DNA of 64,000 nucleotides. Origin: a virus. Positions 1 through 64,000 of this stretch are shown here, piece after piece. The stretch is taken from positions 1 through 64,000 of the IMG/VR virus record IMGVR_UViG_3300023181_000028; one strand, written 5' to 3'. The translations under genes were made by a program, and so were the position numbers. Within the stretch, counting starts at the first letter, position 1; the number at the start of each line of letters is the position of its first letter. Under the pieces are notes generated by a model. The model was not told where the DNA came from. It ran no database searches and was given only the letters and a program-made list of their open reading frames with translations.

Positions 1-90
1 TTGCTCAGAGTCCGTTAAATCAAACATGAAGTTTAATACATTCACTTTCTTCTCAATAGAAGATTCTTTTATGGATATTGATTTATTCAT
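1..90 (-). CDS. hypothetical protein, truncated by window edge
   Basis: ATG at 90, open to position 1, same orientation as neighbours. Confidence 0.4.
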   Translation of the reverse strand, partial: MNKSISIKESSIEKKVNVLNFMFDLTDSEQ

Positions 91-183
91 AGTTTGCATT
101 TTACTGACTACGGCTCTCCGTACTCGCTTTGATTTACTTAGCGGTAAAGATTGCCATAGCAGTGGTTAGGAAGAGGTTGCCAT

Positions 184-513
184 TTACTTAGTTTGACCTC
201 TCTGTTTAGCCATTAATTCAAGTCTTTCCTGAAACTTACTTTTATAGGTTTTTCTTTCTTTTCTGTCCTCAATTGCACTCGAAACCGACACCGCAATTAT
301 GCAAAATATTAGCCATGCTATACAGATGAATACAGTCCAAACACTCCACCAATTAAATGGCCTGTCCTTTACGAGGTATAAAATAAATTCAATTAATGCC
401 CATGCCGGACTTAATACAATTCCGATGTATGCTAAAATCATTGATACGCTTAATACTACTATTTTCATTTTTTGTTTATTTTTTATTTGGTTAATACTCA
501 TTTTACACCCCAC
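184..513 (-). CDS. small membrane protein (2 TM)
   Basis: two hydrophobic stretches and a basic C-terminus; true start may be a downstream Met. Confidence 0.7.
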   Translation of the reverse strand: MGCKMSINQIKNKQKMKIVVLSVSMILAYIGIVLSPAWALIEFILYLVKDRPFNWWSVWTVFICIAWLIFCIIAVSVSSAIEDRKERKTYKSKFQERLELMAKQRGQTK

Positions 514-533
514 CGATTAGGGCGGGGAGGGGG

Positions 534-794
534 TTAAAAAACTTCGAAGTTATCTTCAAAGTACTGTTTTGCCACAAGCCATTGATCGTTGTGGTTTTTA
601 GGATTCCTGGCGATCATATCACCAATTTTAGGGCTTCCGTTTTTTAAATCCACATCAGACACGGAAACTTTAAATTCTGTTTCCGTCATTATGTGAGGGT
701 GTTTGTCTTGGTTAAAAGCTGTAATGTCAGCTTCTGTAACCTTTCTCATTTCTGCAATTTGAGACCTTTTGAATTGTTTGAACTCGTTCATCAT
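534..794 (-). CDS. conserved small phage protein (PGDYG-like beta fold)
   Basis: GSPKIGDMIARNPKNHNDQWLVAKQYFEDNFE motif recognised from phage hypotheticals. Confidence 0.7.
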   Translation of the reverse strand: MMNEFKQFKRSQIAEMRKVTEADITAFNQDKHPHIMTETEFKVSVSDVDLKNGSPKIGDMIARNPKNHNDQWLVAKQYFEDNFEVF

Positions 795-819
795 TTCTAT
801 TTTTAAGGGTTATTACTCG

Positions 820-1149
820 TTAATGGGGGTCTACTGATCCCTCTTGTTTTATTGATTTGAATTTGATGTATAGTTCAGCGGTGGTGTAAAATCGTTTATA
901 AGCTCCATCATTATGAGATAATTTATATTTAGCTGTAAAGGACCACGTGTCGCTAAAGTCTCTAATGAGATTATCATCACACCACTCAGCAAACTCACAC
1001 GCATCATTCGGCATAGATTCAGCGGCTCGGAAGCCTTTAGACCATGCGATACGATTGTTCTCTACAAACACAGCGTTACTTGCGTAGTCGCTATCTGGAT
1101 ACGCTACCTTAGCCATCCTTTCCAATTCTTCTTTACTTGTTTTTTCCAT
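820..1149 (-). CDS. hypothetical protein
   Basis: 109 aa ORF in tightly packed minus-strand array. Confidence 0.7.
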   Translation of the reverse strand: MEKTSKEELERMAKVAYPDSDYASNAVFVENNRIAWSKGFRAAESMPNDACEFAEWCDDNLIRDFSDTWSFTAKYKLSHNDGAYKRFYTTAELYIKFKSIKQEGSVDPH

Positions 1150-1399
1150 TGCGTGCTTTTTTACGTTTGTGTCCTTTACGATTGTTTTGTTTGCGGGATT
1201 TATTAAACTTACCCGGTAAATATTCTATTGGTGTTTCATGCCTGGCGCTAAATTTATATGCCTCAACAAATACTTTTGAATCGGCAGATATATCATCAAT
1301 CACCTCCACTTCTAAGCCTTGTTTTTCAATCTGCTTTTTTGCCATAATTGTTTCGGCCGCCAATAGCCCGGCACCGATCATGTAAATTTTCTTTTCCAT
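1133..1399 (-). CDS. hypothetical protein, basic C-terminus
   Basis: 88 aa ORF overlapping next gene. Confidence 0.65.
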   Translation of the reverse strand: MEKKIYMIGAGLLAAETIMAKKQIEKQGLEVEVIDDISADSKVFVEAYKFSARHETPIEYLPGKFNKSRKQNNRKGHKRKKARNGKNK

Positions 1400-1419
1400 T
1401 GCGTTTTATTTTCTGGTGA

Positions 1420-1725
1420 TTAAGCTTTAACTAATTTGTAAGTGCCTGCGAACTGATCCGGATAAACAAGTTCTTTTGCGCCAGACAATTTTTTATGTAT
1501 TACTTCATCAGTGAATAAATCACCTTGCGATGTTTTATAAACATTCACATACATCTCCTCCTGCGTTTCCTCTTTCTTATCGGCGCGGGATTCAGCGCAT
1601 ACTCTACATACTACGCGGCGCTTATGGCCTATAAACTCATTCTTACACTCTCTACATCTATTAGAGTAATTGCCGTTTTCACCTTCGAAGTCGGCTGTCC
1701 AGTTTCTGTCGCTTGTGTTATCCAT
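1420..1725 (-). CDS. hypothetical zinc-finger protein
   Basis: CREC...CRVC. Confidence 0.7.
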   Translation of the reverse strand: MDNTSDRNWTADFEGENGNYSNRCRECKNEFIGHKRRVVCRVCAESRADKKEETQEEMYVNVYKTSQGDLFTDEVIHKKLSGAKELVYPDQFAGTYKLVKA

Positions 1726-1769
1726 TGGCGTTACTTGTTGGGAGGATTGCTTTGTATGGGGTCATAGCT

Positions 1770-1970
1770 TTATTCTGTTTCTAAGATTAAAAAATCAATA
1801 TGCCATTGTTCACCGTCTGGTAAATAAAATAGCTTCCCTCCATCAATATCAGCAACTTCGTTACTCTCAGAAACGTATGCATTTATCATACTTTTAAGAT
1901 CGTCCAAAAGGCTTTTATCTAAGTGACGTTCTGCGTAATCTGTTACGCCTATTAATTTTATCCTACTCAT
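1770..1970 (-). CDS. hypothetical protein
   Basis: 66 aa ORF in array. Confidence 0.6.
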   Translation of the reverse strand: MSRIKLIGVTDYAERHLDKSLLDDLKSMINAYVSESNEVADIDGGKLFYLPDGEQWHIDFLILETE

Positions 1971-2035
1971 CCTATTTGTTTTTAGTGATTAGTTTAATCT
2001 TCGCCTTTACTTCGGCTGGTAGTGGTTTTTTCATG

Positions 2036-2272
2036 TTATAATTTAATTAACTGGATTTTCTTTATTTTATCAATACATCTGGGACAAGTAATATCACCTT
2101 TTTTTAAATGATACTTATTTTCAAACTCACACCCACTATCTCCAATACCATAAGCCTCGCCTTCACAAAAAGTTCTATGCGTTGCTGCCTCATAATCGTC
2201 AAGACACCATACTGTTTTTTTTCTTTTAATCCCATCGTCAGAAGATAGTATTTTAACTAATAAATGTTTCAT
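2036..2272 (-). CDS. hypothetical Cys-rich protein
   Basis: C..FC...CPRC pattern. Confidence 0.7.
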   Translation of the reverse strand: MKHLLVKILSSDDGIKRKKTVWCLDDYEAATHRTFCEGEAYGIGDSGCEFENKYHLKKGDITCPRCIDKIKKIQLIKL

Positions 2273-2274
2273 CC

Positions 2275-2949
2275 TTATTTCTCTTTATTGGTTTGGTGGT
2301 ATTTGGTGAGGGCTGCTCTACACTTGTCAGTTACATCGTATAATAATCGCCGTGTTATTAAATCATGTAAGCTACCTGGAAATCTATCTTTGTGTTCAAC
2401 TGATTCAAGACGCTCTGATAACCCCTCTTCTTCGGCAACTTCAAAACAAGCTACGGTATTATTTAACGCCTCCGCCAACTCATCAGCACTCTGTTTTAAG
2501 GTGGTGTATTTATTTATAGCCTGCTCGATACCGACTTTGTTTGCATCAATAGTACTTGAAAGTAGGTTGCCACATTCGGACAGTTTCGCTTCCAACTCAG
2601 CAATGCGTTTATCCCGCTCGGCTAACTTGGTGGAGGCGTATTCGTCGCAAACTAATTTTACATTCTTCAACAATTTACCCTCTATTGTACCGTGCGTGTA
2701 GTAGTAGTTTGCGAAATGATATTTTAATTCAAAATCAGAATTAAGATTATTTCTGACTAATTCTAAAAAATATTCATTTTGTTCTGTATTGTTTTGCAAT
2801 GCAGGCTTATTAAATATCTCGTTAATCAGCTCAATCATTCTTGAATAGCTTATATCTCCTGAGAGCACCTGCTTTTCAAGATCTCGCATTCTTGATACCG
2901 TTAGCCTTTTATGCTCAGCACTCATTCCTTTGTTTGGTTCTTGGTTCAT
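2275..2949 (-). CDS. hypothetical coiled-coil protein
   Basis: 224 aa with heptad-like KRIAELEAKL segment. Confidence 0.75.
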   Translation of the reverse strand: MNQEPNKGMSAEHKRLTVSRMRDLEKQVLSGDISYSRMIELINEIFNKPALQNNTEQNEYFLELVRNNLNSDFELKYHFANYYYTHGTIEGKLLKNVKLVCDEYASTKLAERDKRIAELEAKLSECGNLLSSTIDANKVGIEQAINKYTTLKQSADELAEALNNTVACFEVAEEEGLSERLESVEHKDRFPGSLHDLITRRLLYDVTDKCRAALTKYHQTNKEK

Positions 2950-3167
2950 GGTTTAGAGATTAATTTGTGTTTACTTTTAAAAGCTTTTATTTTTTCTAAC
3001 AACTTCGCCTTACTTTTTTCTTTATAATCAAGTATTTTTAAAATATCCGGCCCCTGAGAACCCCCTGAATAAGTATCACACATTACAATCCATTCACCAT
3101 CAGATTTAATAATGCGACCTCTAAAATAAAATTGTATTTTTTTGGTTCTTAAAATTATTTTTTCCAT
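2946..3167 (-). CDS. hypothetical protein
   Basis: ATGA overlap with downstream gene. Confidence 0.65.
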   Translation of the reverse strand: MEKIILRTKKIQFYFRGRIIKSDGEWIVMCDTYSGGSQGPDILKILDYKEKSKAKLLEKIKAFKSKHKLISKP

Positions 3168-3172
3168 CCGTC

Positions 3173-3445
3173 TTACTTCTTTAAAATTAATAATACATTT
3201 TCTTTAATGCCATGAGAGGCAAGGCTAAGAAGACATTTTTTACACATGTTTCTTCTTTTAAGTATATCTTCTTTTTTTAAAATCAAATCAGTGCCACCTT
3301 CGAATCCAGATTCAGACAGAGGGTTGTAATTAAACCCTAATTCTCTACCACACAAAGAGTGTACAGTATGTATTTCCTTAGCTACGTGTGTTTTACCTTT
3401 TCCCCACACACTATAATCAGCTATTAAAGTGTAATTTAAGTCCAT
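3173..3445 (-). CDS. hypothetical zinc-binding protein
   Basis: H...LCG...CKKC. Confidence 0.7.
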   Translation of the reverse strand: MDLNYTLIADYSVWGKGKTHVAKEIHTVHSLCGRELGFNYNPLSESGFEGGTDLILKKEDILKRRNMCKKCLLSLASHGIKENVLLILKK

Positions 3446-3633
3446 TCTTGATTTTCGTTAAACTTACCAGTCTTTTTAGAATTAGAAAAAAGTGGTTTTA
3501 ATTTTTCTGCTTCAAATTCAGAAATCGAAATTCTAACACTTTCTTTTTTTGGTTCTTCAATATTTCCAAGTGTTAAAAAATAAGCCTCCCCAAATGTACC
3601 AAGATCTTGTTTATTCATTGAAACTACTATCAT
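3436..3633 (-). CDS. hypothetical protein
   Basis: 65 aa ORF with A-rich upstream region. Confidence 0.65.
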   Translation of the reverse strand: MIVVSMNKQDLGTFGEAYFLTLGNIEEPKKESVRISISEFEAEKLKPLFSNSKKTGKFNENQEWT

Positions 3634-3727
3634 TTTTTTATATTTTAAGTTTATATTTTTATTATCATTAAATTTTCTACACCCTCCGGCACACTTAGCG
3701 CGATCAGTTTAGTGGGGTGTAGTGGGG

Positions 3728-3892
3728 TCATTTTGATTGCTCCTCCAAAAGCTGTAAAACTTTGTCATAAGCAAGTATCTTCCCCCAATAAACACTTTCC
3801 ATTGAAGTGCCTGATGTTTGCTTTTTATATTCAATTTTCGCCTCATTCCTGAGTGCCTTGATTTTTTCGATTGTTGTTTTTTCTGGTGGCAT
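3728..3892 (-). CDS. small hypothetical protein (54 aa, MPPEKTTIEKIKALRNE...), not in ORF track
   Basis: read manually; first ORF after the ECF-like promoter at 3911-3939. Confidence 0.65.
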   Translation of the reverse strand: MPPEKTTIEKIKALRNEAKIEYKKQTSGTSMESVYWGKILAYDKVLQLLEEQSK

Positions 3893-3910
3893 GAGTTATT
3901 ATTTAAACTT

Positions 3911-3939
3911 GTTTACGAATACAATTCATTAAGGTTGCG
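3911..3939 (-). promoter_or_regulatory. ECF-sigma-like promoter CGCAAC-N16-CGTAAAC
   Basis: copy of 12-member motif, intergenic. Confidence 0.75.
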
Positions 3940-4509
3940 TTATTTTGCAATTTTCTTCTTAATCACTGAATTTATAGTTTCGGAGTAGCGCTTAGTGAAC
4001 AATTTAGCAAACGCGTCTATTACTTTAAAATCTGAATTAACAGCCTCCGTCCAATTTTTAGGTTTATCCCAAAGCTCTTTGTATTCCGCGCAAATAGATT
4101 TATAATTCGCCGCGCTTAAATATTCTGGGTGATAAGACAACATAGGATTGATTGTAAACACTTTCTTATCATAATTAGGTAGTAAGTATCCATTTTCAAT
4201 AAGATGCTTAAAATCCTCTCTAATTGATTTTACGTTCCCACTCAATTTTATACTAGGATTATACACAACATTTGCCGCCAAAACAGTTTCTTTAAAACTA
4301 ATTAATAAACGCGTGGAATATACAATCGTATTATCTGATTTAGATTGATATATAAGCCAGCTAAGCAAGGCAAATTCACTAGAAGGTAAATACATAGCGC
4401 AGTTAGTGAAATGCTTTGTAACCACCCTTGTTGTCTTTCCTCCGGTTAATTCCGGGAAATAAGGCAATGACTTAACCTGTGTAGATTCAATAGACTTAGT
4501 GTTAGCCAT
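3940..4509 (-). CDS. putative winged-helix DNA-binding protein (RepL-like)
   Basis: SEFALLSWL...KHLIENGYL...FTINP pattern typical of wHTH RepL-like proteins. Confidence 0.55.
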   Translation of the reverse strand: MANTKSIESTQVKSLPYFPELTGGKTTRVVTKHFTNCAMYLPSSEFALLSWLIYQSKSDNTIVYSTRLLISFKETVLAANVVYNPSIKLSGNVKSIREDFKHLIENGYLLPNYDKKVFTINPMLSYHPEYLSAANYKSICAEYKELWDKPKNWTEAVNSDFKVIDAFAKLFTKRYSETINSVIKKKIAK

Positions 4510-4753
4510 CTATTTCATCCGCCCCTCTGCCGGAATACTTCAATCCATTATTTATAACAAATCCAGATGGATCTATATAAACCTCTCCTTCTTTACACAA
4601 TTCACCATTAACAGTGATTGTCCTTGCACCAGATACATATATTCTATGTGCTAAAAGATAAGCGTCTATTGCCGTGGCAACTTCATCTCCTGTTAATGAT
4701 ACTTCAACTCCTGGGCCATATTCAGATTGACCTCTTCCATATTTTACAGTCAT
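4502..4753 (-). CDS. hypothetical protein
   Basis: 83 aa, overlaps both neighbours. Confidence 0.7.
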   Translation of the reverse strand: MTVKYGRGQSEYGPGVEVSLTGDEVATAIDAYLLAHRIYVSGARTITVNGELCKEGEVYIDPSGFVINNGLKYSGRGADEIDG

Positions 4754-4941
4754 AACTTCTGAAATAAAGCGTTCAACACCTTTAACTCAACCTGTATATT
4801 ATTTATACATTTTGATATTTCCTTTTTTAAATAGGATTTATCCTTCACAGTTTCTTTAACAGTGGTGTTAGGGCTTCTTTTAGCTTTAGCCTCAGTTACA
4901 AATTTGCCAGTCTTAGCTGAACGATTAATTGTTTTTTTCAT
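4750..4941 (-). CDS. small basic protein, RSAKTGxFV family
   Basis: RSAKTGKFVTEAKAKRSPNTTVKE motif. Confidence 0.7.
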   Translation of the reverse strand: MKKTINRSAKTGKFVTEAKAKRSPNTTVKETVKDKSYLKKEISKCINNIQVELKVLNALFQKL

Positions 4942-4952
4942 GGTTATTTATT

Positions 4953-5267
4953 TTAATTATCTTCTAAATTAGGGTTATTTTTAACCTTATCCAGCCATTT
5001 CCAGAAGGGGTCTTCCCTCATAATGATAGGATATTCACAATTAGTTCCGTGTGTAATAGCGTCAGATTTTGACTCTATAATAGCTATTAAAAGCCATTCC
5101 GCTCCCGTGAAATCGCGCGGAGTACCTAAATCATTAGCATCAATACATTTCTGCTTAATCCTTACTAAATCATCAACAATTGACTTCAATTTCCTTTGGC
5201 ATCTGCAAATACCGAAATAATAAGTTAAAATGTTTCCTATTTTATGCCATTCCTTATTATCTACCAT
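4953..5267 (-). CDS. hypothetical protein
   Basis: 104 aa ORF. Confidence 0.7.
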   Translation of the reverse strand: MVDNKEWHKIGNILTYYFGICRCQRKLKSIVDDLVRIKQKCIDANDLGTPRDFTGAEWLLIAIIESKSDAITHGTNCEYPIIMREDPFWKWLDKVKNNPNLEDN

Positions 5268-5564
5268 CTATACAGTTTGTAATTGTTCTTCTTTAATTTG
5301 TTCTTTAATATTCTCAAGTACATCCGCCGCGAATGTATCATCCAACTTTCGAAATTTTTCAGAATTAAACCTATACCTTTCTCCAACGATATTCGTTTGA
5401 TTAAAACCTACAAGGTAAACAGATCTATTATTAGGCATTCCGTCGCAAATATAAATTTCACCCTTAATAGGAAAAACTGTACCTGTCGGCGCGGATATTC
5501 CGGAAATCATACATTTGCCTAAAAATGCCTCAATACAAACCACGCGATCTCCCTGCTTAAACAT
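5268..5564 (-). CDS. hypothetical protein (SH3-like FKxGDRVVC start)
   Basis: MFKQGDRVVCI...GEIY. Confidence 0.7.
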   Translation of the reverse strand: MFKQGDRVVCIEAFLGKCMISGISAPTGTVFPIKGEIYICDGMPNNRSVYLVGFNQTNIVGERYRFNSEKFRKLDDTFAADVLENIKEQIKEEQLQTV

Positions 5565-5570
5565 AATCTT

Positions 5571-5852
5571 TTAAATTTTAGTATATTTTCGTTTAAACTG
5601 AGATACCACCATATCTCTCTCCCACCTACTTAACTTGCTTTTCTTTTCAAGAATTAATTTATATTCCTCGACTAAATTAACCTGTGGCATAGGACGGGAA
5701 TAATTACTTCCACCTATTCCTGACATAGCCATCATCATAGATGCCATCATAAGCATTTTAGGAGTCCGGCGGCTAGTGGGATGTTCTATTTCAGAATACC
5801 TCTCTCCATTAATTTCAAATACCCCATCATCTATTAAAGTTATACCTTCCAT
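5571..5852 (-). CDS. hypothetical protein
   Basis: first ORF after promoter-like motif at 5868-5897. Confidence 0.7.
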   Translation of the reverse strand: MEGITLIDDGVFEINGERYSEIEHPTSRRTPKMLMMASMMMAMSGIGGSNYSRPMPQVNLVEEYKLILEKKSKLSRWERDMVVSQFKRKYTKI

Positions 5853-5867
5853 AATATTTTTTCTTAT

Positions 5868-5897
5868 TTATACCCTATCTACTATGTAAAGGTTGCA
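5868..5897 (-). promoter_or_regulatory. ECF-like promoter variant TGCAAC-N17-GGTATAA
   Basis: perfect TGCAACCTT; -10 deviates from CGT. Confidence 0.55.
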
Positions 5898-5901
5898 AAA
5901 A

Positions 5902-6474
5902 TTATTCTTTAGCCCTTAATTTATCTCTCCACGCATTATTTACCCGCTGGTTGACCTTATTAAGATCCTTTAAATACATCATTTTATTACTAATCCGGCG
6001 CTTCTTTTCAACTTCTGGCGGAATAATAGACTTATGTTTCTTAGGCTTGTTTTTAGATTTATTATGAGGCTTACGCTCTTTTGGGTTCTTTTTAGTTCTA
6101 CCCTTTTTATCCTTAGCATAAGGATTATATACTTTTAATTGAATATTGTAAAACGGACTTAGCTTATTAATTTCCCTTTGTTCCAAATCATATAGCCTAC
6201 TCCGGTCAAATCCGGCCATATATTCTAAATGACGCTCAAAAACAAAATTATCTAATCCATGTAAGTCGAAATCAGCTTGAAGTTTATAATTGGAATGCTT
6301 TTTATGACTCAGGGCTAGTTTATGGCAATCAAACCTTCTTTCAAAATTGCCAGTGCTTCCAATGTAAATGTTATTGTTAACCACGCACCGAATAATGTAA
6401 ATCCCTGATCTGTATCCGATATATTTCTTCTTCAATATCTTTCCAAGCAATCTATCGTAAACTACATCAGCCAT
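5902..6474 (-). CDS. GIY-YIG endonuclease (homing-type) with basic tail
   Basis: SGIYIIRC...IYIGST, R..H, LEQ..I, YN motifs. Confidence 0.9.
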   Translation of the reverse strand: MADVVYDRLLGKILKKKYIGYRSGIYIIRCVVNNNIYIGSTGNFERRFDCHKLALSHKKHSNYKLQADFDLHGLDNFVFERHLEYMAGFDRSRLYDLEQREINKLSPFYNIQLKVYNPYAKDKKGRTKKNPKERKPHNKSKNKPKKHKSIIPPEVEKKRRISNKMMYLKDLNKVNQRVNNAWRDKLRAKE

Positions 6475-6523
6475 AGGATAATTAATAAGGTGGGGTAAAA
6501 TGATTCAAAAAGTGAACATTGTG

Positions 6524-7252
6524 TTAAAATCTATATTTATTGCAGCTTACAGCCATTACATAACCATTATGATAGTAAGAGTTTGGAATATCTTCCAGCA
6601 ACACTTTTACCTGATTCATGTTAGACGTTTTGATTATTTCTTTTCTGCCGTTAACGCAGAGAATAGAATTACTTTTCTTTAATTCTTTGATTCTATTATG
6701 TGCGGAACCAACGCTGCACCCTAACATGGATGCTATTTTACTCATAGATATGCTCATTAAGTCTTTTTCACCAGGTAACTTGTCTACATCTATATTCTTT
6801 CTTTTAACTGTCCTCTGAGCAGCTTTATATGAATTTAGATTTTGTGGGGTATGAAGGTCAAGGCTTAACTGCTTGTATCTATTAAATTGATTTTGCTTAT
6901 TCTTGAGAACTAGCAATTGAAGATCTTTGAATATTTGTTTTATACTATCAGCTATCTCAAACTTAACTATCACCTTTTTCTTATTGTGGTCAAACTTATT
7001 CAGCTTAACGAATAATAAATTCTTGCCGTGCATTTTACACCACCCGCTATTCAGAAATGATTTAATGTACTTACGGACGGCAGAAAGGCTTAGTCCAGAT
7101 TTTTCAGCTAATGATTTTTGGGTGTAATTGAAAACACAGGAATTAGAATAAAAAGACTTTAAATACAAAAACGCTGATAAATCTTTTAATCTTCCGCTTT
7201 TAGCGATAGCAATGAGATTTATTTTATTAATGTCTAAAGACCGATTATTCAC
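6524..7252 (-). CDS. two-HTH DNA-binding protein (replication-initiator/regulator-like)
   Basis: YTQKSLAEKSGLSLSAVRKYIK and ISMSKIASMLGCSVGSAHNRIKEL; GTG start. Confidence 0.75.
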   Translation of the reverse strand: MNNRSLDINKINLIAIAKSGRLKDLSAFLYLKSFYSNSCVFNYTQKSLAEKSGLSLSAVRKYIKSFLNSGWCKMHGKNLLFVKLNKFDHNKKKVIVKFEIADSIKQIFKDLQLLVLKNKQNQFNRYKQLSLDLHTPQNLNSYKAAQRTVKRKNIDVDKLPGEKDLMSISMSKIASMLGCSVGSAHNRIKELKKSNSILCVNGRKEIIKTSNMNQVKVLLEDIPNSYYHNGYVMAVSCNKYRF

Positions 7253-7258
7253 TTTCTA

Positions 7259-7311
7259 TTACAATTTTTGTAAGGATTTGTGATTTTTTGATTCTATTAC
7301 AGATTTTGTAA
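7259..7311. promoter_or_regulatory. paired palindromes TTACA-N5-TGTAA (7259-7273, 7297-7311), 38 bp period, locus 1
   Basis: same geometry at three other loci. Confidence 0.85.
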
Positions 7312-7312
7312 T

Positions 7313-7442
7313 AAAAAAGAAACCCTCACCTTTTGTTTTCTCTGTGTTCAGCAAAGAAGTGCTTGGTGAGGGTATTTAAAATGGCTAGAGGCCGGATATT
7401 AAATGTCTTACTTAACTTACTTTGCTGAACGGGATAAAATTA
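7313..7442 (-). promoter_or_regulatory. -7-like element (7435-7442) plus leader with competing antiterminator and terminator stems
   Basis: GTTCAGCAAAG/CTTTGCTGAAC 11-bp IR interleaved with ACCCTCACC/GGTGAGGGT 9-bp IR followed by T-run. Confidence 0.65.
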
Positions 7443-7481
7443 CTACATCCTTTCATTCTGTGCAAATATTATTTTGTTAAA

Positions 7482-7883
7482 TTATTTAATCTTCTGATTA
7501 TAATTTCCAATACACCTGCATCCGCCGAAGTTTACGCTATACCCATTACCTAAACTATCGTTTAAAAACAGGCTAAACTTATTCTCCTGAACTATATACC
7601 CATTGCCATACAATACCATTCCAGGATTGTAATACACGCTCAAATCATCTCCCGCCTTACAATTGAAAGATAAATCTGTGATAGCCGCGCCAACCTTATT
7701 AGCCTTAACCACCCCATTTAACTTAATAATCAATGTATCTCCCGCTGAATTAGAACTTCGATTAGGATAGATATACGCTGAGTATTTGTGTTCTTTAATC
7801 ACCACGGGCGGATTCACCGACGGAGTTAATGGTTCTTTCTTACAAGCCACTAACATTAACGATAGTATTATTATTTTTTTCAT
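7482..7883 (-). CDS. lipoprotein
   Basis: start reassigned to 7883: MKKIIILSLMLVA-C-KKE lipobox. Confidence 0.75.
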   Translation of the reverse strand: MKKIIILSLMLVACKKEPLTPSVNPPVVIKEHKYSAYIYPNRSSNSAGDTLIIKLNGVVKANKVGAAITDLSFNCKAGDDLSVYYNPGMVLYGNGYIVQENKFSLFLNDSLGNGYSVNFGGCRCIGNYNQKIK

Positions 7884-7887
7884 GTTG

Positions 7888-8199
7888 TTAAATAGTGTAT
7901 TTCCACCTTTTTTTATGTTTGTTTTCCCTCTTAACAGGTATTGTATAACTAACTCCAATTACAAATCCACCTACAGCAGCACCCCATATTGTACTAAATG
8001 GGTCTTTAGGAGTGAAAATAGACACTGAGCATCCAAGAGCAGTGGAGCAGATAGTTCCCATTATAGGATGATCTGTTTGTTTTCTGAATATTAATCCTGA
8101 TGTTACCGTCACGCCGCACCCGAAGTAATTGAATAGTTTGCCTTGGGGGAACTGCGCGGATAATCTTAAACATATCAGCATTAACACAGCCGTTCTCAT
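7888..8199 (-). CDS. membrane protein
   Basis: signal-like N-terminus and Gly-rich hydrophobic segments. Confidence 0.65.
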   Translation of the reverse strand: MRTAVLMLICLRLSAQFPQGKLFNYFGCGVTVTSGLIFRKQTDHPIMGTICSTALGCSVSIFTPKDPFSTIWGAAVGGFVIGVSYTIPVKRENKHKKRWKYTI

Positions 8200-8339
8200 C
8201 CGTAAATAACTCTTAGGTAAGCTAAATAAAGCTCCAAATTGAAATGACCGGGCTTACAATCATTATTATCACTTTCCCAGAACCTTTTTGCTACATCTAT
8301 ATTAAATGGATGTTGTGTGGGTTGTAAATTAGTGTCCAT
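8196..8339 (-). CDS. small hypothetical protein (47 aa, MDTNLQPTQHPF...), not in ORF track
   Basis: read manually; ATGA overlap with next gene; follows ECF-like promoter. Confidence 0.65.
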   Translation of the reverse strand: MDTNLQPTQHPFNIDVAKRFWESDNNDCKPGHFNLELYLAYLRVIYG

Positions 8340-8366
8340 AGCTTGATTTTATTGGTTTATAAGAGG

Positions 8367-8395
8367 TTTTACGAAAAACATATATAAAGGTTGCA
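8367..8395 (-). promoter_or_regulatory. ECF-like promoter TGCAAC-N16-CGTAAAA
   Basis: motif copy at head of leftward arm. Confidence 0.8.
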
Positions 8396-8615
8396 TTTAT
8401 TATTCAAATAGGCTTAAATACAGGGTTTATGTCATTAAACAGGGTAAAAGATTATGCCATTATTTTTATTATACAATTCTATTGCTTTTATCGGGGCCAT
8501 TCGGCGGAACAAGAAATAAATTATGCTCTATTATCATTGGGGCTATTTCAGGGTTAAAACGTATAAAATCAATTCAAATTTATTATTGAAGGTAGTAAAA
8601 TAGTAGTTAAAGATG

Positions 8616-8623
8616 TATATTTG
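8616..8623 (+). promoter_or_regulatory. Bacteroidota sigmaA -7 element TATATTTG
   Basis: matches TAnnTTTG. Confidence 0.6.
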
Positions 8624-8627
8624 CATT

Positions 8628-8712
8628 CAACAGAGACTTAGTCATGCTCGATCTCAGTTATGTTTTGTTGGTTCAAACAGGATAAATCCCGGCTAAATAC
8701 TGGGATTTTTTC
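8628..8712 (+). ncRNA. candidate ~85-nt small RNA
   Basis: bounded by -7 element and intrinsic terminator AAATCCCGG..CTGGGATTTTTT (8684-8711); 5' hairpin CAACA/TGTTG. Confidence 0.55.
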
Positions 8713-8717
8713 TTTTA

Positions 8718-8747
8718 TGCAACCTTTTGCAACTTCCGCGCGTATAA
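8718..8747 (+). promoter_or_regulatory. ECF-like promoter TGCAAC-N17-CGTATAA
   Basis: motif copy at head of rightward arm. Confidence 0.8.
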
Positions 8748-8772
8748 CTATTAACTTTTAAAACATAAAATT

Positions 8773-9522
8773 ATGCAGAAGAAAAAACAGGTTATAATGC
8801 TGCCTACAGATAAAGCAAGTAATATTTTATTATATCCTAAAGAGTTTAAAATAAACTACAGCAAAGTTCCTTGTTTTGGATTTGAAGAACAGATGTTAGC
8901 TCAACATCTATACATTCTATCAGATGAAGAAATAAAAGAAGATGATTGGTTTATTGAATGCATAGATAATGGTAGTGTAAATGCACCACATTATAGTATT
9001 AATAAGATGATTAATCCTAAATATTCAATTGAAGAAGAAACTTATTCAGCAATTGGAATAAATGGAGATGAACATACTTGTGGATATCACAATACTAAAA
9101 AAATAATAGCAACTACTAATTCTGAATTATTAGAACATTCTTTAACAAGAGAAATAAATGGATTTAGTGGTCATATTCCCCTGCCTAGAATATCTCAAGA
9201 CTTCATTGAAGCTTATATTAAATCATATAATGAAGGTAATGTGATTAAAGATGTAATGGTAGAGTACAAAGAAATAGTAGATGAAGTAGGAAGAGATAAA
9301 TTATCTAGCGGCGGAACGATAGGAAGATATTCGGTTAAAAAGAATCTTAAAATCAGATCTGATAACACTATTATAATCAATAGGGTTAAAGAAAAGAAAT
9401 ATACAGCAGATCAAATGAAAGAATTTGCCATAGCCTGTTGTTATGCTTCTCAAATTGATGGCGATCACAAATCAACTTTAGACATTGTGAATAACGCCTT
9501 CGATAAAAATTATCCTGAATAA
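8773..9522 (+). CDS. conserved Bacteroidota-phage hypothetical protein
   Basis: QHLYILSDEEIKEDDW...KKIIATT...LPRISQDFIEAY motifs. Confidence 0.8.
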   Translation: MQKKKQVIMLPTDKASNILLYPKEFKINYSKVPCFGFEEQMLAQHLYILSDEEIKEDDWFIECIDNGSVNAPHYSINKMINPKYSIEEETYSAIGINGDEHTCGYHNTKKIIATTNSELLEHSLTREINGFSGHIPLPRISQDFIEAYIKSYNEGNVIKDVMVEYKEIVDEVGRDKLSSGGTIGRYSVKKNLKIRSDNTIIINRVKEKKYTADQMKEFAIACCYASQIDGDHKSTLDIVNNAFDKNYPE

Positions 9523-9543
9523 TTAATTATAAAATCAATAAAA

Positions 9544-9729
9544 ATGGAAAAATACCTGTTACCCTTGTTTATTTATTACTTCTTTGCGTTATTAATAATT
9601 TCGGATGACAAAACTATTGATCGTGCGGCGAAAAAAGTATCTCATGCTGTTGATACTTCCGTATCGGATTACGCGGAGAATAACCTAATATCTGCTACAA
9701 TTAAACAATACAAAAACTATAAACCATGA
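9544..9729 (+). CDS. small membrane-anchored protein
   Basis: N-terminal hydrophobic helix. Confidence 0.6.
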   Translation: MEKYLLPLFIYYFFALLIISDDKTIDRAAKKVSHAVDTSVSDYAENNLISATIKQYKNYKP

Positions 9730-9866
9730 AAACTTATACAAAAGACGAAGTGATTAAATTAATCTATGCTTATGAAAACTATTTAATGGGAAGTATCGGA
9801 AGAGATGGTTATTATAATGGAATAGACTTCGTAGAAGAATTTCTTAAAGAAAACCCTATTAAATAA
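9726..9866 (+). CDS. small hypothetical protein (46 aa, MKTYTKDEVIKLI...), not in ORF track
   Basis: read manually; ATGA overlap. Confidence 0.65.
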   Translation: MKTYTKDEVIKLIYAYENYLMGSIGRDGYYNGIDFVEEFLKENPIK

Positions 9867-9881
9867 TAATTTGCAAATAAA

Positions 9882-9911
9882 TGCAACCTTATTACCTTTA
9901 CATTCGTTAAA
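9882..9911 (+). promoter_or_regulatory. ECF-like promoter TGCAAC-N17-CGTTAAA
   Basis: motif copy. Confidence 0.8.
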
Positions 9912-9936
9912 CATACAAGTTCTTTAAAAACATTTA

Positions 9937-10290
9937 ATATTGCTTCGGTGGCCTAAATATAGGTAAAGTGTTGTGAGGCTAGCGCACGAGCAAGCAAAGG
10001 GAATGTAAAGTCCCGGCCCACCGAACGCAATATGATATTTCTTGCTTGAAGATAAACAATAGAGCAGTACGATACTTCCTTTAAGTGGGAAATACGCTGT
10101 ACATCTATAATCTATATCCAATAGATGTTGTTTATTGTAGAGATAATACTTTATGTAGTGGAGCCTTGGCAAGTACTCAGAAATGAGGAGATGTGAAGCT
10201 ACATATTGTCGGATTATTCCTTTGGAAATGGGACAAGAGATAAGAGCATTAGTACCGCAACCTTTTTAAGGCGTAGAAGCGGGCTAATGT
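9937..10290 (+). ncRNA. candidate multi-domain structured RNA or long structured leader
   Basis: five consecutive closed stem domains in a region with no sense ORF, directly after a promoter. Confidence 0.65.
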
Positions 10291-10311
10291 TTCTTTTAAA
10301 ACTTAAAAATT

Positions 10312-10524
10312 ATGCAAACAGTAAAATATCATTTTAGTTTCTCCACGCAAAGCAAGGAGCCTATCACTGAGTCTCAGTTTATACGACTTATCAAATATCA
10401 AAAGAACTTAGACACTCTATTGATAAATGACTCAACTATATCTCAACAAAAAAGGCTTGCATTATGGGCGGAAAGTCAAAGAACAATTAAATTCTTAAGA
10501 AACTATGGGACTTATAACGGATAA
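10312..10524 (+). CDS. hypothetical protein
   Basis: 70 aa ORF with A-rich upstream region. Confidence 0.65.
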   Translation: MQTVKYHFSFSTQSKEPITESQFIRLIKYQKNLDTLLINDSTISQQKRLALWAESQRTIKFLRNYGTYNG

Positions 10525-10651
10525 ACCTTACAGAAGGTTAAACAGGGAAACCGGACTATTTGAATGGGTGTATCCTGAGCCAACTCAATACGATCAGAAA
10601 GACGTTCTTAAGCCTATTAAGATAGTTAAACCTAAAAGAAGGAAGAGATGA
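10505..10651 (+). CDS. small hypothetical protein (48 aa, MGLITDKPYRRLNRE...), not in ORF track
   Basis: read manually; fills gap; ATGA overlap with 10648. Confidence 0.6.
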   Translation: MGLITDKPYRRLNRETGLFEWVYPEPTQYDQKDVLKPIKIVKPKRRKR

Positions 10652-11061
10652 GTGTTTATGAGCAACGTATTGCCGCGCAACTCTATCATTTTTATGAGAG
10701 GTATAAAGAATACGAAGACCCTCTAAGCAGGTATCATTCACACTTGCATCTAGACCTCGTATTCGACCATTTAAAGGAGAGAAATAAGGAAATAGTGTTA
10801 GAGGGAGATATTAAAGATAAGTTGTGGAAAATGGCTATAATTGAATGTAAGGAACAACACGTCTCGTGGATGAAAGCATTAAAAGATAAGAGACTGGCTC
10901 AAACCGCAAAGGAATTATTAACGGCGGAAAAAATAAGATTTTTCAAGACATACATCACTAGATACTTCCTTTTAGAGAAACTAAAGGATGGTATATGGGT
11001 TCAGGTTACAGACGATGAAACAGGTAAAAAGGTTAGCTTATTAAGTTTTGTAGGGAAATGA
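10648..11061 (+). CDS. hypothetical protein
   Basis: 137 aa, coupled to helicase start. Confidence 0.75.
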   Translation: MSVYEQRIAAQLYHFYERYKEYEDPLSRYHSHLHLDLVFDHLKERNKEIVLEGDIKDKLWKMAIIECKEQHVSWMKALKDKRLAQTAKELLTAEKIRFFKTYITRYFLLEKLKDGIWVQVTDDETGKKVSLLSFVGK

Positions 11062-12617
11062 AAGAACTCCGCGCATACCAATCCGAATGTATAAATACGG
11101 TTCAAAATGAACTAATTTCCGGCATTTCATCTCAATTGATCGTCATGAGTATGGGGCTAGGAAAGACTTTCACTGCCGTTAAGATGACAGAACAGCTTGG
11201 ATTTAAAAGTGTATTATGGGTAACGGATGATGAGCGCCTGCTTGAGCAATCTGCATTAGCGTTCGCTTATGATAAGTTTGAACCTGAATTAGTGGAGAAA
11301 ATAGCTAAGAACGGCCTGCTTAATTACATAAGATCCGGCGGAACGTTCAATGGGTATAAAATGGGGGTTATCAAAGCAGACTTGTTTAAGCCTGATGGCG
11401 ATGTAGTTTTTTGTTCCGCGCAAACATTATGGCGGAGATTAGATAAGTTAGATCCTTACAAATACGACTGTCTCATAATAGATGAATGCCACCTCTTCGG
11501 AGCCAATACATTTTTTAAAGGTATTTCACACTTCCACCCTAAACTGAGGCTAGGATTAACCGGAACTCCATTTAGGAAAGACGGCATGATGCTATCTGAT
11601 ATATTCCAAAAGATTGTATTTGAATACAATATGTTAGAGGGTATTAAATCAGGGTACTTGTGTGAACTAGATGCAATCAGGATTAAGACAAATTGCTCAT
11701 TGGACGGAGTGCATACGCTGGCAGGTGACTTTAACGAAAAAGAACTATCTGATGAATTGAACACTTTGGCGCGTAACAACTTAATCGCTCAGTCTTATAT
11801 TAAGTACTGTAAGGGTCGCCAAGCCATCGGATTTGGAATTGATATACAACATTGCATTGATCTTGCAGAAGCCTTTAGACAGCACGGAATTAGCGCAATA
11901 GCCATATCCAGCGACGAGGAAAGAACCGGAGATAAGAATATTGGAATTAAACAATATAGAGAAGGGATAATTGAGGTTATATTCAGTGTTAATCTATTAA
12001 GTAAAGGATTTGACCATCCCGATACCGGATGCACAATAGCGGCAGCCCCAACTAAATCAATAGTAAGATATTTACAAGGGCCAGGAGGAAGAGGAAGTCG
12101 ATTGAAGTCCGCGGAATACGTTTCTAAATTTGGACAAAATTGTATAATTTTAGACGTGGTGGATAATACCACTAAACACAACCTTATTAATGCTTGGGAA
12201 TTAGACAAACAAAAGCCAGTTGAAGAAAGAACTTTTATAAGTCAGGATAAGAAAGATAAATTACTAGCCGTTCGAAATGCTACAAAAATATCCCACGAAA
12301 GAAAAGAGGATGAAATTGTTAAACTTTTGCAGATACCTAGACTCAAACTATCTAAGTTCTACACAATGTCTGATGATGCCACGCCCGCTCAAATAGAAGC
12401 GATCAAAAAATTTGGATATACTGATGAAGTTCATTACACAAAGTTTATGATAACCGAGATATTTGCAGCGCAGCCAGTTACACCATCTCAATGGGGATGG
12501 CTAAAATATAAGGGATATGATGTGTCGGGTAAAGTGATAACGCGCGGAGAGTTTGAAGCGGCAAGAAGAGAAGTGGAAAGAAAAGAAGAAAAGAGAAACC
12601 TTAATAAGAAATTTTAG
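11058..12617 (+). CDS. SF2 DExH-box helicase
   Basis: LRAYQ, MGLGKT, DECH, TGT, GFDHP, Q..GGRGSR motifs. Confidence 0.92.
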   Translation: MKELRAYQSECINTVQNELISGISSQLIVMSMGLGKTFTAVKMTEQLGFKSVLWVTDDERLLEQSALAFAYDKFEPELVEKIAKNGLLNYIRSGGTFNGYKMGVIKADLFKPDGDVVFCSAQTLWRRLDKLDPYKYDCLIIDECHLFGANTFFKGISHFHPKLRLGLTGTPFRKDGMMLSDIFQKIVFEYNMLEGIKSGYLCELDAIRIKTNCSLDGVHTLAGDFNEKELSDELNTLARNNLIAQSYIKYCKGRQAIGFGIDIQHCIDLAEAFRQHGISAIAISSDEERTGDKNIGIKQYREGIIEVIFSVNLLSKGFDHPDTGCTIAAAPTKSIVRYLQGPGGRGSRLKSAEYVSKFGQNCIILDVVDNTTKHNLINAWELDKQKPVEERTFISQDKKDKLLAVRNATKISHERKEDEIVKLLQIPRLKLSKFYTMSDDATPAQIEAIKKFGYTDEVHYTKFMITEIFAAQPVTPSQWGWLKYKGYDVSGKVITRGEFEAARREVERKEEKRNLNKKF

Positions 12618-12629
12618 TAAAACCAATAT

Positions 12630-13214
12630 ATGAAAGAAATAAAAGGATCTATATCCTACACATTACAAATCTCTGATTCCGGCGAATGGACAGTTACATA
12701 CGGAACAGAAGGTCAATCAGAAGAGGATTCTGTGCATAATGACATAGCTTCTCTTGTGATTGCTCAGAATGTTATGGAGCAATGCGCCGCCACTATGAAA
12801 CTTAATAAAGAATCATTAAAGGGCAGAGATAAGAAATACATGACCCAAAAGCTAGATAAGGTGATTGATGGTAGGTTTGGATTAAAACTTATCGCGGATT
12901 ACCTGATTGATTGCTATGAAGGCTATATGGAGTTCTTATCTAAGAAAGCGTCGGACAAAGAAGCTAATCCTAAAGCAGAACAAGTTACAATGACTGAGGA
13001 AGAAATTAAAATGGCTAAAGAAACCCATGACAGGCTCACTAACGAATTAGTTAAAGGAGTGTTGGATAAATATCCAGATCACGTAAATTCATATAAAGAA
13101 GGGCAAACAGGACTGCTGGGGATGTTCGTTGGAGAGGCTATGAAGGCATCGAAAGGTAAAATAGATCCAAAATATCTAAATAACATTGTTAAAAATCAAT
13201 TAGATGGATTATAG
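12630..13214 (+). CDS. protein with C-terminal GatB/YqeY-like domain
   Basis: VLDKYPDHVNSYKEGQTGLLGMFVGEAMKASKGKIDPK resembles the GatB C-terminal tail. Confidence 0.8.
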   Translation: MKEIKGSISYTLQISDSGEWTVTYGTEGQSEEDSVHNDIASLVIAQNVMEQCAATMKLNKESLKGRDKKYMTQKLDKVIDGRFGLKLIADYLIDCYEGYMEFLSKKASDKEANPKAEQVTMTEEEIKMAKETHDRLTNELVKGVLDKYPDHVNSYKEGQTGLLGMFVGEAMKASKGKIDPKYLNNIVKNQLDGL

Positions 13215-13386
13215 TGAGTTTATAGGTGCGGCATTGGCGGAACCTCTAGGGGATGGAATGTGGAATGTATATGCTAATGGTTTTGTAAAGATTAGTGATT
13301 GTTCCGGCGACACAGAGTTTGAAGCCAAAGAAGACGCTTGGAGATACATACAAAGACTTAAAGATAAAATAGATGAAAAAGATTAA
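13204..13386 (+). CDS. hypothetical protein
   Basis: 60 aa, overlaps neighbours. Confidence 0.65.
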   Translation: MDYSEFIGAALAEPLGDGMWNVYANGFVKISDCSGDTEFEAKEDAWRYIQRLKDKIDEKD

Positions 13387-13729
13387 ATTAGAAGAGCAAT
13401 TCCAATTAGGAGATCAGGTGTATCTCTACACTAAAAACGATGAAGGTAAGCCTATTATTAAATCAGTGGCATCCTCAAATGTAAAGAAAGAGAAAGAAAA
13501 GAAGGCTTTTGTGCCACCCACCCTGGCGGATGTAATTGTATTCTTTAATAAGAATGGGTACGATAATGAACTTGCTAAAAAGTTTTTTAACGGCTACGAT
13601 GTAGCTGAATGGAAAGACAGCAATGGCAGACAAATACATAATTGGCAACAGAAAGCCCACCAAGTTTGGTTTAGAGATACTAACAAACTACCCGTTAAAG
13701 AGAAACAAGAGTCTAAATTCATGTTTTAA
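13373..13729 (+). CDS. replisome-organiser C-terminal-like protein (putative helicase loader/partner)
   Basis: FVPPTLADV...AKKFFNGY...WKD..G..I.NWQ motif, directly upstream of DnaB. Confidence 0.7.
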   Translation: MKKIKLEEQFQLGDQVYLYTKNDEGKPIIKSVASSNVKKEKEKKAFVPPTLADVIVFFNKNGYDNELAKKFFNGYDVAEWKDSNGRQIHNWQQKAHQVWFRDTNKLPVKEKQESKFMF

Positions 13730-13731
13730 CC

Positions 13732-15144
13732 ATGCAAGAAGCACATAGTCTGGATATGCAGACAAAACTATTGGGGGTGTACATGGGTAATCCCGATGCA
13801 TTCTCTCATGTAGAAAACTTATTCAAATCAAACATCTTCACCACAACTATCTATAAACACTGTTTTAAGATCATTACAGCGTATCATGCCAAGAATATAA
13901 AGTCTGATATGAATATTATCTTAAACGCTCTTATAAAGGCTGGAATAGATAAAAAAGAGGCTGCTATGTCAGTGTCTAAGTTAGATGTTTACACCCACCT
14001 ATCCGCCGGACAAATAGCTGAATATGTTACATCCCTATTTGAAGAAGCCCTTACAAATGATCTTGTTCCCTTTATCGAGAATGTTGCCTCCACTACAAAC
14101 CCACAGAATGTATTTGAGAAGATAGGGGAGTTGAAGGATAAGATTAATCGCGTGGAGTTGACGGTTAATAACGTTAGCAAGGAAGTGAGTATTAAGACTC
14201 AGTTTAAAGAGGCGGTTAACAGAATTAAGAATTTAAAGACGGGTAAAATAGAACAAGCTGGATTTAGCTGGGGTATACCCTCTTTAGACAAAAAAACTCT
14301 TGGAATAGTTCAGGGGATCAACATTGTCGCGGCATCAAAAGGCGGTGGAAAATCCTCAATTTTGATAAATATTATCGTGGAGAACGTTGTAAAAAAACAA
14401 CTTCCTATGTTATTTTTCTCTATGGAGATGACTGCAATTGAAGTGCTAACAAATGTGATCGCTAACGTGCGTAGGATTAATTCTAAAGCACTTAGAACCG
14501 GACAAGTTGACGAGAATGACTTAATTGATATTGAAGCCATAGAGGGCAGATTAAATGAATCTTTTGTCATTGACCCCACCGGCGGAATAACCCACCAATA
14601 TTTTAAAGCGAAAGCAAGGGCGTTTAGAAAGGCTAATAATATACCAGATAATGAAACTATATTAGTGGCACTAGATTATTTGGGACTTATGAAAAATACA
14701 CCGGACGAGGCCAAGATGACTAAGGAAGAGAAGATAGAGCAAATATGCACCGAATTAATGTGTAGCTGCAAGGATGAAAATATCGCTTTAGTTAAACTTG
14801 CTCAATTCGGAAGAGAACTAGACAGGCGCGGTAATGATAGCTACGCAGTTAAAAACGATTCGGATAAACTAAGAGCTTTACGTCCTAAAATGAGCGATCT
14901 TAAGGGTTCCTCTGCAATTGAAAGTAATGCGGTTACTATTCTTTTACTATACAGACCTAGTTATTATGGGATATTAGAGTCGGACGGGAAAGACTTTCGC
15001 GGACTTTGCGAGATAAACATAGCAAAAGGACGGTACGTGAATCCTGAGCCTGTATATGTGAAATTCAAAGGAGAATATTCTTTATTTCAGGATATTGAAG
15101 AGAGTGAATCGGCAATACAATCAACAGAAGAACCTCCCTTTTAA
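13732..15144 (+). CDS. dnaB: DnaB-like replicative helicase
   Basis: ASKGGGKS, FSMEM, LDYLGL, LAQFGR, PKMSDLKGSSAIE, IAKGR. Confidence 0.95.
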   Translation: MQEAHSLDMQTKLLGVYMGNPDAFSHVENLFKSNIFTTTIYKHCFKIITAYHAKNIKSDMNIILNALIKAGIDKKEAAMSVSKLDVYTHLSAGQIAEYVTSLFEEALTNDLVPFIENVASTTNPQNVFEKIGELKDKINRVELTVNNVSKEVSIKTQFKEAVNRIKNLKTGKIEQAGFSWGIPSLDKKTLGIVQGINIVAASKGGGKSSILINIIVENVVKKQLPMLFFSMEMTAIEVLTNVIANVRRINSKALRTGQVDENDLIDIEAIEGRLNESFVIDPTGGITHQYFKAKARAFRKANNIPDNETILVALDYLGLMKNTPDEAKMTKEEKIEQICTELMCSCKDENIALVKLAQFGRELDRRGNDSYAVKNDSDKLRALRPKMSDLKGSSAIESNAVTILLLYRPSYYGILESDGKDFRGLCEINIAKGRYVNPEPVYVKFKGEYSLFQDIEESESAIQSTEEPPF

Positions 15145-15160
15145 AATAATTGCAAAATAA

Positions 15161-15189
15161 TGCAACCTTATTCTTTTTATCACGTTTAA
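15161..15189 (+). promoter_or_regulatory. ECF-like promoter TGCAAC-N16-CGTTTAA
   Basis: motif copy, intergenic. Confidence 0.8.
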
Positions 15190-15207
15190 CTTATAAAATA
15201 ACCAACT

Positions 15208-15681
15208 ATGTTTAAAATATACAAACACAAACAAACCGGAAAAGCTATTAGGGCTATTCAAGTGACAAATGACTTCACTATAAACAAAGCATTCTCAGAA
15301 TTAGACCTTACAGGGCATAAGTTTAATATAGGTGACTATGTTATTGAGAATCCTAAGATGTCTCCCGGCAGAACCATATCTATTATGACTGCCGAGGAAT
15401 TTGAGGCTAATTATCAGGAAATGGATAGCAAAGAAGCCTCTGAATTATTAAGCGGCGGATGTTCACCTGTATTAACTTATAAAGTTGAGAATAGCAGACA
15501 GATTGCAGAGATCAGATATAACACTGAATCTAAAACTCTGGAAGTGGACTTTAAAACCGGAAAGACTTATGAGTACTACGAAGTGCCTAAGGATGTGTTT
15601 GAGGGTGTGAGACTAGCTGAGTCTGCTGGCAAGTTCTTTAATTCAAATATTAAATCAAACTTTCAATACAAACAAATCTAA
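15208..15681 (+). CDS. PGDYG-like domain fused to KTSC domain
   Basis: N-term IGDYVI...EEFEANY; C-term SRQIAEIRY...LEVDFKTGKTYEYYEVP...AESAGKFFNSNIK. Confidence 0.85.
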   Translation: MFKIYKHKQTGKAIRAIQVTNDFTINKAFSELDLTGHKFNIGDYVIENPKMSPGRTISIMTAEEFEANYQEMDSKEASELLSGGCSPVLTYKVENSRQIAEIRYNTESKTLEVDFKTGKTYEYYEVPKDVFEGVRLAESAGKFFNSNIKSNFQYKQI

Positions 15682-15692
15682 AACCATAAACT

Positions 15693-16508
15693 ATGTTCAA
15701 TTTATTTAAGAAACTTAACCCCGCTAAGACAGAAACTATCTCAACTCCAATTTCAGGAATCGAATCGGCAATACCTTCATATCCAAAAGATGTGATTCAG
15801 ATTCACCATGAATTTAATACTGCCGCCGACTCTCTTATTGTAGAGGCAAATGTTATTATTTCAGAAGCCGCAACTAAAGATGTTAAAAAAGTAAGCAGAT
15901 TAGAGGCTTTAGGATTCAAACAGGCTGGACAAGTGACAGAATTAAAGCCTTTGATTCAAAAAGCAGAATTAAGTAAAGAGCAATTAGAATTATTGGCTTA
16001 TTATCGCAGAGAATATCCATTCAATAAATTCATTACAGAAGATCAGGTTAAAAACATTTGCCATAAATGGAACTTGGTTTGCGGAGAAGTTAACAGATTT
16101 AAAGGATTTGTTCCTGAAAAGAACCTTAAAGAAATTGAGAATTTTGTTATAAAAAATAATGATTCGGACGTTTATTTATACGCCTTTGGATCGCAGTTTT
16201 ATACTGAATCCGAATGTATTGAATTAGGCTATTGGGAAAGAAATTTTGATGAATACACTTCTTATAAAAAAGACCCTCAAAACACAAAAAGTACCAGATT
16301 TCAAATAAAATCTTCTACTCTTCAAATTTGCGCTCCTGTAAAAGATATGGATATAAGAGGATTAGAACTTGTAGAAGGGTATAAACTTCAAAAGAAACAT
16401 ATACCTGATCCGGTAGTACTTCAACCTGTGAAAGGCGGTTATCTTATCCTTACGGCTTGGGGTGACGAGGCAAGTGATGAAAATGTTGTTAACTCTATAA
16501 ACAATTAA
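15693..16508 (+). CDS. conserved phage hypothetical protein
   Basis: C-terminal PDPVVLQPVKGGYLILTAWGDE motif. Confidence 0.8.
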   Translation: MFNLFKKLNPAKTETISTPISGIESAIPSYPKDVIQIHHEFNTAADSLIVEANVIISEAATKDVKKVSRLEALGFKQAGQVTELKPLIQKAELSKEQLELLAYYRREYPFNKFITEDQVKNICHKWNLVCGEVNRFKGFVPEKNLKEIENFVIKNNDSDVYLYAFGSQFYTESECIELGYWERNFDEYTSYKKDPQNTKSTRFQIKSSTLQICAPVKDMDIRGLELVEGYKLQKKHIPDPVVLQPVKGGYLILTAWGDEASDENVVNSINN

Positions 16509-16510
16509 TC

Positions 16511-17518
16511 ATGAACCAAGAATTAATAACATCTAATCCAAAGTTGGCAAAAGACCTTGCTATTGTCACTGAATTAAAAACTCAATTAGACGAAGCCGCA
16601 AGCCAATTAAGCCTCATTAAGGTGGTGGACACAGGTACACTATCAGTGGCACAACAAAACATCTCTAAAGCCACGCAATTAGTGAATTTTGTGGAAGAGA
16701 AACGTGTGATTATTAAGGAGCCTTACTTATCCGCCGGAAAACTTGTAGACAAAACTTGTAAAGACTTAGTGGAAGAACTTGTTAAGTCTATCGCAGGAGC
16801 CAAGAAACAGATATTAGAATGGGAAGCTGCCCGAAAAGCAGAAGAAGCCGCTAAACAAGCAGAGATTGATCGTGTTGCCGCCGAAGAGAAAGCTAAACTA
16901 CAAGCAGAAGCAGATCGTAAACAAGCCATTCAAGACTACATCACAGATGTAATGGTACCAAAGCTTATTAAAATGACTGAGCAATGCACAACTGTGGAAC
17001 TCTGCGAAAAGGCTTTGAATAACATCAATGCTAATTTCAAACCAAAAGAATATTTTGAACACCTGGCGGATCATGCTTATGATATCAAAGACAGATATGT
17101 TGAGATTATTAAGTCCAAAAAAACTCAATTAGAGAGCGCTGACACACTTTCTGACTCAGAGAAGGAATTAGCCAAGCAGAAGCAGGAAATGGCCGAGGAG
17201 AAGGCTAGAATGGCGGAGAGAGAAGCTAAAGTTAAAGCCGCTGAGGACAAGATCAAATTAGAGAACGAACAGAAGCAAAAAGATTTAGAAGCGGAAGAGG
17301 CTAAGAGATTAGCAGAACAAATGTCTTCCCTGAATAAGACTAAAGGCATTCGTTACAATTGGGGATTTGAATTAGCGGATATTAAGAAGGTTCCGGCGGA
17401 ATGGTTAACTATTGATGAAGCTAAAGTTAAATCCTATATCAAAGAGAATAAGGATAGCCTTAAAGAGGGAGTTGTCAACGGAGTTAAATTTATTAAAACA
17501 CCATCAGTGACAGCGTAA
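16511..17518 (+). CDS. long coiled-coil protein (Gp157/Gam-like recombination-module protein)
   Basis: coiled coil with C-terminal W.FE..D..KVP.EWL.IDE.KV...GVKF. Confidence 0.65.
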   Translation: MNQELITSNPKLAKDLAIVTELKTQLDEAASQLSLIKVVDTGTLSVAQQNISKATQLVNFVEEKRVIIKEPYLSAGKLVDKTCKDLVEELVKSIAGAKKQILEWEAARKAEEAAKQAEIDRVAAEEKAKLQAEADRKQAIQDYITDVMVPKLIKMTEQCTTVELCEKALNNINANFKPKEYFEHLADHAYDIKDRYVEIIKSKKTQLESADTLSDSEKELAKQKQEMAEEKARMAEREAKVKAAEDKIKLENEQKQKDLEAEEAKRLAEQMSSLNKTKGIRYNWGFELADIKKVPAEWLTIDEAKVKSYIKENKDSLKEGVVNGVKFIKTPSVTA

Positions 17519-17794
17519 ATGCCTAAACGCCTCTTTATACCCCCTGAGTTATTAGCCCTTAATCCTACGCTTGAATTAAAGGAAATAAGGGCTATTATAC
17601 AGGTGATATTTAAGTCTAAAAATAATATCCTCAGGAACTCTACAATAGTGGATATAAAGATTCCGGGAATAGGCAGGATTAAATCTCATGGGAATAAGAA
17701 GAAGAACAATAGTAAAGCATTAACAAAAGACAAGCGGCGAAAACGACTTGAAAGAAGGAAAAAAGAACTAACAATTGAATATTTATTATTTTAA
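17519..17794 (+). CDS. basic HU/IHF-like DNA-binding protein
   Basis: helical N-terminus then DIKIPGIGRI; very basic. Confidence 0.5.
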   Translation: MPKRLFIPPELLALNPTLELKEIRAIIQVIFKSKNNILRNSTIVDIKIPGIGRIKSHGNKKKNNSKALTKDKRRKRLERRKKELTIEYLLF

Positions 17795-17806
17795 AAAACA
17801 ACAAAC

Positions 17807-17992
17807 ATGACAAAACAAGAAGCTATTTCAGCAATTTACAATGGTAATTTAGTGGAATGTACAAAGGAACAGTATCCAGAAATAAGAACCGCTTTACAAG
17901 ATAAAGCAGGAGAAATGGTTGATTCAGGAGACGGATTAAGGGCAATGATGATGTTAGAAGAAGTGAGAAGGTTAGATAAATTATATAACTAA
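17807..17992 (+). CDS. hypothetical protein
   Basis: 61 aa ORF. Confidence 0.65.
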   Translation: MTKQEAISAIYNGNLVECTKEQYPEIRTALQDKAGEMVDSGDGLRAMMMLEEVRRLDKLYN

Positions 17993-17993
17993 C

Positions 17994-18024
17994 TTGCAAA
18001 ATAATACAATGTTGCATATATTTA
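17994..18024 (+). promoter_or_regulatory. sigmaA-type promoter TTGC-N19-TATATTTA
   Basis: -33/-7 geometry of Bacteroidota promoters upstream of SSB-like gene. Confidence 0.6.
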
Positions 18025-18059
18025 CAAACAAATACATAAACCAATAAAACAAAACAATT

Positions 18060-18842
18060 ATGCCAAGAGAAAATCCAAACGGAGATCGTTTACAAAATCC
18101 TGCAAAATTTTTCTACTCGTGGAGTTCCGATGACGGATGCTTCAAGTATTACGACAAGGAAACTAAGAAAAATGTCAGCGTAGAAGTGACAGCTAAGAAG
18201 CCTTTTGTCTTCCTGCCATTAGATGTTCTTTCAACAGTTAAAGGTTACTGCGAAGCGGATAAATCAGGTTATACAGCCAACGAAGTTCGCGATATCACTA
18301 AAGATATTCTAACAGTTAATACGTGGAGTAACGGTAAGTCAAACCTAAAAGCCTCAGGAATCTGGTCTAACATAAAAGATAAAATCAAAGCTGGCGGAGG
18401 TAAATTCTCAGTTAGTATTTACGCGGCAATGAAAAGCTCAGATGGATTTGATATTGTAAACATCCAAATGTACGGAGCCGCGCTTAACGCATGGATTGAC
18501 CATGCCAAAGAGAACAATATTTATGAAAGCGCCATTGCTATTCGTAAAAGTGAAGAGAAGAAGAAAGGAAAGATTGTATGGACTGTGCCAGTATTAGAGA
18601 AGCTAGATGTTACGCAAAAGACTGATGATGCTGCCGGAGAGCTTCAAAAAGAATTAAAGGTGTATCACACAGCCTATTTTGCTAAGAATGCTTCTAGTGT
18701 CCCGCAAACGGCTCAGGAAGAGACTAAATCGGAACCTGCTAAGGAAACTAAGTCAGGTAGATCTTCAAAGAAAGAAGAGCCGGAAGAGGAACAGGCTATG
18801 GATATTGATTTGGGTGAAGATATAGACGAAGTTCCGTGGTAA
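18060..18842 (+). CDS. putative single-stranded DNA-binding protein
   Basis: beta-rich core, flexible linker, acidic tail ending EDIDEVPW. Confidence 0.7.
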   Translation: MPRENPNGDRLQNPAKFFYSWSSDDGCFKYYDKETKKNVSVEVTAKKPFVFLPLDVLSTVKGYCEADKSGYTANEVRDITKDILTVNTWSNGKSNLKASGIWSNIKDKIKAGGGKFSVSIYAAMKSSDGFDIVNIQMYGAALNAWIDHAKENNIYESAIAIRKSEEKKKGKIVWTVPVLEKLDVTQKTDDAAGELQKELKVYHTAYFAKNASSVPQTAQEETKSEPAKETKSGRSSKKEEPEEEQAMDIDLGEDIDEVPW

Positions 18843-18843
18843 T

Positions 18844-19290
18844 ATGAACCTAGACATTAAACATCATGGTAGGATAGTAGACGGCAAAAAGCAGTACTAC
18901 AACCGTGAACTATACATGGATCAGATAGCCGCGCTGAATGGTAAAGAATTTGTAGAGATCATTAAGGAGAAGCACGTTAAGCCCTCCACAGATCAACATG
19001 GATACTATCGCGCGGCTATCCTTATCACTTGCTATAAAACAGAAATGTTTAATTCTCTGGATAATAAAGATTGTGTACACGATGACTACTTCGCCCCTAA
19101 ATTCTTAGGTTATTACAAGCCCGTTACAGTGAGCGGAAGGACAACCGAGCATTTCAAAGTGCGGAGTCTGGCCGATCTGAATAAGGATGAAATGACTGAA
19201 TTTATTAATAGAGTTTTGGCGGAGTGTGAAGAATTGGGAATAAGCTGCCCTCAGCCTGAGGAATATTACCAAAAATATTATCAACGATGA
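18844..19290 (+). CDS. NinB/Orf-like recombination protein
   Basis: STDQHGYY...H...SLADLNKDEMTEFINRV. Confidence 0.7.
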   Translation: MNLDIKHHGRIVDGKKQYYNRELYMDQIAALNGKEFVEIIKEKHVKPSTDQHGYYRAAILITCYKTEMFNSLDNKDCVHDDYFAPKFLGYYKPVTVSGRTTEHFKVRSLADLNKDEMTEFINRVLAECEELGISCPQPEEYYQKYYQR

Positions 19291-19592
19291 AAATAGAAAA
19301 GTACTCATTTAAGCGCCACTATGTAAAGTCTTATAATAAGTGGCAATATAAGGTTGCAAAATTAGCTAAGTTGACATTAAAGGAATCTTTTTATGTAGAA
19401 TTAGATTTCTTTACTAATGGCGATATTAAATGTGGGGACGTTGTAAGATTTGACAACCATTTACAGGCTAGGATAGAAGAGAAGATTGGAGATAAATGTA
19501 AATGCTTCTTTTTTACAGAAATTCCCGTGAATGAATTTGATTACGTATTCAATTCAGTATATGTAATAGCACGAATGTTTAACGAATATTAA
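19287..19592 (+). CDS. hypothetical protein
   Basis: ATGA overlap. Confidence 0.7.
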   Translation: MKIEKYSFKRHYVKSYNKWQYKVAKLAKLTLKESFYVELDFFTNGDIKCGDVVRFDNHLQARIEEKIGDKCKCFFFTEIPVNEFDYVFNSVYVIARMFNEY

Positions 19593-19604
19593 ATCTCAAA
19601 AACT

Positions 19605-19844
19605 ATGGCAATAGTAAAAGACAGTTACACTCACACTGTAACACACAACAAAAAGAAACTGGCAATAACAGTGAATGTTTATGATGAACCATGTCTACGC
19701 AATCAGGTGAATGATTTTCACACCCATGTACATGTGAGTCATTTAGGCAAAACATGGGGAGAATGCTTCCTTCCTGAGCCAGTGGAAAATCCTGAGCAAA
19801 CCGCGCGGGAAACTATTAAAATACTAGACAAAATTAAACTGTGA
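19605..19844 (+). CDS. hypothetical protein
   Basis: 79 aa ORF. Confidence 0.7.
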   Translation: MAIVKDSYTHTVTHNKKKLAITVNVYDEPCLRNQVNDFHTHVHVSHLGKTWGECFLPEPVENPEQTARETIKILDKIKL

Positions 19845-20179
19845 ACTTAACAAAGAACCCTAGATTAAGGGAGAAGATACTTGAGCGTCTTAAAGAACTG
19901 GATTACACCCAAAGCTTTCTTATTAAGGATGCCTCGGAGAGAAACATGGATATTAAGCCTGAGAGACTTTCCCGATATCTAAAGAACAAATCCGGCGGAT
20001 TAACAGAAGATCAATTGTTATGGGTGGCTACAAGACTAGGTATATTCCTTAACATTAACTTTGGAAACTTAGTTGTGGAAGAGGGAGTGGCTAAGTTTGT
20101 TATCCCGCCTTACAATGAATTAGAGATAATTAAAAAATTGAAATTAATATTTCCACCTAAAATTAAAACAGATGATTAA
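19841..20179 (+). CDS. XRE/Cro-like HTH protein
   Basis: RLKELDYTQSFL...IKPERLSRYLK...LTEDQLLWVATRLG. Confidence 0.65.
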   Translation: MNLTKNPRLREKILERLKELDYTQSFLIKDASERNMDIKPERLSRYLKNKSGGLTEDQLLWVATRLGIFLNINFGNLVVEEGVAKFVIPPYNELEIIKKLKLIFPPKIKTDD

Positions 20180-20540
20180 CATTTATGTAGTACTGGCAAT
20201 TCTATTCATCCATTGGATAGCGGATTTTATTTGTCAAAATGATTGGCAGGCTAAGAATAAGAGCAAGCGATTAGACGCTTTGTTATTACATACATTGACG
20301 TATAGCATGATATGGTTTATTCCTTGCGTGGCATACATTTGCGAAAACAAACATAATTTTAGTTATTTCTTTTTCATCCCAATTACATTTGTTTGCCACA
20401 CAATTACCGATTACTTCACAAGTAGATTAAATTCAAAGCTTTGGTCGGAAGGTAAGATTCATTGGTTCTTTGTAAGTGTTGGATTCGATCAAATCCTCCA
20501 CTACGTTCAATTATTATTAACCTATCAATTACTTAAATAA
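20172..20540 (+). CDS. DUF3307-like membrane protein
   Basis: HWIADF..Q, H...Y, H...D, GFDQILH. Confidence 0.85.
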   Translation: MINIYVVLAILFIHWIADFICQNDWQAKNKSKRLDALLLHTLTYSMIWFIPCVAYICENKHNFSYFFFIPITFVCHTITDYFTSRLNSKLWSEGKIHWFFVSVGFDQILHYVQLLLTYQLLK

Positions 20541-20749
20541 TGGGATTTTTTAATTTTGATTCCGACGAGGATAGTGATTTCAGGAAATATTCTGAAAAAT
20601 ATAAAGAGATAACAGGAATTGAATATAGCGGGGATAATATTCACGATCTTAAGCGTCGAATAGAATCTGAAATTGACGGAGGATGGACTTCAATGAGGGA
20701 AGAAGGTAATTTAAATGAACTTTTAAGTAAAATAAAAGACAATGAGTAA
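20540..20749 (+). CDS. hypothetical acidic protein
   Basis: 69 aa, coupled. Confidence 0.65.
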   Translation: MGFFNFDSDEDSDFRKYSEKYKEITGIEYSGDNIHDLKRRIESEIDGGWTSMREEGNLNELLSKIKDNE

Positions 20750-21071
20750 TTTTAGATGGCAGGCATTTAAGTCAACGGTTAAAGCGTGGTTCAATTTTAA
20801 TTTTACGCACTGGATTAATCATTACTATTTAATCAAAGGGAATTTAGAAAGAGAAGATGCGAGGCTTAAAAAAGAAGAACTTGATAAAAAACTAACTGAT
20901 GATAATTTTGCTGCCATTGTAAGGGATTTCTCATTTGAAGATAGCAAAGATCCGAAAATGACAGATTCATATAGGTGGGTTAGAAAAGAAGAAGAGGATG
21001 AAAATAACCACTTCTTTAAATTGTACGGAAAAAGTTATTGGTTTCATGTATTTAAAAGCAAAAAAAGATAA
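20742..21071 (+). CDS. hypothetical protein
   Basis: 109 aa, coupled. Confidence 0.7.
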   Translation: MSNFRWQAFKSTVKAWFNFNFTHWINHYYLIKGNLEREDARLKKEELDKKLTDDNFAAIVRDFSFEDSKDPKMTDSYRWVRKEEEDENNHFFKLYGKSYWFHVFKSKKR

Positions 21072-21658
21072 TGGCGAAGAAACCAAGTAATAATTTCACT
21101 GAGGAGTTTTTTATTCAAAAGGGATTTTTACCTGATGGAAAAGGTGGGTGGAGTAGAGGTCCAATTGCATCCGAATACATACGTGAAAAGAAAGGAGAGT
21201 TAATTGCTAAAGAAAAGGTTATTGAAACTCCCGATTTTACAATTAAACCTGTGACTGAGTGGTGGATCGGCACACAGGTTCCATCAAAAAAGAACTGCCA
21301 GCAATTATTCGTTACAAGAACCAAACTAGGCAAGTATATACCAGGAACAACTACATCACAACGCTATAAAGATTACATTACAGCCACTAAAAACTATTGG
21401 ACTGCGTTCGGCAAGGAATTTAGAAAATCCGTCCTTTTATTAGGCTTAAAAGAGCCGCTTCACGTAGAGTTTACATTCGTAAGGTCAACTCAACAAGTTA
21501 TGGATTACGTGGGGCCTTTAGAGTCCGTACAGGATATTATGCAGGATTATGATTGGATAGACGGGGACGACTACAAGAGATTAAAGCCTTTCTTAGGAGA
21601 TATAGAGGTGGATAATAACAATCCGGGAGTACGTATTAAACTTTTAACCAACAAATAA
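21071..21658 (+). CDS. RusA-like Holliday junction resolvase
   Basis: VPSKKN, MDY...ESVQDIM...WIDGDD, D.NNPGV.I. Confidence 0.75.
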   Translation: MAKKPSNNFTEEFFIQKGFLPDGKGGWSRGPIASEYIREKKGELIAKEKVIETPDFTIKPVTEWWIGTQVPSKKNCQQLFVTRTKLGKYIPGTTTSQRYKDYITATKNYWTAFGKEFRKSVLLLGLKEPLHVEFTFVRSTQQVMDYVGPLESVQDIMQDYDWIDGDDYKRLKPFLGDIEVDNNNPGVRIKLLTNK

Positions 21659-21659
21659 T

Positions 21660-21836
21660 ATGAAAACAATCTATTTTAAAAACGGAACAAGTGTTAAGGT
21701 GCCGCAAGTAATAGTTAATTCTATATTTACCAAAAAAAATCTCGGACAGGCTACAAATGTTTTCGAGTCGTTTAGCGAAGATTCTGTAAATATAGACCTT
21801 GTGATTAATGTAAATGAAATAAGTCACGTTGAGTAA
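21660..21836 (+). CDS. small hypothetical protein (58 aa, MKTIYFKNGTSVKV...), not in ORF track
   Basis: read manually; fills gap; stop overlaps next ATG. Confidence 0.65.
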   Translation: MKTIYFKNGTSVKVPQVIVNSIFTKKNLGQATNVFESFSEDSVNIDLVINVNEISHVE

Positions 21837-22255
21837 TGGGAGAGTTCCGGCCATATCCAAAACAAGGCGCTAAACCAAAGAAAGAACCCAAGCCTCTTAA
21901 AAGAACTGCTATTAAGAAGAAGGTTAAAAGCACCGGAGAAAAATCAGTTTTCGAAGAGGTCCTAGACGATATCCCTTATGACGGGCCGACAAGATGTTTT
22001 GTATGTAATAAGCAGATATCAGTGGTGACGCATCATAATTTTAGCCATATTTTGAGCAAAGGGAAGTATCCATTGTTCCGCCTTAAGCCTGAAAATATTA
22101 AAATTATGTGTTTTAATTTCGTGGCGGTTAACGGAGACCAGGGATGCCATTATAACTATGATTTTAAGCCTCGTAGCGAACTTAAAGAAGAGATGTGGCA
22201 AAAGGTGTTTGAATTAGAGGAACGGCTTAAGAATGAATATAAACAACTAAAATAA
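21836..22255 (+). CDS. NinG/HNH-like nuclease
   Basis: CFVC, SHILSKG, ENI..MC...CH. Confidence 0.75.
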   Translation: MGEFRPYPKQGAKPKKEPKPLKRTAIKKKVKSTGEKSVFEEVLDDIPYDGPTRCFVCNKQISVVTHHNFSHILSKGKYPLFRLKPENIKIMCFNFVAVNGDQGCHYNYDFKPRSELKEEMWQKVFELEERLKNEYKQLK

Positions 22256-22260
22256 CTAAC

Positions 22261-22509
22261 ATGAGAAACAGGACTCCAAGAAAAACAAAAAAGCAATTAG
22301 GTAAAATGTTAATAATTTACGATAGAGCAGTGCTGCCGATTAACTTATCAATGTTAGACGTTCTAAATAGATTTAAAGACCACAAAGTTTTAGAGTGGGA
22401 CTCAAGTGCGGCTGGTAACGTTAGTTGCATGAATATAATGAGTAGGCCAGTAATAATGAATTATAGGAAAGGATTTCAAATAAAAAACAATTCCTTACAA
22501 AATCTGTAA
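22261..22509 (+). CDS. hypothetical protein
   Basis: 82 aa; last codons (LQNL*) are the TTACA palindrome. Confidence 0.6.
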   Translation: MRNRTPRKTKKQLGKMLIIYDRAVLPINLSMLDVLNRFKDHKVLEWDSSAAGNVSCMNIMSRPVIMNYRKGFQIKNNSLQNL

Positions 22510-22547
22510 TAAAACCCACAACCTTTAAATCCTTACAAAAAATGTAT
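22495..22547. promoter_or_regulatory. paired TTACA-N5-TGTAA palindromes (22495-22509; 22533-22547 with one mismatch), locus 2
   Basis: 38 bp period. Confidence 0.8.
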
Positions 22548-22733
22548 AAATCAGAGAAGTTAATAGAGGAGTTGATCTCCGCCGGAATAATAACAGATAA
22601 GCTCTGTGACAAGGTTAAGGCCAGATTAATAATAAGACAAACCCTGATTGAAATACATAATGAGGCAGTACTTGAAACTGTTATGGCTCACAATAAAGCA
22701 ACGTTTGTAGCCCCTCAATATTTAGATAAGTAA
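22542..22733 (+). CDS. hypothetical protein
   Basis: 63 aa ORF. Confidence 0.65.
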   Translation: MYKSEKLIEELISAGIITDKLCDKVKARLIIRQTLIEIHNEAVLETVMAHNKATFVAPQYLDK

Positions 22734-22751
22734 CCAATAAAAACAAATAAT

Positions 22752-22985
22752 ATGTCAAAGAAAAAATGTACAAAATGCGGAAAGGTTCGCCCCGAATACC
22801 AATACAGATGCGATTGTGGCGGGAGCAATTATTCTTTAACTAGCAAGGACAGTTCAAGTTATAGCACTTCATTTGACTATTCAAGTGATAGTAATGGATC
22901 ATCTAATTCTAGCGATAGCAGCAGTAGCTCATTTGATTTCGGTGGCGGCGAAAGCGGCGGCGCTGGATCGGGAGGAGATTTTTAG
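22752..22985 (+). CDS. Zn-ribbon plus Ser/Gly-rich tail protein
   Basis: CTKCG...CDCG then poly-Ser and FGGGESGGAGSGGDF. Confidence 0.75.
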   Translation: MSKKKCTKCGKVRPEYQYRCDCGGSNYSLTSKDSSSYSTSFDYSSDSNGSSNSSDSSSSSFDFGGGESGGAGSGGDF

Positions 22986-23011
22986 TAATTAATAAATAAA
23001 AACAACCATAT

Positions 23012-23467
23012 ATGAGTAAATTTGAATTACCAGCTAATTTCCCTAAAGCAAGAAGGGGTAGCGTTATCCTTAAACAGGTGATACAGGGGACTTCCATCAC
23101 TGACGGAGGTATTATCCTTGCAGATGCCGCCGAGAACGTCCAGCGCCCTAATGTAGGTATTATATACGCCACAGGAGAAGGCGTAGGAGAAGATCTAGCC
23201 CCTGGAATGAAAGTGTATTACAATCAATACGCCAACCTTGAGCTTCATATCAATGGCCGTCCTTATTTCATGATGCATGACGCGGATATCTATTGCATAT
23301 TGGATGATGAGAATCGCGTGGCTAATATCATTAAGCCAAAAGATGAAGTTCGCAGAGGTAAAAAGATCACCCAGCAGGCAGGAATGGTTAAGAGATTAGC
23401 TGTTAAAAGCGCTAACGACAAAGACAAAAGAGAAGAAACCTACAAAAAAATAATCAAGAAGAAATGA
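23012..23467 (+). CDS. groES: GroES/Cpn10-like co-chaperonin
   Basis: TDGGIILAD, GIIYATGEG, PGMKVYY, INGRPYFMMHDADI. Confidence 0.88.
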   Translation: MSKFELPANFPKARRGSVILKQVIQGTSITDGGIILADAAENVQRPNVGIIYATGEGVGEDLAPGMKVYYNQYANLELHINGRPYFMMHDADIYCILDDENRVANIIKPKDEVRRGKKITQQAGMVKRLAVKSANDKDKREETYKKIIKKK

Positions 23468-23796
23468 AAACTATCCAAAATCAAAAGCTAGTGTACATCA
23501 CTAAAGAACCCAACGCTACAATGACGGCTATTGAGGATAAGCACAATGACTCTGATTATTTTAAACTAATAGAAGAGTCTTGTAACAGACCTACTAACCC
23601 TCAAGTGGGATTTACATACGATGACATTAAAAGTATTGACAGGGTTAAAAAGGCTATTAAAGCCGCTAAGAAAGAGGTGATGAGCGTGGAGGATAAAGAC
23701 TTTGAATTTATTAAATCCCGCGTGGAAACTAAATCATGGGTGTCATCATCTATTGAAATAGCAGACTTTGTAGACTACATCAAAGGAATTAAATAA
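23464..23796 (+). CDS. hypothetical protein
   Basis: last gene of rightward arm. Confidence 0.75.
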   Translation: MKTIQNQKLVYITKEPNATMTAIEDKHNDSDYFKLIEESCNRPTNPQVGFTYDDIKSIDRVKKAIKAAKKEVMSVEDKDFEFIKSRVETKSWVSSSIEIADFVDYIKGIK

Positions 23797-23815
23797 CAAT
23801 ACACGCACACAAAGT

Positions 23816-23850
23816 AAAAAGCCTCCCTATTAACTTAAGGAGGCTTTTTT
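23816..23850. terminator. bidirectional intrinsic terminator between converging arms
   Basis: AAAAAGCCTCC...GGAGGCTTTTTT. Confidence 0.9.
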
Positions 23851-23874
23851 AATTAGATTATATAAATTTACATT

Positions 23875-25098
23875 TTAACGAGTTATTTCTTGACCGCCGA
23901 TATACGTAACAGTGCCAGTGCCAGTGGTAGCATATCTTATTCTTACATTAGCACCTCCCGGTATTCCGCCGCCTATCATAGTAGTTTGACCATTAGTAAT
24001 CTGAATAGCCACCGCTAAAGCCACAGAGCTTAAATTACCCGCAGGCTGCAATACAGCAGTCCATGTAGAACCGCCATTAAGACTATATTCTAAATACACT
24101 GTAGCCGTGCTAGATCCTGCCAACAAAGGATTTGACACTGAACAAGTCACATAATAATAAACTGTAGAAAAATTTGGAGATATAGTGAATCCCGTACTAG
24201 AAGTACTTGTAGTTACACCTCTTACAGGATTATTATTTATTGTTGGCTCAGCTAATGAAATAGTAAAATTAGGATAAGTGCCAGATATAGATACACCCTT
24301 TATTCCCGTTAAATTTACAACTTGGTCAGGAGCAGTATTAGTGATAACAGTATTAGTTACATTAATTCCAGTACTCCCACTATAAGATGTAGTTCCGGTT
24401 GGGATAGTCCATGCGCGATTAGCTGATAAATCCTGAGATACTCCATTGATAGTTAAAGACCTCGTTAAAGGCGCTTTAGAGGCAATAGAGGAATTAATAG
24501 AAGCTATTGATGCTGCCGCCCTATCTTTAGACATTAGTCCATTAGCACTACCCGTATCGGCTTTAATAACCATATTAGGCGCAGTTCCAGTCATTATCTC
24601 CCCGTATCCCGCCGAATAATTCATAATGGCAGGTAAGCTAAATGTTCTACTTGCTTGCATATTTTGAGTTATAGCAGTAGTTCCATTCATAATAGTGATA
24701 GTATTCCTTGCATTTGCATACAATGTATCTGATTCAAATTTATGCCAATACACAGGTATATTATTCAAATCAGGAGCGTAAGACAAATCATAATAACTTC
24801 CACTTAATGCTACACTTGCAAGGTTAGGCAGCACATCTATATCAAAACGATAATCTGGTCTTGCGGCAGGGTAAAACACACCAGATCCATCAAATCCTAT
24901 ATTAAATCCAAATGTTTGCATAGTCGGGACGTACCTTGCAGGCTTAAACAGTACCGTGTCGGCCAGTGTTAGATACTGAGCCTTCACCTCTTTAGTTATT
25001 TCACTTGCTAAAATACCACCTCCCACTATTTTTACGGAGTTTTTGGCGGTGAACGAGAGCATTAAAGCTACAATCGGAATGGAGATTATTTTTTTCAT
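23875..25098 (-). CDS. tail-fibre-like protein with N-terminal signal-peptide-like segment
   Basis: SVALSGSYYDL and RSLTINGVSQDLSANRAW fibre motifs; MKKIISIPIVALMLSFTA start. Confidence 0.7.
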   Translation of the reverse strand: MKKIISIPIVALMLSFTAKNSVKIVGGGILASEITKEVKAQYLTLADTVLFKPARYVPTMQTFGFNIGFDGSGVFYPAARPDYRFDIDVLPNLASVALSGSYYDLSYAPDLNNIPVYWHKFESDTLYANARNTITIMNGTTAITQNMQASRTFSLPAIMNYSAGYGEIMTGTAPNMVIKADTGSANGLMSKDRAAASIASINSSIASKAPLTRSLTINGVSQDLSANRAWTIPTGTTSYSGSTGINVTNTVITNTAPDQVVNLTGIKGVSISGTYPNFTISLAEPTINNNPVRGVTTSTSSTGFTISPNFSTVYYYVTCSVSNPLLAGSSTATVYLEYSLNGGSTWTAVLQPAGNLSSVALAVAIQITNGQTTMIGGGIPGGANVRIRYATTGTGTVTYIGGQEITR

Positions 25099-25110
25099 AT
25101 TTTTAGGTTT

Positions 25111-26808
25111 TTATTCTTCTGTAAATTCTATTGATATTGCCATTGTTCCTCCGGCCACAGTTACTCCGTTTAAATTAATAGCTATTGTCTGAGCCACGCC
25201 AGCTAAAATAATTGGCTTCCCTCTTTCTGCTAGGTTAATCTCAAATGGAGGGTATCCAGCAGTTGCGCTTCCAATAGGTACATATACAGCCCTTACATTA
25301 CCAACCGGAGTTCCAAGCGTAGGGTTAGCCGTATAAATAGTTCCAACGGCAGTAGCGGCAGCGTCAGTTGACTCATTAGGTACTAAGGTAGCTGTAGTAG
25401 ACGTTCCGCCAGAATTAGCAGTACTACGCTTAGAGATCAAAACCAAAACTTGTCCAGCGGTTGTTTGAATACCGCTTATAATGATTTTAGTAACTTGTAC
25501 GTTTGTAGAGGCAGAACCAATTAATTGAAATATATCTGTTGCGGAAGCCGCCAGTACTACTGTAAATGATACTGAATATGTCCTTTTGTGTTTTTGTTGA
25601 TCTTTAACAATAGTAGCTCCGTATCTATCCGCGATAGGTATCGTATAACTGCCAGAAGTTCCAAATAGCGTTAGAGTATCATTTCTGTTAAATCCGGCTG
25701 CTAAAATAGTATCCGTGGCTCCTACTGCAGAGTTCCTTGCTTTGGCTAAGTTGGTCGCCCCTGTTCCCGGAACAATTGTACCAATATTACCGATAGTATT
25801 AGTTCCGGTAGGTAGTGCAATCATTCTTGAGATCTCAACTGGCAACAAAGAATTAAAAGATTGCGGCCTTATAGACGTAAGACTAACTTGCTGAGGTACG
25901 TAATTCTCAACATCTATAAATCCAATCGTCCAAGTTGTTGAAGTAGCAGGAGTAGTTGACCCATTTACTGAACGTATTTGAAGGTGCAGTACAACGTTTG
26001 AGTCAGGAATATTCCTTACATTTTGAGACCTTAAAGTTAATTGAACACTTGTTGAAGATGCAGACAATTGATCTGCGTATACAGAAATACCATCTTCAAC
26101 GTTTAATGCTCCAACGTGTCCGGGAGAAGCACTTGTATTAATTGTAGAAGATATGTCGGCTATCGGATATCCATTTCTCTGATTTCCGAATAAATTACTT
26201 GTTGCCGTCGTGCCGTTATATAAAATATGGTGGTAATTCCATCCAAACAAAGAACAGGTTCCCACCCCTACAGTAAATCCAGATACCGTGAAGGTTACAT
26301 CGTTACCAACTACCGAAGCAATTGGATAAGAGCCAGACAAAAAAGTGCCTGTTCCTGCAAAGGATCCTAAGTTTATGGACTGTCCAATGTTTTGGGAAGT
26401 GAATGGATTCGACGGAATAGTAACAGTTATAGCAGTTGAGCTACCTATTGAATAGGCTAATCCGTCACCAATAACATCCACTAACTCTATAAAGAAGTTA
26501 TTATTTGCAATTCTCTGTGATAATATTGTTGCATATCTTAAAGTTATAGCATCTTTCCATGTTGCTGCGGTTCTTATGATCGTTTCCGATCTGGCAGTTG
26601 TTCCAGAAGTTATCACTAATGATCCGGCACTTTGATTTACGGTTTGGCCGGTGCCGTTAATTAGCAAGGTCATATCTGAATGAACCCCATTCGCTATAGT
26701 CCTGTCGAATCCATATCTGGTTTTAAACTGTGGCAGTTGTCTAGTTGGCACATAGTCGTCATTTTCTAACGGAAATGTGTTTTTTTGAGGTATCGGATCG
26801 TATGCCAT
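25111..26808 (-). CDS. tail/receptor-binding structural protein
   Basis: 565 aa, Thr/Gly/Ser-rich beta protein in fibre cluster. Confidence 0.7.
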   Translation of the reverse strand: MAYDPIPQKNTFPLENDDYVPTRQLPQFKTRYGFDRTIANGVHSDMTLLINGTGQTVNQSAGSLVITSGTTARSETIIRTAATWKDAITLRYATILSQRIANNNFFIELVDVIGDGLAYSIGSSTAITVTIPSNPFTSQNIGQSINLGSFAGTGTFLSGSYPIASVVGNDVTFTVSGFTVGVGTCSLFGWNYHHILYNGTTATSNLFGNQRNGYPIADISSTINTSASPGHVGALNVEDGISVYADQLSASSTSVQLTLRSQNVRNIPDSNVVLHLQIRSVNGSTTPATSTTWTIGFIDVENYVPQQVSLTSIRPQSFNSLLPVEISRMIALPTGTNTIGNIGTIVPGTGATNLAKARNSAVGATDTILAAGFNRNDTLTLFGTSGSYTIPIADRYGATIVKDQQKHKRTYSVSFTVVLAASATDIFQLIGSASTNVQVTKIIISGIQTTAGQVLVLISKRSTANSGGTSTTATLVPNESTDAAATAVGTIYTANPTLGTPVGNVRAVYVPIGSATAGYPPFEINLAERGKPIILAGVAQTIAINLNGVTVAGGTMAISIEFTEE

Positions 26809-26812
26809 AATA

Positions 26813-28291
26813 TTATTTTATTAACCAATTAGAATTATTTGAATATACAGTGATTGAGGCGTATAAAGTGCTAACTACTGCGGTTAATCCGCCGTCAATA
26901 GTTTGTGATGACGTTGTATTTACTGTAGGCGTACCGCCGTTGTTTTTAAAAGTGTATTCATTAGTATTACCTACCGCAGTTGGTAGCGTCACAGTTAAAT
27001 TGGCAGTGCATTCATAATAATAATCAGTATTAGCAGCAGAGCCAGCGGCAGTATTTGTGGATATTGTATTAATAGACCTTGAGAATACAGCCACAGGCTG
27101 CCACGACCCCAATCCTACACCATTTGTAGTAAGAACATATCCATTTGATTGAGTTCCATCTACAATCTTGATCTTACCGTTAAGCGTCAACACTTGATTT
27201 AAAGGATTAGCGTCGAATATACCATATAGCAATGATCCCGTTTTATCTCCGGCTGTATTAACCCTATCCTGATTGTTTAAGTAAAATACATTACTATCAG
27301 TAGTGGAATATAATCCAGAATAAGCTCCTAAGAATACATTTCCAGAGCCAGTAGTGTTATTTCCACCTGAAAATATTCCTAACGCAGAGGAAAAGCTTCC
27401 CGTAGAATTTTGAGATAAACTAGCATTGCCCATTGCTGTATTTGAACTTCCTACGTTTTGAGCGTAAAGAGAATAAGCTCCAATGGCAGTATTAAAACTA
27501 GAATTTCCTCCCATTTCCATAGACCTAAGCCCAATAGCCACGTTTTCCGATCCTGTTATGTTAGAAGAGGCTAAAGCAGCCTTCCCAATAGATACGTTAC
27601 CTGTAGCACTAGTCATTGAGAATCCAGAGCCATCCCCAATAGCCACATTATTACCGCCAGAAGTTAAACTACCTAATGCGATATACCCTAAAGCCATATT
27701 AGAGCTTCCTGTAGCGAATTTTAAGGCTCCACTACCCAAAGCAACATTCGCTACCCCGGTGGAATTAGTGATAAGAGCATCAAGCCCTATTGCCACATTT
27801 AATGTACTATTCCCCCCGCCGTTAACAATTAATTGTTGGCTATTGAAATTAATAGTTTGATTTGCTCCTGTATATGGAATATAACCTGCTAATGCTGCGG
27901 ATGTAATATACCCCGCCCCATTAGTTAGTTGATTGTTATTGCTTATTATAGTGGCTAAAGAGCCGTTTCCTAATATATATTGACTTGATGTTCCTTGCCA
28001 AGCGAATGCTAAGGTTCCAGAGGTTGTTACAGGGCCACCGGTTACCGCTAATGCTCCACTTATAGTAGCATTAATACTTGTTACAGTTCCGGTTCCGCCA
28101 CCACCGCCTCCAAAATAGGGTAATGAAGACCACGGATTAACACCGTCACCAAATTTAAGTCCCTTAAGGTCTAATTCATATCCAGGTTCGCCTTGCGCTA
28201 ATATTGGATTCTGAAATAGCCATTGAGCAGAGGTTTTCCTTTTAATCTGAATGACAACATCCTTGAAATTACCATCGTGACCTTTTCCCAT
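26813..28291 (-). CDS. tail fibre with Mtd/hyaluronidase-type N-terminal domain and YadA-like NxAxG repeats
   Basis: W...NPILAQGEPGYE...K.GDG..W..LPY; repeated NVAIG/NTAIG units. Confidence 0.85.
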   Translation of the reverse strand: MGKGHDGNFKDVVIQIKRKTSAQWLFQNPILAQGEPGYELDLKGLKFGDGVNPWSSLPYFGGGGGGTGTVTSINATISGALAVTGGPVTTSGTLAFAWQGTSSQYILGNGSLATIISNNNQLTNGAGYITSAALAGYIPYTGANQTINFNSQQLIVNGGGNSTLNVAIGLDALITNSTGVANVALGSGALKFATGSSNMALGYIALGSLTSGGNNVAIGDGSGFSMTSATGNVSIGKAALASSNITGSENVAIGLRSMEMGGNSSFNTAIGAYSLYAQNVGSSNTAMGNASLSQNSTGSFSSALGIFSGGNNTTGSGNVFLGAYSGLYSTTDSNVFYLNNQDRVNTAGDKTGSLLYGIFDANPLNQVLTLNGKIKIVDGTQSNGYVLTTNGVGLGSWQPVAVFSRSINTISTNTAAGSAANTDYYYECTANLTVTLPTAVGNTNEYTFKNNGGTPTVNTTSSQTIDGGLTAVVSTLYASITVYSNNSNWLIK

Positions 28292-28602
28292 TATGGATTA
28301 CCGTCTATTCCGTTAATAATTATTTCTTCTTCTGGTGGCATAAAGTTAGAATTTATATACCTCTTAATTAATGTAGGTGCAGGACATACATAAATAGGAT
28401 CTATGTTGTTTCCCGATGAGTCAAAGTTGTTATTGTAAAACCTCTCTAAAGCATCAATTTGACCCGTTAAAATGATAAGTTTATTCTCTTTACATCCCAA
28501 CATCTCTCCTCCCTTTTCGAGGGTTATAAACTTAGCAGCCAGCTTTAAAGCAAGTTCCTTTTTATCAGATATATCTTTTAATATTTTATTTGCACTTGTC
28601 AT
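28291..28602 (-). CDS. structural hypothetical protein
   Basis: coupled within tail operon. Confidence 0.7.
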   Translation of the reverse strand: MTSANKILKDISDKKELALKLAAKFITLEKGGEMLGCKENKLIILTGQIDALERFYNNNFDSSGNNIDPIYVCPAPTLIKRYINSNFMPPEEEIIINGIDGNP

Positions 28603-29286
28603 TTAACATCCGCAACCACAGTCGCATAAAGATTTAGCCTTGTTTATAAATAAATTAGCTTTTACATAATCCTCATATTTCACTGCGGATTCAGCAATAG
28701 AAAGATAGGATTGTGATAAGATAGCCTTATTAGCTTCTTTACTATCGCATTCGCAATCAATCTCAACCTTATTGAATATCTCATCCATACAGCATTGAGT
28801 TGCAAGTTTTTGCAATATCATATCCGTAGTACTTAAATCGAACGCGGTGGGAGTTCCACTCACTGAGGTGCTACCCGTAATGTTATAAATAACACCATAA
28901 GCTCCGTCAACTAGCGAAGGAAGATTATAGACCTGAGAAGACCCATACGTATAGCTATTTAACAACATAAAGCCATTTAGAGGGAATGTTGTGGAGTTTA
29001 GCTGAGATAGTATAGTTTGAGCGCCAAGCCCGTTAAAATTGATTGTAGCGGCTGTAATAGTGCCATTAAGAATAGTAAAGGTATATACCGCAGAAACTTG
29101 TAATTGAGTGTAATTAACAGTTAAAACAAGACCTGTAACATCGTTTATTGCCACCCCATTAGGTGATCCATAACCAAAAGGCGCTGAAACAACATTGTAA
29201 GTCGGAGTGATATCAGTAATGTATAAAGTATCGAAAGCATTATTAAGTGCTAAGTCAACTTCTAAGTCTAATTGTGTTACTGGCAT
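28603..29286 (-). CDS. tail hub-like structural protein, paralogue A
   Basis: C-terminal CDCGCGC; similar to 29366-30070. Confidence 0.7.
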   Translation of the reverse strand: MPVTQLDLEVDLALNNAFDTLYITDITPTYNVVSAPFGYGSPNGVAINDVTGLVLTVNYTQLQVSAVYTFTILNGTITAATINFNGLGAQTILSQLNSTTFPLNGFMLLNSYTYGSSQVYNLPSLVDGAYGVIYNITGSTSVSGTPTAFDLSTTDMILQKLATQCCMDEIFNKVEIDCECDSKEANKAILSQSYLSIAESAVKYEDYVKANLFINKAKSLCDCGCGC

Positions 29287-29302
29287 TATGCTGATTTTGG
29301 AA

Positions 29303-29310
29303 TAAATGTA
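29303..29310 (-). promoter_or_regulatory. sigmaA-type -7 element TACATTTA
   Basis: same element precedes most structural transcription units. Confidence 0.6.
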
Positions 29311-29337
29311 CGATTTTTTAAAATACAGACGATTTAA

Positions 29338-29366
29338 CGCAACCTTTATATTTTAATTACGTAGAT
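29338..29366 (+). promoter_or_regulatory. ECF-like promoter CGCAAC-N16-CGTAGAT, antisense to structural gene
   Basis: motif copy with no sense gene downstream. Confidence 0.6.
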
Positions 29367-30070
29367 CAGCACCCACAATTACACGCGCATATAGATTTAG
29401 ATTTTTGTAATAATTGGTTGTATAATGTGTAATCCTCTTTCTCCTCTGCGTATTTAGCTATATCCAAATAAGCCTTAGACCTCATAGTTTCTTTTAATTT
29501 CTTGTCATTACACCCGCAATCAATATCCATGTCATAAAAAGACTTATCTATACATGAACTAGATTCACAGTCTCTTATACAGGTATCGTTGACAGTGTAA
29601 TCAAATATAGTTGGAGTGCCATTATCAGAAGCAGAGCCTCTAATCCTATAAGCCACATTATATTGACCGTCAGTTAAAACCGGAAGTGTAATAGTTGTTA
29701 CAGGAAAAGATGAGATATAAGGCCCAACTGTAATAAATGGATTAGAAGATGTTGGCGGGAATGTCAAACTAGGAAGATAAGAAGCGAGGGTAGGCACATT
29801 TATAGCACCTTGCCCGGCAAAATCAACTGCCATAGCCCCTATAACCCCATTAGTTATTAAAAAAGAGAAAACGGCAGTTATCCCCAAATTAACATAAGTG
29901 ATGGTTATAAACATCATAGTTACATCGTTAACCGCAACTCCATTGGGAACCCCGTAACCTAAAGGATTAGACACAGAATTGTAAAGTCCGGTTTCATCAG
30001 TTACTATTAAATGCTTACAATCGTCACTAACGACAATCTTAGTTTTGAGGTTTATTTGAGTTAAGGCCAT
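29366..30070 (-). CDS. tail hub-like structural protein, paralogue B
   Basis: YN.VS.P.GYG.PNGVA.NDVT shared with paralogue A; ends CACNCGC; -7 element at 30078-30085. Confidence 0.7.
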   Translation of the reverse strand: MALTQINLKTKIVVSDDCKHLIVTDETGLYNSVSNPLGYGVPNGVAVNDVTMMFITITYVNLGITAVFSFLITNGVIGAMAVDFAGQGAINVPTLASYLPSLTFPPTSSNPFITVGPYISSFPVTTITLPVLTDGQYNVAYRIRGSASDNGTPTIFDYTVNDTCIRDCESSSCIDKSFYDMDIDCGCNDKKLKETMRSKAYLDIAKYAEEKEDYTLYNQLLQKSKSICACNCGC

Positions 30071-30093
30071 TTTTTTATAAAGATAAGTGTTTT

Positions 30094-33000
30094 TTAATCT
30101 TCCTCGATAAATTCTATTCCGGCTTTAATAGCTTTTGAGTTAGGCAACGCACTAATAATATCTTTACTTCCCTTTTCAACATCTAATTTCATTACATCTT
30201 CCATTACATTTACGAACTTACTTACAGTGGCTTGCGCGGCAACCGGAGATTTAACAAAGAATTTAATATTATCAATGTCAAAGATGAAGAGTAAGTTAGA
30301 AAGGGCTTGGTCAATAGCATCACCCTTTTTTCTCTTATTTTTATCGTCGTCTCCACCAAGCCTCAAAGCCATAAACGCAGCAACCACCATTAAGCCCTTT
30401 AGATTAGACATAGCGTCTTTATTCTTTGTGAATCCCTCTATTCCGTCCTTTTTAATAGCCTCTTTAAGATCAGTGAAGCCTTGCCCTAAGAACGCTCTAT
30501 AAGTACCTCTATGAGTCACACCATTAGCGTCTATGTATTCTTCGCCCATTCTCTGCTTAAATGCATCTGGAACCCATATTTTGAATTGCCCAACCAATTT
30601 ACCGAACTCTCCGGCTTGGTAATTTCTTTTATCGGCCTCTCCATATTTACCTTGAATATCCGACACTGTTTTAATATTGGCAATCGCGCGGCTTTTAATC
30701 CCCTTCTCGTCAGCACCTTCTTTTAACTTAACCTGTCCAGTACTTTCGTTGTACTCAATACTATTAAAATCCTTATCACTCATTAATCCTAAGAATGCTG
30801 AACCTTGTATGTAATACTCACCACCCCTTGTTAATCCATGCGCTAACATTTCAAACAATTTACCTGCGTATAATTTAGGATTAGAATCAAAATCTAAACT
30901 AACTGCATTGTATTTACGGATAATAGCAGCAGCCTTTTTAGGATTCTGTATTAACCGCTTGGTTCCTTTGTATTGCGCCTCAGCACTTTCTTTTCTTATA
31001 GTATTATAAATACCCATTGCTATATTAAACCCACCTGCGCGATATGCAAACGCCATCACATTCAATGAAGTTAACTTGCGGATTATTCTGAAAAACGTGT
31101 CTAATTCTGGCCCTAACGCTCCAACTTTTTCTTTCTTGAAAATATGAAGATCAGTCCATTGTTTTACCCATTCCGCAACATTCTCTTTCTTTTCATGCTC
31201 CTTAAATCCAACTTGATTTAAATACTCTATAGATTGAATGTAAGGCAATAGTTTGCCGATATGTTCTGTATGTGTGTAGTCATCAATGAATGAATGCGCC
31301 GCCTTGTAGAAGTCCTTAGAATAACCCCTGGACTTATCTCTTGGTTTGTTGAATTTACTTTTTAATCTTCCATCTGTAGATAAATTGTACTCAGCTCCAC
31401 CAGTTAAGGCCAAAGGATTTTCTTTCTCATCTACATTAGTTCCGGTTTTAAGTTGCCTTCTCGCGGCCAATTGATATTTAACCATCTGCAACAAAGCCTT
31501 CATCTTATCCAATGCCCCCTTATTACCCTGTTTGATTAAATCTCTCTCAATCTCCCCATAAGACATTACTTTATTACCGTACTTAATCCTTACATTCTGG
31601 ATGTTATGACCATTACCCAAATAAGCACTGAACGCCTGTAAGATGCCTTCCTCTCTAAACGATTCCGCCACTCCCTTATCCACCTTTAACACTTCATTGT
31701 TAAGTTGATCTTCATCCATGCCCTCAAATTGCTTATTTCTAAGATCGTTGAGACCCAACATAAACTTTAAGAATTTAGTTTGCGCGGGAGTGAAGCTCTT
31801 AGCCTTAGCTTCCTCTAAAGTGTAATAACGCCCGTCAGGATGCTCTACAAATTCAAAGTATTTAACTGAACCTGACATTACAAATTCCTTAGCCTTGTCA
31901 GTGATGCCTAGAGATTTATTTTTCTCCTTTATAACTTCCTTGCCGATATTCTCTAATTCTCCTTTGAGTTTATCGCGCTCTTGTTGCATGTCGAAATAAG
32001 TCTCGTCAAATTGTTTGCTGAAAGATTGTAATTCCGGCTGGTTTTGGGTCATATGACCTAAGTTCTTCATAAGAACATCTTTGGCGGATAAGTCAGTTTT
32101 ATTGGCTTGCTCTTCTACATATCCCTTTAACCCTTCCAGTTCCGTTTTACGTTTAACGAACATCCGGTAGCCTATTTGCTGCTTTAATTGATTTAGTTTA
32201 GGTTCTTTCGCGGCATCTGCAAAATCCCCACTCACCATCAGATTATAAGCCTCTAATAACCGCTCATCCGTCATATCTTCTAACCTACCTTCACTTAATA
32301 TAGAAGACAGCATATCCACATCCTCTTTGTATGCAAACCACTTAGAAGCATCTCTTTTGGCCTCCTTGTCGATGTTAGCCTTAAACACCTTTAATTTCTC
32401 TTTTTGCTCCTCAGTATATTTTTCATCCGCCAAAGCGTCTTTAATAAACTGCAAGTCTTTACGAATCTGCTCTAAAGATCTTCCTAATACATTCTCCCTG
32501 TAAGATTCCAATGACATAGTTAATTTCTTAGCTAGGTCTTTCGCGGACATTTCATCCAATGTTTTAAAAGGCTTTTTCTTAGATAATTGCTCTTGTTTAC
32601 TTTCTCCAACCTTATTCCTTGTATTAACGCCTCCTATTATCTGTTTAGCTAAGCTCTTAGCAACGTTCTTGTCTATTCCGAGTAATTGCTTAAGTCGGTT
32701 AAATATGTAGCTTAAAACGGCTTCAAATTTATTCCTGACTGACTCTTTATCAAAGATCAATGAACCTTCCATTCCTATCGCTTCTGCCAACACTTCCTTA
32801 CCCAACATCTCTTCATTCAGCTCAGGGTATCTTTCCTTAACGTCATCCCATAGCGGAGTATCTTTAAGTTGCTTAATCCCCACTTGAATAACTTTATTGT
32901 TATATCCAATAGCATCAATCATAATGTGACCAGCTTCGTGAATAGGCGTGTCAATACCAGCATAATCAGGATTGATTTCGATAGTGTTGCCTATTAATCT

Positions 33001-36000
33001 TCCGGCGAACTTAGCCCCTTCCTTATACACCACTTTAACCTTTGGAAATGATTTTCTAACCCTCTCCACAACTTTCTGTATCTGACCTTTACGATCACTT
33101 GACTTCTGGAATTGTCCGGTTTCCGAAAACGCCTGTTCCCTTGCTTGTTCTTTCTCTAACTCAGCATTCTCTTCCTCTTCTGTAAGTCCGCGATCAGGAT
33201 TGACATTTTCAAGTAAACTCTGATACAAAGGCATAGTATATCGCTCTGACGTTCCGCCAGTGCCGGATAAAAACTTAATATTGCCCGTTTCTTTTACATC
33301 CTCTACAAAGTCCAATAACTTCTGTAATGTTTTACTATCCTTACCCTTCTCAATTTGTTTTAAGGTTGCGGCGTATTCCCGCGCATCCAATCCTACATCC
33401 GGTCTAAATTCTTGATTGCCTTGAATGCCAATATTAAAGACACCTAACTTCCTAAGTTCTTTATACAAATCTTGGGCAGGCATCTTTAAAAGGTCATTAG
33501 AGCGTCTTATAGCCTTGTTTATTGAAGAGTTGTCATATCCCTCTCCGATTAAAGATTCTCTCTCTAATTCGTTTACAGTGACAGTAGCGGGGGCTTTTCT
33601 AACCTTCTCCTCCACTTTAGTTGTAGTTGGACGTTCTTTTACAGGTTCCGGTTTAACCACAGGAGCTTTTACAGGTTCAACTTTAACTTGTGGCTTTTCA
33701 GGCTGCTTAACACCCTCAATTGGTTTAAGTCCTTGTTGCTGCAAAGCCACCATTCTTTTAATCTCATCCGGCGTATAAGCGCTATTACCCTTCTCTTTCT
33801 CCTTTACCGAAACGATGTATTTCCCCGTAGACTTATTATAAACGTTTAGAATACGTAAATTCTCTGTCTTTCTAGGCTTACCATTAGCGTCAACCTTATC
33901 AGCTTTAATAGTCTGTATCTTAACTGTAACAGGCTCTTTAAACTTAGAATACTCTCTACCATCACTATCAGTAGTTGTTTCTTCGCCGCTAGGAAAATTC
34001 TCCCTCTCCCCTGTATATTCATCTCTCTTAACAGATCTTCCAAACTGAACAAATTGTCCTGTTCCGCCAAGATTTAATTGCCATACCTCATTCTGACCAC
34101 CTTCAATAAAAGCATCCATCTCTCCATTAAGATCAGGATTGGCGTCAAAATAATCATGCAATATCTCTTTTCTTTCTAAAGGCTTCTGTTTGTTAAATTC
34201 AAATGTTCCATTATCATCCTTCTGACCAAACTTAGGAGCATTCTTTCTTCTTTCAGATTTCTCCACTACAGTTTCCGTCGGAGTTTCCACTTCCTCAGTA
34301 GTAGTTTTTGTTCCGCCGTATCTCTTTCCTAAATCCTCGATAGTTGATTCTTCTGCTTTCTTTTCTTCGTTCTTAACAACCTTACCGACAGTATCAGGAG
34401 CAACAGTAGTTTCTTTCTTGACATTCTCTTTTAATATAATAGCATCCAGTTCCTTTTGTAGTCCCTTCACTAATTCTTTCTTGCCAGCCACCTTAGCAGC
34501 CTCAATAGGACTCATTTTTTTAATCTCACTCTCATCTGTAGGGATTTCAGATTTAATTCCCTCTATTGTAAAGGATAGGTCAAAAGACTTCTTTCTTTCT
34601 TCGTCTGTTAAATCCAATCCTTTAGTTTGATCGTGATAAACATTGTAAGCGTCTAACTTAAATTTAGCCCTCTCAGCATCTTCGGGAGTCATTTCATCAT
34701 TAGCCACAGAATTATCAATATCAGCCTTTAAAGCTGTGATTGCCTCAGTTCCCTTCTTTACAGTCTCATACGCATTGTTAGATTGCTTCTCCGCGCGATC
34801 AGCTTTTCTTTTCTGACTCACACCAGCTAATGCGGGGCCACCAGCACCTAAAGCACCAGCCAAAGCACTATTAACATATTCCCCAAATGATTCTAAACTA
34901 AAAGGATCTGTTTTAAACTTCTCCTCTCCACTTATCTTATCATAAATATTCTTAGCAGCATTTAAAGCAAAAGATTGCGCGGCTTCCGTTCCTGCTTCGC
35001 CTGCGATATTACCAGCCAATTGACCTGCAAACGTGCTGTTTAATTTAGTTGCGGCAGTCGTTGTGGCGTTGTACAGACCTTCTAATGACTCCTTTGTTAT
35101 CTTACCCTCACTATCTTTTAATAATCCAGCAGCGAGGCTATTAAACATCTCTTTCTTGCCGTTACGGGCTAGTTGGTTCTTAATGAATATCCCCTCAGTA
35201 CCCCCAACCATTTCTAATAGGGCAGTGGGAATAGTGGCAACCGAAGCAAAAGCATATTTATCCCTTCCTTCTAGTCCAGCTTGTTCAGCAGCAGTTAAGG
35301 CTTCATCGTAATTAACCATGTATGAACCCGCAAATCCATTAGCTAATTTACCTGAGTTAGAAGCTCCCGATAAGAATGAAGCGGCCTTACCACCTTCTGA
35401 GATCAATCCGGCACCTTCTGCGCCCGCTCCTAATGTTCTTGTAGCACCCCCAATACCTTTAGCCCCTACAAGGAAAGAGGTGATAGATTCCATCCCCTGT
35501 AATACAGCACCCTGAATATTGTTTTTAGTAAAGTCATATCGAGAAGGGTCAAAGAAATCACTTATCCCTTTTAATTCTTTAGTGTCGAATATTTGTTCAT
35601 TCTCATATTCGGGAGTTTTGAATTTAAGATAGTCAGCACTATTCTTCATAGTCTGGTACCACGGCAATTCTTCTCCTGTAATGGCTCCGTATGCGATTTG
35701 AGGCAAGTTAGCCACCCCTTCGGCGGCACCTATCACCCCATTCACTAAGTGTTTAGCAGCAGACTTAATAAATCCATCGTCATTAGCACTCTCTTGGCTT
35801 CCCCATATACTTGCAACGTCATAACCTTCTGGCGGACGTTCATTATTAGCAATAGGAACAGGCTTTTGAACACCATTTACATCTTTCATGTAGTATTTGG
35901 TTCCGCCGGATTGTTTAGGATGTTGACCTTGTATAGTTAGTATTGCATCAGATATATCTTCAACAGAGGCTCTACCTTGCTTCTGAGCAATAGCAATATT

Positions 36001-36219
36001 CTTAATGATTTGTTTTTCATCGTCGTTTTTAGTGTCAAGTCTGTCTATGATTTCATCTGCTTCCGCCTCTGATCTAATGCCATTAAGGAATGAATAGTCA
36101 GTGCCGCTTGATCTAGTGTCAGCAACAGCCTTAACAGGTTCATTAGGATTAAAAGCAGGTTTATTAGTGCCGGTGTTCACTGGCTTATTAGGATCAAAAG
36201 GCGGTTTGTTTTCAGGCAT
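30094..36219 (-). CDS. giant virion ejection/cargo protein with zincin-like HExxH motif
   Basis: ~2040 aa; TPIHEAGH...EVLAEAIG; start reassigned to ATG 36219 just after TATATTTG (36223-36230). Confidence 0.8.
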   Translation of the reverse strand: MPENKPPFDPNKPVNTGTNKPAFNPNEPVKAVADTRSSGTDYSFLNGIRSEAEADEIIDRLDTKNDDEKQIIKNIAIAQKQGRASVEDISDAILTIQGQHPKQSGGTKYYMKDVNGVQKPVPIANNERPPEGYDVASIWGSQESANDDGFIKSAAKHLVNGVIGAAEGVANLPQIAYGAITGEELPWYQTMKNSADYLKFKTPEYENEQIFDTKELKGISDFFDPSRYDFTKNNIQGAVLQGMESITSFLVGAKGIGGATRTLGAGAEGAGLISEGGKAASFLSGASNSGKLANGFAGSYMVNYDEALTAAEQAGLEGRDKYAFASVATIPTALLEMVGGTEGIFIKNQLARNGKKEMFNSLAAGLLKDSEGKITKESLEGLYNATTTAATKLNSTFAGQLAGNIAGEAGTEAAQSFALNAAKNIYDKISGEEKFKTDPFSLESFGEYVNSALAGALGAGGPALAGVSQKRKADRAEKQSNNAYETVKKGTEAITALKADIDNSVANDEMTPEDAERAKFKLDAYNVYHDQTKGLDLTDEERKKSFDLSFTIEGIKSEIPTDESEIKKMSPIEAAKVAGKKELVKGLQKELDAIILKENVKKETTVAPDTVGKVVKNEEKKAEESTIEDLGKRYGGTKTTTEEVETPTETVVEKSERRKNAPKFGQKDDNGTFEFNKQKPLERKEILHDYFDANPDLNGEMDAFIEGGQNEVWQLNLGGTGQFVQFGRSVKRDEYTGERENFPSGEETTTDSDGREYSKFKEPVTVKIQTIKADKVDANGKPRKTENLRILNVYNKSTGKYIVSVKEKEKGNSAYTPDEIKRMVALQQQGLKPIEGVKQPEKPQVKVEPVKAPVVKPEPVKERPTTTKVEEKVRKAPATVTVNELERESLIGEGYDNSSINKAIRRSNDLLKMPAQDLYKELRKLGVFNIGIQGNQEFRPDVGLDAREYAATLKQIEKGKDSKTLQKLLDFVEDVKETGNIKFLSGTGGTSERYTMPLYQSLLENVNPDRGLTEEEENAELEKEQAREQAFSETGQFQKSSDRKGQIQKVVERVRKSFPKVKVVYKEGAKFAGRLIGNTIEINPDYAGIDTPIHEAGHIMIDAIGYNNKVIQVGIKQLKDTPLWDDVKERYPELNEEMLGKEVLAEAIGMEGSLIFDKESVRNKFEAVLSYIFNRLKQLLGIDKNVAKSLAKQIIGGVNTRNKVGESKQEQLSKKKPFKTLDEMSAKDLAKKLTMSLESYRENVLGRSLEQIRKDLQFIKDALADEKYTEEQKEKLKVFKANIDKEAKRDASKWFAYKEDVDMLSSILSEGRLEDMTDERLLEAYNLMVSGDFADAAKEPKLNQLKQQIGYRMFVKRKTELEGLKGYVEEQANKTDLSAKDVLMKNLGHMTQNQPELQSFSKQFDETYFDMQQERDKLKGELENIGKEVIKEKNKSLGITDKAKEFVMSGSVKYFEFVEHPDGRYYTLEEAKAKSFTPAQTKFLKFMLGLNDLRNKQFEGMDEDQLNNEVLKVDKGVAESFREEGILQAFSAYLGNGHNIQNVRIKYGNKVMSYGEIERDLIKQGNKGALDKMKALLQMVKYQLAARRQLKTGTNVDEKENPLALTGGAEYNLSTDGRLKSKFNKPRDKSRGYSKDFYKAAHSFIDDYTHTEHIGKLLPYIQSIEYLNQVGFKEHEKKENVAEWVKQWTDLHIFKKEKVGALGPELDTFFRIIRKLTSLNVMAFAYRAGGFNIAMGIYNTIRKESAEAQYKGTKRLIQNPKKAAAIIRKYNAVSLDFDSNPKLYAGKLFEMLAHGLTRGGEYYIQGSAFLGLMSDKDFNSIEYNESTGQVKLKEGADEKGIKSRAIANIKTVSDIQGKYGEADKRNYQAGEFGKLVGQFKIWVPDAFKQRMGEEYIDANGVTHRGTYRAFLGQGFTDLKEAIKKDGIEGFTKNKDAMSNLKGLMVVAAFMALRLGGDDDKNKRKKGDAIDQALSNLLFIFDIDNIKFFVKSPVAAQATVSKFVNVMEDVMKLDVEKGSKDIISALPNSKAIKAGIEFIEED

Positions 36220-36266
36220 ACGCAAATATAGCTAATATTGATGTATTTAAATTATTTGCATTTATT

Positions 36267-36295
36267 TGCAACCTTATTAGATTTGTATCGTTAAA
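36267..36295 (+). promoter_or_regulatory. ECF-like promoter TGCAAC-N16-CGTTAAA
   Basis: heads inverted accessory island. Confidence 0.8.
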
Positions 36296-36303
36296 GAGGG
36301 TTA

Positions 36304-36483
36304 ATGACAAGAAAACAAAAATACTACGAATCACTAAACAAGGTTTCAGAAAGTGCGTGGATGAAAGGAGTTCAATACGCTCTTTCGGTGGCAGTAAATC
36401 ATTATAACGTGCCGGAAAGTGTAAGAGAGGGAATTATGCAATTAATTGAAATAGAAAAAAATGAAAAGAGAAATAAAGTTTAG
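36304..36483 (+). CDS. small hypothetical protein (59 aa, MTRKQKYYESL...), not in ORF track
   Basis: read manually; ATG 8 nt after -10 element. Confidence 0.65.
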   Translation: MTRKQKYYESLNKVSESAWMKGVQYALSVAVNHYNVPESVREGIMQLIEIEKNEKRNKV

Positions 36484-36838
36484 AGGCTTAGCATTGCCAT
36501 CAGGAAATTGGGTATTCGGAAGTTTAATTACAGGTAATTACCCCACATTTGAAGGTTCCACTCAAATATACAATGGCGGTGGATTTACGATAGTTGACCC
36601 TAAAACAGTTGGGCAATTTACTGGCAAAGTAGTGAATGGAAAGGATTTATACGAAGACGACATCATTACATGGGAAGAAGAGGACGATGACTATCCTTTA
36701 GCGTGGATTGAATGGGAGCCGGAAGATGGTAAGTTTTGGGTTGAATCTGATGCCCAATGGGGAGGATATTTAAGTGAATTTGAAAACATTAAAGTAGTTG
36801 GAAATATTCATCAACATAAAGGTATGTTAGCGCCATGA
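36461..36838 (+). CDS. YopX-family protein
   Basis: MKREIKFRG...TVGQFTG...LYEDDI...VVGNIHQ. Confidence 0.9.
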   Translation: MKREIKFRGLALPSGNWVFGSLITGNYPTFEGSTQIYNGGGFTIVDPKTVGQFTGKVVNGKDLYEDDIITWEEEDDDYPLAWIEWEPEDGKFWVESDAQWGGYLSEFENIKVVGNIHQHKGMLAP

Positions 36839-37185
36839 AAGATATATTTATACCATTCGAACTAGCTTTATGGGCAAGAGATTTAGGATTTGACGAGCCT
36901 TGCGTTGGCAAATACTCAGGAGGATCTAAAGAACTCAAAGTAGGCGTGATTAATCAGCAAATGGCTACATGGTTATTGGCCCCAACATATCAACAAATAC
37001 TAGATTGGCTAAGAGAACAACATAGTATATTTATTAGTCATTCCCATGCTTCGTGGGGAGAAGATTGGTTTTATTCAGTTGGTAACGGAAACGTAAAATT
37101 ACTTGTCACAGACATTAAAGATTATTACGAAGCATTTGATTCATGTTTAATTAAAGTATTTAAAATAATAGACAAAAATGACTAA
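36835..37185 (+). CDS. conserved Bacteroidota-phage hypothetical protein
   Basis: FELA...LGFDEPC...APTYQQ..DWLRE.H.I. Confidence 0.8.
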   Translation: MKDIFIPFELALWARDLGFDEPCVGKYSGGSKELKVGVINQQMATWLLAPTYQQILDWLREQHSIFISHSHASWGEDWFYSVGNGNVKLLVTDIKDYYEAFDSCLIKVFKIIDKND

Positions 37186-37894
37186 AGAGAAAATAGAATC
37201 AGTTTGCCGCGCAGTTGAAATATATATTCAATCTAGCGCCTATTACAAAGAATGTATTATCGGAGGAAACTTTTCAGGCAGGTTTAATGAGTTTTTAACT
37301 CAAGAAATTTGTAATCAAATAGTTAGGCAACATGAAAAGTTATTAAGCCAACTAAAAGCATCAGAATACGAAAATGGACATTTGTCTGGCAAAGTTTCTG
37401 ATTTAGTAAGGTACATATCTGACCTTGATGAAGACTTTAAAAAAGAAGACGCGCGGAATAACGAACTCACTGATAAGGTGGCGGAATTAGAGTTAGGTAT
37501 AGGCATATTGGAAGATAATTTAGATGCAGCTCAGGAGAAGATTTCGGAATATGAAGAAGCGATAGGGTTAAAATCTAAGCATATTCAACAATATCACGAT
37601 TCTTTGTTAAATAAAGATATCGAAATTCGTAAATGGCGAGAATTAGTTGAAAATATGAAATCAAACCACGCTAAAGAAACTGATAGTATTAGAGGGGATC
37701 ATTGCGATTATTTAAAAAAGGTATTGGGAGAGATGCAAATCATTAAGGGTTACAATCAGAATTTAATAAATGAATTAAGGCGTTGCAGAACACATATGCT
37801 TGAAGCTGGATTTCATTCTCAGTCAGCGCCTATAACCGCGTTAGATCAAACAATACGTCAAAACACAATTGAATTAGGAGAACTTAGAGATTAA
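37178..37894 (+). CDS. coiled-coil hypothetical protein
   Basis: 238 aa heptad-rich. Confidence 0.75.
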   Translation: MTKEKIESVCRAVEIYIQSSAYYKECIIGGNFSGRFNEFLTQEICNQIVRQHEKLLSQLKASEYENGHLSGKVSDLVRYISDLDEDFKKEDARNNELTDKVAELELGIGILEDNLDAAQEKISEYEEAIGLKSKHIQQYHDSLLNKDIEIRKWRELVENMKSNHAKETDSIRGDHCDYLKKVLGEMQIIKGYNQNLINELRRCRTHMLEAGFHSQSAPITALDQTIRQNTIELGELRD

Positions 37895-37909
37895 TAAAAT
37901 AAAGGCTAA

Positions 37910-39316
37910 CTACTCGTACTTGCCAGTTTTCGGATTCCAAGTGTATTGATAACCATTCTGAGTTACAGTAGTGGGTCTATCTCCGCCACCCTCTTGAGGA
38001 GCATCAGCCATTAATTTAGATTTAGCAATATGGGCTTGTTGATTAAAAGCACCCGCATAACTTGAGTTCAATTCCACAGGCATAAAGCTCTTAACCTTAA
38101 CCATTTTTACATCTTCTCCCTTGCCATTAGCCTGTGTAATCAATTCAGCATTCTTATTCCATTCCGGTACAATCTCTTCTCCCTGAAAAGGATTCCAATT
38201 GCCATCATCGTATATCCCTTTCTCCTTAGCCACCTCTAAAGGAAGATAAGTGTAAGTTTCTACAAGTTTCTGTCTGCGTCCGCCAGCCTCTACATATTTA
38301 TGTCCGCCAGTGTAATAAATCCTATTACCTGTTATATCCAAAGGATTTTGACCCTTATTATCATAAATAATAGCTTTAGGTTTAGAGCCATAAGTTTGTT
38401 CTAAGAACTCAGGGCTAACCACACCTTCCTGGCGGTTAACAAAAGCGTCCTGATAAGCATTACTTGGATTTGCAATACCACTTGATTCTAATTTATTCTT
38501 ATACCCGGCAACTGTTAACGCATCACTTAATCCATAATCCCCAAAATCTCTCTTCTTAGGCACGTGAGCATTAATACCCTGTTCAATGTATGTCAATGGG
38601 TCTAAACCTTGTTTACGGGCTTCTATATCAATTTGGCGCTTATTCTGAGAATACATTTGCGTGGCAACCGCGCGTAATGACGTTGGGTCTGCAAATTCTT
38701 CATAAGCATTCCTTCCTCCCTTAATAGGTTTAGTCTTTAAATCCTTAAAGCTATTTCCTGTTTCCTGAAAAGCCTTGTTTATATCAATGAAGTCTCTAGG
38801 TTTCTGATATACAAACGCCTGTTTACCTTGTAACTTAGCAGCCTCTTCACCAGCTTGATTACCATATTTGAGATAATTTTGCCATTGGCCTTGCAAATCA
38901 TTGTAGGCTTGTGTATCATGTTGCTGAGGGTTCTTTGCAACTTCCGCCAAATCCTGTAAATAAGATTTATATGCACTATCAGAAGCAAGTCCTCTCAATA
39001 ATGTAGGATTGTCTTTAAGCGAACGTTTAAGTTCATTCAATTGCATTCTCTTGTCCACGTTAGTAGCCCAATCAGGATTCTCGCGGACAAATGAACCTAT
39101 CTTTTTAATAGTCGATTGAGATTCTAATTTTACAAGAGGATTATCATGCCCATTTATAGCATTCTGATAGTTAAGATCATCAGAGAAAAGTCGTGCTTTC
39201 TGGGCGGCCATAGCTTTTGCTCTAGCATCAGCTTGCTCATTATAACGAGCATCATTTATTTTCTGATCGAACTGTAAGTCAACTGCAAGTCCATTTATTG
39301 TACCAATCTCTGCCAT
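37910..39316 (-). CDS. putative virion ejection/cargo protein
   Basis: 468 aa; position between tail stabiliser and giant protein. Confidence 0.7.
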   Translation of the reverse strand: MAEIGTINGLAVDLQFDQKINDARYNEQADARAKAMAAQKARLFSDDLNYQNAINGHDNPLVKLESQSTIKKIGSFVRENPDWATNVDKRMQLNELKRSLKDNPTLLRGLASDSAYKSYLQDLAEVAKNPQQHDTQAYNDLQGQWQNYLKYGNQAGEEAAKLQGKQAFVYQKPRDFIDINKAFQETGNSFKDLKTKPIKGGRNAYEEFADPTSLRAVATQMYSQNKRQIDIEARKQGLDPLTYIEQGINAHVPKKRDFGDYGLSDALTVAGYKNKLESSGIANPSNAYQDAFVNRQEGVVSPEFLEQTYGSKPKAIIYDNKGQNPLDITGNRIYYTGGHKYVEAGGRRQKLVETYTYLPLEVAKEKGIYDDGNWNPFQGEEIVPEWNKNAELITQANGKGEDVKMVKVKSFMPVELNSSYAGAFNQQAHIAKSKLMADAPQEGGGDRPTTVTQNGYQYTWNPKTGKYE

Positions 39317-41295
39317 TAAATACCGTTTAAATAAGAGTTATCAATGTTAGTTCTGTTTGCAATAGCCCTTTTCTCAGCTTCGTATCGGCCAGCTCCAACT
39401 AAGTTGCTTAAACCTGTCCCGACCAAGTTAGCCCCTGCTTGCTGTGATTGTTGCCATCCTGTTAGTTTATCATTGAAGAGTCTACGAGACAGATCAACTT
39501 TCTGCAATCTTAGATTATCCGCGCTAGCAGCAATATTATCAGCCTCTCTTTGCTTCTGTAACTGTAATTGTCTGTTTGCCACAGAACTTGCTAAACCTCT
39601 TCCAAATGAATCATTTAAAGCGCTACGTTCCATGCCATAAGCATTCGCCGCGCTACCTCCACTATAATTCCTTGCTCCAAACCTTTGCGAAGCTGTGACA
39701 TTAGCATTGTTGTTATTAATCACCGCCTGTTCTTCCGGTGTAAATCCATAAGAAGCCCTTTGATAAGCATTTGCAGCACGATTATCTGCGTTGTTTAATG
39801 ATATTTGATAGTTAGGGTCAATTGAATCAACAGGTCTATCTCCTGCCTTTCTAAGGTAGTTTAAGCCTATTCCTGTTTGTAATAATGGAACTCCGTAATT
39901 TAACGCTGTAGATAATCCACTTCCAATAGCTGAATAGTTAGGTGTAGTTGAAGGGGTGGTTTCCGCCAATCTCGTGGCTAGTTCAGCTTCATAAGGGGCT
40001 AAATTAGCAGCGTCATCAATAGCACTATCTCCTTTTGTCACTGCCGCCGAAACCCCCTTAGCTAATCCGCTTGTAGGCGCTGTGATTGCATTGTCAATAT
40101 CCTGATTAGCCATTGTCTCTGCTAAGCTCTCAGAAGCATTACTTGATTTACTTATAGGCACCTTGCTACTTAATGAATTGCTTAATCCTTTTCCTGTTAC
40201 AGATGTAGTGGAAGTTTTAGGGATCTCAATACCTAATTTTTTAGCTAAATCTTGTTGGTATTTCTCAGGGCTTGAGCGATCAATTGTTCCTGTCTTGTAA
40301 GTTGCATCCAGAGAATCAATCTTCCCTTTTGTATATTTTAATATTGCTTCATTCTTAGCTTTGTTAGCAGGATCTTTATCCGCCAAAGCCTTATTTCTTA
40401 AAGCATATAAAGATTCAACCTTTGATAGGTATTCCTCTGTTTTGCCGTCTTTAATATTTTTAGTGTCAGGCTTCTCTACTCCCCCGCCTTTAGCATATCC
40501 TTTAACCTTACCTCCCTTGTTCATATAACCTCTAAGGTCATTCTGGGCATCCGGCGACAAGTCATCTAAATCTATTCCATTAGCTTCAATCTCCTCCACT
40601 TCCTCAGGAGTGAATAAATGTTCCCCATTTGAAAGTTTAACAGCAATGGCTTTGTCTTGGTTTAAATCAGCTTTACTATTCTCATCTTCACCTAACACTT
40701 CTTTACGAATAACCTCTGCCACCTTAGCGTTTTTCTTAGGTACAATATGCGAACCCTCTTTAACCTTAGCCTTAATACTATCAGATGTACCCGTTCCTTT
40801 ACCGACAACTTTACCTCCCTTGCTATATGAATTTCTACTTGCTAATTGATTAGCTAAATTACTATTGAATAATGTAGAGTTCTTAGCGTTTATTTCAGCC
40901 AGATTCTCTTCCTCATTTAATGTATTAATATCACTATTAGATTTATCAGCGTCCCTAAAGCCTTTAATAGCGCCTAGTGTTCCGCCAGCCAATAACCCTA
41001 TTCCACCACCTATCAATGTCCCAACTCCCGGCACCACTGAACCAATAGTTGCTCCTAATGAAGCGCCTTTGCCAGCAGCTTTTAATCCGCCGGATAGCGC
41101 AGCTTTGTTAGCGTCAATCATTCCGGCATCGTTAGGATTGTTTGTAGCGTCGATAAGAGAACCTGCGCCTGTAGCAAGTGCAGATCCGGCAGCAATAGAA
41201 GGGGAGTATGTATTTAACTTAGGGTCAATATACCCTCCATTGGCATATCCTTTAACTTTCTTAACTAAACCTGATTTCTTTTTAGGATTCTTCAT
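39316..41295 (-). CDS. putative virion ejection/pilot protein
   Basis: YANGG/YSKGG/YAKGG repeats, GKGTGTSDSI, LSNGE, Gly-zipper TM segment; -7 element at 41316-41323. Confidence 0.75.
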   Translation of the reverse strand: MKNPKKKSGLVKKVKGYANGGYIDPKLNTYSPSIAAGSALATGAGSLIDATNNPNDAGMIDANKAALSGGLKAAGKGASLGATIGSVVPGVGTLIGGGIGLLAGGTLGAIKGFRDADKSNSDINTLNEEENLAEINAKNSTLFNSNLANQLASRNSYSKGGKVVGKGTGTSDSIKAKVKEGSHIVPKKNAKVAEVIRKEVLGEDENSKADLNQDKAIAVKLSNGEHLFTPEEVEEIEANGIDLDDLSPDAQNDLRGYMNKGGKVKGYAKGGGVEKPDTKNIKDGKTEEYLSKVESLYALRNKALADKDPANKAKNEAILKYTKGKIDSLDATYKTGTIDRSSPEKYQQDLAKKLGIEIPKTSTTSVTGKGLSNSLSSKVPISKSSNASESLAETMANQDIDNAITAPTSGLAKGVSAAVTKGDSAIDDAANLAPYEAELATRLAETTPSTTPNYSAIGSGLSTALNYGVPLLQTGIGLNYLRKAGDRPVDSIDPNYQISLNNADNRAANAYQRASYGFTPEEQAVINNNNANVTASQRFGARNYSGGSAANAYGMERSALNDSFGRGLASSVANRQLQLQKQREADNIAASADNLRLQKVDLSRRLFNDKLTGWQQSQQAGANLVGTGLSNLVGAGRYEAEKRAIANRTNIDNSYLNGI

Positions 41296-41357
41296 TCGTA
41301 ATGAATTGATAATCTCAAAAGTAAGGATTTTTTCAATCTCTTGCTATTAAAGATTTA

Positions 41358-41410
41358 TTACAGATTTTGTAAGGAAATGCAATGGTTGTAAATTATTACA
41401 ATAATTGTAA
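41358..41410. promoter_or_regulatory. paired TTACA-N5-TGTAA palindromes (41358-41372, 41396-41410), locus 3
   Basis: 38 bp period; ends 8 bp upstream of ECF-like -35. Confidence 0.85.
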
Positions 41411-41418
41411 TAGAATAT

Positions 41419-41447
41419 TGCAACCTTTTATAATTAGCTTCGTTAAA
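41419..41447 (+). promoter_or_regulatory. ECF-like promoter TGCAAC-N16-CGTTAAA
   Basis: heads inverted 3-gene island. Confidence 0.8.
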
Positions 41448-41457
41448 GTACATAATT

Positions 41458-42201
41458 ATGATATTAATAGGTTCAAAAGCAATTAAACACCATTACCCTG
41501 AGTTTCCAAGAGAACCTAAGGATATAGATTACATAGTTAACACTAATAGTAATCTAAAAAGCGGCAACGGGATAGAGTATCTTCAAAATCCAATAATATA
41601 TAACAGATACAAGCCTTTTACTAATACCATTGTGTCTAAAGACGATTTAGCCACTATAAAAGCATCTCACCTTTTTTGGGATATAAAATGGGAAAAGCAC
41701 ATGTTTGATCTACAATTCTTACTTAAAAATGATTGCGAGATAAACGAAGAGTTGTTTTTTAAATTATACGAATACTGGAACGGTTTTCACAGCAAAAACA
41801 AAAGGAGTGACCTTAAAATGTCTAAAGAAGACTTTTTTACCAACAAAATAAATTACAGCCAGAATCAACATGACGACCTCCACAAAATAATAAATCCTAA
41901 TCCGGTTTATGAGATGTGTCTTTTGGACGGAAAGGAAGTTGAATTAGATGAAAATAAATTTAATTCTTTGTCACATGAAAATAAGTTGGAATTTGTAAGA
42001 GAAGAAGTTATGGTAATGGCATACGAAAGATATTCTGAATTAGGATACAAAATAGCTTATTCTAAAATGCTTAAAAAATTCATTATTAGTCACGCACCGT
42101 TGTTTTCTTTAATATTCATTTTAGAGAATTTCATTGAACTACATAAACCAAAATACAACTATATAAAACAAATAAACAATGGACTACAAAAAAATCAATG
42201 A
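41458..42201 (+). CDS. nucleotidyltransferase-like protein (Pol-beta superfamily GS...DxD)
   Basis: LIGSKA...PKDIDYI, IEY, IKASH...KH..D; helical C-terminal domain with HDDLH. Confidence 0.7.
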   Translation: MILIGSKAIKHHYPEFPREPKDIDYIVNTNSNLKSGNGIEYLQNPIIYNRYKPFTNTIVSKDDLATIKASHLFWDIKWEKHMFDLQFLLKNDCEINEELFFKLYEYWNGFHSKNKRSDLKMSKEDFFTNKINYSQNQHDDLHKIINPNPVYEMCLLDGKEVELDENKFNSLSHENKLEFVREEVMVMAYERYSELGYKIAYSKMLKKFIISHAPLFSLIFILENFIELHKPKYNYIKQINNGLQKNQ

Positions 42202-42421
42202 GGCGTTGAGAGATATTTCCGCAATTAGAAACAAAAAAGCCGTTGAAACGGTTAAAACAGATGAAGATACGACCGACGAGGTTTATCCATCAGAAATTGA
42301 AGATGTTTTTATCAAACTAACAGTGACAACAGATTCATATGGCGATAATGAAAAAATAACATCTATTCAATTTGTTTCGCCTGTTACAAAAAACATTACT
42401 AATTACGAACCAATAAAATAA
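42179..42421 (+). CDS. small acidic protein, paralogue 1
   Basis: VFIKLTVTTDSYGD...VSPVTKNITNYE. Confidence 0.75.
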   Translation: MDYKKINEALRDISAIRNKKAVETVKTDEDTTDEVYPSEIEDVFIKLTVTTDSYGDNEKITSIQFVSPVTKNITNYEPIK

Positions 42422-42426
42422 AAACA

Positions 42427-42726
42427 ATGGAAAAGCTTACGGGAGAACAAATTATTGAAATTTTAAAAAAATCAGACATTGAGTTAAAAGAATTTGCTTA
42501 TGGAGATTTTGATTCAAATGCTTTGGGATTAGGTGAATGGGAAGAGGTAGATCAAAAGGGGGGAGAGGGAGAAGGCGAAAGCTGGCACTCCGTTAAACAT
42601 TTTAAAGATCATGATGTATATCTACGAATAGATGGACATTACACCTCTTACGACGGAACAGATTTTTACGGTTCTGAAATCGAAGAAGTTAAGCCGAAGC
42701 AAAAAACAATCACAGTATATGAATAA
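42427..42726 (+). CDS. small acidic protein, paralogue 2
   Basis: GGEGEGE...VYLRIDGHYTSYDG...VKPKQKTITVYE. Confidence 0.8.
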   Translation: MEKLTGEQIIEILKKSDIELKEFAYGDFDSNALGLGEWEEVDQKGGEGEGESWHSVKHFKDHDVYLRIDGHYTSYDGTDFYGSEIEEVKPKQKTITVYE

Positions 42727-42732
42727 GAATAT

Positions 42733-42756
42733 AGGCGGCTAACAACCGCCTTTTTT
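42733..42756 (+). terminator. intrinsic terminator closing the island
   Basis: AGGCGG-loop-CCGCCTTTTTT. Confidence 0.85.
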
Positions 42757-42758
42757 CA

Positions 42759-45700
42759 TTACCTCTTACTCTCAAAGAAGCTAGTCACTAATCTTAAAAT
42801 CTTAACACCTCTACTCACAACGCGCGGATCAGTATTCCAGTTTTTCTTGCGGAATGTCATAAGTAGATAAGAATTAGTTATACGACCTGCTCTTGATAAA
42901 GGGAGGTTACTTGTTATCTTATCGTATATCTTGCGGTAAAACCTGCTTGTAGACCTTATATTAACATCCTGAGCGGTTTGATCTTCCGCCTCAATATACA
43001 AGTCAGTGATATTCTCCATATTACCCTCCTGCTCTATATTTAATACAGAGAAAGGGTTTTGACTTCTTGGATTAACTACAAACTGCAATAGATTATTAAT
43101 AACCTGACCAAACACACTATTATACAAATAATCAGGTGCCACCGCTTGTCCTAACAATCTTGGCTGGTTATCCACCCACAATTCATTAGTTTGATTGATC
43201 TTAGCCCAATAAATAGAGCCTGGATAACCAGGAACTTCATCCCCAACTCCCGGATATGAAGCGATATCAACTTCCGCAATACAGATATACTCAGCATTCA
43301 TATAAGGAACTACATCTCCAACCTCAAACAGAGTGCCGTTCATTCCGGTTCCGTAGTACTTAACCTTATTCTTAGGATTGTTCGCATGAATTACAATTTG
43401 ATTATGGTTCCAACTTATCGCCGGAGTTTTATCGTAAAACCCTATAAATTGCTTGTCAGTGTGACTGTATCCAATAGTGAAGTCTTTGTTGTATTTTACT
43501 GTAACGCCTCTCTGAATGAACTTAAAAGTTAAATAAGTCATTTTAAACTTAGGATCATACACTCCACAAACACCCACTCCAATTAATGGCCTATCACTAT
43601 ACTTAGTAAACATAGGATCATTCAATAGATTATTAGAGATAGCCGAAGTATTGCCTATAACCTCTAAAAAAGCCTCGTTAAAGAATCCTTCTAATCCTTC
43701 TACCTTGCTTATCTCAGACACACCTTCGCCTAAACTAAGGGTAACTACAGCCTTTCTGCGCATATCAAACCACGCCCAGCCATATTCAGTGGCAGTTAAT
43801 CCCCATTGGTGCTGATTACCATAATAAGATGTTACAGGATCAAATCTTTCCACTACTCCTCCGGTTCCTAATGAGGTTTCTGCCCCATCTAAACCACTTA
43901 TCAATTGTCTTTCTAAAATAGGAATTAAGTCAATTGCAGAATTTTGCCATACAAACGTTCTACCATCCTTAGTCCTTAAATTATTAATCTCTCCACCATG
44001 CCCGTCAGTATCTTTCCTATCGTTAATAAGAAACGTTCTGAATGAATTAATAAGTTCGCCCGGAAACTTCTCTCCGCCAAACCTAATTCTATATCTGAAT
44101 GTGTTAGATGTTGAATAGTTTAAAGGAAGTGCCGGATAAGCCACGAAGTTACCATCACTTGAATATCCCTGATTATATTGAAAACCTTCTAATTGACTAC
44201 TTGTTCCTAGCTTATAGTAAATCCCATTGCCCGGAGTCGGATTAGAATGCATGAAATCAGGAGCAATCTTTCTTTTTGGAACACCTGTCCTTAAAGCGTA
44301 GTTAGCATTTGATTGACAAGGGAACTTAATACCCCATGAATAAGAACCCGTAGGGCTTCCATCAATAGGTTTTACAGCAGCATCATCATATAATGCGTAT
44401 CCATAATCCACTAACTGAGTGAAGCAATCTCCTCCAAATACCTCTACGTCATTAAATACATAGTTGCCACCAGACAATGTATCAGCTAATACAGCAGGTG
44501 TTATAGGTTGAAAATGTCCTGTTGAAATATAATTAGTGGTGGATAAAGCCGCCTCCGAATTACCTCCGTATTGGTTAGTTTTAGTATTAATAATGTTAAC
44601 CATCATTTTTCTCACTCCTGAGTTAGGAATAGAAGCATAGGTAGTGGCAACGTTATAGTCTAATAAAGTATCATCTGTAAGCTCTAAAATAGCTCTTAAT
44701 CCTCCGACTCCCACAGTATTTAAAGGAAGTGTATTAGTAGTATTAGGAACTCCGCTAAAGCATTCAGTATCTATATTTACAGCATTACCCGTATCAGTTA
44801 CATTTTGATAATAAATAGTTGTATTTGAGAATTGAGCAAGGTTAGCCTTCTCCGCTACATCAAACTTACTTTTAATAACTTCTGTTTGAGGCTCTGCCCC
44901 AGCATATCCTAATGTATCAAAATACTTAGTTTCAAACTCATTACTAGCAGGAGTGACAGATTTTAAATACCCAGCATCACCTAATTGGTTTTGAGCTTGA
45001 TCGCGCGGTCCAACCCAATAAGCCTCTTCAATAGACAACGAACCATCCGAAATACCATCTCCAAAATTAGTTATAGGGAAGTCAACTAAGTTGTCAGGGC
45101 AAATGAATGAATAAAACTTAGCCCTACTCCCCGGCGAATTGTCTTTACTTAACTTATGAACAGAGGCAGGTTGAATAACTGTATATCCAGATACTGTAGC
45201 ATAAGAATCAGTGGTTTGAAATAATAACCCTTGAGTTAATATCTTAGGATCTCTTTCCGCTCTCACAATACTAAACCCTGATATTTGCGCGGCAATCTCT
45301 GGTGAAATAGTGATACCGCTAAATCTAACTCCCGTCTGTAATGTATACAGAACATTTCCATCATTATCAGCTTCTATTAAAGTTGGCCCGCCATTACCTA
45401 AAAAAGGAACTGAATTACCATAAGCAGTTTCAATATCCGCTAAATGTCTTACGTAAAAAGGATTTCCCTTTAAATCATAAAACAATATTCCATATCTATA
45501 TTTATCACCCTCCCATATACCCTTTACATGGTGAGCAACTGTAGGATCTTTATAATCCCAATATCCCGAACTTAACAATAAAGCATCAGGGCGTGGAGTA
45601 CCACCTGTAGTAGTATATTTATTCCTACTTGCACATGGCCCTATGGTGCTTCCTAATGGAATGGTTACAGTGAAAACACCTGGAACCCCCACAAACACAT

Positions 45701-47195
45701 CTCCCGCATTATAATTATTTCCATTGTAGAATACAGGCCCATTTGAATCATTTGTAACTAACCAATGACTATATGGAGGAATTGCATTAGGCCCCGTAGG
45801 ATTATTAAATGGATCATAGTCTAAAGGAACATATGTCATCACATTTGAACAACTTGGCCCTGCCGCCCAATTATTATCTCTGTGCGCGGGAATAGGGTAG
45901 TCAAACTGTTCAATAGTTACACTTGACTTATCAAAAGCAAACTCTCCTCTTTCTGTAATGTTTCCAATAAGAATATAGTTCTTATTAGTGGTCATTGTTT
46001 TACAGGTCAAAATACTTGCAGGGAATAGCGTTAACTCATTTAAAGTTAAAGTACCTAAGTTTATATTACTTGAATGCTCAAATTGCATAGAAGCACTTGT
46101 AATGGCTTCATCTAAAATAATAGCTAGGTTTCTTGGAACATCCACTAATTGATCGAACTCCGCAACTGCAATCTGTATTCTTTGAAAGTTTAAATCTATA
46201 TTGTTAACAACAAGCACAACACTCTTACCGCTGTTAACTAAGGATGTAGGTGTTCCGCCACCAACGTCATTAAAATAGTCGTTAGAATCACCTAACCTTA
46301 CAGGAACCGGAAAACTACCATAAGACCATGATGTATAAATACCCTCAGTTGGATTACCCAGCCTGTAGAAGTACATTTTATTGCCGCAATACAAACTACC
46401 CGTTCCGTATTGACCAAAATAAATATTACCTAAACTCCTTGAGGGAGTAAAACTTAATAACTGATAAGCTACGTAGCGAATAACCTTTGGAGTGGGAGCT
46501 GTACCTGTAACAGATGTGTAATTAGCATTTACAGCAGTGAATACATTGCCTACAATCGTTCCGGCGACACTTGGCCCATACTGAACCCCATTATGCGTTA
46601 TAACACCCTCTAATACCATGTATTGAGTTCCGGTTATTAATCCACCACTAGCTATATAGGTAGTGTAAATAGGGTTGCCAATGTCAATAACACGCGGTTC
46701 ATTCAAATCGTCAGTCCAATACACCCTTTGAATGTCATCGTTCTCCTGAAAAGCAAAGCCTTCTATTTGTTGGAGTTTAGTAAACTTGAGATCAGAACTG
46801 TGATATAAAGGAACATAACCGTCGTTGTTATTGCCTGCCACTATAACCGGAGCAACACCTTCTCCATAAGGTTGGTAATTAATTAATCCAATCTCCCCAT
46901 ATCCGCCAGCTTCACTTTCGCTATTCGTGGAAAACACTACTAATTTATCAGGGAATGAAATAAAGCCTATTGGCATAGGGGGCAAATCAAATGTAGTTGA
47001 AGTACCACCGTATCGGATATTAATAACAAACGTCCTTACATTACCTAAACAGTCTTTAATCACATAGTTATTACCATCCTGAGATAATAAACTACAATTA
47101 ACACAATGTCTGTATGTACCATCAGGCTGATAAAGGACATTGTAGTCCTTAGTCATACCCTTATTAAATGTGTTTACGTGTGATTGCATTACCAA
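42759..47195 (-). CDS. tail stabilisation/muzzle protein (P22 gp10-like, crAss-type)
   Basis: NTFNKGMTKD start, VYWTD..NEPR, YRYGILFYD.KG, FGGDCF, YGNQHQW. Confidence 0.88.
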   Translation of the reverse strand: MVMQSHVNTFNKGMTKDYNVLYQPDGTYRHCVNCSLLSQDGNNYVIKDCLGNVRTFVINIRYGGTSTTFDLPPMPIGFISFPDKLVVFSTNSESEAGGYGEIGLINYQPYGEGVAPVIVAGNNNDGYVPLYHSSDLKFTKLQQIEGFAFQENDDIQRVYWTDDLNEPRVIDIGNPIYTTYIASGGLITGTQYMVLEGVITHNGVQYGPSVAGTIVGNVFTAVNANYTSVTGTAPTPKVIRYVAYQLLSFTPSRSLGNIYFGQYGTGSLYCGNKMYFYRLGNPTEGIYTSWSYGSFPVPVRLGDSNDYFNDVGGGTPTSLVNSGKSVVLVVNNIDLNFQRIQIAVAEFDQLVDVPRNLAIILDEAITSASMQFEHSSNINLGTLTLNELTLFPASILTCKTMTTNKNYILIGNITERGEFAFDKSSVTIEQFDYPIPAHRDNNWAAGPSCSNVMTYVPLDYDPFNNPTGPNAIPPYSHWLVTNDSNGPVFYNGNNYNAGDVFVGVPGVFTVTIPLGSTIGPCASRNKYTTTGGTPRPDALLLSSGYWDYKDPTVAHHVKGIWEGDKYRYGILFYDLKGNPFYVRHLADIETAYGNSVPFLGNGGPTLIEADNDGNVLYTLQTGVRFSGITISPEIAAQISGFSIVRAERDPKILTQGLLFQTTDSYATVSGYTVIQPASVHKLSKDNSPGSRAKFYSFICPDNLVDFPITNFGDGISDGSLSIEEAYWVGPRDQAQNQLGDAGYLKSVTPASNEFETKYFDTLGYAGAEPQTEVIKSKFDVAEKANLAQFSNTTIYYQNVTDTGNAVNIDTECFSGVPNTTNTLPLNTVGVGGLRAILELTDDTLLDYNVATTYASIPNSGVRKMMVNIINTKTNQYGGNSEAALSTTNYISTGHFQPITPAVLADTLSGGNYVFNDVEVFGGDCFTQLVDYGYALYDDAAVKPIDGSPTGSYSWGIKFPCQSNANYALRTGVPKRKIAPDFMHSNPTPGNGIYYKLGTSSQLEGFQYNQGYSSDGNFVAYPALPLNYSTSNTFRYRIRFGGEKFPGELINSFRTFLINDRKDTDGHGGEINNLRTKDGRTFVWQNSAIDLIPILERQLISGLDGAETSLGTGGVVERFDPVTSYYGNQHQWGLTATEYGWAWFDMRRKAVVTLSLGEGVSEISKVEGLEGFFNEAFLEVIGNTSAISNNLLNDPMFTKYSDRPLIGVGVCGVYDPKFKMTYLTFKFIQRGVTVKYNKDFTIGYSHTDKQFIGFYDKTPAISWNHNQIVIHANNPKNKVKYYGTGMNGTLFEVGDVVPYMNAEYICIAEVDIASYPGVGDEVPGYPGSIYWAKINQTNELWVDNQPRLLGQAVAPDYLYNSVFGQVINNLLQFVVNPRSQNPFSVLNIEQEGNMENITDLYIEAEDQTAQDVNIRSTSRFYRKIYDKITSNLPLSRAGRITNSYLLMTFRKKNWNTDPRVVSRGVKILRLVTSFFESKR

Positions 47196-47923
47196 GTAGA
47201 ATTATCTAGTGTAGTGTGCATTCCGGCACTTAATGAAATCCCTATGTAGGGATTGTGTAGTATGCCATAAACAATCTCTTGTCTATCAACATCACTTATC
47301 TGAGAGTCTAAAGCGCGGGCATGAGAACATTCCCTGTGCCATTCTTCTCTGGCCATATTCATCTTACCGTATTCCAAGCTATTCATTCCCTTCATACGGT
47401 AAAAATACCTCCAAATAATAAACTCCGTTATAGCCTGAACGTGATTCTCTCCCACAAGGTAAAACCCTTCGCAATCTGTTTCCTGTGCTAAATATTTGAT
47501 TGTTATCGCGCGGCTTGTACAATTATGGTCGAACACTAATTTATTGTTCTGAATAGTGTAATTAAGGCTTCCATTAAAGTTACCATCTCCGCCAACATCC
47601 ACAATCAAGAATGTAGGAATCTCGAATGTAGACGTAGTATTTATCCACGAGCAAGCTCTATCCATCAAAGCATCACAATGACACCCATGATCGCCATTAA
47701 CAGCCAACTGAATATGAATAGCCTCACTAGGCAAACAAGCAATGCCGTGTTCGATATTTAGAACAGCAATCTTAGGCACATACTGAGCTTTGCTTCCAAT
47801 CTCCTTTTCAGCCATTGTAGCCCATCTTGTAAATAAAGGGATTAACTTGTCATGATCTATACCAAGTCTGTCCATTGCGTCTACAATAGGGTTCTTTATG
47901 GATATAAGTTTGTTAATTGACAT
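47189..47923 (-). CDS. tail tubular/ring protein (crAss-type)
   Basis: synteny upstream of stabiliser; YTIQNNKL...ITIKYLA..TD.EG. Confidence 0.7.
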   Translation of the reverse strand: MSINKLISIKNPIVDAMDRLGIDHDKLIPLFTRWATMAEKEIGSKAQYVPKIAVLNIEHGIACLPSEAIHIQLAVNGDHGCHCDALMDRACSWINTTSTFEIPTFLIVDVGGDGNFNGSLNYTIQNNKLVFDHNCTSRAITIKYLAQETDCEGFYLVGENHVQAITEFIIWRYFYRMKGMNSLEYGKMNMAREEWHRECSHARALDSQISDVDRQEIVYGILHNPYIGISLSAGMHTTLDNSTW

Positions 47924-48371
47924 TCTCTATTCTATAATATGTATAAGTATTCTTTAATTCTTCGTGTACCCTGTGAGACATTTTCCTATCCGGCTGAAAC
48001 ACTAATTTACCCTTGTAATTCTTATCCTCCAACACAATCTTGTACTTAACATCCGGTCTACCTTCAAACTTTACAGCCTTCTTAATCTTTCCGGCTTTAG
48101 TTATGTTTCTTCCCGCCACTAGCAATCCAAAAGTTTTAGCATCCTCCACAATCTTCGTCCCAACTATCTCAAGACTAAAATTACTATCTACCTGCACCTT
48201 CCCCATTTTTAACAAGGGCTTAGTCAACCCATACTCCACATACTCCCTTAATATCTTATCAACGTCACTAAGCTTAATAGTCTTTTTAAACCTAGCCCTC
48301 ATCATTTTCTTAGCCCTACGCCTCAATACAGGCATATTAAAGGGCTTTGCTTGCGTCATCTTTGCTGTCAT
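47913..48371 (-). CDS. IHF/HU-like basic protein of the tail module
   Basis: basic; crAss-like phages carry IHF-like genes at this position. Confidence 0.6.
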   Translation of the reverse strand: MTAKMTQAKPFNMPVLRRRAKKMMRARFKKTIKLSDVDKILREYVEYGLTKPLLKMGKVQVDSNFSLEIVGTKIVEDAKTFGLLVAGRNITKAGKIKKAVKFEGRPDVKYKIVLEDKNYKGKLVFQPDRKMSHRVHEELKNTYTYYRIENVN

Positions 48372-49167
48372 TCCTAATGTCCGCTACTTGCTGCCTTTCA
48401 ATATTAAATTCCTTCGTTAGTATTTCTAATTCAATCTGTCTCATCATCTCTCCACCAGCAGGATAAGGATCAGTGTCCTTATAAGCTACAAACTGAGAAT
48501 ATAAATAAACGCTTCCCGAACCCTGATAAGTAGTGTCGGTTACAGCAGTGAACGATGTACATGGTTCTAACACTACCCCTTCATAAACTATCTGATTTCC
48601 TAAAACATAATACTTGATTCCTGGAACTAAAGTTGTAACGGGAGCAGAATTAATTAAAAATCCTTCCGCCGGATCTAACAATATGCCTATAAACCTTAGT
48701 TTCTCTACAACCCTATCCACATAGATAGTTGTATTAACCCTTGCGTACTTAGCAAATAGTTTATTAGTATGACCTTCGGGAGTATATCTCCACTGAGACA
48801 TTCTACTTGGGTAATATGTTGTTTTACCACATAAAGATATAAGGCTATAAACACCTAAATCCAAGTTACCGTCTTTACTCTGTAATGTTATAGTTTGAGG
48901 GATAGTGGACTTGGATATATCCCAGCAGCATGATTGATCTACTGTATCTCCCGATGTAACCCTATGAAATGTTAAATGAGTTCCTTCTGATAGCCAAGCA
49001 AAGTCTATAACGCCTGTACGTGCGTATTGAGCGATAATAAACTCTGCCCTAACCTGATTGTATTTGTATAACAGCCAGTCGTCATCAAGCCTCGAATCAT
49101 CAGTTATGCCGAAACGGGCAAGGATGTTCTTTAAGCTATCAATTGCATTTTTGGCTGTTTGTGGCAT
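48337..49167 (-). CDS. ring/adaptor structural protein (crAss-type)
   Basis: TDDSRLDD.W....NQVRA; C-terminal D.YP...NDSKD; -7 element at 49172-49179. Confidence 0.75.
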   Translation of the reverse strand: MPQTAKNAIDSLKNILARFGITDDSRLDDDWLLYKYNQVRAEFIIAQYARTGVIDFAWLSEGTHLTFHRVTSGDTVDQSCCWDISKSTIPQTITLQSKDGNLDLGVYSLISLCGKTTYYPSRMSQWRYTPEGHTNKLFAKYARVNTTIYVDRVVEKLRFIGILLDPAEGFLINSAPVTTLVPGIKYYVLGNQIVYEGVVLEPCTSFTAVTDTTYQGSGSVYLYSQFVAYKDTDPYPAGGEMMRQIELEILTKEFNIERQQVADIRNDSKDDASKAL

Positions 49168-49183
49168 AAAGCAAATATACTAC

Positions 49184-49594
49184 TTAATGTATTAGGATAA
49201 TCAGGCCGGATAATATTAATGTAGTGCAGCCAAATATTAACGTGGTAGACTTGAAGTTCTTTAACTTCTTTTCCTGCTTGTTGTATTTAATTACAAGTTC
49301 ATCATTAGCCTCTTTACGCGCGGCAATCTCATCATTCTTAACCTTCAATATAGACTCGTGTTTATCGTAACTGTCCGCCATCTTCAATATAATGCGATTT
49401 AAGCCTTTTATCTTATCAGCCTTTAATGTAGTATCAATTCTCAGGAATTGCGCGTCACGTTGCTCAAAAAGCAGGTAATCAATGCGCTCAACTGACATAC
49501 ATATAATGGAATCATTTTCCTGTGCCTTTAAAGAGACTGTCGATGTAACGAATACGAGAAGCGGTAGTAAAATTCTTAAACTGTTTTTTAGCAT
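49184..49594 (-). CDS. spanin-like component (signal peptide, coiled coil, C-terminal TM)
   Basis: overlaps upstream gene; downstream of endolysin and holin. Confidence 0.6.
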   Translation of the reverse strand: MLKNSLRILLPLLVFVTSTVSLKAQENDSIICMSVERIDYLLFEQRDAQFLRIDTTLKADKIKGLNRIILKMADSYDKHESILKVKNDEIAARKEANDELVIKYNKQEKKLKNFKSTTLIFGCTTLILSGLIILIH

Positions 49595-49838
49595 CTGAGA
49601 GATTTTTAAAGTTAATTTTAGATAATGAGTCTGTATGACGAAGGTATTGTTTAAATACTAATATAGAGTCATTATTACCCTTTATAATCATATTAAGACT
49701 ATCCTCCCTGCGTAGATAAGCACTATTGTCAAATGTTTTTTCAACGGGAGGTTTTACAGTGCATGATTTTAATCCCCATCCTATTCCGCCGAATAAGACC
49801 GCAATAGCGCATATAATATAAAGATCTCTTTTACTCAT
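49512..49838 (-). CDS. spanin-like component (N-terminal TM, coiled coil)
   Basis: start reassigned to ATG 49838 after TACATTTA (49844-49851). Confidence 0.6.
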   Translation of the reverse strand: MSKRDLYIICAIAVLFGGIGWGLKSCTVKPPVEKTFDNSAYLRREDSLNMIIKGNNDSILVFKQYLRHTDSLSKINFKNLSDAKKQFKNFTTASRIRYIDSLFKGTGK

Positions 49839-49859
49839 AACGGTAAATGTAAAAATAAA

Positions 49860-49888
49860 TGAAACCTTTTGCAAATAATTGCGTAATA
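49860..49888 (+). promoter_or_regulatory. ECF-like promoter TGAAAC-N16-CGTAATA
   Basis: motif variant heading a single inverted gene. Confidence 0.75.
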
Positions 49889-49905
49889 ATACAAAACTTA
49901 AAAAC

Positions 49906-50313
49906 ATGGAAACAAAAACATTAGAAGATTTCAGGGCAAACATTCAAGAGTTTGCGGACAAATTCAATTTACATTATAACGAAGAAGGTGAATGCGGATT
50001 CGGTCGAGAATGTGTAGGATTGTCTAAAAACAATAATTACGTGGAATATAATCCGACAAGTAGTCAGAATTACGAAAACATCCCTGAATTTTACGACGAA
50101 AGACTTTTAGATATAGTGCCAGAAGATGCGTATCATAAACATGATTGTTTAGCTGTTTTAGGACGTGGAGAAAACGCTATTCGTCAATTATCCGAATGGG
50201 TAGATAAACTAAAAGAATTAAATTGCACGGTTGAATCTTTTGACACTGGAAACACTGGCATTCAAGCTATTCTTTCTGGAACTATTAGATACGCAGTTAA
50301 GATTAACGATTAA
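49906..50313 (+). CDS. hypothetical protein (inverted accessory gene in lysis cassette)
   Basis: EGECGFGRECVG, AYHKHDCLAVLGRG; start reassigned to ATG 49906. Confidence 0.8.
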   Translation: METKTLEDFRANIQEFADKFNLHYNEEGECGFGRECVGLSKNNNYVEYNPTSSQNYENIPEFYDERLLDIVPEDAYHKHDCLAVLGRGENAIRQLSEWVDKLKELNCTVESFDTGNTGIQAILSGTIRYAVKIND

Positions 50314-50594
50314 TCCTTCTTATCAGGCGAATTAAGGGTGGCACCGTCTACATTTTCAATGTTATCCACTTGAATGTTAGCCTTGTCATCCTTATTTCTT
50401 TTAGAGCTTACAAAATAATATCCTAAAGCCAGCATAGCCATAGCATTACTATTCTGTAATATAATAGTGGTGTTAGTCTCAGTAGTGCGTACCTGACGCA
50501 ATAAAACTAATATATTAACAGTGCCGTCTAATAGGATTATAAGCAGCCCTATAATGGCTGTAATAGTCATATTTTCCTTTAGCCACGCTTTCAT
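50310..50594 (-). CDS. holin-like 2-TM protein
   Basis: two TM segments, GYYF.SS motif, adjacent to endolysin. Confidence 0.7.
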   Translation of the reverse strand: MKAWLKENMTITAIIGLLIILLDGTVNILVLLRQVRTTETNTTIILQNSNAMAMLALGYYFVSSKRNKDDKANIQVDNIENVDGATLNSPDKKD

Positions 50595-51178
50595 TACACC
50601 CTCTTGTTTAAATCTACATTAGTAGTGATACCATTAACAAGTCCTTTCTGCGTGTATTGCCACAAAACAGGTTTAACCCATCCTTTAGGAATTTTATAAC
50701 TATCTGAATAAGCCGCCACCCATAAAGGCACATTACCCAAATCGTGGTTCGCAGGTAAGTTCTCATTCAGAAACGGAGTGTAAGAATAAATCCAATAGTC
50801 GCTCACCCCATTAGCCTCCATCTCTTTAAAAAATGACTTAATCCACAATAGCACCTTATCTTTTGGCAACTTAGAAGCATTAGTCTCTAAATCCAATACA
50901 TAAGGCATCTCAGGATTAAAATTCTTAGTGATGCTCAGAAAGTACTTAGCTTCCGTTTTAGCGTCATTAACTACGTCAACGGCATTCAGACTAGCAAAAT
51001 GATAGAACCCTATCTTAAATCCAACCTTTTTGGCCTCCACTGCATTAAAAGTCATGTTAGCGTCCTTAAATCCAACACCCTCACTTGCTTTAATATAAAC
51101 ACCCTCTATTGCAGGTACATTACTTTTAACTGTCTTCCAGTCAATCTTCTTTTGCCATTTACTTACATCTATTATCAT
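50594..51178 (-). CDS. GH25 muramidase endolysin
   Basis: IDVSKWQ, IKASEG, GFYHF, LDLE, LWVAAY, LWQYT, VDLN. Confidence 0.95.
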   Translation of the reverse strand: MIIDVSKWQKKIDWKTVKSNVPAIEGVYIKASEGVGFKDANMTFNAVEAKKVGFKIGFYHFASLNAVDVVNDAKTEAKYFLSITKNFNPEMPYVLDLETNASKLPKDKVLLWIKSFFKEMEANGVSDYWIYSYTPFLNENLPANHDLGNVPLWVAAYSDSYKIPKGWVKPVLWQYTQKGLVNGITTNVDLNKRV

Positions 51179-51615
51179 TGTGGTGGGCTTTTAGTGATTT
51201 TAATTTTAGGCACGTATTTTAATGTGTCCGGCCAGTTTCTCTTACTTACTGTATCAGTTTTGATATCTATGTGATCCTCCAACTTGGGAGAAGCAAGTAT
51301 AACTATTCTTTTAATCTTTTTTTTATTCTCAGCCTTTTTAGGCATCTTTAAAGCGCTAAAATCCCTTTTTTGTAGTTCGATAAGCGCCGGATTTGAAGAG
51401 TCGTTTATGTGGTAGTTATTCAGGAATGTGGGGGCTAATTCCACAGAATATTCATTCATTATTTCCCCATATAAATTATTCTTCAGGTCTAAACTATGCA
51501 CGGCAAACCAAGCCCCGAACATCTCAAATATTACAAATGATAATAATATTAAAGATTTTGCCGTCTTTAAAAAGTCTAATATACCATCTAAAATATTAAT
51601 GGTTATGGCTTTCAT
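51175..51615 (-). CDS. membrane-anchored hypothetical protein
   Basis: one TM near N-terminus, lysis region. Confidence 0.6.
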   Translation of the reverse strand: MKAITINILDGILDFLKTAKSLILLSFVIFEMFGAWFAVHSLDLKNNLYGEIMNEYSVELAPTFLNNYHINDSSNPALIELQKRDFSALKMPKKAENKKKIKRIVILASPKLEDHIDIKTDTVSKRNWPDTLKYVPKIKITKSPPQ

Positions 51616-51808
51616 ATTGCTTCATTAATAAATTCACATTCACTTTAAGCTCCGCAATGGTTATTTTAATATCTGTCATAGCCTCCGCGTTTGTTGCCCA
51701 ATCCTTATTATAAGCAAAAAAGCAGCCAACGATAAGAGTTATAACACTGAGGTATTCTTTTATATAGTCCCAAAATGTTTTAGGCTCTGGCTTCTTTGCT
51801 GCTGTCAC
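51596..51808 (-). CDS. small TM plus coiled-coil protein (holin/antiholin-like)
   Basis: TM followed by heptads. Confidence 0.6.
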   Translation of the reverse strand: MTAAKKPEPKTFWDYIKEYLSVITLIVGCFFAYNKDWATNAEAMTDIKITIAELKVNVNLLMKQYESHNH

Positions 51809-52193
51809 TTATATTTGGATAAAGTTTATAAATCAAAACAAATATTGTAAATACAAATATAACCTTATCTACAATACCAAAACTGTATACATTAGCATAA
51901 GTTCTTTCCCACGCATCTGTCAAAATCAAATTACACGGAACCGTTAATATCGCTCCCACAAATCTATGTCCAAAGTAAGCACAAAGCAAACTACACACAC
52001 TAACAAATGCTGCGGTAATTAAAGATAATATCCTTTTTTCCAACCTATAACCATCTTGCCAGCAATAAATATCATCACACATAGTAGGGTATTTCATTCT
52101 CACGTATGTGTCTTTATACATAAACCAATAAGTTGCAAGAATTACCAAGCAACTTATTAGCGTAATGTACATTATTTTAATCCTCTTACTCAC
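51780..52193 (-). CDS. multi-TM membrane protein
   Basis: about four hydrophobic segments; GTG start. Confidence 0.7.
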   Translation of the reverse strand: MSKRIKIMYITLISCLVILATYWFMYKDTYVRMKYPTMCDDIYCWQDGYRLEKRILSLITAAFVSVCSLLCAYFGHRFVGAILTVPCNLILTDAWERTYANVYSFGIVDKVIFVFTIFVLIYKLYPNISDSSKEARA

Positions 52194-52384
52194 TAGTGAG
52201 GTTTTGGTGGACGTGGAGGTAAATCTTCATTCCATGTTTCCACAACAGCGTCAATTCGCCTTGCAATAGCCTCAGCAATAGACTCATTATACGGAAAGTC
52301 AAATGTTCCAGTACTGTCATATTCAGTTTTTATAGCCGCAATCTCGGCTTGAAGCGCTGAATCTAAATCATTAATTTTACTCAT
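52193..52384 (-). CDS. small hypothetical protein
   Basis: 63 aa ending LPPRPPKPH. Confidence 0.65.
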   Translation of the reverse strand: MSKINDLDSALQAEIAAIKTEYDSTGTFDFPYNESIAEAIARRIDAVVETWNEDLPPRPPKPH

Positions 52385-52411
52385 AGTTTATTTATTTTTT
52401 ATTGTTTATAA

Positions 52412-53323
52412 TTAAAAGCTTGATTTTACATATTTATAAATATCCGCGTCTGGCTGTGCTGTATTTGCATCTAATCCGCCAATGGTCATAAATTCATCAA
52501 GCGTATTCACTACCATGCCACTAGCATGCCTCCTACGTGGACTGTAAGGCGCTTTAAGCCAATTGCGACCAAAGTCACCTGAATAATAAAGTCCATCCGT
52601 GACGTTAGCCACCTGATACCAAATTAATCCAGCCCATACAATTCCGGTAGAAAATAATCCTCCCATATTTGTTGGAAGCGTGGCAACCTCAGTCCAGCTT
52701 ACACCAGAATTAATACTTTCAATTACCTTGTAATTTAAAACCTCGCCATCATTATAAAGCCCTCCGGCAATATAAATAAAGCGAGTAGAACTTATTGCAT
52801 AAAATACCCCAGCAGAAGACGTAACTAATGGTAAATTACCCATATCCGTAACTACACCTGCCGCTGTTATTCTATAAAGTTTTAATAAAGCGGTAGCGCC
52901 AACCCCATTTGGTTGAGTTTGACCGCCTGCAATGTAAAAATTTGTACCGTCAAATCCCCTACCAGCTACATAAACACCTGGTATATCTAAAGCGGCAGTT
53001 ATTAAAGTCCATGTGTTAGCGATGTAATCGTACTCATACATATCCACAGCACTATCTCCACCTACCACGTACCCCTTGTTCCCTATAACTCCACTTGTAA
53101 ACCAATGTCTTCCTGTGCCGGGAAATGACGCTACAGAAGTCCATGCGCCAACTCCATTGTTTGTATTTTTATAACAATTTGTAATATAAGTTGTGCCATT
53201 CCATCCCATCACCTTAACTAAGGTTCCATCTGGGAATAGCCATACGGCATGACTGTCAGTCTTTATAAAACCAGCATCCGCAGTAACTAATGTTTGTTGA
53301 AATTTATAAGGTGTTCTTGCCAT
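52412..53323 (-). CDS. Kelch-repeat beta-propeller structural protein
   Basis: repeated YVVGG/YIAGG...Y...W units. Confidence 0.85.
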   Translation of the reverse strand: MARTPYKFQQTLVTADAGFIKTDSHAVWLFPDGTLVKVMGWNGTTYITNCYKNTNNGVGAWTSVASFPGTGRHWFTSGVIGNKGYVVGGDSAVDMYEYDYIANTWTLITAALDIPGVYVAGRGFDGTNFYIAGGQTQPNGVGATALLKLYRITAAGVVTDMGNLPLVTSSAGVFYAISSTRFIYIAGGLYNDGEVLNYKVIESINSGVSWTEVATLPTNMGGLFSTGIVWAGLIWYQVANVTDGLYYSGDFGRNWLKAPYSPRRRHASGMVVNTLDEFMTIGGLDANTAQPDADIYKYVKSSF

Positions 53324-53325
53324 AA

Positions 53326-54231
53326 TTACGCGGGTGAATAAAATCTAAGTCTAACAATTCCATCCGCTCCATCTCCTCCGTTGCCACCAGTTCCACTTCC
53401 AGGCGCGCCACCACCGCCGCCACCACTTCCCGGAGAACTTCCGTTACCTCCGTTAGCAGCGCCAACAGCTCCATTTCCACCACCACCATCACCACCTAAA
53501 CCTGGAATCCTACCAACGTAACATCCACCGCCGCCACCAGCAGCATCTTTAGTTCCTGTGATTAATGACAGCGTTCCGTCACCACCTTTACCTGTTATAG
53601 CCCCATCACCACCAACTTCAAATGTACTTCCGCCCCCGCCTCCGCGATAAGGTTCATTATTATTTATTGACTGACCTCCGTTATTATCTGCACCTATACC
53701 TCCCGGACTTGGAGCGCCAGCTTGACCACCACCTCCACCTCCGTTACCACCATTGCCTGCCGCTAAAGAGTCAATACCAACACCTCCATAGCCACCACCC
53801 TCTGATGTTATTCCGTTAAAATAAGAATCACCACCCTTTGTACCTACAGTTGGAGCAGAAACACCTTGAATGCCAGCTATTCCACCTACACCCTTAGCCC
53901 CTACAAATATTGCATAAGGCATTGCTAGTGGCCTAAATGTACCAGACTTCCATTGTCCTGCACCACCGCCGCCAGAAGCAGCTCCATTTCCAGTTCCGCC
54001 GCCTCCACCTCCGCCTCCCGGAACAACTTCATAATAAACATCACCATCCGAACTATCAGGAACGAATGTAAAGTCTATTTGATAAGTTGTAGCAAGAGGA
54101 AATATTATTTCTTTATAATTACCATCCTGAGTAACAGTTCCGTCAGTCCCAAATTGCATGAATTGAGAACCTGAGCCACCTATTAAGTTTCTTCTAAAAA
54201 ACGGGGATTTGGCTATACCTTTTCCGGGCAT
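53326..54231 (-). CDS. glycine-rich tail/virion protein
   Basis: GGGGGGG runs, ends G.DGIVRLRF. Confidence 0.85.
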   Translation of the reverse strand: MPGKGIAKSPFFRRNLIGGSGSQFMQFGTDGTVTQDGNYKEIIFPLATTYQIDFTFVPDSSDGDVYYEVVPGGGGGGGGTGNGAASGGGGAGQWKSGTFRPLAMPYAIFVGAKGVGGIAGIQGVSAPTVGTKGGDSYFNGITSEGGGYGGVGIDSLAAGNGGNGGGGGGQAGAPSPGGIGADNNGGQSINNNEPYRGGGGGSTFEVGGDGAITGKGGDGTLSLITGTKDAAGGGGGCYVGRIPGLGGDGGGGNGAVGAANGGNGSSPGSGGGGGGAPGSGTGGNGGDGADGIVRLRFYSPA

Positions 54232-54232
54232 A

Positions 54233-54556
54233 TTATGAGTACGCTAGAATTGAACCTGACGCTAAAGTAATAGCTGTTATAGTATAACCATTAGGAACTA
54301 TTAAAAGATCCACTGTGTTTAATGTAAGGCCGGAAATATTAAACTCAGTTAAAAAATTAACAGTCGTTCCGCTTGCATTAGTTCCCGACAGAAGAGATAT
54401 CACGGTAGCCTCTCTTGGCTGTATAGACGACACGCTTAACCCCGTTCTTGCGTTAGTATCAGCGTAAACCTTAGTTCCGCCATTTGCGCCCATTTTGTTT
54501 AAATTCGGATTGTTAAGTATCGCGTGTAAAAGCGCACTAAAATATTTATATTCCAT
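54233..54556 (-). CDS. small structural protein
   Basis: ends TAITLASGSILAY; -7 element at 54572-54579. Confidence 0.7.
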   Translation of the reverse strand: MEYKYFSALLHAILNNPNLNKMGANGGTKVYADTNARTGLSVSSIQPREATVISLLSGTNASGTTVNFLTEFNISGLTLNTVDLLIVPNGYTITAITLASGSILAYS

Positions 54557-54580
54557 TGAATGTAATTTTGATAAAAGTAC

Positions 54581-54610
54581 AAAAAAAAAGGAGAACTTTC
54601 GCTCTCCCTT
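54581..54610 (-). terminator. intrinsic terminator
   Basis: GGAGA stem followed by T-run on minus strand. Confidence 0.7.
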
Positions 54611-54614
54611 AAAT

Positions 54615-55058
54615 TTAAGATTTAATCTCGAAGCCTATAGTTAAGACCCCGTTTAAAGCGTTCGTCGCATGAGTGTTGACAATCACAATGTCGAAAGTAG
54701 TAGCAGTTCTATTCTTCACAATTACAGAAGGAACACCATTAGTTAAAATAGTTCCTGCGTAATCCGTAATATAAGCCTCCACATTTGCAGTAGCAGATGT
54801 AGAAGAGTTAGTTACAGTGAATGTAGAGGCCGCTAAACCTGCCGTAGTTGCATTGAAAGTAGTAATTAACCCTTTGGTGCCATTTAAGGTTACGCCCGTT
54901 GTAAGGGAGGTTAATTGAGTTGCTGTATTGGTTGCCACAATAAGCATAGTTTGACTTACAATAGTAACGTCATTAGGCAATATGCCCGGAGCAACGTTCC
55001 CTATTCTAGCAAGTCTTTGTAAAACGTATCTAACGTTATCTTTTAATGTTAATACCAT
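54615..55058 (-). CDS. head fibre/decoration-like protein
   Basis: TQLTSLTTGVTLNG..G.IT...FTVTNS beta motif. Confidence 0.7.
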   Translation of the reverse strand: MVLTLKDNVRYVLQRLARIGNVAPGILPNDVTIVSQTMLIVATNTATQLTSLTTGVTLNGTKGLITTFNATTAGLAASTFTVTNSSTSATANVEAYITDYAGTILTNGVPSVIVKNRTATTFDIVIVNTHATNALNGVLTIGFEIKS

Positions 55059-55071
55059 AATATTTAGGTTT

Positions 55072-55095
55072 AAAAGGGGGCTTTTTACACCCCCT
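55072..55095 (-). terminator. intrinsic terminator
   Basis: AGGGGG...CCCCCTTTT. Confidence 0.75.
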
Positions 55096-55105
55096 AAATT
55101 AATAA

Positions 55106-56713
55106 TTAGTCAATTACTGTATCAGATCCAACAGACCAGAACTCAGTGATATTCGGAACCGCAGCAACACTATTTAAGTTAGTGTACTGGAAGAAAGGAA
55201 TAAGCACAGTACCAGCAGCAAACACTAAAGGCACAGTAGTTCCTACAGAGTAGATAGGGTAAGATACGTTGTTCACAAACGCTGTTACAGTACCATCAAT
55301 GGCAACCTCTACGCGGAAGTCATAAACAACCGTAGTGAGTAAGTTAACCGCAGAAGTAGTAGTTACAGAAGCGGCAGAAACCAATGAACCGTAAGTTGCA
55401 ATCGCAGTTCCAGCAGCGCCAGTTCCAATAGTAGCAAGTTTACCGTATGTTCCAAAAGCTGCTTGGTGAGCCTCTTTACTTCTGAATCCAACCATGAACA
55501 CAATGTTCGCAGGAGTTGTAAAAGATGCCTTAGCGTTAACCGTAGCAGGAGTTTTACCAACAATGAATTGCTGACTGTTATTCGTGCTTAAAGAAGGAGT
55601 ATAAGCAGCACCCTCAGTTGCAGTTGCATCTTGCTCAAACAAGAAACCTGTAGCGGAGTTAGCACCTGTAACGATAGTTTGAGTTCCAATGTTAAAGTGA
55701 TTCAACATTCCATAAGGAGTAAGGAACTTGTTAGCAACACCAGCAGTTGTAGCAGGAGCCGCGCCAAGTAAACCTTGCTCTACGAAATCTTGGTCAAACC
55801 ATTGTTGAACTAAAGAAGCGTCCATGTAACAAGTTTGAACCATCAATTTACGAAGTTCACGCTCAGCAGTTAAGAAACCAGCTAAGTTAGTTGTAGATGA
55901 TCCAGTACCATTATCCACAGCGATTGCAGATTCACGAGGAACATATACATACTGACCTGATAGATTTGCACCAACGATCTCTTTTAAAGAGTTGATAACG
56001 AAAATATCATAATTCTGACCAGCGGTAGCATAAGTCTTAGGATTAGTTGCAGTTCCAAAAGGAGCATCTAAATTACCTTGAATTAAGTTACCATACATAT
56101 AGTCGATAACCGGAGCTTGTTGCGCCAATTTAGCACCTACACCACTTGAAGTCTGACCCGCAGTTGTTACAGTGAAATTACTTCTTGTGAAACCTGATTG
56201 ATCTGGATTAGCCACAGTGATTACAGTACTAGCGAATTTCTCGTTAGTCATTGTCTGTGATTTCTCTGGATAGTAATCAGTGTTATCTGTTACTGTGAAA
56301 CCATTACCACTTCCTAAAGAAACGGCAGTAACGCGATTCACACCACTCTCTAAGTTGATTTTAGCAACTAAACCAGCGTGGATAGCCTCACGTTGCTGAG
56401 CAACCGTACCGTAAATGTTTACGTTAGAATTGGTTTGAAATGTGTAACGTCTAAGGTTTTCCTGATAACCATCTCTAGTACGGTTAGGATCACCAATTGC
56501 TACTGTATAATTTGTTAAACCGGTTGGCGTATAAGCCGTGTTACCTACTGTTACTACTTGAGCCACAGCGGCGCGATACTTGATTTGAACGATTCCGGTT
56601 ACATTCTTTTTAAGAATTTCCTTCAAACCTGTGATGTTAATTTTTCCACCACTGCACTGCACATCCGCATTTGAGGATGTTTTCAACAGTACTGATTCTC
56701 TTACTGATTTCAT
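55106..56713 (-). CDS. auxiliary capsid/major structural protein
   Basis: 535 aa, own promoter-like element (56745-56752) and terminator, downstream of MCP. Confidence 0.7.
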   Translation of the reverse strand: MKSVRESVLLKTSSNADVQCSGGKINITGLKEILKKNVTGIVQIKYRAAVAQVVTVGNTAYTPTGLTNYTVAIGDPNRTRDGYQENLRRYTFQTNSNVNIYGTVAQQREAIHAGLVAKINLESGVNRVTAVSLGSGNGFTVTDNTDYYPEKSQTMTNEKFASTVITVANPDQSGFTRSNFTVTTAGQTSSGVGAKLAQQAPVIDYMYGNLIQGNLDAPFGTATNPKTYATAGQNYDIFVINSLKEIVGANLSGQYVYVPRESAIAVDNGTGSSTTNLAGFLTAERELRKLMVQTCYMDASLVQQWFDQDFVEQGLLGAAPATTAGVANKFLTPYGMLNHFNIGTQTIVTGANSATGFLFEQDATATEGAAYTPSLSTNNSQQFIVGKTPATVNAKASFTTPANIVFMVGFRSKEAHQAAFGTYGKLATIGTGAAGTAIATYGSLVSAASVTTTSAVNLLTTVVYDFRVEVAIDGTVTAFVNNVSYPIYSVGTTVPLVFAAGTVLIPFFQYTNLNSVAAVPNITEFWSVGSDTVID

Positions 56714-56819
56714 TTTTTAATTTAGTTTAAATTGTTTATATGCGTAAATGTCGGATTAATTCAAATACAAAACACATTTTAACAATTAAAATGAAACCTT
56801 TTTGGAATTATAGAGCCAT

Positions 56820-57641
56820 TTAACTCCTCTCAACTTCTGAATCGACTGCCTGAGCCGCCGGATAATTACTTGTTACTAATAACATAATCCTAGAAGCTGC
56901 TTTACATATCTCATCGTGAACCTTCTCGGGTAAATCCACTGGCGATGTATTACTAGCCAAGATAACCTGACCAGAAGTTAAATCTGCCGTACCTGCCGTA
57001 AATTGATCCCCTATTTGATAAGTGTTAGTATTCTCTACACTTACTTCCACCGCAATATAATCATCCCCCGGAGTCAATACGCCCGTACCTTCGTCTATTA
57101 ATTGATCTTCTGAGCCTACACTAAAGTCCACAGGAGTTCTTAGGTACGTTAGTTTGGCAGTTGTGAATGTTCCGCCAACACCCCTATGAATTGTAAGCCC
57201 TGTAGCATCTTCATTATAATACGTTTTAAGATTGGTTGGATGCTTAAAGCTATCTTTTAATAACGGCCCAAGTTCATTGAATGTAATGGGTCTACTGTAA
57301 TCCCAGAACGCGTCTATAAGCGTGTCTAATTGAACAAAAGCATAATAATCAGGCGGAAAGTTAATATGGCTTGGAGTGGACGAATAATACCTATTAGCCC
57401 TAACTGTACCGTTAGTTATAGAGGGAGTTGCCACTGCTATCAAAGTGAATAGATCGTCGCGAATTTGTTGAATCCATTGGAAGTTCTCAGGATTACGCTG
57501 CTTCTCATCTCCGACCTTTTCATCTATATAATTATGTATAGCGTCATTCACAGCCTTATTGTAATCTGAGAAGAAGAAGCGGGCGTTACGTGACACATCT
57601 AAATAAAAATCTATTCTGGCAAGGGTCTGTAGTGCATTCAT
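56820..57641 (-). CDS. head-tail adaptor/ring protein (crAss-type)
   Basis: Q.IRDDL..L, FP.DY, LTYLR.P, DLPE.VH.EI. Confidence 0.8.
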   Translation of the reverse strand: MNALQTLARIDFYLDVSRNARFFFSDYNKAVNDAIHNYIDEKVGDEKQRNPENFQWIQQIRDDLFTLIAVATPSITNGTVRANRYYSSTPSHINFPPDYYAFVQLDTLIDAFWDYSRPITFNELGPLLKDSFKHPTNLKTYYNEDATGLTIHRGVGGTFTTAKLTYLRTPVDFSVGSEDQLIDEGTGVLTPGDDYIAVEVSVENTNTYQIGDQFTAGTADLTSGQVILASNTSPVDLPEKVHDEICKAASRIMLLVTSNYPAAQAVDSEVERS

Positions 57642-57658
57642 CTGTAAGTTGTTTCCAC

Positions 57659-57829
57659 AAATATACTAAATAAAAAAGCCGCCCATTAAAAGCGGCTCCA
57701 AATGATCTTTTGCCATTTAAACATTCCTTACACGTCTGCAAGGCGATAATCGTAATCCCGATTCTCTCTGATGCGCTGGTCAAGTGGAAGCGTAGAGTTG
57801 CTGCGGTAAATATACTAAATAAAAAAGCC
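57659..57829. repeat. 22-bp direct repeat AAATATACTAAATAAAAAAGCC (57659-57680, 57808-57829)
   Basis: on minus strand each copy is a terminator tail fused to a TATATTT(G/A) promoter element. Confidence 0.9.
57672..57802 (-). ncRNA. candidate ~130-nt structured small RNA (cassette 2)
   Basis: -7 element 57807-57814; terminator 57672-57696; internal hairpins. Confidence 0.65.
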
Positions 57830-57964
57830 TCCGGTTAAAGAGGCTTAGTAAAGTGTTCAGTCTTCACTTCGTAAACGTTTTATAGGTTTTATTTTAATCT
57901 CGGCGAACGTTAACCACTTTTAACCGAAAAGGATTGAGTTTTAAATCTATTACAAATATTGTAA
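57821..57964 (-). ncRNA. candidate ~145-nt small RNA (cassette 1)
   Basis: -7 element 57970-57977; terminator 57821-57846; no ATG inside. Confidence 0.6.
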
Positions 57965-58002
57965 TGAAACAAATATAATTAAAATCCTTACAAATTCTGT
58001 AA
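57950..58002. promoter_or_regulatory. paired TTACA-N5-TGTAA palindromes (57950-57964, 57988-58002), locus 4
   Basis: 38 bp period; brackets the -7 element of sRNA cassette 1. Confidence 0.85.
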
Positions 58003-58422
58003 TACTTTCTCGTCAGATAGTTTCTTAAACTTAGCATACAGCACCTCTATATCAGACTTATTCTTCTCTCCCCTCTTGTATGCTAGAACGTTTTTCACAT
58101 CCGAGATAGAAAGGCACGGTTTGTTTTCTAATACATATTGTTCAGCTAAGGGACGGGCGGAATAGAACTTCGGAATAGGATAATAAGTATTCGCTGTGGC
58201 TTGCGTAATTCTCCAATCTAATCCTACACACCACACTTCACTACCAGACTTAACCTCAACCCCATCAATAGATATAAATACCACCTCTATTTTAGGAATC
58301 TCCACCCAATCTGTGGCACCTTCAATAATAAGCTTAGGAATAGGATTTCCATTCACTTCGTAATTATTCTCGTCTATCTCCGTGGCTAATAAACTTAACT
58401 TCTTGTTTTCGTATTGTTTCAT
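57988..58422 (-). CDS. hypothetical protein
   Basis: 144 aa; ends LQNL* inside the palindrome. Confidence 0.75.
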   Translation of the reverse strand: MKQYENKKLSLLATEIDENNYEVNGNPIPKLIIEGATDWVEIPKIEVVFISIDGVEVKSGSEVWCVGLDWRITQATANTYYPIPKFYSARPLAEQYVLENKPCLSISDVKNVLAYKRGEKNKSDIEVLYAKFKKLSDEKVLQNL

Positions 58423-58424
58423 GG

Positions 58425-58856
58425 TTATTTTATAATTAATAATTCTGGATTTTGGTAAATATTACCAGCAACAAAATCAATAAGTCCGTAATCATAAAGA
58501 TCGTATTTTTGTTCATCACCTATTTCAGTAACAACCCACTTGCCATCTTCATTGTCCCACGAAACAACACTTTTAATGGTATAATGAATAGCTTCCGGCC
58601 CGTAACCCTCTGAGTCACTGCCGCACAAAATATCCCCTTCATAAATTTGGACATCATCATTAATTTCCATTCCGGTGTATTGCATTAAAAACAATTCATC
58701 CCTATCTATTCCAATGTAACCAGTCTCTTTTGGCGGTATCATTTTACCATTAACATCTTCATAAATTATCACCCTTAACGGCGTTACGCCAACACCGTAA
58801 TACATTTCTTTTTCGTCGGCATCCCACGCTCTGAATTTAATTTCTCTTGTTTTCAT
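58425..58856 (-). CDS. YopX-family protein
   Basis: REIKFRAWD...LMQYTG...IYEGDIL...GNIYQNPELL. Confidence 0.92.
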   Translation of the reverse strand: MKTREIKFRAWDADEKEMYYGVGVTPLRVIIYEDVNGKMIPPKETGYIGIDRDELFLMQYTGMEINDDVQIYEGDILCGSDSEGYGPEAIHYTIKSVVSWDNEDGKWVVTEIGDEQKYDLYDYGLIDFVAGNIYQNPELLIIK

Positions 58857-58862
58857 ACCCTC

Positions 58863-58891
58863 TTAAACGCAAACAATCTCACAAGGTTGCA
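58863..58891 (-). promoter_or_regulatory. ECF-like promoter TGCAAC-N16-CGTTTAA
   Basis: directly after a terminator; ATG 6 nt after -10. Confidence 0.8.
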
Positions 58892-58892
58892 T

Positions 58893-58918
58893 AAAAAAAG
58901 GGAAACTTTCACCTCCCT
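58893..58918 (-). terminator. intrinsic terminator
   Basis: AGGGA stem plus T-run. Confidence 0.65.
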
Positions 58919-58940
58919 CTTAAATAATCAAATATAAGTA

Positions 58941-60050
58941 TTATCCCTCAAATTCAGGATTCACTTCTCGCACCTTTTCTTTTAAGCGTTCTAAGTCCTT
59001 AATCATGTGTATGCCCTTAATATTTAAACGCTTGCCCTCAGTCACCCAGATTAACCTCTCTTCCGCATCCTCAACTATATTAACAGCAGCAGCTTTCTTT
59101 AAAGCCTCTTCCTTAGCCATTAATTCAGCTTCTAAACGCGCAATCCTAGCATCCTTATCATCACCAACAAACGCAGTGTGCTTAACCGGAGTTCTTGTCA
59201 TAGACTTATCAGTGTCAGCGTCAACCTTCTTAGTCAACAAATCAATAGTCTGACAAACCTGTGGATACTCTTTTAAATAATCCACTGCCATAACCTCATT
59301 TGCTCCCAAAGGCTGTCCATTGTAATTCCATCCATTAACAACATCCATAGCGATAACACCCGCAGCAACACCTCTTTTAAAGATAGTTAATTCCTTACGT
59401 GTTGGACTATCATAAATAGCCATAAACGCTTTAGAATCATTCTCTGCCCTTTTAATCACCTCTGCTTGTAATGTTACATCTGAGTTAGCTTCCGGCGGAA
59501 TACCCAAATTCCTAGCCATATCATGTAAAGCCTCTCCAAATAACGCCTCAGCAATATCAATAGCCTTACGTTTCTGAACCCTTCCAGATAAAAATACCTG
59601 AGCTTCTCTCTCTTCATCTTTCACCTTATACAAAGGTTTACCCCTCAAATTAGGACTTCCTTCCACGAACAAACTGTTTTTAATCACAGCCCATTTTCTT
59701 GCCTGATCTGCATCTGCTAAATCAAACACTTCATTCTCATCTAGAATAATCTTTTGGAATTTAATTTTTTTAGTTTCAGGGTCTATTCCGATTGGAATCC
59801 CCCAAACAACTCCCATTTTCCTGTCAATAACAATCTCAAAGAACATTTTAGTTCTATGTCTGTCACCACTTCTCATTGGAGTTAATATGATCTTACCCGT
59901 CCTAGAGCAAAGATCTGGATTGTCTAAGTTTGCAATCCTTGTCTCATTACCTGCGCCATCTTTATATAGCTTGTAATGTACACCTTCTTGATACAGGTCA
60001 TCCCCTGCCGCTGTTTTGTTACCTGATGTGAAAAAATTATTTATTTGCAT
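58941..60050 (-). CDS. conserved crAss-like protein downstream of major capsid gene
   Basis: 369 aa; synteny with crAss capsid module. Confidence 0.7.
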   Translation of the reverse strand: MQINNFFTSGNKTAAGDDLYQEGVHYKLYKDGAGNETRIANLDNPDLCSRTGKIILTPMRSGDRHRTKMFFEIVIDRKMGVVWGIPIGIDPETKKIKFQKIILDENEVFDLADADQARKWAVIKNSLFVEGSPNLRGKPLYKVKDEEREAQVFLSGRVQKRKAIDIAEALFGEALHDMARNLGIPPEANSDVTLQAEVIKRAENDSKAFMAIYDSPTRKELTIFKRGVAAGVIAMDVVNGWNYNGQPLGANEVMAVDYLKEYPQVCQTIDLLTKKVDADTDKSMTRTPVKHTAFVGDDKDARIARLEAELMAKEEALKKAAAVNIVEDAEERLIWVTEGKRLNIKGIHMIKDLERLKEKVREVNPEFEG

Positions 60051-60074
60051 CTCGCTAATTTTTTAATTATTAAT

Positions 60075-60104
60075 AAAAAAAGGGGGCAGGGTTAGCCACC
60101 CCCT
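60075..60104 (-). terminator. intrinsic terminator after major capsid gene
   Basis: AGGGGG...CCCCCTTTTTTT. Confidence 0.8.
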
Positions 60105-60113
60105 ATACTATGA

Positions 60114-61607
60114 TTAAGATTTATAGATAATACCGCACTCTTGAGTGTTGTAAATAACCATTAAATCTTCTTTTAACATTGCGTATTTCATTACGTCTTC
60201 CTCTGAAATCATTGTTTCATTGGCACCGGTCATACCGTTAAACTTAGCTGTTACACTTGCACGGTTTAATCCGTTTGCTTCTTTAGCAAGGATTTCCATG
60301 TTCATGTTAGAACCAGAACCTAAATTCATAATGAATAAGGTAGAGCTTAACAATAGTTTTCCGTCAGCACCTCTCTCAGGGAACGCAGCTTCGTCATCAA
60401 ACAACGGGTGTTTAACAAGGATCATTGTGTTACCATTGATGTTGAATTTACCGAAGTTGTATCCGGCATCCACGATTGCACCACCAGCTTGTCCATTTTG
60501 AGTTACATTAGTAACGATTTGGATGTTTTGATTACCAAGTAAGTTAATCAGTTTCTTTTGACCATTTGCATAGCCATCAGTACCGGTAATACCTACCCAT
60601 GTGAATCCTGACACCTTATCGCCTTTTTTCTCAAGTTGACCCATCATGTCAGCGATATCGTCTTCTGTCCACTCTCCGTTTAAGCCTGAACCGTATGCTA
60701 CGTTACCGCCAGCAACTTGCTCTTCCCAGCCGTCACCTTGAACGATCTCAAGACCTGTTTCAGTATCAATTAAGTTTGAACTTGCACGGATAGTACCATC
60801 AGCATTTTTCATACTTGATACACCAAACAACTTGTTACGCTCGTCTTCCATTACGAAAGTAGCTTGCGCTTGCGCTAATTCTTGATACATCCAACCTTTA
60901 GAGAAAGCTCCACCTTCACCTTCGTAGTTATACCAAAGTACATTTGAAGCAGCTCCACCGGTGATACCAACAGTTTTACGTTGAATAGTCATGTGGTTAA
61001 CAAACTTACTAGGCGCAGCCGAACGACCGTAACCACGAAGTGATTTCTCTCCATATGAAGTGTAAACTCCAAAGCAGGTTTTAGTTCCTTGTTGTGGCGC
61101 TACGTGAGTTGCATAGCTAAACAAATCACCAGATGGAGATTGGAAGCTATATAAGTAACCCGCAGAAGGGGAACCTGTAGGGAAAGCCATTACACGAGCG
61201 ATAAAACGACCTGTGTAGAAAGCAACGTTCATTCCCGGTACTAAGTGCTTATCGCGCATTAACAACTGGAAAGAACCGTCAGGCTGAGTAGCACCAACTT
61301 GTTTAATGATCTCAGATGCTTTCTCAATACGACCCATAACGTCAAATTGATAAGCGTTTGCTCCGATACCTTTACCTTTAGTTGTTACTTGAGGAATTTT
61401 AGTACGCTCAGGGTTAACGATACCATAAGGTGTTACCGCGCCGGATACTAAGATTGTAGTTAAAGCTCTACGATTCGCATACTCTAACATGTTTCGGATT
61501 GCAGGCTTATTGGCCTGATTTTTCATAAGGTCATTGTTAGTAACACAAGTGTCTTCCGAAAATACACCTTGATTAATACTAATTCTACCTGCGTGTGATG
61601 ATGGCAT
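60114..61607 (-). CDS. major capsid protein (crAss-like HK97 fold)
   Basis: 497 aa; YGEKS..G, NHMTIQRK...ITG, GDGW.EQ, TG..G, HPLFDD; follows portal and scaffold. Confidence 0.88.
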   Translation of the reverse strand: MPSSHAGRISINQGVFSEDTCVTNNDLMKNQANKPAIRNMLEYANRRALTTILVSGAVTPYGIVNPERTKIPQVTTKGKGIGANAYQFDVMGRIEKASEIIKQVGATQPDGSFQLLMRDKHLVPGMNVAFYTGRFIARVMAFPTGSPSAGYLYSFQSPSGDLFSYATHVAPQQGTKTCFGVYTSYGEKSLRGYGRSAAPSKFVNHMTIQRKTVGITGGAASNVLWYNYEGEGGAFSKGWMYQELAQAQATFVMEDERNKLFGVSSMKNADGTIRASSNLIDTETGLEIVQGDGWEEQVAGGNVAYGSGLNGEWTEDDIADMMGQLEKKGDKVSGFTWVGITGTDGYANGQKKLINLLGNQNIQIVTNVTQNGQAGGAIVDAGYNFGKFNINGNTMILVKHPLFDDEAAFPERGADGKLLLSSTLFIMNLGSGSNMNMEILAKEANGLNRASVTAKFNGMTGANETMISEEDVMKYAMLKEDLMVIYNTQECGIIYKS

Positions 61608-61632
61608 AATTTTTAGTTTTTAAGATTTTAGT

Positions 61633-62802
61633 TTAATTGCCAAATTCTTTGTCTAATGCTGTCCAATTATCAGTTTCTGTGTTTGTTGGTTGTTTTGATC
61701 CACCTCCTGCGGTTTTCACCGTAGGGATGTTTAAAAGTTTATTAGTGTGATCCGCTTTCGCTTTCTCAGAAACCTTGTTCTTGATATGCGCGACAGCTTT
61801 TGCCTCTAACTCCCTTTTCACTATATACTCCGCTCTACTGCTTGCACTCGACAATTCCTTATCATACACGCCATTGGTGTATTTAGTGATAAGTGCATCC
61901 ATGACTTTTTTCGGTATCTTCACTCCCGCAATCTCTTGGATCTTACCAAGCTCATTGATAGTTTCGGTACGTTCTAATGCCTTTTTTTCATCGGCTGCCT
62001 TTTGTTTTTGTGCTGTGTATTTCTGGATTATATTAGTATGCTCTAAGGCCATAGCCTCTTTTTGATTATTTAGTTCAACGCGAATCTTAGCCGCGCTATG
62101 GTCAATCTTTCCGCTCTCAATAAGGTCTTCAATCTCCTTATCAATCATTTCATTAGTCCAATTAGGAATAGTGGCTAATTCAGCTCTCACTAACTCCACA
62201 TCGTCTAATTTAAGATAACCTTCAATTTCTTTAGTGGGTTCTAATAGTAAATGATCTGGAACTCCAAGTTCTTTCATTTCTAAAGCAGCCGCCACTTTAG
62301 GATCAAGATTAGCGAAATAAGTTTCTTTGCTTACCTGCGCTTGCTTCTCAGCTTCTGCTTTAGTGATATAAACCTCTTTAAAGGCTTCCGCAGTGTCTTC
62401 CTTAATGTCCGCGCCTAATTTCTGAGCAATGGCTTTAAATGAGTTCTCTGGATATACAATGGGAGCATCTGACTCTTCATCTAATGTTAATTCATCAGCA
62501 GTAGCCGCCAATTTAGCAGCCTCAATTTCTTCTTTTGTAGATGTTTCAGGTAAGTTTAAAGCCTTAGCTTCTTCTGCCAAAGCAGCTTTATTGGTTTCCT
62601 CTAATGCTAAAGCATCAGCAACGGCTTTTTCTGTTTCGGCTGTTTTCTCGGCAACCTGCTCAGGAGTTTCATCAACATCCTTAGTAATAACTTCTTCTTG
62701 TTTCTCTTCCTGTTTTGGTGTAGCATCCCCAAATTCTTGAGATGAGGTCAATGCGTCCCAATTAGCTTCAACCGTCTCGGTCGATTTATTTGTTTCTGAC
62801 AT
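61633..62802 (-). CDS. scaffold-like acidic protein
   Basis: acidic helical protein between portal and MCP; -7 element at 62829-62836. Confidence 0.75.
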   Translation of the reverse strand: MSETNKSTETVEANWDALTSSQEFGDATPKQEEKQEEVITKDVDETPEQVAEKTAETEKAVADALALEETNKAALAEEAKALNLPETSTKEEIEAAKLAATADELTLDEESDAPIVYPENSFKAIAQKLGADIKEDTAEAFKEVYITKAEAEKQAQVSKETYFANLDPKVAAALEMKELGVPDHLLLEPTKEIEGYLKLDDVELVRAELATIPNWTNEMIDKEIEDLIESGKIDHSAAKIRVELNNQKEAMALEHTNIIQKYTAQKQKAADEKKALERTETINELGKIQEIAGVKIPKKVMDALITKYTNGVYDKELSSASSRAEYIVKRELEAKAVAHIKNKVSEKAKADHTNKLLNIPTVKTAGGGSKQPTNTETDNWTALDKEFGN

Positions 62803-62856
62803 GGTTAATAATTTTAATAGTTATTGCGTAAATGTACAATTTTTTAACATTCAAAA

Positions 62857-62885
62857 TGCAACCTTATTAAAATTTCAACGTAGCT
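62857..62885 (+). promoter_or_regulatory. ECF-like promoter TGCAAC-N16-CGTAGCT, antisense to portal gene
   Basis: motif copy back-to-back with scaffold/MCP promoter. Confidence 0.6.
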
Positions 62886-64000
62886 AAACCAAATCAGTGT
62901 TATTTATAATGTCATTTTCAGTCTGTAAAGACGTTAAATGCATATCGTTATTTGCCTTGTTATTGTCCACTTGCATCTGAACCTGACCCTTTAATACAAT
63001 CTCTTCTTTCGCAGAATTTTGAATATCCTCACGATTTTCATTGGCAATCTGAATCTGAGTTTGAAGGTTAGCTTCGTTCATTTGAGCCTGCGCTTGGTTA
63101 TTAGCCTCGTTTTGTTGCTGAATAACTTTTTGCATCTCAACCCAGCTGTTCTCTAATTTATTCTTCATCTCCGCCACAGTGGTGGATAAAAGAACATTTA
63201 AAGCATCCATTGGTCTGATATCCTTAGCATTTAAAGAAAACTCCATCATTCTCTTAATGTCCTGCTTGATTTCCATATAATGTCCGCCATCTTCCACGTG
63301 AACACCATAATCCCTATATCCAATATCTTTAGTTAATTGCAAGTATTTTAACTTACTAGCCCCTAAAATATGTTCTCCCTTCTCTAATTTGTAAAACGCC
63401 CAAGATATAGCAGAACTATCTACAATCCCCTTCATAACCCTTGTAACAAAGCCATTCATCCCATAAAACAGGGATTCGGTGATTATCCGCGAATTAGCAA
63501 TGTCATTCTGAGCATTAGTAGCCGTTGAACTCGCGGCAGTATTACCCTCTCTACCCTCATTAATACCTGTGATCTGACTCAAAGTATTAATAATATCCTG
63601 CTTCATAGCAAGTAAAAACTGAAACGATTGACTTAAACCTAAATCAAGTTCCTTAAACATATTCTGAGGATCTAAGTTCCTTTGACTTGTATTTCCGGCA
63701 GCACTCGAATCATATTCATAAAATTGATCGTTATGAATATTGTACATCACTTCCTTAACAGTTTTATTAATTGGCTGTCCCGCGCGATCATACGTAAACA
63801 CCTTACCTTTTGCCCTTGCAAGCTCTTTTAATATTTGATACATACATATATCAAACATATTATCAAAGTTCTCTATAATCTCCTGTAATGACACTGTAAT
63901 GCCATTAACCCTACCGTGTATATAACCATAATAAGAACTACTCATTATATGAGCGGGCTTGTCAACACTTCTCTTCTGGAAGTAAGTCCTACGCATATTT
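62884..64000 (-). CDS. portal protein, C-terminal part (truncated by window)
   Basis: LARAKGK, ELDLGLS, ITGINEGREG....TAT, Q-rich C-terminus. Confidence 0.88.
   Translation of the reverse strand, partial: NMRRTYFQKRSVDKPAHIMSSSYYGYIHGRVNGITVSLQEIIENFDNMFDICMYQILKELARAKGKVFTYDRAGQPINKTVKEVMYNIHNDQFYEYDSSAAGNTSQRNLDPQNMFKELDLGLSQSFQFLLAMKQDIINTLSQITGINEGREGNTAASSTATNAQNDIANSRIITESLFYGMNGFVTRVMKGIVDSSAISWAFYKLEKGEHILGASKLKYLQLTKDIGYRDYGVHVEDGGHYMEIKQDIKRMMEFSLNAKDIRPMDALNVLLSTTVAEMKNKLENSWVEMQKVIQQQNEANNQAQAQMNEANLQTQIQIANENREDIQNSAKEEIVLKGQVQMQVDNNKANNDMHLTSLQTENDIINNTDLV

Follow-up and report, generated by a model that had tools for sequence, protein, structure and literature searches.

Duplication of a predicted terminator–promoter junction beside a putative moron in an uncultured crAss-like phage

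Background

The PR'–6S RNA–tR' arrangement of phage lambda places a late promoter and a short terminated transcript upstream of the late genes, with antitermination by Q. Type-I 3'UTR small RNAs (sRNAs), for example DapZ and MicL, have their promoter at the end of a coding sequence and a terminator in common with the mRNA. The prophage sRNAs AsxR and AgvB are encoded at moron sites of lambdoid prophages, where their genes lie between a moron coding sequence and the next conserved open reading frame (ORF) (Tree et al. 2014, PMC4104026). A moron is extra DNA with its own promoter and terminator, located between genes that are adjacent in related phages (Juhala et al. 2000; PMC3594210). In the T4-type phages RB49 and phi1, the PeSL (promoter-early stem-loop) cassettes are repeated terminator/promoter composites that flank accessory genes and mediate shuffling, and that are proposed to keep early transcription from spilling over into late virion genes (Arbiol et al. 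2010, PMC2839356).

Here we describe a locus of an uncultured crAss-like phage with a PeSL-like anatomy. As in the PeSL system, composites of a stem-loop terminator and a host-type promoter are repeated between genes, and they flank accessory or ORFan genes in a region that varies between relatives. The functions that we propose below, stopping accessory transcription from reaching virion genes and offering recombination points for cassettes, are also those of PeSL. The likeness is an analogy of design, as the junction found here has no sequence homology to PeSL. Its promoter is of the TAnnTTTG type and has no -35/-10 elements, whereas PeSL combines sigma-70 -35/-10 elements with a polyG/polyC stem, and its stem-loop always lies upstream, so placed that the T-tail of the predicted terminator doubles as the upstream AT-rich tract of the promoter. 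There are two to three related copies here compared with about 50, and one of the cassettes has no ORF. Mini-circles and activity belong to PeSL; the terminator and promoter of the present junction are predicted from motifs and folding.

Results

The window analysed here is a stretch of 64,000 nt of viral DNA that corresponds to positions 1–64,000 of the 80,011-bp IMG/VR record IMGVR_UViG_3300023181_000028, which is rated complete. The phage is crAss-like, as the 497-aa protein encoded at 60114–61607 on the minus strand matches both the Pfam family Crass_capsid (2.3e-19) and the PHROG major head protein. The only similarity of this major capsid protein (MCP) to GenBank phages was 25% identity to Flavobacterium phage FpV4. 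The order of genes on the minus strand is MCP, a 369-aa gene of the head module (p369, 58941–60050), a YopX-domain gene (58425–58856; PF09643, 4e-19), a 144-aa gene (p144, 57988–58422, with its stop codon TAA at 57988–57990), a gap of 346 nt (57642–57987), a 273-aa gene (p273, 56820–57641, with its ATG at 57641) and a 535-aa gene (p535). In GenBank phages, neither the region nor p273 had a blastn or tblastn match, single-protein scans found no close relatives carrying p273, p144 or the YopX gene, and a tRNA/tmRNA scan was negative.

The gene downstream of the gap had been called an adaptor gene in the first-pass annotation, a name that the profile of the 273-aa family does not favour. The profile weakly matches ring protein 4/5 of crAss001 (gp34, 7qoj_E, E = 0.012), which makes p273 putatively ring-protein-like rather than an adaptor and would place the gap at the boundary between the head and the tail barrel.

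The gap has no credible ORF and no ATG-initiated ORF above 16 aa. Read on the minus strand, it consists of P1, unit 1, T1, P2, unit 2, T2 and P3, followed by p273, where T1 and T2 are predicted intrinsic terminators, each fused through T6-ATTTAG to a promoter -7 element of the Bacteroidota type. In Bacteroidota, TAnnTTTG serves the primary sigma factor as its -7 element; promoters of Flavobacterium johnsoniae hardly vary at T-12, A-11, T-8, T-7, T-6 and G-5, and they show AT-rich tracts at -18 and -28 more clearly than a -33 element (PMC6847099). P1 has the full consensus -7 element TATATTTG (57970–57977, minus strand, as are all elements of the gap) located 10 nt past the p144 stop, with a predicted +1 near 57965. 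The body of unit 1 (57847–57965) is AT-rich, has no ATG and no ORF longer than 10 aa, and the ATG-free stretch between P1 and T1 amounts to about 120–145 nt. T1 (57821–57846), the first terminator past p144, is formed by the hairpin AAGCCTC-loop-GGAGGCTT (57846–57825, dG -10.5 kcal/mol) and a T6 tail. It is followed by ATTTAG and P2, TATATTTA (57807–57820 in all, P2 at 57814–57807), in which the near-invariant G-5 is replaced by A. The body of unit 2 (57700–57806) comprises 107 nt of unique sequence with a coding-like GC content of about 44% and no credible ORF. T2 (57672–57699), with the hairpin GGAGCCGC..GGGCGGCTTT (57699–57675, 3' arm GGGCGGC, dG -13.9 kcal/mol) and T6, adjoins ATTTAG, P3 with the element TATATTTG (57665–57658) and the leader GGAAACAACT, which together span 57642–57671. 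P3 is the conserved predicted promoter of p273; it ends 16 nt before the ATG, and its predicted +1 near 57653 would leave a leader of 12 nt. The T1 and T2 hairpins both scored as terminator-like.

The two junctions form a direct repeat of 44 nt with 82% identity and a spacing of 149 (57647–57690 and 57796–57839), within which 22 nt are exactly duplicated. In a local alignment of T1/P2 with T2/P3, 39 nt including both stem arms align with one gap and a score of 51, compared to 15 ± 2 (maximum 28) for shuffled flanks. The stems of T1 and T2 differ by a compensatory change from T-A to G-C, and both hairpins stay intact; judged by this alignment, T2 is a paralogue of T1. Outside the repeat, the similarity of the two cargoes to one another and to the 5' end of p273 is at or below that of shuffled controls. 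Descent of unit 2 by divergence from unit 1 or from the 5' end of p273 was rejected, with alignment scores below the shuffle mean. The minus-strand sequence thus bears out the first-pass description of a promoter-like element, an ORF-free stretch and a terminator, occurring twice with a duplicated junction, and the repeat search and alignment agree with its exact 22-nt duplicate carrying differing cargo. The middle copy does not have the same promoter, as had been stated: P2 ends in A, not in G.

The conservation of the junction was assessed in eight relatives, five viral contigs and three metagenome contigs, which were found with the MCP and with an alignment of p273 and are 53–63% and 31–38% identical to the phage in these two proteins, respectively. 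All eight have a single junction between the p369-like gene and the p273 homologue. Its order is the stop codon of the p369-like gene, a GC hairpin, a T-run, TA(T/A)(A/C)TT(T/C)G, 4–16 nt and the ATG of the p273 homologue, and the T-run adjoins TATCTTTG, TATATTTG or TAACTTCG. The YopX gene, p144, unit 1 and unit 2 occur in none of the eight, and the relative L007 has a 90-aa ORF at the junction site instead. With a single junction and different or no cargo, these relatives agree with the earlier suggestion that this is a site of cassette gain. The presence of a single junction in eight relatives without the insert indicates that the junction is an ancestral punctuation between head and tail genes, expanded in the present phage at a moron insertion site. 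The absence of the units from the relatives is itself weak evidence, since no close relative with the same insert was among those retrieved.

In L007, the homologues of p273 and p535, which are adjacent in the window, lie apart, separated by about 4.8 kb (11979–16715) with six ORFs, one of them of 680 aa. This interval is a second insertion hotspot, one gene downstream.

Contigs of two leaf-litter DNA runs were also inspected; no RNA run was among the sequencing runs listed as containing the phage sequence. None of the contigs joins across the junction copies; in the second run the contigs are short, and 57579–57947 is uncovered apart from 36 nt at T2. The YopX gene and p144 are nearly unchanged in the second run, and p273 is roughly 92% identical. 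Neither a recombinant joint nor an empty-site variant of the phage was seen among the contigs of the two runs.

Genome-wide, TAHHTTTG occurs within 40 nt upstream of gene starts nine times in the sense orientation compared with two in the antisense control. Together with the conservation of the junction, this enrichment indicates an ancestral mark, composed of a terminator and a late promoter, before the ring gene. The variant TAHHTTTA is not enriched before genes (9 versus 12 in the control). Seven of the 12 exact copies of TATATTTG fall in non-coding DNA, which constitutes 7.4% of the genome (binomial P = 7e-6, uncorrected for the AT-richness of the spacers). Because P2 has A at G-5, a position nearly invariant in F. 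johnsoniae promoters, we regard it as a weakened predicted promoter. Three late genes (upstream regions of 28603–29286, 54233–54556 and 61633–62802, minus strand) are preceded by an A/T-run and then GTAC(A/T)TTTA, possibly another late-promoter variant with a terminal A. Should GTAC(A/T)TTTA be functional, P2 may be less crippled than assumed.

Fusion of terminator and promoter is common in this genome, where six of 11 strict terminator hairpins lead directly into a promoter motif. The 19-mer T6-ATTTAG-TATATTT was found in 35 viral contigs, and in about 13 it immediately follows a GC hairpin and is itself followed by G, a short leader and an ATG. In the complete 66.7-kb phage L017 (IMGVR_UViG_3300030329_003597), 28 nt at 836–863 are identical to T2/P3 (GGCGGC, T6, ATTTAG, TATATTTG, TG) and lie between two structural-looking genes. 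Neither the crAss capsid nor a p273 homologue was detected in L017, and the match reflects either convergence on the host consensus or horizontal spread of the junction. In unrelated phages, the same junction of 19–28 nt is found ahead of ordinary protein genes, and by its distribution it appears to be a general punctuation of the phage, not an sRNA-specific module.

A related third copy of the junction is located at 65.2 kb of the full record. There, a gap of 163 nt before a 741-aa gene (65110–65272, minus strand) repeats the layout of 57642–57987. The stop codon is followed by TATATTTG inside the palindrome ATTGCA..TGCAAT and, about 65 nt on, by the terminator GACTGTT..AACAGTC with TTTTTTATTTTAG, then by TACTTTTG and the leader box GGAAACAACT; the box TTTG(N)GGAAACAACT is common to this site and P3. 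A further full TATATTTG lies at 58929–58936 (minus strand), 4 nt past the p369 stop and 10 nt before the terminator T0, and would give an RNA of about 40 nt if active. The recurrence of a stop codon, TATATTTG, an ORF-free stretch and a terminator after p369 and ahead of the 741-aa gene gives a hint that the layout is designed and not accidental.

The YopX gene and p144 (57988–58856) are missing from all eight relatives. They are preceded by T0, a terminator hairpin past p369 (58897–58920, minus strand) whose T-run passes directly into ATGCAACCTT, the predicted promoter of the YopX moron, and by the ECF-like promoter motif TGCAACCTT-N13-CGTTTAA (58860–58896, minus strand). T0, this motif, the two genes and T1 thus lie between p369 and p273, which are adjacent in the relatives, and to judge by this arrangement the YopX gene and p144 are a textbook moron, fully in keeping with the definition (Juhala et al. 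2000; PMC3594210). The locus differs from described morons in that unit 2 carries no gene and in that the genome is of a virulent-type crAss-like phage, not a lambdoid prophage. The ECF-like motif in the form TGCAACCTT-N13-CGT(A/T)(A/T)A has about 15 sites in the genome, mostly before early or middle genes and opposite-strand inserts, and a search of the genome for a sigma region 2 domain was negative. Examples are at 3944(-), 8713(+), 15156(+), 36262(+), 41414(+), 49855(+), 58896(-) and 62852(+), and some sites precede inserts within the structural region. A candidate ECF-type promoter past the palindromes described below (CAATCCTT-N13-GGTTAAC) was rejected as degenerate and without the AAC core.

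The first promoter had been noted to be bracketed by a pair of palindromes. The pair is real (57950–57964 and 57988–58002) and is one of five. Its TTACA-N5-TGTAA palindromes, spaced 38 bp from start to start, overlap the p144 stop codon on one side and cover the predicted +1 of P1 on the other. The motif with N5–N7 spacers has 13 matches in the genome compared with 0.7 expected; 11 have the N5 spacer, and 10 of these form the five pairs, all exactly 38 bp apart and of common polarity. The pairs are located at 7259–7311, 41358–41410 and 57950–58002 of the window and at 74433–74485 and 77742–77794 of the full record, with a single copy at 22495. All pairs lie in regulatory or ORF-free regions, and the motif is missing from the fragments of five relatives. 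By its regular spacing, the set looks like the operators of one phage regulator. A candidate binder is the 242-aa protein encoded with a GTG start at 6524–7252 on the minus strand, 7 nt past the pair 7259–7311, which has two winged-helix domains (HTH_24, 4.8e-10, two stretches) and also weak matches to RepL and replication initiators; it could bind the palindrome pairs and regulate its own gene, or it could be a replication initiator. The region of P1 has a paralogue of 46 nt at 51817–51862 (82% identity, E = 4e-5). The full-consensus -7 element, the surrounding operator pair and this paralogue make P1 look like a real, regulated promoter. As P1 is both of full consensus and flanked by a pair of this genome-wide operator set, short RNAs are probably made from the locus. 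There is no terminator between the p144 stop and T1, and unit 1 would therefore be at least the 3'UTR of the YopX–p144 transcript, whatever P1 does. The first-pass reading of unit 1 as a promoter–sRNA–terminator unit is qualified by this second role.

Every test for a functional RNA in the two units was negative. A search of the window against Rfam gave no match at gathering thresholds, and under permissive settings the best sub-threshold matches reached 24–25 bits, compared to thresholds of 55–81, with a best E of 0.09, and were driven by the terminators. With terminators and palindrome removed, folding z-scores against dinucleotide shuffles were +0.45 for unit 2 and -0.11 for unit 1; the whole-unit values of -0.8 and -2.2 are due to the terminators and the palindrome. 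The GC-richer hairpins ascribed to unit 2 are therefore no better than those of shuffles. The units have no further copy in the genome and none in the relatives, and scanning viral and metagenome contigs for exact words of the unit 2 core gave zero matches. Target prediction over 127 phage start regions gave duplexes no better than those of shuffles. In unit 2, an open frame of 28 codons begins in the junction and meets a stop 30 nt short of T2; another open frame has 82 codons. The 82-aa frame was rejected as a gene remnant: among 1.84 billion representatives it gave only spurious, summed matches to Ig repeats across the regulatory part, and a tblastx comparison of unit 2 with the fetched loci and the rest of the genome was blank. 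The possibility that the units encode peptides, raised in the first-pass annotation as an alternative to RNA, gains nothing from this frame or from the short ATG ORFs. For the units as trans-acting sRNAs, we found neither conservation or covariation nor structure or targets beyond chance.

Discussion

These results lead us to propose, with moderate confidence, that the gap is an expanded, PeSL-like copy of a terminator–promoter punctuation mark at a moron hotspot. In the ancestral state, there would be one GC hairpin, with a T-tail that doubles as the AT-rich upstream stretch of a host promoter of the sigma-A(Bfr) type (TAnnTTTG). This mark would separate the capsid genes (MCP, p369) from the tail-ring gene p273 and restart transcription a few bases before p273. 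In the lineage of the phage, accessory DNA may then have been taken up in the form of the YopX–p144 moron, which has an ECF-like promoter of its own, and duplication of the entire terminator/promoter module may have yielded T1/P2 and T2/P3. Beyond the observed duplication, the conserved single junction and the absence of the insert in relatives, we infer a recombinational origin of the copies, activity of their promoters and terminators, and a role in insulation. Transcripts of the head operon would end at T0; those started at the moron promoter, or at P1 under the control of its operators, would cross unit 1 and end at T1; leakage through T1 would be halted by T2; and the ring/tail operon would restart at P3. 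T0, T1 and T2 would in this way shield the ring/tail operon against both the head operon and the differently timed promoter of the moron. Unit 1 would be a 3'UTR, a short terminated transcript from P1, or both, and unit 2 an ORF-free spacer between the junction copies, in effect an empty cassette with a weakened promoter whose cargo was lost or never coded. The short RNAs, of about 145 nt and perhaps about 131 nt, are probably by-products of this arrangement.

It is possible, if rather unlikely in our opinion, that the units are real sRNA genes whose products act in trans on host or phage RNAs or serve as decoys. Unit 1 would then be a type-I 3'UTR sRNA made from the operator-controlled P1 and ending at the terminator common with the p144 mRNA, and unit 2 would be transcribed from P2. 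P1 is well suited to such a model by its full TAHHTTTG consensus, its location between two operator palindromes and its paralogue elsewhere, and exact TATATTTG is enriched in non-coding DNA. Each unit ends in a good predicted terminator and lacks an ATG ORF above 16 aa, unit 2 has a coding-like GC content within an AT-rich spacer, and the same layout recurs after p369 and at 65110–65272. The location of the units between a moron coding sequence and the next conserved phage ORF is that of AsxR and AgvB (PMC4104026). The position of P1 at the end of p144, with T1 in common with the p144 mRNA, is that expected for RNAs of the DapZ and MicL type. However, these four sRNAs have been detected experimentally, are conserved in families, bind Hfq and have known targets, whereas the present units are known only as predictions from DNA, and no conservation, structure signal or target was found for them. 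The Rfam scores far below gathering thresholds, the shuffle-like folding of the bodies, the absence of the units from eight relatives and from the exact-word scans, and the lack of excess complementarity to phage start regions all count against the model. So do the missing G-5 of P2, with TAHHTTTA not enriched before genes, and the occurrence of the junction before ordinary protein genes in other phages. On most of the same grounds, the modular array of functional sRNAs envisaged at first pass is not supported. Alternatively, unit 2, and perhaps unit 1, might be the remains of decayed or deleted accessory genes without a role even as insulators. The coding-like GC content of unit 2, its open frames of 28 and 82 codons, the degenerate P2 and the proven insertion hotspot are in line with such debris. 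However, chance is enough to explain frames of such length being open, no real homologue of the 82-aa frame was found and tblastx was blank, and both terminators are intact with a compensatory stem change; we consider pure debris improbable.

A termination checkpoint of the lambda PR'–6S–tR' type seems more improbable still. It would make P1 a regulated late promoter and T1 and T2 attenuators, with read-through only in the presence of a phage factor that modifies RNA polymerase, thereby turning on the ring/tail operon and passing the terminators of the late region. The layout of a late promoter and a short terminated transcript is indeed similar. A promoter, a short ORF-free leader and a terminator precede two late blocks (here and at 65110–65272, before the 741-aa gene), the late strand has many intergenic terminators, and P1 is predicted to be operator-controlled. 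However, searches of the complete 80-kb genome with PF06530 and PF03589 for Q-type proteins and with PF02357 for NusG/UpxY-type proteins found nothing, while control genomes were matched. A copy of the promoter directly past each terminator makes read-through unnecessary, the relatives have no leader before p273, and no antiterminator pairing is evident.

The by-product view of the short RNAs, which is part of the expanded-punctuation reading, also meets some resistance from the data. P1 looks purpose-built and regulated, and its only product before T1 would be the 145-nt RNA; T1 and T2 both keep intact stems. A speculative reading, which we regard as doubtful, is that full-consensus TATATTTG elements are set deliberately past the stops of late genes, and that the resulting short ORF-free RNAs represent an undescribed form of late-gene control or host interference. 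The sites concerned are TATATTTG after p369, p144 and the 673-aa gene at 65 kb, together with TATATTTA at P2. Each would launch only a short ORF-free RNA to the next terminator, and at least one would be gated by an operator pair, possibly bound by the protein encoded at 6524–7252. Such promoters could serve as an RNA polymerase sink, as a checkpoint, or as a source of decoy RNAs.

Conclusions

The anatomy described here is of a known kind, that of moron- and PeSL-type punctuation; what is new is its occurrence in a crAss-like Bacteroidota phage with a -7-type promoter. Transcription signals have been poorly mapped in Bacteroidota phages, crAss-like ones included, and the locus provides a clear, comparatively supported example, conserved in nine phages, of a terminator T-tail that runs into a -7 promoter of host type. 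It is exactly at this mark between head and tail genes that accessory genes enter, and the mark itself has been duplicated, which extends the PeSL and moron logic of modular shuffling to another order of phages and another type of promoter. The predicted terminator and promoter could be usable parts. Should the short RNAs turn out to have a function, they would count among the earliest small RNAs described in this group of phages.
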